From positions 1 to 28,173 of the IMG/VR virus record IMGVR_UViG_3300012953_000162: a stretch of DNA of 28,173 bases; one strand, written 5' to 3'. The position numbers and the translations under genes were made by a program. Below are positions 1 through 28,173 of the stretch, in pieces; position 1 is the first letter of the stretch; each line of letters opens with the position of its first letter. Source of the stretch: a virus (taxonomy: Duplodnaviria; Caudoviricetes). The notes below the pieces were generated by a model that saw only the letters and a list, made by a program, of their open reading frames with translations, was not told the DNA's origin and did no database searches.

Positions 1-1
1 C

Positions 2-1618
2 CTAATTGGCTCTCCAGAAGAGTTTATGATGACTTCGTTCGCTGCGCAAGGAAACATGAATGCGTTTATCCAAAAAGGCAGTACAGATAGGAAGAAATTA
101 TTATCAACATTTATGGGTCTTGACGTATTCGAAGAGATAAACAAGCAAATAAGAAGCGAAGGAGAAGGTATTAAGTCTATTCTTCGCAGGATGCAAGAAA
201 AAGACTGGGTTGCAGAGATACGAAACAAGCGCCAAAAGATTGGTCAATTGACAGAAACGAATGTTGAACTTAAAATGGAGACTGATCAACTTAAGGAAAG
301 ATTAGTTACTTTGCAACAACAGGCGAATAATGAATCAGATGGCGACTTTGTCGATCCATCTGTGCTTCTTCGTGCTGAAAACAACTTAGTAACTAAACGA
401 AACCAGCTAAAAAACCACCAAAACTCGATAGAAACCACAAGAGAAGAGCTGGGTTCGTTGGAAATTAAGTTCAGTAAATATGATAACATCAAAGCAACAT
501 TTCCTATAGAGGGTTTTAGACGCAGATTGGAGAATTTAGAAGATTTGAATCGATCATTAGTCAAACAAAAGAATCTTTTAGACAAAGAAAATCGAGTTTT
601 GAAAAACCAAAAGCACTCTGTGTCACTTTTGAAAGAAGTGCCTTGTGGTGATTCGTTTCCTACGTGTAAATTTATCGCAGAATCGCATAGAAACAAACAG
701 TTAATGTCTGAGCAGAAGGAGTTAGTTAGAGAATTACGTCAAGAAGTAGCCAAGATGAAGGAAAATGTTGAGGATCTACAAGGAGAAGGCCTTAGAAATC
801 GCATCGCTAAGTACGAAAGCATGTTAAGACAAGAAGCTGAAGACAAAATTACGCATGCAAGGCTGGAGTCATCGATAGAAACGGTGCAATTAAAGATAGG
901 AAGGCTCCAAAAAGACATCGAACAGCTAGAGGAACACATATCTGTACTTAAGCTCAAGCTAAATACTGATAAGTCTGAAGAATTGAAGAAATTGCAGAAA
1001 CTTATTGCGAATGTGAGTGGCCAAATCCAATCAAAGGAAAGCTCTTTCTTAGCAAACATCCAAAAAATTGGTAAATACACTGCTGACATCGAGCAATTGA
1101 AGAAAGACCAGCTAGAATACGATAGACTGCAGATGGAATACAAGGTATATGACTTTTTGCAACGAGCAACTTCGTGGAGAGGAATTCCAACACAGGTCAT
1201 GTCGAAACAACTCCCGGCTATCAACGCAGAGCTCGCAAAGATTCTGTCAGATGTTACCGGTTTCACGATTGAGCTCGAAGTAGACGAAAGAAATACTGAC
1301 ATTTTCATTAATTACGGCGATACACGACGACCTGTCGAGTGTGCTTCGGGCATGGAGAAAATGGTGTCCTCGATGGCACTAAGAGTAGCAATGTCAAACG
1401 TATCATCACTTTCCAAATCGGACATGTTCGTTGTTGATGAAGGTTTCGGTGCACTTGATCCACAAAACATAGAAGCTGTGGTAGGATTACTCCATAGGCT
1501 TAAAAGATACTATCGATTGATCCTTGTTATATCGCATGTTGAAGTAATTAAAGATTCAGTTGACGATGTTATCGTAATTACAAGAAATGGAGTCGACTCC
1601 AAGGTGAAATATGAATAA
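2..1618 (+). CDS. sbcC: SbcC/Rad50-family ATPase (T4 gp46-like recombination nuclease subunit), 5'-truncated
   Basis: Frame is open from base 2 (LIGSPEEFMMTSFAAQG, Q-loop). Long coiled coil with a central Cys pair (PCGDSFPTCKF), signature-like ASGMEK, Walker B/D-loop FVVDEGFGALD, H-loop VISH. Walker A lies upstream of the window. Confidence 0.9.
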   Translation, partial: LIGSPEEFMMTSFAAQGNMNAFIQKGSTDRKKLLSTFMGLDVFEEINKQIRSEGEGIKSILRRMQEKDWVAEIRNKRQKIGQLTETNVELKMETDQLKERLVTLQQQANNESDGDFVDPSVLLRAENNLVTKRNQLKNHQNSIETTREELGSLEIKFSKYDNIKATFPIEGFRRRLENLEDLNRSLVKQKNLLDKENRVLKNQKHSVSLLKEVPCGDSFPTCKFIAESHRNKQLMSEQKELVRELRQEVAKMKENVEDLQGEGLRNRIAKYESMLRQEAEDKITHARLESSIETVQLKIGRLQKDIEQLEEHISVLKLKLNTDKSEELKKLQKLIANVSGQIQSKESSFLANIQKIGKYTADIEQLKKDQLEYDRLQMEYKVYDFLQRATSWRGIPTQVMSKQLPAINAELAKILSDVTGFTIELEVDERNTDIFINYGDTRRPVECASGMEKMVSSMALRVAMSNVSSLSKSDMFVVDEGFGALDPQNIEAVVGLLHRLKRYYRLILVISHVEVIKDSVDDVIVITRNGVDSKVKYE

Positions 1619-1805
1619 AATTATTGTGATCACGCCAGAAGGCTATCAACCAGAAGCAAAAGATTGCCCAGTATGTGGAAAGGCTCTTTCTTCTGTGGTT
1701 GATGTGATAAATTTCAGAAAACATGGCTGTTGCCATGAATGTGAAGTGATATATAGATACCCCAACAGAGAAAAATGGGAAAATGGTTGGCGACCAGATA
1801 ATTAA
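1611..1805 (+). CDS. Small putative zinc-finger protein
   Basis: CPVC...CCHEC motif; overlaps the upstream stop, consistent with translational coupling. Confidence 0.7.
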   Translation: MNKIIVITPEGYQPEAKDCPVCGKALSSVVDVINFRKHGCCHECEVIYRYPNREKWENGWRPDN

Positions 1806-1824
1806 ATAGAAACAGGAGACATTT

Positions 1825-2238
1825 ATGTTAGACATTCATGAACTTAGGGTACTTAGCGGTTTGACTCAAACTTATTTCGGAAAATCTTCTATTAGAGAAG
1901 GAGGCCATGCAATTGCATACAAAATTTTGAACCATTGTGATGAAGGTCACGTTCTTGAGATTAGATATGAAACTTTGGTGAATATAAACTCTAGAGAAGG
2001 AATACAGACTGCTCAAGACGATGAAGACAAGAAGTCAAAGAAAGCAATAACAGAAAAAGTATCAGAGCTCAAGCAAGAGTTCAAAGAAGTTGCAGGTAGA
2101 GCACTGAAAATTAAAGAATTCAAAAGTGAGAGATCCGGTCAACAACCACTAAGAGAATCATTCTTAGAAGTTATTTCTTTTAATCCTTCATTGTTGCGTG
2201 GAAAGTATTATAGAACATTGCAATTTCACGTTGAATAA
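1825..2238 (+). CDS. Hypothetical protein upstream of terminase
   Basis: AGGAGA SD at 1814-1819; TAATG stop/start overlap with terL. Confidence 0.8.
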   Translation: MLDIHELRVLSGLTQTYFGKSSIREGGHAIAYKILNHCDEGHVLEIRYETLVNINSREGIQTAQDDEDKKSKKAITEKVSELKQEFKEVAGRALKIKEFKSERSGQQPLRESFLEVISFNPSLLRGKYYRTLQFHVE

Positions 2239-3818
2239 TGGCTGCAGTACGAAATAACAAGCAGAAGCAGATCAAAGAAATCATCAAGTGTGGTAAAGAT
2301 CCGACGTATTTCTTCAATAGGTATGTAAAGATACAGCATCCAATCAAAGGATCGATACCTTTTAAGACATATCCGTTTCAAGATGACTGCGTCGATGACT
2401 TTAGAGCAAATCGATTTAATATCGTTCTAAAATCACGACAACTGGGTCTTTCTACGATTACAGCTGCTTATGCTATGTGGATGGTGTTATTTCATAAAGA
2501 TAAGAATGTTCTTGTCATTGCAACCAAATTAGCAGTGGCACAGAACTTTATTAGAAAGTGCAAATTCTTATTGGCTTCGTGCCCTAAGTGGTTAATTCTT
2601 CCACAAATTGTGAAGAATAACTCGCAAGCATTAGAGTTCAACAATGGTTCACAAATCAAAGCGATACCAACATCTGAAGATGCGGGTCGTTCTGAAGCGT
2701 TGTCACTCTTGATTGTGGATGAGGCTGCTTTTGTAAGAAACTTTGATATGTTGTGGACAGGATTATATCCAACACTATCGACTGGTGGAGAAGCAATTAT
2801 CTTATCAACTCCAAATGGTGTAGGTGGACAGTATTACGATCTCTGGGTTTATGCTCAAAAGGGTGAGAATGTTTTCAACCCGATAAAACTACCTTGGGAT
2901 GTACACCCTGACAGAGATGACACTTGGTTCGAGCAAGAAACCAAAAATATGTCCCAAAAACAGATAGCCCAAGAGCTTCTGTGTGACTTTGCAGCTTCAG
3001 GCGAAACATTCTTAAGAGTAGAAGACATTGAATATATCAGAGATTGGATCAGACAACCAATTGACAGATGGGGCCCCGATATGGGTGTTTGGGTGTGGGA
3101 CTATCCACTTGGTGAAAAGAAATATGTGATCTCCGCTGACGTCTCTCGAGGAGATGCTGGAGATTATTCGACTTTTCATGTAATAGATACAGAGGCTTCA
3201 CAAATAGTCGCAGAATACCAAGGGAAATTACCACCTGATAGGTTTGCTCAATTGTTAGCCGAAGCTGGAAAAAGATATAACGATGCAGTCATGTGTCCAG
3301 AGAACAATTCGTATGGCTACGCTGTTATTATGAAATTAAATGAACTAGATTATCGTAACATGTATTTCCAAAATGAAAGAGATCGATATAATTACATGTA
3401 CGGCAATAAAGACATTGCTAAAATCGGGTTTCAGACTAATTCTAAAACTCGAGCACAGATACTGACGAAATTGGAAGAAGTGTTGAGAACCAAACAAGTG
3501 AAAATTCGTTCCAGTCGGTTATATGAAGAGCTTAAAACCTTCGTATGGAAGAATGGAAAAGCACAAGCAATGAAAGGCCAAAATGACGACCTGATCATGG
3601 CTCTTGCGATAGGTGTTTGGCTTTATGATACCTCTCCCCAATTATCAAAAACTGGTACAGATATTAATAAAGCAATGCTAGCAGCATTCGCGGTCAACAC
3701 AACGCCGGTCGAAGATACAGTAGTTGATCAGAACATGAATAAAATACAACACCAAAGAAAAAGAGTTGTATTTCCGGGTTCTCGATCTCCTCACAACGAT
3801 TTTGATTGGCTAAAATAA
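2238..3818 (+). CDS. terL: Terminase large subunit (T4 gp17-like)
   Basis: Adenine-binding YPFQ, Walker A VLKSRQLGLST, Walker B LLIVDEAAF, coupling motif STPNG, RNase H-like nuclease ADVSRGDAGDYS ... NDDLIMALA. Confidence 0.97.
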   Translation: MAAVRNNKQKQIKEIIKCGKDPTYFFNRYVKIQHPIKGSIPFKTYPFQDDCVDDFRANRFNIVLKSRQLGLSTITAAYAMWMVLFHKDKNVLVIATKLAVAQNFIRKCKFLLASCPKWLILPQIVKNNSQALEFNNGSQIKAIPTSEDAGRSEALSLLIVDEAAFVRNFDMLWTGLYPTLSTGGEAIILSTPNGVGGQYYDLWVYAQKGENVFNPIKLPWDVHPDRDDTWFEQETKNMSQKQIAQELLCDFAASGETFLRVEDIEYIRDWIRQPIDRWGPDMGVWVWDYPLGEKKYVISADVSRGDAGDYSTFHVIDTEASQIVAEYQGKLPPDRFAQLLAEAGKRYNDAVMCPENNSYGYAVIMKLNELDYRNMYFQNERDRYNYMYGNKDIAKIGFQTNSKTRAQILTKLEEVLRTKQVKIRSSRLYEELKTFVWKNGKAQAMKGQNDDLIMALAIGVWLYDTSPQLSKTGTDINKAMLAAFAVNTTPVEDTVVDQNMNKIQHQRKRVVFPGSRSPHNDFDWLK

Positions 3819-3859
3819 TGACTAACGTATAATTATTGGTTAGTTAGAGGTATGAAAGA

Positions 3860-5902
3860 ATGGCAGAAAGAAAAACACCAGACAACTTGTTTCAGAGACT
3901 TACGAAACTGTTTCGATCCGGACCTAGCATCAAACGCAAGGTTAAGAACTATACGAAGGCTGAAAAGAATGCTTCTAGCGCCGTTGAGCTTTTCAAAAAA
4001 GCTCATTCAGATGTGTACAATAGCACTCTTTCTGCTTATGGGACTTTTGACCGCATGGCTCGGTATAGTGATTTTTCTGAGATGGAATCTACCCCCGAAA
4101 TTGCTAGCGCCTTGGACATCTACGCAGAAGAGTCCTGTTCCCAAGACGCCGAAGGAAGAGTATTACACATCCATTCAAACAATCGAAAAGTAAAAGAGCT
4201 ATTAGAGACCCTATTCTATGATACTTTGAACATCAATTTCAATATGGTGATGTGGACACGAAATCTCTGTAAATACGGAGACTTTTTCTTATTTAATGAT
4301 ATATCTCCCGAATTTGGTGTTATCAATGCGTATCCCGTTCCCATCACAGAGATGGAAAGAGAAGAAGGATACGATTCTAATGATCCAAGCGCAGTAAGAT
4401 TCAGATGGATTAGTCAAGGCAATACAATATTAGAAAATTGGCAAGTGTCACACTTTCGACTCTTGGGCAATGATGCATTCTTGCCGTATGGTTCTTCTGT
4501 GTTAGAAGCAGCACGTAGAATATGGCGACAGTTAATTCTAATCGAAGATGCAATGATGGTATATCGTGTTATACGTTCGCCTGAAAGAAGGGTGTTCTAT
4601 ATCGATGTGGGTAACGTTCCTCCCGAAGATGTTGCAAACTATGTAGAGCAGGCCAAGAATTCTTTGAAAGTCAATAAAGTTGTAGGTGGCCAAAAAGGAA
4701 ACGTAGACTTACGATACAATCCTATGGCAGTCGATGAAGATTATTTCATACCGGTTAGAGGTGGTGATACAGGGACACGTATAGACTCACTCTCTGGCGG
4801 CCAAAATACTAGTGCGATAGAGGATGTTGAATATATACAGAAGAAACTATTTGCTGCCCTTAAGATACCGAAAGCATATCTAGGTTACGATGAAGAAGTA
4901 GGTTCGAAAGCTACATTAGCTCAAGAAGATATTCGATTCAGTCGATCTATTGCTCGTATTCAGAAAACAATCATCGCAGAATTAAATAAGTTAGCAATGA
5001 TTCATCTATATGCGCACGGCTTCGATGGTGAGGATATATTAGATTTTTCTTTATCTTTGTCGAATCCATCGTCATTAGCACAGCAGCAGAAATTGGCTTT
5101 GGTTGAACAAAAGTTTTCAATTGCCAGTGCTGCTCCCGAAGGCATGGTATCTAAAACGTGGATCTATCAAAACATCTTTGGTTTCAATAAAGATACGATT
5201 GAACAAATCCAATCTGATTTTATTAGAGAAAAATTAGAAGCTGCTGAAGTAGAAGGCGCCGGTGGTGATGGCGATGACGGAGGTGGTGGAGGAGACGATG
5301 CTGGCGGAGGCGGCCTATTTGACGTCGATGCACCTCAAGGTCAAATCTTAGATGGAGATAATGATCTGATAACTCCTCAGTTAGGTGAAGCAGACCTCTT
5401 AGAAGACGACGATGAAGATGAAGAATATATAGATCTAGAAAGAATATCATCTGTTGTCGGAGATGGTTCAATCAAAGCAGATGAAACGACCAAAGGTGTT
5501 TTTGGGAATAAACTCAAGCAACAGAATGATGGAGCTGTTAGATACGGCGCCGAAGAACTAAACATGCCTAATTTCAAATCTATGTTAAGCAATGACAGAC
5601 CACAAGATACAATGAATGATCCATACGATGCGAGCTGGATTAGAAACTGGGGTAAGAGAAAGCAGATGGAGTCTAGCCACCAAAAACTCGCGGATGTAAT
5701 TGCTGGCATGGATAGCGGCATCAAAGATATTATACCTCAAACGATACAACCATCAATGTCGTTTGATACACAGAAAATGTTAGAGAAAATGAATTCCAAG
5801 TTAGGCATACGAAGGTTAATGACAGAAAACAATAATTATGAAACATTGATCGAGGAATCATTTGATCTCGATTTTGAATTGGAGAATGACGATGACGAAT
5901 AG
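3860..5902 (+). CDS. Portal protein (T4 gp20-like) with acidic C-terminal extension
   Basis: Motifs PEIASALDIYAEE, LIEDAMMVYRVIRSPERRVFYIDVGNVP, EDYFIPVRGG, IEDVEYIQKKLFAALKIP; follows terL; GAGGT SD at 3847-3851. Confidence 0.96.
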   Translation: MAERKTPDNLFQRLTKLFRSGPSIKRKVKNYTKAEKNASSAVELFKKAHSDVYNSTLSAYGTFDRMARYSDFSEMESTPEIASALDIYAEESCSQDAEGRVLHIHSNNRKVKELLETLFYDTLNINFNMVMWTRNLCKYGDFFLFNDISPEFGVINAYPVPITEMEREEGYDSNDPSAVRFRWISQGNTILENWQVSHFRLLGNDAFLPYGSSVLEAARRIWRQLILIEDAMMVYRVIRSPERRVFYIDVGNVPPEDVANYVEQAKNSLKVNKVVGGQKGNVDLRYNPMAVDEDYFIPVRGGDTGTRIDSLSGGQNTSAIEDVEYIQKKLFAALKIPKAYLGYDEEVGSKATLAQEDIRFSRSIARIQKTIIAELNKLAMIHLYAHGFDGEDILDFSLSLSNPSSLAQQQKLALVEQKFSIASAAPEGMVSKTWIYQNIFGFNKDTIEQIQSDFIREKLEAAEVEGAGGDGDDGGGGGDDAGGGGLFDVDAPQGQILDGDNDLITPQLGEADLLEDDDEDEEYIDLERISSVVGDGSIKADETTKGVFGNKLKQQNDGAVRYGAEELNMPNFKSMLSNDRPQDTMNDPYDASWIRNWGKRKQMESSHQKLADVIAGMDSGIKDIIPQTIQPSMSFDTQKMLEKMNSKLGIRRLMTENNNYETLIEESFDLDFELENDDDE

Positions 5903-6734
5903 GTCCCACAACAAAAAAAGAAATGTCGGGATTATCTACGAGCAACTCCTTGCAGCAACAGCGAGAGGCATTGTAGAAAATAACCAAGCAATTACAACCC
6001 GTGCACAAACAATAATAAAGCGGTTCTATAAAGAGGGCACAGAAATATATAAAGAGCACAGATTATTCAAGGCAATAGTTGAACCACACATCAAAGATGG
6101 ATCACTTGCAACTAAAATTCTAGAAGAAGCTAAAAAAGCAGCAAGAACCCATAACGTGCAAAGACTAGAACGTGAAAAATCTAGAATGATCAAAGAAATA
6201 AATCATTCCTTTGGTAAGAATTTCTATTCCCAAAAAGTTAAAAATTATACAAATTTTGCAACAGTTCAAACTCTTTTGAATGATTGGAGACTTTGGAATA
6301 AAGCTGATTTCAATCGGGTTACGTTGTTTGAAAGTAAAGTACATAGCATCTTGTTGAGTCCAAAGCAAGATCCTAGCTTGCTGAAAGAGCACGACAAGGA
6401 AGTAGATAATTTAGTTGTCAAAGTCATGACTGAAAAATACAATGATAAATATGGAAAATCTCTGACCGAAGTTCAGCAAATGCTTATCAAGCAGTATGTT
6501 TTCGCTGAGAACGGAAATTCAACGGGCTTCAAGAATATGCTGAAAAGAATTAAAGAGACAGTTATCAGAGATCTTGTTGAGTACGAATTAGATTGTGACA
6601 ACAATCACGTTGCAAACAAAATTAACGAAGTTAAGAAAGATATAAATTCTTTAGACATAAATACTCTTGACGATAATACAATGACTCGTTTCCTGACATT
6701 GTGTGACCTGTCTGAAGAGCTGCGGAGAAAATAA
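5892..6734 (+). CDS. Hypothetical protein between portal and protease (putative prohead component)
   Basis: Start moved from 5862 to ATG 5892 because GGAGA at 5881-5885 has suitable spacing; helical-looking sequence starting MTNRSHNKKRNVGIIYEQLL. Confidence 0.8.
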   Translation: MTNRSHNKKRNVGIIYEQLLAATARGIVENNQAITTRAQTIIKRFYKEGTEIYKEHRLFKAIVEPHIKDGSLATKILEEAKKAARTHNVQRLEREKSRMIKEINHSFGKNFYSQKVKNYTNFATVQTLLNDWRLWNKADFNRVTLFESKVHSILLSPKQDPSLLKEHDKEVDNLVVKVMTEKYNDKYGKSLTEVQQMLIKQYVFAENGNSTGFKNMLKRIKETVIRDLVEYELDCDNNHVANKINEVKKDINSLDINTLDDNTMTRFLTLCDLSEELRRK

Positions 6735-6735
6735 T

Positions 6736-7347
6736 ATGAGCGCACTTAAATTAATAACAGAATGGTCTGCGTGGGAATACGATAAAGCTACTACCCTGAA
6801 AGAAGCTGCAGACAACGGTGGTCGATATATTATGCGAGGTATTCTGCAGAAAGCGAACACACTAAATCAGAACGGTCGAGTTTATCCGATGGACATTCTT
6901 GAACGAGAAGTACGAAACTATCAAAAGTTTATTGCAGAAAACAGAGCTCTTGGAGAGCTCGATCATCCCGATTCTTCAGTCGTAGAACTTAAAAATGCTT
7001 CGCACATTGTAAGAGAAGCATATATGCAAGGCGATGTATGTTACGGGTCAGTCGAGATCTTAGATACTCCTTCTGGTCAGATCCTAAAGTCTCTCGTAGA
7101 TTCGGGTGTTACATTGGGGATCTCGTCTAGAGGCGTTGGAAGCACTAGAAAAGAGGGCGACTATCAAGTCGTACAAGATGACTTCCAATTAATCTGTTGG
7201 GATTTTGTAACAGAACCAAGTACTCCCGGTGCTTTTATGATGAAGGAAGGAAAAGAAATAAATGAAACCGATCTGAAGCAACACTTTACTAAGAGCGACA
7301 GGATCGATAGAATATTCAATGATATAATTTCGTGGAGGAAAGAATAA
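6736..7347 (+). CDS. Prohead maturation protease (T4 gp21-like)
   Basis: NQNGRVYP, ALGELDHP, ASHIV, GISSRGVGS, WDFVTEPSTPGAF; start set at ATG 6736 with GGAGA SD at 6724-6728. Confidence 0.96.
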   Translation: MSALKLITEWSAWEYDKATTLKEAADNGGRYIMRGILQKANTLNQNGRVYPMDILEREVRNYQKFIAENRALGELDHPDSSVVELKNASHIVREAYMQGDVCYGSVEILDTPSGQILKSLVDSGVTLGISSRGVGSTRKEGDYQVVQDDFQLICWDFVTEPSTPGAFMMKEGKEINETDLKQHFTKSDRIDRIFNDIISWRKE

Positions 7348-7784
7348 TGGCAGGATATTACGATAGAGACAGAAGATATAGGGATCCAGCGAGTAATGAT
7401 GCTGATGATTTTGATACGCCTCATCCAAGAGGCACGATGAATCACCCAATAACTCATCATGGAAACACAGCCGAGTATATGGTGTCTGGTTATCCATTTT
7501 TTCAAACACATTCACTGGACTCAAGCTCTGGAACATCGACTTTTGGATATGTGACTCAATGGATATGTATTTCAGCGATTGGACAAAATTGTGTTGTTAC
7601 GATTAATGGAGGCTCTGCAGCATTCACTGTGCCAGCTGGAACAATTTCTCCAAGATTTGACTTTAAGTGTACAACGATCACAGTGACAATGGTGGGAGCG
7701 GGGACTGCTTGTGTTTCCGCTGGACTCACAAATGTCAAATCTGCTGATTTCCCAGATATATCTGGTTACACAGGCGTCACATAA
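7347..7784 (+). CDS. Hypothetical beta-rich protein, possibly structural
   Basis: TAATG overlap with the protease stop and a GGAGG SD support a start at 7347; Gly/Thr/Val-rich C-terminal half. Confidence 0.75.
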   Translation: MAGYYDRDRRYRDPASNDADDFDTPHPRGTMNHPITHHGNTAEYMVSGYPFFQTHSLDSSSGTSTFGYVTQWICISAIGQNCVVTINGGSAAFTVPAGTISPRFDFKCTTITVTMVGAGTACVSAGLTNVKSADFPDISGYTGVT

Positions 7785-7802
7785 TAATAGGAAGGTTAGG
7801 TT

Positions 7803-8240
7803 ATGGCTAAAGTTAAACGTTCAGTTTTGAAAGAAATAGTTAAAGAATGCTTGTTAGAGATTCTGTTTGAAGGTATCGATTCTGAGTCAGGATTATATGA
7901 AGAGGATGAACCGATAAGGGAAGCACGTCGACCGAATAGGCGTGCTTCTCGTCCTTCTCCTAAAAATGACCTGCACGCAGCTGTCAAGCAGAAGACTCAG
8001 AAGCCTTCGAAGGCTTTGCAAGAAAATTTTGTGACATCAGCTGTCAGCGAATTGACTACTGATCCAATGATGGCAGGCATTTTTGCAGATACTGCCCAAA
8101 CAACGCTTAGAGATCAAAAGGAAAGAAGAAGACCACCCGCAGATAATGCTGCAGCCGCTGTTGAAAATGTCGATAACGTAGGAGATCTTTTCGAAGGCGC
8201 TGGAAATTGGGCTTCTATTGCATTTGGTGAAACAGAATAA
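7803..8240 (+). CDS. Hypothetical protein (candidate head-internal protein)
   Basis: In-operon ORF; N-terminal LKEIVKECLLEILFE motif. Confidence 0.8.
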   Translation: MAKVKRSVLKEIVKECLLEILFEGIDSESGLYEEDEPIREARRPNRRASRPSPKNDLHAAVKQKTQKPSKALQENFVTSAVSELTTDPMMAGIFADTAQTTLRDQKERRRPPADNAAAAVENVDNVGDLFEGAGNWASIAFGETE

Positions 8241-8299
8241 TTGTAATTAATTGTGGTTGATCTATAATTAGAATTGATCATATTTTATAGGAGATTTTC

Positions 8300-8614
8300 A
8301 TGAAAAAGAAAACACGTAGAAATCGCAAACAACGATCTGCAAAAAAATTAACTGCGTCAGCTCTTAGAGCTCTCATCAAAGAAGAGGCTGCAAAGCTAAC
8401 TGGTGAGCTTGAAGATACTGAATCTGCAAAAGCTGAAGAAGTTGATGCTGACGAAATGGCTGATACATTAGAGCAAGACATCGACATGTATAAGGCTATG
8501 GAAATTAAAGAAGCTCGTATGAGGCGACAGTACAATAAATTAGTTAGAGAAGCACGCAAAGTTCGTAGAAATAAAAATCTTGCGAAGAAGAAAATCCTTC
8601 GCCAACTTAAATAG
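8300..8614 (+). CDS. Small highly charged hypothetical protein
   Basis: AGGAGA SD at 8289-8294; basic-acidic-basic blocks; LRALIKEE motif. Confidence 0.8.
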   Translation: MKKKTRRNRKQRSAKKLTASALRALIKEEAAKLTGELEDTESAKAEEVDADEMADTLEQDIDMYKAMEIKEARMRRQYNKLVREARKVRRNKNLAKKKILRQLK

Positions 8615-8624
8615 GAGAACCTAG

Positions 8625-9095
8625 ATGCCTACTCATTCACAAATTACCGTTGAACCAGATGAAAACCAAACAGCTAGTGGGTCAAAAGCTAATAGAGCTG
8701 CCCTGAAAACAATGTTTTCTACAGCGCCTTATCATAATGACTACACCAAAGAACAAGTCAAAGCAATGGGACAAGCATTGCTACTTGATGGTGAAGTGAA
8801 CGATATGGGGCATACGTTTGGTACATATAATAGAGACTATACTGATGCGCCAGATTATGGAGATGTAGAAATCGGAGCTGGTGGATTGCCTGCTTCTGCA
8901 TGGGTACCAAATCCAAGTTCGCCAGCAGATGGAGTCAATAATCCTGGGTCAATGCCTGCTGCGCCAGACGGATATGGTAGCACACCTGCAGACAATTGGG
9001 GCAACGGTGTTGGATCACAGCTTTCTCCGAAAGCTTCAGCAGCTGCTATCTCAACCCAAAAGATTGGGGATCTACCATCAAATAGATCAAGCTAG
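8625..9095 (+). CDS. Gly/Pro-rich hypothetical protein
   Basis: AGGAGA SD at 8613-8618; tight operon spacing. Confidence 0.8.
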   Translation: MPTHSQITVEPDENQTASGSKANRAALKTMFSTAPYHNDYTKEQVKAMGQALLLDGEVNDMGHTFGTYNRDYTDAPDYGDVEIGAGGLPASAWVPNPSSPADGVNNPGSMPAAPDGYGSTPADNWGNGVGSQLSPKASAAAISTQKIGDLPSNRSS

Positions 9096-9097
9096 TT

Positions 9098-9691
9098 ATG
9101 CAACAGTCAAAAGTTTCGATAGGGGGTGGTGGATTTCCTGCTTCGCATGGTGATTCTAGAAACGACTTGGGATATGGTCGTCTAAACCCGAAGTATCATA
9201 TCGAAAAACAACTTGGCAATCATTCTTACCCTTATAGAGATCAAGATGAAGATCTAGATCATGTTGAAACCTTCGTCGACGAAGACGAAGAAGAAGCAAT
9301 TTGGGATCGTATGACTCCTCCGTCTGGTTACGACCATGCTGGAGGACATTACGACCCCTTTTCTTTTGCGGGCTCAAACACGACCCTCTCTGGTCCAGCA
9401 CACATCGGTGAAACCTTTGCAAAAAATTCGATGGTTCCTTTCCCGACAATGCATAAAAATCGTGGACAATCAGCTGTAGGCGGAACTAGGGTTGGTACTG
9501 CTAGAGGTGATGGAAGTACGATGTCAGCGACAATGGATACAGGGGATCGCTGGGGATGGAGTAATCCCGTCTATAAAGAAATTGATACAGATTCTGAAAA
9601 CGAGTATAATTACACTTTAGAGGACATCGCACAAGATGAAGAAGATGCCCTAAGAGAATGTATACGCCTAATATTATTGAGGGAACTATGA
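9098..9691 (+). CDS. Hypothetical low-complexity protein
   Basis: Starts 2 nt after the previous stop; C-terminal LRECIRLILLRE motif; ATGA overlap with the next gene. Confidence 0.75.
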   Translation: MQQSKVSIGGGGFPASHGDSRNDLGYGRLNPKYHIEKQLGNHSYPYRDQDEDLDHVETFVDEDEEEAIWDRMTPPSGYDHAGGHYDPFSFAGSNTTLSGPAHIGETFAKNSMVPFPTMHKNRGQSAVGGTRVGTARGDGSTMSATMDTGDRWGWSNPVYKEIDTDSENEYNYTLEDIAQDEEDALRECIRLILLREL

Positions 9692-9912
9692 GCAAAGGCT
9701 GCAACTTTTCTGTAAAAAGAAATCCAAGATTAGCTAACAAGAAGTCTAACGAGGAACAGAATCTGATTTTAATTAAGAAGTTTATGAAAAAATGGAAATT
9801 ATCCGGCATTCAGAAAGAGCTTAAAGAGAAATCATTTCCACAAACTCGCGGGATGAAATCGAGAAAAAAGCGATACCTCGGAAAAAGAAGGAATAATCGC
9901 AAACAAAGCTGA
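9688..9912 (+). CDS. rpsU: Divergent ribosomal protein bS21-like protein (74 aa)
   Basis: LIKKFMKKWKLSGIQKELKEKSF aligns without gaps to E. coli bS21 [23 protein letters not shown], followed by a basic C-terminal helix. Size, charge and position near head genes fit. Start at ATG 9688 (GAGGGA SD, ATGA overlap). Confidence 0.62.
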   Translation: MSKGCNFSVKRNPRLANKKSNEEQNLILIKKFMKKWKLSGIQKELKEKSFPQTRGMKSRKKRYLGKRRNNRKQS

Positions 9913-9966
9913 TAATTAACAAGTGAAGTTTAAGTTTAATTATATTAACGACAGGGAGTACCATAG

Positions 9967-11688
9967 ATGAGTAGTTTATATAAAGACGCCATTGCCGATG
10001 CCCGTAAATTAAGAGAAACTGCGGAGCAGAGCGCTAAAAATCGTATTATTGAAGCGGTTACTCCAAAGCTAAGAAATTTAATTGAAAGGCAAATAGCAGA
10101 AGGAGGAGACGATTTACTAGACGATGCTCTAGAATCAAGTCTTCTTGATACACCCGATGCACTGGATCTACTAGATGATGAAGAGCCAATGCCGGAGCCG
10201 GAATTAGAACCAATGGAAACGATGGAAGAACCTATGAGTGTTGACTCGGATGGGCTTGCATCTATTGAAGTGATACCAGACGACGATGATGATGCTTCCA
10301 TCGAAGATGAGTCACAAAACAAATCAGTTCATGTGAATATAACCGTCGAAGCAAAAAATAAAAAGTTGCAGAGACGAGCTATTCGTTTAGTTAAAGCATT
10401 AAGTGAGGCAAAATCAAACCCTCAGCGTAAAAAAATACGCAAACAATTGAGGATTTTACGACGTGCCCTTATAATTACAGAAAACAGCCAGAACAAACGA
10501 CTGGCAAAAAACCTATCAGTTATCTTAAAGGAGAGTAATGATATGAGAAGACGTAGAAATAGCTGGTTGTTCGAAGGTGGAGAACCTGAGGGCGGCAGCG
10601 ACGTGGAATTCGATGATATGGATTTCGATGACAGTGATGATGGCGACGCCGATGCCGGAGAAGAAAGCGGTGGAAAAATTGAAGTAGATGCTTCTGCTCT
10701 CGAAGATGCACTAGGATTAGATCCGGGTACACTTTCAGATGCTGGTTCAGACGACGATGACGATGATGATGACCTCGACTTGGATATGGATGACGATGAT
10801 GCCGATGACGGAGACGACGACGTAGACTTAGGTGAGTCTGACGAAATGGGTGATGAAACTTATGAGTCAATGGGCGACGAATCTGATGAGCTCGATCAAT
10901 GCGAATCCGATGAAATGGGCGACGAAGTTGTCGAAGTTAATGAAGCAATGCTTCGAAGAGCTTTAAGGTCTACAAAGAGAAGACGACAAACAAATCGTTC
11001 TTCTAGACGAGTTAATGAAACTCGCAGACGAAGAATTGCAAGAGCACGCAGACGCAGACAATTACGTGAAGGCGAAGCAAAAGCAATGGCTTCTTCTTTC
11101 GGTGGCGGAAAAGCTGGAAAGGATATGTTCGTTGAAGTTGATGAGAATACACTCCTTAATGCGCTTGCAGAAGAATTAGGTCAATCACCTGCTCCTTCTA
11201 AGAAAATGGGATCTGCTAAAGCTAAAGCTTCTGCTTTTGGCGGTGGATCAATCAAGAGCGGTGCAGTTATGGAAGCTCGTAAGCATCGTCGAACAAAAAG
11301 AGTCCTTGCAGAAACAAAGCGTAAAGCTAATGTAATTGCTCGCAAGGCTCATGCTGCAAAAGCAGAACTTAAAGAATCTAATTTATTCAATGCAAAATTG
11401 TTGTATGTAACCAAATTGATGCAACAGCATGATCTAAACAACAAGCAGCAGCGTGCTATTATCGAGGCGATGGACAATGCCAAGACTCAACGCGAAGCCA
11501 AGTTGCTTTTCACCTCATTGAACGAGTCTTTGAATAAGCGTAAGCTTAATGAAAGCAAGAAAGCGAAAGCTACAATCAATGAATCAAGAACTTCTTATTC
11601 TAACAGATCACTTCAGTCGGGCCAGGCAGCTCGCGGAAATGGAGTTGAGTTGGATCGTTGGGCTGTTCTTGCTGGTATCAAAAAATAA
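9967..11688 (+). CDS. Prohead scaffold/core protein (positional equivalent of T4 gp22)
   Basis: Immediately upstream of the MCP; helical termini (AIADARKLRETAEQ; LKESNLFNAKLLY...RWAVLAGIKK), disordered charged middle, many L/I-x-E sites. Confidence 0.75.
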   Translation: MSSLYKDAIADARKLRETAEQSAKNRIIEAVTPKLRNLIERQIAEGGDDLLDDALESSLLDTPDALDLLDDEEPMPEPELEPMETMEEPMSVDSDGLASIEVIPDDDDDASIEDESQNKSVHVNITVEAKNKKLQRRAIRLVKALSEAKSNPQRKKIRKQLRILRRALIITENSQNKRLAKNLSVILKESNDMRRRRNSWLFEGGEPEGGSDVEFDDMDFDDSDDGDADAGEESGGKIEVDASALEDALGLDPGTLSDAGSDDDDDDDDLDLDMDDDDADDGDDDVDLGESDEMGDETYESMGDESDELDQCESDEMGDEVVEVNEAMLRRALRSTKRRRQTNRSSRRVNETRRRRIARARRRRQLREGEAKAMASSFGGGKAGKDMFVEVDENTLLNALAEELGQSPAPSKKMGSAKAKASAFGGGSIKSGAVMEARKHRRTKRVLAETKRKANVIARKAHAAKAELKESNLFNAKLLYVTKLMQQHDLNNKQQRAIIEAMDNAKTQREAKLLFTSLNESLNKRKLNESKKAKATINESRTSYSNRSLQSGQAARGNGVELDRWAVLAGIKK

Positions 11689-11720
11689 ACCTTAATTTCA
11701 AAATTTAAAAGGAGAGACAA

Positions 11721-12347
11721 ATGTCTTTTACAATGAAAACTTTGACCGAAGGAATCCGCCAGCGTCACATGGGTGCTCAGCATCAACGATTGACTGAAAA
11801 GTGGAACCGAACCGGTCTTCTTCGTGGCCTTAATGGTTATAGTCGCGAAAACATGGCAGTTATGCTTGAAAACCAAGCTGCTCAATTACTTAGAGAAACT
11901 AACTCACTTGGAACATCTTCCGGTGGAGCTGGTGACATTCGAGGATTCTCCAATGTTGCATTCCCAATCGTTCGTCGTGTATTCGGTGGATTGGTTGCTA
12001 ACGAACTTGTTTCTATCCAACCAATGAGCCTTCCTTCTGGACTTCTATTCTACCTCGATTACACTTACGGTAACGATGTTGGCGGTCTTGACGGTGATGG
12101 AGCATCTTCTTCTGATGGTTCTGTATCTTCTACATACGAAGCTGGCGATTCTATCTATAACAACCCTAGCGGTAAAGGTATCCAATCTGGATCTCTTGGA
12201 AAAGGCGGTCAATACGATCTTCTTGGCTCTGGTTACTCTAGACGACACGATTACGCAGTTGTAATTCAACAATTAAGCACTGCTCCTGAGAGTATGACAG
12301 GTCTGGTGTTGTTTCAATCACTACTGCTGGTATTGCTGACGAACTAA
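11721..12347 (+). CDS. Major capsid protein (T4 gp23-like), N-terminal part; real coding in this frame probably ends near 12300
   Basis: AGGAGA SD; MAVMLENQA, AFPIVRRVFGGLVANELVSIQPMSLPSGLLFYLDYTY are gp23-family motifs; strong codon bias up to about 12300. Confidence 0.93.
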   Translation: MSFTMKTLTEGIRQRHMGAQHQRLTEKWNRTGLLRGLNGYSRENMAVMLENQAAQLLRETNSLGTSSGGAGDIRGFSNVAFPIVRRVFGGLVANELVSIQPMSLPSGLLFYLDYTYGNDVGGLDGDGASSSDGSVSSTYEAGDSIYNNPSGKGIQSGSLGKGGQYDLLGSGYSRRHDYAVVIQQLSTAPESMTGLVLFQSLLLVLLTN

Positions 12348-13744
12348 GTGGACACCCAACTCTTTCTTCAACTGAAGGTCACACATCTTTGACAGGTGCT
12401 GTTGGTCGTCTTGTTGACTTTGATGCGGAAATTGCTTCGTATCTTTCAGACAACAGTGGTTCTACCCTTCAGTTCGCTATCTGTGCTGTGAGTGCACTTC
12501 AATCAAGTGTCTCAGCTGTCAGTACTCTTTCACCAAACTCTGGTTTAGCACCTGATTTTACAATGATCAACGATTTCGTAGTTGTTGCTCCTGACACAAC
12601 AGCCATCACTGGTGGAAGTAATGCAGTTGCATCAACCGGTTCTGCTGCACTTGATACTATTCCTGCTTCTTTACAGTCAGGAACAAATCTTAAGTCGCTT
12701 CGTAGACATACTAAGCGAGTTGACATTGCTTCTGGTGGTAAGGTAACTGTTAATCCATTGGGTGGAGCTTTCATCTTGTTCCCATTCATCGCAGGGTCTG
12801 GTACTGCAGACTTAGATGCTGATGGTTCAACTGTTGCTTGGGCTATTTCTTACCCAGTTGCTTCTAAATTGGATACATCTGATTCTAACGGTGCAACTCT
12901 TACAATTCCTTCTTTCGAAGCTACAGGAAAAGATGGATCTGATCCAGATGCTTCTCCTGTTATTCCAGAAATCGACATCAAAATCGAATCTCTTGCTGTA
13001 ACAGCTGTTTCTCGTAAGTTGAAAGCTAAGTGGTCTCCAGAGCTTGCTCAAGATCTTAACGCTTACCACTCGCTTGATGCTGAAGTTGAATTGACTCAAA
13101 TCCTTTCTGAGCAAATTGCTCTTGAATTGGATCGTGAAGTTCTTAATGACCTTCTTACTCAAGCTAACGGCGCTAACCTTTACTGGTCACGTGCTCCTGG
13201 AAAGTTTGTCAACAAGCTTACCGGTGTTGAAGTTGCTCGCAACTCTTCATTGCGCCCAGGACCTCAGTTCACTGGTACAGTTCGTGATTGGTACGAAACT
13301 CTTGTTGAAACCATCATCGATGCTGCTAACATCATTCACAGAAAAACCCTTCGTGGTTCTGCGAACTTTATCGTTATCGGCCCAGATGTTGCTACAATCT
13401 TTGAGTCAAGCGTTATGTACAAGCCTTCTTACTCTATCGATGGTGAAGGACAAGCTTCTGCACTTTCAATCGGTGCTGAGAAGATTGGAAATCTTTCTAA
13501 CAGATTCACTGTTTACAAAGATCCTTACTTCCCACGTAACAAAGTACTTGTCGGATACAAAGGTGGTTCATACCTCGAGACTGGATACGTCTATGCTCCA
13601 TATGTTCCATTGATTGTTACTCCTACAATCTTCGCTCCAGAGGACTTCACCCCAAGAAAAGGTGTTATGACTCGTTACGGAAAGAAGATGGTTCGATCTG
13701 ACTTCTACGGTACAGTAACTTGTATGGATATGAACATCATCTAA
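12290..13744 (+). CDS. Major capsid protein (T4 gp23-like), C-terminal part, in the -1 frame
   Basis: Frame open from 12290 (after TGA 12287-12289). IPEIDIKIE, SRKLKAKWSPELAQDLNAYHSLDAEVELT, VYKDPY, VGYKG, GYVYAPYVPL, FTPRKGVMTRYG. Confidence 0.95.
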   Translation, partial: EYDRSGVVSITTAGIADELSGHPTLSSTEGHTSLTGAVGRLVDFDAEIASYLSDNSGSTLQFAICAVSALQSSVSAVSTLSPNSGLAPDFTMINDFVVVAPDTTAITGGSNAVASTGSAALDTIPASLQSGTNLKSLRRHTKRVDIASGGKVTVNPLGGAFILFPFIAGSGTADLDADGSTVAWAISYPVASKLDTSDSNGATLTIPSFEATGKDGSDPDASPVIPEIDIKIESLAVTAVSRKLKAKWSPELAQDLNAYHSLDAEVELTQILSEQIALELDREVLNDLLTQANGANLYWSRAPGKFVNKLTGVEVARNSSLRPGPQFTGTVRDWYETLVETIIDAANIIHRKTLRGSANFIVIGPDVATIFESSVMYKPSYSIDGEGQASALSIGAEKIGNLSNRFTVYKDPYFPRNKVLVGYKGGSYLETGYVYAPYVPLIVTPTIFAPEDFTPRKGVMTRYGKKMVRSDFYGTVTCMDMNII

Positions 13745-13768
13745 TCTTCGGATAGAATGATAATTCGA

Positions 13769-13799
13769 GGGGTCGCACTTTGTGCGACCCTTTTTCTTT
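13769..13799 (+). terminator. Intrinsic terminator after the major capsid gene
   Basis: GGGTCGCAC-TTT-GTGCGACCC perfect 9-bp stem followed by TTTTTCTTT. Confidence 0.9.
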
Positions 13800-13873
13800 G
13801 TGAGATTTCGAGAAACTTATCGTGAGCCGTAGGTATACACGAAAAAGTCGATATAATTCGAGCAATATTTTTA

Positions 13874-13901
13874 TGAACAAATCGATTTCTCTTAATATAA
13901 T
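13874..13901 (+). promoter_or_regulatory. Sigma70-like promoter candidate
   Basis: TGAACA-N16-TATAAT, downstream of a terminator; implies a transcription start near 13908. Confidence 0.45.
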
Positions 13902-13908
13902 ACCAAAG

Positions 13909-13984
13909 TATCCAACATATGTATGGATAAGCCCCTAGCATGGACATAAGGCGGACCCCACACGCTAGCTAGGGAATCATGTGG
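13909..13984 (+). promoter_or_regulatory. Candidate structured 5' leader RNA (hairpin plus possible pseudoknot)
   Basis: TATCCA/TGGATA hairpin (13909-13929); CCCTAGC (13933-13939)/GCTAGGG (13968-13974) stem; loop CCACA (13958-13962) complementary to TGTGG (13980-13984). Confidence 0.45.
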
Positions 13985-14019
13985 ACAAGTAATCTCAAAC
14001 ATTAAATAGGAGAAAAATT

Positions 14020-14901
14020 ATGCCAAAAGTAGTATATACAGCCACAAAAGGTTTGTATCAAGAGTCCGGAAGTGGATTCGAAGTAGGGGGTACATCTATT
14101 ATTCCCACCCAAACAAGTATGGCCACATATTGTATCGATTTTGATGGGTTCAATCAAGGTGGTACAGGTTCTGGTACTGCAGCAGGAAACAACACAGATG
14201 GAGCTTTCTTTGTCCTGAGTGACAGACTTCAAACCAAAGTGTTCTGGTTCACAGATTCTGCAGAGTCAACTCCGGCTACACAGCCAACTGCAGCTGCAGT
14301 GGCAGCTGCTGGTTTTACTGGACAAATTGACGCGTATGTTACAATCGAAACTAATTCAGTCACGTCTGCAAATGATGTTGTCGATCTTATCAAAACTGCA
14401 GTAAATGCTGCTCTTGGTGGGACTATGACTGACAACAGTGATGGAACTGCTTCTTATGATGCTGAGGCTCCTTATGTTCCAAAAGCAGCTGCTCACGTGG
14501 GGAATATGGAGACTTCTGCAATAACTGTCAACAACGCAGGGCTTGGTTCTCATAACAGTTACACTTTAAATGCTTATGGCGTGAATTACATCGATATGGA
14601 TGGACTAGATCAAATGACTGGAGAAGATGCTTACATACTTCCTGATGGTTCTGATCGAGGTCAAGAAGTTACGATTATCATGTCTTTGGACAACAGTGAA
14701 ACTCACACAATGACTGGGAAAATCCAAAAAACTGCAGTCTCTGGTGATGTAGGCGCTGCAGCTGTCGTTGGTGGTTTAACTGGCCAAGGTGGTACAACAG
14801 CAACATTTACAGGGGTAACTTCTAATGTTGCTTCTCTTGTTTGTATGTGGGATGGTATTCAGTGGATTATCAAAGGTGGTTATAGCGTAGCTGTTGCATA
14901 A
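14020..14901 (+). CDS. Putative virion decoration/fibre-like protein
   Basis: AGGAGA SD; Ala/Gly/Thr-rich with highly expressed-type codon bias; C-terminal LPDG...GQEVTII...LVCMWDGIQWII beta domain; flanked by terminators. Function inferred from position and composition. Confidence 0.65.
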   Translation: MPKVVYTATKGLYQESGSGFEVGGTSIIPTQTSMATYCIDFDGFNQGGTGSGTAAGNNTDGAFFVLSDRLQTKVFWFTDSAESTPATQPTAAAVAAAGFTGQIDAYVTIETNSVTSANDVVDLIKTAVNAALGGTMTDNSDGTASYDAEAPYVPKAAAHVGNMETSAITVNNAGLGSHNSYTLNAYGVNYIDMDGLDQMTGEDAYILPDGSDRGQEVTIIMSLDNSETHTMTGKIQKTAVSGDVGAAAVVGGLTGQGGTTATFTGVTSNVASLVCMWDGIQWIIKGGYSVAVA

Positions 14902-14931
14902 TAGCTAACATAAGCACACTATATCAAACAC

Positions 14932-14970
14932 AAGCCGCCTTCCTCTTGATTGAGGTCGGCGGTTTTCTTT
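14932..14970 (+). terminator. Intrinsic terminator
   Basis: GCCGCC-TT-CCTC...GAGG-TC-GGCGGT stem followed by TTTCTTT. Confidence 0.8.
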
Positions 14971-14997
14971 ACAAAAACTCGTGGAAGACTATAATTA
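14968..14997 (+). promoter_or_regulatory. Promoter candidate (sigma70-like, overlapping the ATAATTA motif)
   Basis: TTTACA (14968-14973)-N16-TATAAT (14990-14995). Confidence 0.55.
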
Positions 14998-15034
14998 GAT
15001 ACGATGAAACAATTCTTATCAAAGGAGAACTATT

Positions 15035-15379
15035 ATGGCAGTTTCAAAAAAGGCAGCATCTTCTAAAGCTGCACCCAAAGCAAGTTCGGATGATTGCGCT
15101 AAGTGCGATGCCAAAATCGAAGCTTTGGAAAAGAAAGTAGCAGACTTAGAAAGCAAGCTCAGCGGAGTCTTAGCCTCAGTTAGTGCACTCGCTCAAGTAA
15201 AAAGTGACTTAGATGATGCAAAGTCTAAGATTGGTGCAGAAATGCAAGAGCTTAAAGAAAAAGCAAAGTCTTGGAAAGAAAAAGCAGACACAAATAGCGA
15301 TGGTAAATTAGATTTTGAAGAGATTTATTCTTATGTATTTCGAAGAATGAAAAGCAGAAATGCAAAGCCTAGACAGTAA
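15035..15379 (+). CDS. Coiled-coil protein with a C-terminal EF-hand motif
   Basis: AGGAGA SD; heptads IEALEKKVADLESKL; loop DTNSDGKLDFEE between predicted helices. Confidence 0.8.
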   Translation: MAVSKKAASSKAAPKASSDDCAKCDAKIEALEKKVADLESKLSGVLASVSALAQVKSDLDDAKSKIGAEMQELKEKAKSWKEKADTNSDGKLDFEEIYSYVFRRMKSRNAKPRQ

Positions 15380-15468
15380 ACCTCTAGGAACAATGGTTCG
15401 TAAGTTTTAGCGTATACTTCGTAATTTCTAGGTACAAAAAAAATCGAAAATATATTTTTTCGCACAAT

Positions 15469-15520
15469 TGCGGGAGTGGCGCTGCTTATAGCGGCCCATC
15501 TCCCGCATCACATTTTGTGA
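15469..15520. other. GC-rich intergenic stem-loop pair of unknown role
   Basis: TGCGGGAG/CTCCCGCA outer stem, CGCTG/TAGCG inner stem, adjacent TCACA-TTT-TGTGA hairpin; no U-tract on either strand. Confidence 0.55.
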
Positions 15521-15547
15521 CCGAAGGAATGAGGAGAGTTTTACATC

Positions 15548-15554
15548 ATACTTA
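15548..15554 (+). promoter_or_regulatory. Candidate late promoter ATACTTA before the neck genes
   Basis: Same motif, 37 nt before the ATG. Confidence 0.5.
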
Positions 15555-15584
15555 TAGAGTGAACCCATAATAGGAGAACAGGCG

Positions 15585-16793
15585 ATGGCTTCGTTTCAAA
15601 GCACAACCAATCCGACTCCTTTTGCTGTCTTTGACGAAGAGAAAGATTTTGTCATCGATGCAAATGCGATGGTCACGTTTGTTAAGAGAAAGTTAGGTGA
15701 TGATATATTAAGTGTCGAACTTACAAGCAAACAAGTTTGGATGTCTTTCGAAGAAGCGACATTGGAATATGGCAGAATTATCAATGAGTATCAGACCAAG
15801 TCACAGTTGGGGAACTTATTAGGAAATAGCCTTAATATACCCACTAATGAAGAGGGCGTTGTCAATGGCGGCCCGAGCGGAGCTGAAGGTAAGTTTCCTA
15901 GAGAGACTTTAGAATACTTGATAAGGAAAGCAGAGCCTTATGCATCTCACGCGGCTTTGGGTGGCTCTTACAATATTTATTCTGGGTCAATATCATTAGA
16001 AGATGGAGTGCAAGATTACGACATCTACACAGATCTCAAGTATACGAAGGCAGATGGATCAGAAGGAACAGCTGGTACAGATTTTGCCAATCAAAAACTT
16101 CGTATCTTCGAAGTATGCCACTACTCCCCTCAAGCAGCGTATCGTTTCTTTGATACGACGTCAGCGATTAACTACTTGAATAACGAGTTTGCCTTCGAAT
16201 CATTCACTCCGGAAACCGTATTTTACGTTTTGCCCGTGTTTGAAGATCTACTTCGTGCGCAACAGATGGATATATCGAATCGTGTAAGAAGATCTAATTA
16301 TTCGTATGAATTGATTGGGAAAAATCTTCGTATATTCCCTCGTCCATCAGTTACCAACGATGGGAAAAAATTATTTGTCAGGTTTGGTCCAGCAACAGAC
16401 GGTTTGGTGCCAGACATATCAGATAGTTCCATTGATGGCGTATCTGGAATGCACAATGTGCCTTTCAATAACATCACGTATGCCAATATTAATTCGATGG
16501 GTCGACAATGGATCAGGCAGTATACTTTCGCATTAAGCAAGGAAGTGCTCGGCCTAGTGCGATCAAAATTTGGGTCGATTCCTATACCGAATGGTGATTT
16601 GCAACTGAATGGGGGCGATCTCCTGTCGCAGGCACAAGGAGAAAAAGAGAAACTAATAACTAGTTTAAGAGAAATGCTAGATTCATTAACTTACGACAAG
16701 TTATTAGAAGGCCAAGCAGCCGAAGTTAGTAATATGCAGACAATATTAAAGGCAGTTCCTATTCCGTTAGGCAGAGTCATCACTATAGGATAG
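15585..16793 (+). CDS. Neck/head-tail adaptor protein (T4 gp13-like)
   Basis: FVKRKLGDDILSVELT at the N-terminus and WIRQYTFALSKEVLGLVRSKFGSIPIPNGDLQLNG near the C-terminus match the gp13 pattern; synteny. Confidence 0.82.
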   Translation: MASFQSTTNPTPFAVFDEEKDFVIDANAMVTFVKRKLGDDILSVELTSKQVWMSFEEATLEYGRIINEYQTKSQLGNLLGNSLNIPTNEEGVVNGGPSGAEGKFPRETLEYLIRKAEPYASHAALGGSYNIYSGSISLEDGVQDYDIYTDLKYTKADGSEGTAGTDFANQKLRIFEVCHYSPQAAYRFFDTTSAINYLNNEFAFESFTPETVFYVLPVFEDLLRAQQMDISNRVRRSNYSYELIGKNLRIFPRPSVTNDGKKLFVRFGPATDGLVPDISDSSIDGVSGMHNVPFNNITYANINSMGRQWIRQYTFALSKEVLGLVRSKFGSIPIPNGDLQLNGGDLLSQAQGEKEKLITSLREMLDSLTYDKLLEGQAAEVSNMQTILKAVPIPLGRVITIG

Positions 16794-16803
16794 GAGACTA
16801 ACA

Positions 16804-17445
16804 ATGGCGAGATTATTCATAACACCCAGAGAAATTGATTTCATAGCCGACATCAATAAAGAGATTGTAAAAGACATCATTGGTGACGTCATTTACTATT
16901 ACAAAGTTAGAGAAGATGTTTCAGAAGTACACGACATTTATTTAGAGGCGCCAGAAAAAGTGTTCAACCCTCCAGTTGAAATTGATGCTAGAGTTCAGTG
17001 GAACCCAAAGGAAGTTAGAACTGACCGATTTGGTGTAGAAGGCATTTACACAACAGAAGTCTATATACACTATCGAGACATGCTAGATCGAGGTATTAAA
17101 CTGGGCACAGGAGATTACTTCTCTCACGGCGACAACTTCTTTGAGATAACTTCTATTACTTACGATAAGGTTATCTACGGGCAAGTTGAACATATCTCTG
17201 GGTTCGTCATCAAAGCGAAACAAGCAAGAAAAGGTCAAATCGATGTCAAGCCTCACGGCCCAACAGAAGAAATATACACAGACCCAGATGCTATTAGAGA
17301 AAACTTTGTGCAACAACGAGGCGATGCATCTTCAGGTGACAGTCGTGCACTTGTCCAACAAGGCAAAGTCGATAGTACCACACATGTGCAACAACAGGTG
17401 AAAAAAGATAGTGTATCTTCATCTTTCTACGGAGATGATACATGA
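16804..17445 (+). CDS. Neck/head-closure protein (T4 gp14-like)
   Basis: IIGDVIYYY, DIYLEA, RFGVE, GDYF...FFEITS pattern; synteny after the gp13-like gene; AGGAGA SD. Confidence 0.7.
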   Translation: MARLFITPREIDFIADINKEIVKDIIGDVIYYYKVREDVSEVHDIYLEAPEKVFNPPVEIDARVQWNPKEVRTDRFGVEGIYTTEVYIHYRDMLDRGIKLGTGDYFSHGDNFFEITSITYDKVIYGQVEHISGFVIKAKQARKGQIDVKPHGPTEEIYTDPDAIRENFVQQRGDASSGDSRALVQQGKVDSTTHVQQQVKKDSVSSSFYGDDT

Positions 17446-18662
17446 GCACTAAATTAAGAATTAATCAAACAGATGCAGAAAAAACGTTCAAAACTGGCTT
17501 TGAAACAGGTGGTATAGAAACTGGCTTCGAAGCGATTGATATACCACAAAATTTTGAAATCCCTCCTTGTGGTATCGAAGATGTCGATCGTGCTGTCTTT
17601 GATCTTTTCAATAAAGATTTACCTCTATATTTTGAAAAGAGTGGCGAAATGACTCGCATCCCGTGTGTCTTCGCCGGCGGAGAAAGAGCTTTGTTGTTGC
17701 GAAAGAAAGAACCTCTGCGAGATAGACAGGGTGCTTTAATTTTACCTTTGGTGTCTATTTTAAGAAATGGCATCGACCAGAGTGCAGAAAAAGCAATATC
17801 AACTGGTACGGGTACAGTGACGCTAAAGAAAAGATTAGCTCCTGAAGACAGAGAATATAAAAGACTAACAAATCAAAACGGCTTGCGCAATCAAGGCAAT
17901 ACGGTGAATTCAGCTACAGGGAGCAATTTATCTTTAGCTCTTACTAGTAAGAACGTATATGAAGTGATTTCTATGCCAAATCCTAGATTCTTCACTGCGA
18001 CGTATGAGATAACATTCTGGGCACAATACTTGCAACAGATGAACAATATTATAGAAGCGTTCATCACGTCATATAATAATCAAACGGCAAGATCTTTCAG
18101 GATTGAGTCGCCAAAAGGGTATTGGTTCGTGGCAAGAGTTGAATCAGGTCTTTCTGATTCTAACAACTTTGACTCTTACGTAGATGACGAAAGGGTTATC
18201 AAAACGTCAGTAACTGTAGAGGTGACTGGATACATTATCAATCCTCAATACCCAGGTGCGCCCACGCCTTTTCGAAGATATGTCAGTGCACCAAAAGTCC
18301 AGTTTGAAACATCGGCAGAAGTACCTCCTGCCGTGCCGTCATCGAACATTCCGTCTGGAAACCCTGAAGACTATGTGTTTGAAGATTTCGATGAAAACAA
18401 TCTGCCAATCCCAGGCAGAGGCGTAGCACAAGTAAGCACAGTCGGATCAGACTATGCTGTTAATGTTGGAGGTATGTTAGCTACTAGTGACAAAAATGGA
18501 AGGAAAATGCTAGCGAATGTTGGCACGAACTTACCTACCCCCCAAGAAACCGTACGATTGACAGACCCATTCACTGGAAAGCCTTCAAAAGCTACGGTGA
18601 AAGCGAAAAATTTAGCGAAGGGCGAAGCAGTGTACATAATAATTGAAACTTTGACCCAATAA
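17442..18662 (+). CDS. Tail terminator/completion protein (T4 gp15-like)
   Basis: IPCVFAGGER, LILPLVSI, MPNPRFFTATYEITFWAQYLQQMNNIIE; lies between neck and sheath genes. Confidence 0.68.
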   Translation: MSTKLRINQTDAEKTFKTGFETGGIETGFEAIDIPQNFEIPPCGIEDVDRAVFDLFNKDLPLYFEKSGEMTRIPCVFAGGERALLLRKKEPLRDRQGALILPLVSILRNGIDQSAEKAISTGTGTVTLKKRLAPEDREYKRLTNQNGLRNQGNTVNSATGSNLSLALTSKNVYEVISMPNPRFFTATYEITFWAQYLQQMNNIIEAFITSYNNQTARSFRIESPKGYWFVARVESGLSDSNNFDSYVDDERVIKTSVTVEVTGYIINPQYPGAPTPFRRYVSAPKVQFETSAEVPPAVPSSNIPSGNPEDYVFEDFDENNLPIPGRGVAQVSTVGSDYAVNVGGMLATSDKNGRKMLANVGTNLPTPQETVRLTDPFTGKPSKATVKAKNLAKGEAVYIIIETLTQ

Positions 18663-18666
18663 CGAC

Positions 18667-18677
18667 ATAATTATCAA
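18667..18677 (+). promoter_or_regulatory. Candidate late promoter ATAATTATCAA before sheath 1
   Basis: Member of the recurrent ATA(A/C/G)TTA motif, 36 nt before the ATG. Confidence 0.55.
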
Positions 18678-18702
18678 CAGAATTATAATAAGGAGACCTA
18701 TA

Positions 18703-21700
18703 ATGGCTGAAAACACATTCAAATCACCCGGCTTCTTCGAGCAAGAAATCGAGTTGACAGCAGAAAAGCAGGAACCGACTGGGGTACCAGCTGGTATCAT
18801 AGGAGCGGCCCAAATGGGACCCGCGTTCGTACCATTGACATTAGGTACATTCACAGACTTTGAAAATAGATTTGGAACTCTAACTCCAGAAAAGTTTGCA
18901 CCATACGCTGTAAGAGAATGGCTAAAGAATAGACAATCTGTAACTTTCATGAGAGTCCTCGGAGCTGGAGCAAACTCTACATCTGCAGACTTTACAAAAA
19001 CAAGACAGTATGGATCTGCTAAAAATGCTGGTTTCAAAGCGATCGACAAAGGATCACAAACAGACAGTAAATACATAGGAGCCACCCAGTTCTTGACTGC
19101 GAACCATGTTATATCTGCAAACTCAGATATTGGTTTTCCAATCTTTACAGACAACCAAACTTGGTCAAGTACGACATCTGAAGGAACTGGCACTCCAACA
19201 GTCGATGAGATAAATGTTTGTAGAGCAATGATCTTAAATGCTTCTGGATCATTCTTTCAGTTATTAGCTCATGATCAGACTACTACCTACAACGACAACC
19301 TCGGTTGCGCTACTAACGTTAATAGTTCAAACGAATTCAAGATGAAGTTGGTACTTGGAGATGGAACAGCTGCAGAACTATCTTCTTTCGGCAATGACGC
19401 TTCTACTACCTTTGCCTCAGATTCTAGACCAAACAAGATCTTCACGGTATCTTTAGATCCTGACAATGTAAACTACATCGGTAAAGTGTTGAATACAGAT
19501 CCAAAGAAGTTTCAAGAAGAAGGACATATCCTTTGGTTAGACTTTGCAATCGAGCATGAATTAGCACCTGTAGCCACCGGCGCTGGCGAAAACAACGTGT
19601 ATTTATCTAGAGGGGCTGACAACGATACTGGCCTTTCAGACACTTTCACTTCTAGTTTCTCTGGAGTCAAGTGGAGAGATGTTTTCGGCTGGTTCAATGC
19701 GAGGTATCAAGCCCCGAAAACTACTGCATTCATCTCACAACCTTTTGGAAATGTAGAATACGACTTATTCCACTTCGAGTGCATGTCAGATGGTGCTGTT
19801 GCAAATAACGAATTTAAAGTCAGTATTTCTAACATAAAGAAATCAACTGATCCAAATTACCCATACGGAACATTCAACGTTCAAGTTCGAAAGTTTGCTG
19901 ATTCTGATTTCCAACCACAAATCTTAGAGACTTTCGTAGAGTGTAGTTTAGATCCAGCTTCAGAAAGCTTTATCGCTAGAAAAATTGGAGATAAAAAAGT
20001 TATCTTCGACTTTGATGCAGATCTTGAAGATGAAAGAAGACTAGTTATTTCTGGTCGCTATCCAAATCAATCGCTTAATATTAGAGTCGTGATGAACGAT
20101 GCTGTATATCGGGGGGAAGTTCCTAAAGAAGCGGTTCCGTTTGGCTTCCACGGTATACCCGTAACGAATATTTATGGCCACCTTGCAAATGCAACGGCTG
20201 GAGCAGCATATCTGCCGCCGATGCCTTATGTTTTCAAGGCTACAAAAGGCCTGATAAAAAGTGAAGGCTATTCTTTCTTAGGAGATGCCGGAGACAATGA
20301 AAGATCTGATGCAAGAATCTACTTTGGAGTTAAGACTACTCGAATTGTCGACAATACTGTAGCATCAAACGGACTACTACAGCCAAATCTCTCTGGGCTG
20401 TCGTCTGATTTGGTAAAAGCGTACACTAAGTTCCAAGGCATCCCTGGCGGAACAGTCGACATTGGAACAAAGACATCTGGAACTTGGGGAACTGCTTCAC
20501 AAACAGGCGCTGATGACTTTAATGACAATAAGTTCACATTGGCACGAGTTGCTTTCGGAGTTGACACTACTGACTTGACTAAACCAGCCGCAACAACAGC
20601 AAATCCAACACCTTCAATATACGACGATGCAACTAACTTTGGTTCTTCTACTGCACTTATGAAAAGTGCATGCTATATTAGAAACGGTACTCCTGATCCG
20701 AGCGACTATACGATAGCAGATAGATTCGATACTTCCAACTACGGAAATCGACCTACTTTTGCATCTATTATACATGACCACAGGGCCAACAACTTCAATA
20801 AGTTTTCTAAGTATATGAAATTCACCAATGTATTCCACGGTGGATGGGACGGCCTCAATGTTCTTGATGGTGACATAGAAGACTTAAATGATAAATCAGC
20901 TTCAACTGAGTCTGGTGGAAAAGCTGCACTTACAACTGGCGGCTTAGGACTACAAGGAACTAAAGACGGTGATTCAGCATCATTGATCATGAGCGGCTTG
21001 GGCAAAGACAACAACGTAATATCTTCGTACCGACAATCAATCAAGATCATGACAGACCCAATGGCTGTAAAGCATAACATTCTTACAATCCCAGGAGTTA
21101 GAGATCCTTACGTGACTGACTTTGCTGCAGGCTTAGTGAGAGATTACTCTATGGCAATGTATGTGATGGATATTCCAAACTACAATGGCGATCAGATTCG
21201 AATCTTTGATACTGGATCTCGTCCAGATGTTGAATATACAGCTAATTCTTTAGAAGGAAGAGCTATTAACAACAACTACGTTGCTTCATACTTCCCAGAT
21301 GTATTCATCACTGATCCGATCAACAATCGAAGAGTACTTGTTCCTGCATCCGTAGCGGCGATTGGAGCGTTAAGCTATAACGACAACGTAAGTTATCCTT
21401 GGTTCGCACCTGCTGGTTTTAATAGAGGTGCTCTCGACTTCGTAGAGAACGTAAGAACTAGACTTTCAGTAAGTGATAGAGACGATTTGTATGAAAGACG
21501 AATTAATCCAATCGCAAACTTCCCTAACGGCGGTTTTGTGATCTTTGGCCAGAAAACAATGCAGATCAATCAATCAGCGTTGGATAGAGTCAATGTAAGA
21601 AGACTGTTGCTTGAAGTTAAGCGACAAGTGAGCGAAGTTGCGAATGTTGTGCTGTTCGAGATGAATAACGCTCAAACCCGTGCACGTTTTGTAAATCTGG

Positions 21701-21897
21701 TCCAACCAAGGTTGGCGTTAATTCAAGCACAAGCGGGAATTGAAAAATTCCGAGTGATCTGCGATGATACAAATAATACGCCTCAGGACGCAGAAGAAAA
21801 TAAATTAAATGGTAAGATCGTACTGATACCGACAAGAACAATCGAATTTATTGCGATTGACTTCATCGTAACAAATGCTGGAGTTTCTTTCGAGTAA
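18703..21897 (+). CDS. Tail sheath protein, paralog 1 (T4 gp18-like)
   Basis: SPGFFEQEIELT...GPAFVP...FG N-terminus; PWFAPAGFNRG, INPIANFP, FGQKT...SALDRVNVRRLL, PTRTIEFIAIDF C-terminus. Confidence 0.95.
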   Translation: MAENTFKSPGFFEQEIELTAEKQEPTGVPAGIIGAAQMGPAFVPLTLGTFTDFENRFGTLTPEKFAPYAVREWLKNRQSVTFMRVLGAGANSTSADFTKTRQYGSAKNAGFKAIDKGSQTDSKYIGATQFLTANHVISANSDIGFPIFTDNQTWSSTTSEGTGTPTVDEINVCRAMILNASGSFFQLLAHDQTTTYNDNLGCATNVNSSNEFKMKLVLGDGTAAELSSFGNDASTTFASDSRPNKIFTVSLDPDNVNYIGKVLNTDPKKFQEEGHILWLDFAIEHELAPVATGAGENNVYLSRGADNDTGLSDTFTSSFSGVKWRDVFGWFNARYQAPKTTAFISQPFGNVEYDLFHFECMSDGAVANNEFKVSISNIKKSTDPNYPYGTFNVQVRKFADSDFQPQILETFVECSLDPASESFIARKIGDKKVIFDFDADLEDERRLVISGRYPNQSLNIRVVMNDAVYRGEVPKEAVPFGFHGIPVTNIYGHLANATAGAAYLPPMPYVFKATKGLIKSEGYSFLGDAGDNERSDARIYFGVKTTRIVDNTVASNGLLQPNLSGLSSDLVKAYTKFQGIPGGTVDIGTKTSGTWGTASQTGADDFNDNKFTLARVAFGVDTTDLTKPAATTANPTPSIYDDATNFGSSTALMKSACYIRNGTPDPSDYTIADRFDTSNYGNRPTFASIIHDHRANNFNKFSKYMKFTNVFHGGWDGLNVLDGDIEDLNDKSASTESGGKAALTTGGLGLQGTKDGDSASLIMSGLGKDNNVISSYRQSIKIMTDPMAVKHNILTIPGVRDPYVTDFAAGLVRDYSMAMYVMDIPNYNGDQIRIFDTGSRPDVEYTANSLEGRAINNNYVASYFPDVFITDPINNRRVLVPASVAAIGALSYNDNVSYPWFAPAGFNRGALDFVENVRTRLSVSDRDDLYERRINPIANFPNGGFVIFGQKTMQINQSALDRVNVRRLLLEVKRQVSEVANVVLFEMNNAQTRARFVNLVQPRLALIQAQAGIEKFRVICDDTNNTPQDAEENKLNGKIVLIPTRTIEFIAIDFIVTNAGVSFE

Positions 21898-21898
21898 G

Positions 21899-21909
21899 AT
21901 ACTTATCAA
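21899..21909 (+). promoter_or_regulatory. Candidate late promoter ATACTTATCAA before sheath 2
   Basis: 10/11 match to the element before sheath 1; 43 nt before the ATG. Confidence 0.55.
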
Positions 21910-21941
21910 TAACGAATAAACAACAATTTAGGAGCTAAAAA

Positions 21942-24900
21942 ATGGCAGAAGTAGTAATAGGAAGCCCCGGCGTAACCACGAGAGAGTTAGATCTCTCGGC
22001 CCCCGGAGTTGTGCGACCACAAGGCATCCCGGCCGGAGTTATTGGAACTTCGCAGAAAGGACCAGCTTTCGTCCCTGTGAATTTCGCTACTGTAAATGAC
22101 TTTGCAAATCTGTTCGGTGCAACAGAAGGCAAGCATTTCGGGGCGATGGCAGTGAACGAATGGATGCGAACATCTCGGAGCGGTATATTTATCAGAACTC
22201 TTGGAGTTGGCGATGCAAAAAAAGCTGACTCTTATGGAGTCACAACAAATGCAGGATTCGTAGTTGGATCTAAAATGAGGGACAAAGACAATGTAGCGGG
22301 TGCTGCTCAAGAAACGGATGGTGCAGCTTACGGTCTGCTTGCAAACCCTTATGCAGGTGACGCAGTACCAGATGCAATAACAAAAACAGTTTCAGAAGCT
22401 GGTACAGTAGCTGTCACTCATGATGCAGAGGAAGCGGTTATAATCACAGTCGAAGATGGTGCAGATAATGATCCATCAGCTGCATTCGCAGGTACGGAAC
22501 GTGATGATTTCGACGGATATTATGCGGTGGTTCAGAACCAGCAGGACAGTCTTGCTCACGTATTTTTCTTGTCGTCACAATCAGGACGATCACTGAATAC
22601 TGCAACAGTGGGTAGAGTCGTAAAAGACGGTACATATACTGTCAAAGACTTTTCGTCAATAGCAGGAAGCAATGGAGTACTCCAAACAGTTCACATTGTA
22701 GATATATCTGCACAAGGAACTGCTAACGCAGTTGCAACTACATTAGCGGCCGCCATCAATGGAGTCACTGGTCTTACTTCTTCAGCAACGACCAATAGTG
22801 TTTCTATTACTCAGGGTGCTGAAGGAGCAGGTACATTCACAAGGCTCACCGGAGCTACAGGGGTTACCACTGTTGAAGCATACGACAGAGATGATGTTGT
22901 AGCGTCTGCACAAGTTCCTGTAAGTGCTTCTACTGCAATTGGTGTTACAGCTGTTTCCGGTGTCAACACGACCATGACGCTTACAGCGGATGCTACAGAT
23001 CAAATAGCAGTTGGTTCAACTATCGTTGTACGTACACCGGATGGGGTTAATCACACGATTACTGTTGTTGCTTCTGGTGGTGACGACACAGCCGATTTTG
23101 ATCAGCCGGCCGCAGGAAATGCAACAGCAACAGCAATTGCAACTTGTATGCATAAAATATCTGGAGTTTCAGCAGTTGCATCCAGTGCTGATGTTGCTGT
23201 AACCCTCACAGCTGGCACAAATGGTCAAGTGTTGCCTACAGTTACGATCACAGAAAATTCTCCTGGTGCTCCAATGGGAAGAACACACTTCCTTGGGTGT
23301 AAGATGAAAGTTGCCAACAATGATCAAGACTATCTTGGAATTGCAGCTGCTTCAACCGAGAATATCTTGCGTGGAGTGATTATGTTCGCTTCAGGTGTTA
23401 TTCCAGGGCTTTATCTAGGATCTAATATTGGCTCAAGTGATATGCCGGCATCATCATACGGTGGCGTATATGCATCAGGTAAAGATCAGGGTGATAGGAA
23501 AGGAGACTTAGATGCATCTGGCATATTCAAGATGGTACTCAATGGTTTCACTAACACTACAAACTACAATGCGCACTTGACTGGTTCATTCGATCCAACA
23601 TCTCCAATCTATTTCCCAAGAGTTCTTAATACTGATCCAACTAAGATACAGGAGCGTGGACATTACCTATACGCACACTACGATGTTCCTGCAGGTTTAG
23701 CTATCCATACTGGTACTACTGATTCTGTTTTCTTGACACCTGGTGCACACGACCACAATAGTGGTGATTGGGCAACAGCTAGCAGTACTTACCAGCCAAC
23801 ATACGAAAACTGGAAACAAAAGTTCACGCATGCTAGCACACCTTGGATTATGTCACAAACTCTTGGAACTGCGCCAAAGAAACTCTTTAAGTTTCATATG
23901 TTAGACGCAGGTTCTTCTGGCCAAGGTCAAGTCAAGATCTCTATCGCTAACATTCAGAAATCAACTGATCCTAAAAGTGCATACGGAAAGTTCGATGTAC
24001 AAATTCGAAGAGTTAACGATTTAGATTCAGCACCGGTTATTCTTCAATCTTTCTCCGGTGTGAACTTAAATCCTTCATCTGATCGTTACATTGCAAGAGT
24101 GATTGGTGACCAAAACACTTTCTACGAATTTGAAAAGAACCCGGGCAAGCAAAAGCTAGTCACAGAAGGCTTGTATCCAAATAAATCTCAATATGTGAGA
24201 GTACAAGTTGTAGACCAAGTTGAGTCTGGCGCAATGGAAGCAACTGCATTACCAATCGCATTTGCTGGAAAACATCACTTAGTACTCAATGGAGATTCTC
24301 TTGCCGGTGACGCTGGTGCTTCATACGTCGCTGGAGCTATTGAATTAAAAGAGCCTCCACTACCATTTAGACAAAGTGTCTCTATCGGTCAAGGAAATAC
24401 CAAAGTTGTAGATCCTCGATTCTACTGGGGCCTTCAAATCCAGAATGTTCGAGATAGAAACGAGAGAAACCGAGGAACAGGCATTACTTCTTTAGCTGAG
24501 AATCTTACAAAGCATTTTCCAACTGTTGGTGAGTATCCTCAATGGGTAGGAGACAATAGAAATGCTGCACAAGGCTCAGGATCTGCAGATTTGAATGCTG
24601 ATACATACAATAACAACTTCTTCTCACTAGAGAGAATCTTGGTGCGCTGCAAAAACAGTGATACTGCTAATGCAGTTGATCCTAAAATGTGGCACGAAGC
24701 GATCTATGTTAGGGACGGAAATGCTGACTTCTATCAACCGGATGGTGCATCACTTTGGGAGTCTGTTGAAACTGGATCTGGTGAAAATGACAAACATAAA
24801 GACGCAGCGAACCACTATCGTTATCTAGACGTTGCAAAAGACTTTGCAGAATCTGCTTCTAAAAGGTTCTATAAGTTCACTGTGCCAATGCAAGGTGGGT

Positions 24901-25889
24901 TTGACGGATTAGACATCTTCGACAAAGACAAGTCTGATATGAGCAATCTTGCAGCCTTCCGTGAAATGTCATCGAATACATCTTCCACTCTTGGAGGTCC
25001 AGATGGACCAACAACAGCAGGCTTTAGAAAAGCGATTGACATTCTTGCAGAAAAATCTGATGTAGATATACAGTTATTAGCAATCCCAGGAATGAGAGAT
25101 GCTGGCATCACTGATTACGCTATTGACAAAACAGAGGAAAGGTTCGATGCTCTCTATATCATGGATATGCCTGCATACGATCATGACCTCAATCTTGTCA
25201 CATCAACAACTCAAGAAACTTCTGTTACAAACACAGCCCAAACTCTAGTTAATAGAAACTTGGATACTTCGTTTGCAGCAACATATTTCCCTGATCTTGT
25301 TGTGCAAGATGGAAACACTAATGTGGTTGCTCCATCTTCTGTAGCTGTCCTCGGTGCAATGAGCTTGAATGATTCTGTTGCTCATCCTTGGTACGCTCCA
25401 GCTGGTTTTGCTCGTGGAGCTTTGACTTCAACGATAGAAGCATCTGTTTTCTTGAACAGACCAAATATGGATGTGCTTTACAATGCTGACATCAACCCAA
25501 TCACTTCATTCCCTAACAGTGGCGAATCCGTCGTTATCTTCGGACAAAAAACTATGCTGCAAGCTCAGTCTGCTTTGGATAGAGTGAACGTAAGGCGACT
25601 TCTTATCGATGTCAGAAGAAAAGTGAGAACAGTGGCTAACACCATTCTTTTCGAACCAAACAGGGAAAGTACTCTTGCACGATTCAGTGCGTTAGTTAAT
25701 CCAATCTTAGGACGTATTCAGCAACAACAAGGTTTAGATAGATACAAAGTGGTTATCGATACTACTACTACGACCCAACAAGATGTTGAAAACAATACAA
25801 TCCGAGGAAAGATATTCCTTCAGCCTACAAGATCTGTCGAATTCATATCACTTGACTTCGTCGTGACAAATGCTGGTGCGGAAATCTAA
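21942..25889 (+). CDS. Tail sheath protein, paralog 2 (T4 gp18-like) with a large N-proximal insertion
   Basis: SPGVTTRELDLS...KGPAFVP; PWYAPAGFARG, INPITSFP, FGQKT...SALDRVNVRRLL, LFEPN, PTRSVEFISLDF. Confidence 0.95.
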   Translation: MAEVVIGSPGVTTRELDLSAPGVVRPQGIPAGVIGTSQKGPAFVPVNFATVNDFANLFGATEGKHFGAMAVNEWMRTSRSGIFIRTLGVGDAKKADSYGVTTNAGFVVGSKMRDKDNVAGAAQETDGAAYGLLANPYAGDAVPDAITKTVSEAGTVAVTHDAEEAVIITVEDGADNDPSAAFAGTERDDFDGYYAVVQNQQDSLAHVFFLSSQSGRSLNTATVGRVVKDGTYTVKDFSSIAGSNGVLQTVHIVDISAQGTANAVATTLAAAINGVTGLTSSATTNSVSITQGAEGAGTFTRLTGATGVTTVEAYDRDDVVASAQVPVSASTAIGVTAVSGVNTTMTLTADATDQIAVGSTIVVRTPDGVNHTITVVASGGDDTADFDQPAAGNATATAIATCMHKISGVSAVASSADVAVTLTAGTNGQVLPTVTITENSPGAPMGRTHFLGCKMKVANNDQDYLGIAAASTENILRGVIMFASGVIPGLYLGSNIGSSDMPASSYGGVYASGKDQGDRKGDLDASGIFKMVLNGFTNTTNYNAHLTGSFDPTSPIYFPRVLNTDPTKIQERGHYLYAHYDVPAGLAIHTGTTDSVFLTPGAHDHNSGDWATASSTYQPTYENWKQKFTHASTPWIMSQTLGTAPKKLFKFHMLDAGSSGQGQVKISIANIQKSTDPKSAYGKFDVQIRRVNDLDSAPVILQSFSGVNLNPSSDRYIARVIGDQNTFYEFEKNPGKQKLVTEGLYPNKSQYVRVQVVDQVESGAMEATALPIAFAGKHHLVLNGDSLAGDAGASYVAGAIELKEPPLPFRQSVSIGQGNTKVVDPRFYWGLQIQNVRDRNERNRGTGITSLAENLTKHFPTVGEYPQWVGDNRNAAQGSGSADLNADTYNNNFFSLERILVRCKNSDTANAVDPKMWHEAIYVRDGNADFYQPDGASLWESVETGSGENDKHKDAANHYRYLDVAKDFAESASKRFYKFTVPMQGGFDGLDIFDKDKSDMSNLAAFREMSSNTSSTLGGPDGPTTAGFRKAIDILAEKSDVDIQLLAIPGMRDAGITDYAIDKTEERFDALYIMDMPAYDHDLNLVTSTTQETSVTNTAQTLVNRNLDTSFAATYFPDLVVQDGNTNVVAPSSVAVLGAMSLNDSVAHPWYAPAGFARGALTSTIEASVFLNRPNMDVLYNADINPITSFPNSGESVVIFGQKTMLQAQSALDRVNVRRLLIDVRRKVRTVANTILFEPNRESTLARFSALVNPILGRIQQQQGLDRYKVVIDTTTTTQQDVENNTIRGKIFLQPTRSVEFISLDFVVTNAGAEI

Positions 25890-25897
25890 ATACGTCA

Positions 25898-25904
25898 ATA
25901 GTTA
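25898..25904 (+). promoter_or_regulatory. Candidate late promoter ATAGTTA before the tail tube gene
   Basis: Same motif, 39 nt before the ATG. Confidence 0.5.
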
Positions 25905-25936
25905 TTAAATGAATACAATTTATTAGGAGAAATAAA

Positions 25937-26425
25937 ATGGCAGAAACTTTATCAGTACAGGACATGTTGCCAAACAAGTTTGAACCAAAGCGAAAGAACC
26001 GATGGATCTTCGCTCTAGAGGGAATCGACTCTTTCTTAATCAAGACAGCTGCTCGCCCGAGTATCTCGATCGAAGAACAAACAATATCATATATGAATTC
26101 CAAACGTTATGTTGCAGGTTTGGCTTCTTTCGAAACGCTAGCAGTAACTCTCCACGATCCTATTGCGCCTTCTGGTGCACAACAGGTGATGGAATGGGTA
26201 CGTACCCACTTCGAATCTGTGTCAGGTCGTGCAGGATATGCTGACTTCTACAAGCGAGATTGTCAGCTAAAATTAGTCGACCCTGTCGGAACAGTTATTG
26301 AATTGTGGGACATCAAAGGTGCATTTTTAACGAATGCAGGATTCGGTGATGTTTCGTACGAAGATGGGGCTCCAATGGAGATCTCGCTTACTCTTCGTTT
26401 CGATAACTGCGTACTTCAATACTAA
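25937..26425 (+). CDS. Tail tube protein (gp19-like)
   Basis: 162 aa directly after the sheaths; FEPKRKNRW, RYVAG, MEWV, YKRDCQLKLVDPVG...WDIKGAF...LTLRFD. Confidence 0.9.
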   Translation: MAETLSVQDMLPNKFEPKRKNRWIFALEGIDSFLIKTAARPSISIEEQTISYMNSKRYVAGLASFETLAVTLHDPIAPSGAQQVMEWVRTHFESVSGRAGYADFYKRDCQLKLVDPVGTVIELWDIKGAFLTNAGFGDVSYEDGAPMEISLTLRFDNCVLQY

Positions 26426-26446
26426 TACAGGCATTCTTGTTCGCAA

Positions 26447-26486
26447 AAGGCGCAGAATCTTTCGAGGTTCTGCGCCTTATTTATTT
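26447..26486 (+). terminator. Intrinsic terminator after the tail tube gene
   Basis: AAGGCGCAGAATCT-TTCG-AGGTTCTGCGCCTT stem with a UUCG loop, followed by ATTTATTT. Confidence 0.85.
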
Positions 26487-26584
26487 CTACTTCATATAAT
26501 TAAAGGATGTTGATGTACAAACGTGATACACGGCATAAAATATAGTTAAGTTAATTTAATTCTTAGTTTTGTTATGGAGACAAT

Positions 26585-27463
26585 ATGAGTAAACGCAAAA
26601 ATAATGACGTTTTGACCGGAGGGAAGGCCCCTGAAGGTTCAATGGCGCAAGGGTGGCAAGGCCAAAGAGGTGATGTTTTACGAGATGAGTTCGGTTTAGA
26701 AATCCCAGTAGAAAATGTTCCATTGCCATCAAGGGGAGTAGTATACCCACCAGATCACCCATTGCACATGCAGGAAACTATCCAAATACGAGCGATGACA
26801 GCAAGAGAAGAAGACATTTTGACGTCGAAAGCTCTTATCAAAAAAGGAACAGTTATCACCGAGCTAATTAAATCTTGCTTGATAGATAAACGAATTGATC
26901 CAAACGACATGATTCTAGGAGACAGAAATGCAGTGATGGTTTCATTGCGAATTACAGGTTATGGCTCAGAATATAAAATCGAAGTAGGGTGTCCTTCTTG
27001 TGGGGAGAGATCTAAACAGGAGTTTGATCTAAGTGCATTGCCACTCACAAGATTATCAGAAGATCCAATCGCGCTAGGGTCAAACGTGTTCGAAGCAATC
27101 ATGCCTAAAAGAAGAGAAGAAGATCCTGATCTTAAAATTAGATACAGGCACATGACAGGTCAAGATGAACAAGAAATTACTCAAATGCAAGAAAGAAAAA
27201 AGAAACAAGGCTTCAAATCTGACAATCTAATTACTACTAGATACCAACAACAAATCGTAGCTGTCAATGACATCACTGATAGAACAAAGATACAGATGTT
27301 TATTCAAAGAATGCCTACAAAGTATTCTTTGTCACTAAGGAAAGCGATGGATGCCAATGAGCCGGGCATTCAAATGAAACAACATATCCAGTGTCCACAT
27401 TGTATGGAGGAGTCAGAGGTCTCCATGCCGTTAGGCGCTAGCTTTTTTTGGCCTGACACCTAG
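26585..27463 (+). CDS. T4 gp26-like baseplate hub/tail assembly chaperone
   Basis: VPLPSRG, IRAMTAREEDIL, GDRNAVMVSLRITGYG, CPSC and CPHC, ending PLGASFFWP; follows the tail tube. Confidence 0.8.
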   Translation: MSKRKNNDVLTGGKAPEGSMAQGWQGQRGDVLRDEFGLEIPVENVPLPSRGVVYPPDHPLHMQETIQIRAMTAREEDILTSKALIKKGTVITELIKSCLIDKRIDPNDMILGDRNAVMVSLRITGYGSEYKIEVGCPSCGERSKQEFDLSALPLTRLSEDPIALGSNVFEAIMPKRREEDPDLKIRYRHMTGQDEQEITQMQERKKKQGFKSDNLITTRYQQQIVAVNDITDRTKIQMFIQRMPTKYSLSLRKAMDANEPGIQMKQHIQCPHCMEESEVSMPLGASFFWPDT

Positions 27464-27722
27464 TGATAAGCCTATATTTCTAGAGCAAATTTTTCTATTA
27501 ATGTATTACATGGGTTTCACTTATTGTGAGTCCTACATGATACCGATTTGGCAACGACGATGGTTCATAGAAAGGATACAGCAAGAAATTAAAAAAGCAA
27601 ACGATGCAAATAATGGCCAAGGTGCACCATCCCGTGGAATGGCACAAAACACTCCTGATGTTAGAGCAATGCTTGGAAGGCACAGGGAGATGGTGCCAGC
27701 GAAGCTTAGGAGATTTACGTAA
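27444..27722 (+). CDS. Second chaperone ORF (gp51/lambda T-like), probably reached by frameshift
   Basis: Frame open from 27435; reads FFGLTPSDKPIFLEQIFLLMYYMGFTYCESYMIPIWQRRWFIERI; no SD before ATG 27501. Confidence 0.7.
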   Translation, partial: FFGLTPSDKPIFLEQIFLLMYYMGFTYCESYMIPIWQRRWFIERIQQEIKKANDANNGQGAPSRGMAQNTPDVRAMLGRHREMVPAKLRRFT

Positions 27723-27907
27723 TGCTAAACCAAAATCAGATATTAGATCTTTTAGAAAGAGCTTACAATTCTGGGTGCTTTATAGAAGTGCATAAAATGA
27801 TAAAATCCTCTGCTGACATTGTATTGATTGAGAAAGTAATTGAAAAATCAGAAGAGAAAGCTGATAAATTTCCTTTCAACTTTGATGATCTTTTTGGAGC
27901 AGATTGA
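27722..27907 (+). CDS. Small hypothetical protein
   Basis: TAATG overlap upstream, AGGAGA SD, TGATG overlap downstream. Confidence 0.7.
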   Translation: MLNQNQILDLLERAYNSGCFIEVHKMIKSSADIVLIEKVIEKSEEKADKFPFNFDDLFGAD

Positions 27908-28173
27908 TGGAAAAGCTTTGGGAAGGATATATCTCTGGAGAGTTACCGCTTGATATTTCATTGAGCAAAGCATATAGTCAGCTTTACGATGTAAAAGAAA
28001 AATGGATAAAAATCAAAGATGCAACCCTTAAAGAGCATGTCCAACAATGCACAGACGAGCTTGAGTATGCTGGATACAATTTAGATGCCACACCTTTGAA
28101 CTATTTGCAAGAAAAATATCTACTATGTGATGTAATAATCAATGCACCTCAGGAGTATATCCAGCTCTCAGAA
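27907..28173 (+). CDS. Hypothetical protein, 3'-truncated (not in the supplied ORF track)
   Basis: ATG 27907 overlapping the previous TGA, GGAG SD; open for 89 codons to the window end (MEKLWEGYISGELPLD...). Confidence 0.7.
   Translation, partial: MEKLWEGYISGELPLDISLSKAYSQLYDVKEKWIKIKDATLKEHVQQCTDELEYAGYNLDATPLNYLQEKYLLCDVIINAPQEYIQLSE

Follow-up and report, generated by a model that had tools for sequence, protein, structure and literature searches.

Phage genes for ribosomal protein bS21 that lie beside capsid genes are already known, and several described systems can be set against the locus reported below. The freshwater Bacteroidetes phages of clades a-e (Chen et al. 2022, PMC9723584) are T4-like myoviruses of about 270-330 kb in which bS21 is encoded within a few genes of the terminase large subunit (TerL), portal, protease and capsid genes, a neighbourhood found in 388 of 900 published bS21 phages. 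Their bS21 gene and their structural genes lie on different strands, their hosts do not read Shine-Dalgarno (SD) sites, and the protein keeps Tyr54. The bS21 of Pelagibacter phage HTVC008M, an aquatic lytic phage, is 54% identical to that of its host and has been shown to be taken up into the 70S ribosomes of E. coli (Mizuno et al. 2019, PMC6375957). Large phages can also carry altered forms, such as the huge-phage rpS21 with its N-terminal extension, a proposed stand-in for the host's own protein (Al-Shayeb et al. 2020, PMC7162821). Bacterial bS21 itself (RpsU; PF01165, TIGR00030) has a short strand, a first helix with the pattern F-x7-G, a second helix starting with E, a hinge and a basic C-terminal helix.

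The DNA analysed here, referred to as the window, is a stretch of 28,173 nucleotides from a Caudoviricetes record (IMGVR_UViG_3300012953_000162). A preliminary description had taken a small gene in it for a divergent bS21 and had pointed to the large-phage precedent. That precedent holds for the TerL, portal, protease and capsid neighbourhood, and related records reach 269-306 kb, a size range like that of the phages of Chen et al. The analogy with those phages fails on strand, on Tyr54 and on SD use: here the gene immediately precedes the scaffold gene and shares the strand of the structural genes, the latter in the window and in all 27 loci examined, the residue equivalent to Tyr54 is R67, and the phage is rich in SD sites. 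Unlike the bS21 of Chen et al., the protein also carries the pattern PxT[RK]G and an insertion of 7-10 amino acids, and it escapes Pfam. Purifying selection is common to this gene and that of HTVC008M, but here no cellular counterpart was detected and entry into ribosomes is a prediction. By alignment and predicted structure, the elements of bacterial bS21 listed above appear to be shared, whereas P-Q-T-R-G stands for Y-E-K-P-[ST], the spacer between strand and helix is longer, and the protein falls below every curated cut-off. Its extra residues are internal, between the strand and helix 1, and not N-terminal as in the rpS21 of Al-Shayeb et al. New here are a proline form bound to one clade, relatives with an empty slot, and a promoter-like element inside the upstream gene. 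The features concerned are these:

2238..3818, plus strand, terminase large subunit (PF03237, E 4e-15)
3860..5902, plus strand, T4-like portal protein (PF07230, E 2e-75)
6736..7347, plus strand, prohead protease (Peptidase_S77 by Pfam; start placed by synteny)
9098..9691, plus strand, conserved hypothetical gene of 197 aa, the upstream gene (no family; also in relatives without bS21)
9582..9612, plus strand, putative internal promoter inside the upstream gene (ATAATTA and a sigma-70-like site)
9679..9683, plus strand, Shine-Dalgarno-like site GAGGG of the bS21-like gene (from sequence; duplex -6.1 kcal/mol)
9688..9912, plus strand, divergent bS21 (rpsU-like) gene, proline variant, 74 aa (from homology, selection and orthologs)
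9912..9918, plus strand, second ATAATTA, a putative scaffold/capsid promoter at the stop of the bS21-like gene, 55 nt before the scaffold start
9967..11688, plus strand, scaffold-like protein, 573 aa, acidic (from position and composition; no family match)
11721..13744, plus strand, major capsid protein Gp23 (Pfam Gp23 on both halves)

By its gene content the window is the virion module of a T4-like myovirus, because it holds TerL, a T4-like portal, an S77 protease and Gp23 and, downstream of the capsid gene, two sheath genes, a tube gene and baseplate genes. The best cultured match of TerL is in Flavobacterium phage immuto, at 42.6% identity. The Pfam scan of the protease ran from an upstream GTG at 6703. 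The bS21-like gene had been placed just before the scaffold and major capsid genes, and the open reading frames starting at 9967 and 11721 do follow it. In the window the Gp23 gene is divided into two open reading frames near 12302. A programmed frameshift was rejected, and the split is taken as a one-base assembly error because relatives have a single open reading frame and contigs of runs X1 and X4 have one extra base at this point. Six conserved genes without a family lie between portal and scaffold (5862, 7347, 7803, 8300, 8625 and 9098), most of them retained in relatives with and without bS21.

A small basic reading frame is indeed present at 9688..9912, with 25 K+R against 4 D+E over its 74 amino acids and a pI of 11.4 (about 12 in the C-terminal part), and the spacing reported for its core (F32-x7-G40-I41-x2-E44-L45-K46-x-K48-x-F50) is found as described. 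It is a real gene under purifying selection and not a chance reading frame, since a protein search returned 90 close homologs at 68% identity or more and dN/dS is 0.02-0.09 among seven close genes (17 of 21 pairs with measurable, unsaturated dS). Contigs of run X1, possibly the source sample, are identical to the window over 9586-10476. A run containing 90% of the window is recorded as a marine metagenome and may be its source. Many database entries use an alternative in-frame ATG at 9658, which would give 84 aa. This start was rejected in favour of 9688 because GAGGG precedes the latter, because the 10 extra residues vary between homologs, and because most distant orthologs begin at the equivalent position. 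Similar SD sites are present in most orthologs. The start lies on the stop of the upstream gene in an ATGA overlap (gap -4).

Searched alone, the protein matched no Pfam family at E<=1, no NCBIfam family at E<=10, and nothing in PHROGs or among PDB sequences. Because no family was matched, and the curated cut-offs of PF01165 and TIGR00030 were not reached, it is filed as a divergent homolog rather than as a cut-off member. Among GenBank phages the only match was to Agrobacterium phage Atu_ph07 at E 6, which is regarded as chance. The expectation that automated annotation could miss the gene was thus correct. Among the 90 close homologs, just 3 are called 'ribosomal protein S21' by JGI, and a precomputed Pfam domain is listed for none. 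A PF01165 search of four related records finds the gene above cut-off in one.

The homology becomes visible through relatives. TIGR00030 (S21p) is matched at E<=1 by 83 of the 90 close homologs (best 6e-5), while Pfam at the same threshold gives PBS_linker_poly in 47 and Ribosomal_S21 (PF01165) in 35. Against PDB, the close-homolog profile (A1) finds no bS21 and only the phycobilisome linker ApcE at E 0.14, and a wider profile finds two chains, both bS21 (E 0.047 and 0.66). An identity as PBS_linker_poly or ApcE was rejected, as it is gone from the PDB matches of wider profiles. An alignment of 20 syntenic proteins (the query and 19 of 27 loci, near-duplicates excluded) grades continuously from the query to Pfam-positive bS21 in the same slot. 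PF01165 is matched by 16 of the 20, four of them above its cut-off, and TIGR00030 by 18, five of them above; L011 and L012, proline variants 55-56% identical to the query, exceed the TIGR00030 cut-off. The profile built from these orthologs has 28 PDB matches, of which the top 25 are all bS21 (best E 1e-4). In a set of 1.84 billion proteins it has 185 matches, with PF01165 in 62 of the 70 scanned from 150 listed, and in the less-diverged group 112 of 120 listed matches carry precomputed PF01165 or rank between matches that do. A profile comparison, which had been suggested as a check, is therefore negative for the query alone and points to bS21 for the ortholog profile.

The core F-x7-G-[IV]-x2-[ED] and the basic C-terminal helix of bS21 are both present. 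F32 and G40 are invariant in alignments A1, A2 and A3 and retained in 131 and 132, respectively, of 144 distant matches of the ortholog profile, and F32, G40, I41, E44, R59 and K61 are invariant or nearly so. Judged by this homology, the gene is a phage copy of bS21, strongly diverged and conserved, as the preliminary description had proposed.

What sets the protein apart is found around its hinge and its spacer. When the ortholog profile is aligned with solved bS21 chains by HMMER, P51-Q52-T53-R54-G55 falls on Y-E-K-P-[ST], in agreement with the replacement of YEKP by PQTR reported earlier. The KP[ST] motif has been called conserved in bS21 by Jha et al. (PMC7797042); here the KP[S/T] hinge is absent and T53-R54-G55 stands instead. 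Among the 144 distant matches the hinge reads SKG in 29, KPS in 24, TKG in 15 and TRG in 8, so KP[ST] is not universal in the wider family, and by these counts the change from K-P to T/S-K/R-G is common in divergent bS21-like proteins and not specific to this clade. Proline at the Y/F position (51) occurs in only 6 of the 144. By alignment, then, the distinctive features of the clade are this proline and the longer spacer between strand and helix 1. The spacer measures 18 residues in the closest orthologs. All 23 proline-variant loci have 15-22, whereas 9 of 10 less-diverged orthologs have 11 (one unmeasured) and cell-type bS21 has about 8-10, a register-dependent figure. From these lengths the insertion comes to 7-10 residues.

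An insertion of about 10 residues in the N-terminal loop had been described. The insertion itself stands, but it is not loop alone, as part of it is modelled by AlphaFold2 as a lengthened helix 1 (21-39), with further helices at 41-47 and 54-64 and a pLDDT of 83. A Foldseek search of this model against PDB returned three rows, none at E<=0.001. VIA, run against 48,161 chains, gives ribosome chains U/u as its first four matches, and three of the four carry the name bS21; the bS21 chains score Z 3.3-3.7 with an rmsd of 5.6-7.1 over 56-63 residues and are tied with unrelated chains. At the other end of the protein, the residue equivalent to Bacteroidota Tyr54 is R67, which is non-aromatic (register of the solved chains; numbering of Jha et al., PMC7797042), and the C-terminus has the strongly basic character of bS21 from outside Bacteroidota. 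Positions 61-70 include 10 degenerate codons, of which 7 do not vary among the seven close genes, and the C-terminal invariance may come partly from overlapping DNA signals upstream of the scaffold promoter-like motif.

The distribution of the gene was sampled without selecting for it, by taking the best 80 of 559 protease matches in viral contigs. In 68 of these 80 the locus spans protease to scaffold or capsid, and 32 of the 68 carry the bS21-like gene. Among the 36 non-carriers, 30 can be measured, and in 28 of these the upstream gene ends less than 150 nt from the scaffold start, leaving an empty slot; that of L115 was confirmed by its list of open reading frames. The bS21-like gene is accordingly an accessory in a fixed slot and not an essential head part, because relatives build the same head module with the slot empty. 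A tree of the protease, with 69 distinct rows, has one branch (support 98/91) that sets all 21 proline variants and four rows of unknown state apart from 9 ET-type and 28 empty rows, whose own branching is unresolved. In this phylogeny the proline variant marks one phage branch; the tree is midpoint-rooted and so does not give the direction of change.

A cellular donor was sought in 185,579 species genomes. With the less-diverged alignment none was confirmed, in a pattern-seeded scan that does not imply absence. With the proline-variant alignment, one contig was found, L048 (NHDW01000006.1), in the metagenome-assembled genome 'Methylococcaceae bacterium TMED69'. This contig of 305,838 bases carries a bS21-like gene and has the size of these phages. 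It is probably a phage contig in a bacterial bin, and Methylococcaceae bacterium TMED69 was not accepted as the host.

The upstream gene appears to carry more than its own reading frame. The motif ATAATTA at 9606-9612, 82 nt before the bS21-like start, overlaps a sigma-70-like site at 9582-9610 (11 of 12 matches), and a second copy lies at the stop of the bS21-like gene; in orthologous loci similar motifs are found in the gap between this gene and the scaffold gene. On the plus strand of the window ATA[ACT]TTA occurs 16 times, and 11 copies (1798, 3829, 5832, 8264, 9606, 9912, 14991, 15548, 18667, 21899 and 26496) lie 27-89 nt before a start, with a binomial p of about 1e-10 that is inflated by AT-rich intergenic DNA. 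It is a candidate phage promoter motif before structural genes, and we take it to resemble a T4-type late promoter. Across G001, a relative whose genome is 96% complete, the motif is less clearly tied to starts than in the window: in the bin at 160-180 kb it precedes 9 of 18 starts, and in the others, with 9 to 40 starts each, it precedes 0 to 8.

Across 25 loci, the internal motif is found at -82 to -88 in the nine closest and at other distances in four, and it is absent within 130 nt upstream in the remaining 12. Within the upstream gene, codons 155-172 include 15 degenerate columns, and 12 of these keep the same codon in seven close sequences; elsewhere in the gene 10 of 84 do (Fisher p 2e-7, for a segment chosen after inspection and sequences that are related). 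This freezing of codons points to a dedicated promoter or another nucleotide-level element inside the upstream gene. Coupling to that gene, as first described, can therefore be kept as far as the 4-nt overlap goes, but the bS21-like gene has its own SD site and probably its own promoter besides.

RNA runs were assessed as contigs, from which neither the timing nor the level of expression can be read. In run X10, most of the gene is covered by three contigs from relatives, which are about 84-87% identical and span at least 9739-9932; since DNA can occur in RNA libraries, they hint only weakly at transcription. The gene is uncovered in runs X4, X12, X11, X14 and X19, which does not imply absence of expression.

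Initiation signals can give information on the host. An SD-like duplex below -3.5 kcal/mol precedes 21 of 25 starts in the window; in Flavobacterium phage immuto the count is 3 among 49 annotated starts. In G001 the share with an SD site is 72% for 264 constrained starts and 15% for 1118 internal ATGs; these sites are spread genome-wide, not restricted to the structural region. Between 20,000 and 40,000 of G001 they precede 35% of 20 starts, compared with 57-100% in the rest. Since both the window and G001 are rich in SD sites relative to the Flavobacterium phage, the host most likely reads these sites, unlike Bacteroidota. Like the huge phages of Al-Shayeb et al. (PMC7162821), G001 encodes a tmRNA (tag ending LAA; L033:3-355), tRNAs (three), a sigma-70-family factor, a peptide deformylase and a homolog of the CCA-adding enzyme. 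Further genes include glutamine synthetase II, GMP reductase, QueF, ClpS, a ClpP-like protein and sugar-nucleotide enzymes. No host marker was found by NCBIfam among 142 of about 369 called G001 proteins.

Taken with published work on bS21, these features make it reasonably probable that this phage bS21 is made late and seated on the platform of the host 30S subunit, where it would keep SD-led initiation going during capsid synthesis. Transcription would start from the internal promoter 82 nt upstream, with synthesis late in infection; phage bS21 is transcribed late in the systems of Chen et al. (PMC9723584). The N-terminal strand and helix 1 would dock on uS11, and the basic C-terminal helix would contact 16S rRNA. 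The phage protein would exchange with host bS21, which is loosely bound and exchangeable (Mizuno 2019, PMC6375957), and entry of a phage bS21 into E. coli 70S has precedent in the same work. The anti-SD tail would then be supported, as by bS21 in E. coli (PMC10491246), and SD-led initiation would be sustained while capsid proteins are made in bulk. Support is favoured over sequestration because the Tyr54 of Bacteroidota is absent and the C-terminus is very basic. Care must be taken with the last step, as E. coli ribosomes containing the pelagiphage bS21 kept only about 5% activity (PMC6375957), so that continued translation is a conjecture even for that case.

The protein was co-folded with E. 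coli uS11, a stand-in for the host partner in a textbook pair folded without rRNA. The pair scored 0.53, while none of three controls exceeded 0.00; at least 94% of the contacts agreed between runs, and the partner pLDDT was 62-63. Of 157 solved complexes 116 reach the mark used, as do 2 of 215 mismatches, but only 18 of those complexes and both mismatches do so at 0.60 or under, and the tool itself rates 0.53 as weak; the score may reflect likeness to solved ribosomes.

Other readings of the same protein can be weighed against this one. The phage variant could do more than maintain initiation: as the preliminary description had suggested, it might replace host bS21 and alter selectivity, so that the longer helix 1 and the altered hinge favour late phage mRNAs. 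Such a specialised ribosome would fit changes that are clade-wide and conserved (the 21 proline rows on one side of the 98/91 branch, each measured spacer 15-22 aa), it would fit the placement of the N-terminal helix over the mRNA path by Chen et al., who propose specificity there (PMC9723584), and loss or mutation of bS21 does shift mRNA selectivity in F. johnsoniae (PMC9976891). Yet no late-specific signal that such a ribosome could read was found, because the SD sites of G001 extend beyond the structural region, and we hold this switch to be unlikely though well worth keeping in mind. Alternatively, the protein may descend from bS21 but have left the ribosome altogether, and may now regulate the scaffold-capsid transcript by binding its RNA or be packaged in the head as a basic protein that binds nucleic acids. 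The lost YEKP hinge, the long insertion, the very basic sequence and the fixed slot beside scaffold and capsid genes are all in keeping with this, and bS21 has been reported in a non-ribosomal RNP (PMC12054373). We nevertheless find it distinctly improbable, as the ribosome-type core (F32, G40, I41, E44, R59, K61) is invariant or nearly so, divergence from Pfam-positive orthologs in the same slot is gradual, an empty slot does not keep related phages from building the same head module (28 of the 30 non-carriers that can be measured), and the uS11 co-fold, weak as its rating is, points the same way.

A host among the SD-blind Bacteroidota would call for yet another mechanism, in which a basic-tailed bS21 lacking Tyr54 displaces that of the host and frees the anti-SD so that the SD-rich phage mRNAs win. 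R67 at the Tyr54-equivalent position would suit this role, since loss of Tyr54 or of the C-terminus raises translation of strong-SD mRNAs 3- to 5-fold in F. johnsoniae (PMC9976891), and the best cultured terminase match is from a Flavobacterium phage, though only 42.6% identical. SD sites in G001 are found genome-wide, including regions read before any phage bS21 exists, and a true Flavobacterium phage has them at just 3 of 49 starts; a liberated anti-SD is thus very improbable. As for the protein being no bS21 at all but a short lysine-rich reading frame alike by composition, the failure of direct searches in Pfam, NCBIfam, PHROGs and PDB and the lead of PBS_linker_poly (47 of 90) over Ribosomal_S21 (35 of 90) would be its arguments. 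It is already contradicted by the unbroken syntenic chain of orthologs to bS21 that passes cut-offs and by the PF01165 content of the less-diverged group (112 of 120 listed matches, as defined above); the atlas neighbours, taken as a lead only, are S21 clusters at 0.86. We give it next to no credence. A phage bS21 that supports SD-led initiation on the host 30S subunit is thus the reading we prefer.

The locus offers a natural series in one slot: empty, occupied by Pfam-positive ET[KR]G forms, or occupied by the Pfam-negative proline form with its insertion. From this series one could learn what residues bS21 requires to bind 30S, and whether its phage forms alter mRNA choice in an SD-using host, opposite to Bacteroidota. 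Counts of phage ribosomal proteins that depend on Pfam are underestimates. It is conceivable, if rather doubtful, that a separate bS21 subfamily has evolved throughout a branch of large aquatic phages that use SD sites, and makes host ribosomes favour phage late mRNAs; its traits would be the proline hinge, the lengthened helix 1 and a dedicated promoter hidden in the upstream gene. In that event phage bS21 would be undercounted, as profile searches miss the subfamily, and the missing forms would include functionally reprogrammed ones. The literature searched shows no paper on the proline variant, although members of this lineage may be listed in supplements, such as the tables of bS21 phages compiled by Chen (900) and by Mizuno (1310).

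Some further features of the virion module can be recorded. A 114-aa coiled-coil protein encoded at 15035-15379, between the capsid and neck-like genes, is kept in several relatives and has a weak EF-hand match (E 9e-5, below cut-off). The two sheath genes (18703-21897 and 21942-25889) are in tandem and unusually long, at 1064 and 1315 aa, and each matches Phage_sheath_1C. In two relatives the portal reading frame is enlarged, to 923 aa (L009:3244-6015) and 1451 aa (L018:1796-6151) compared with about 675 in others, possibly by intein insertions.
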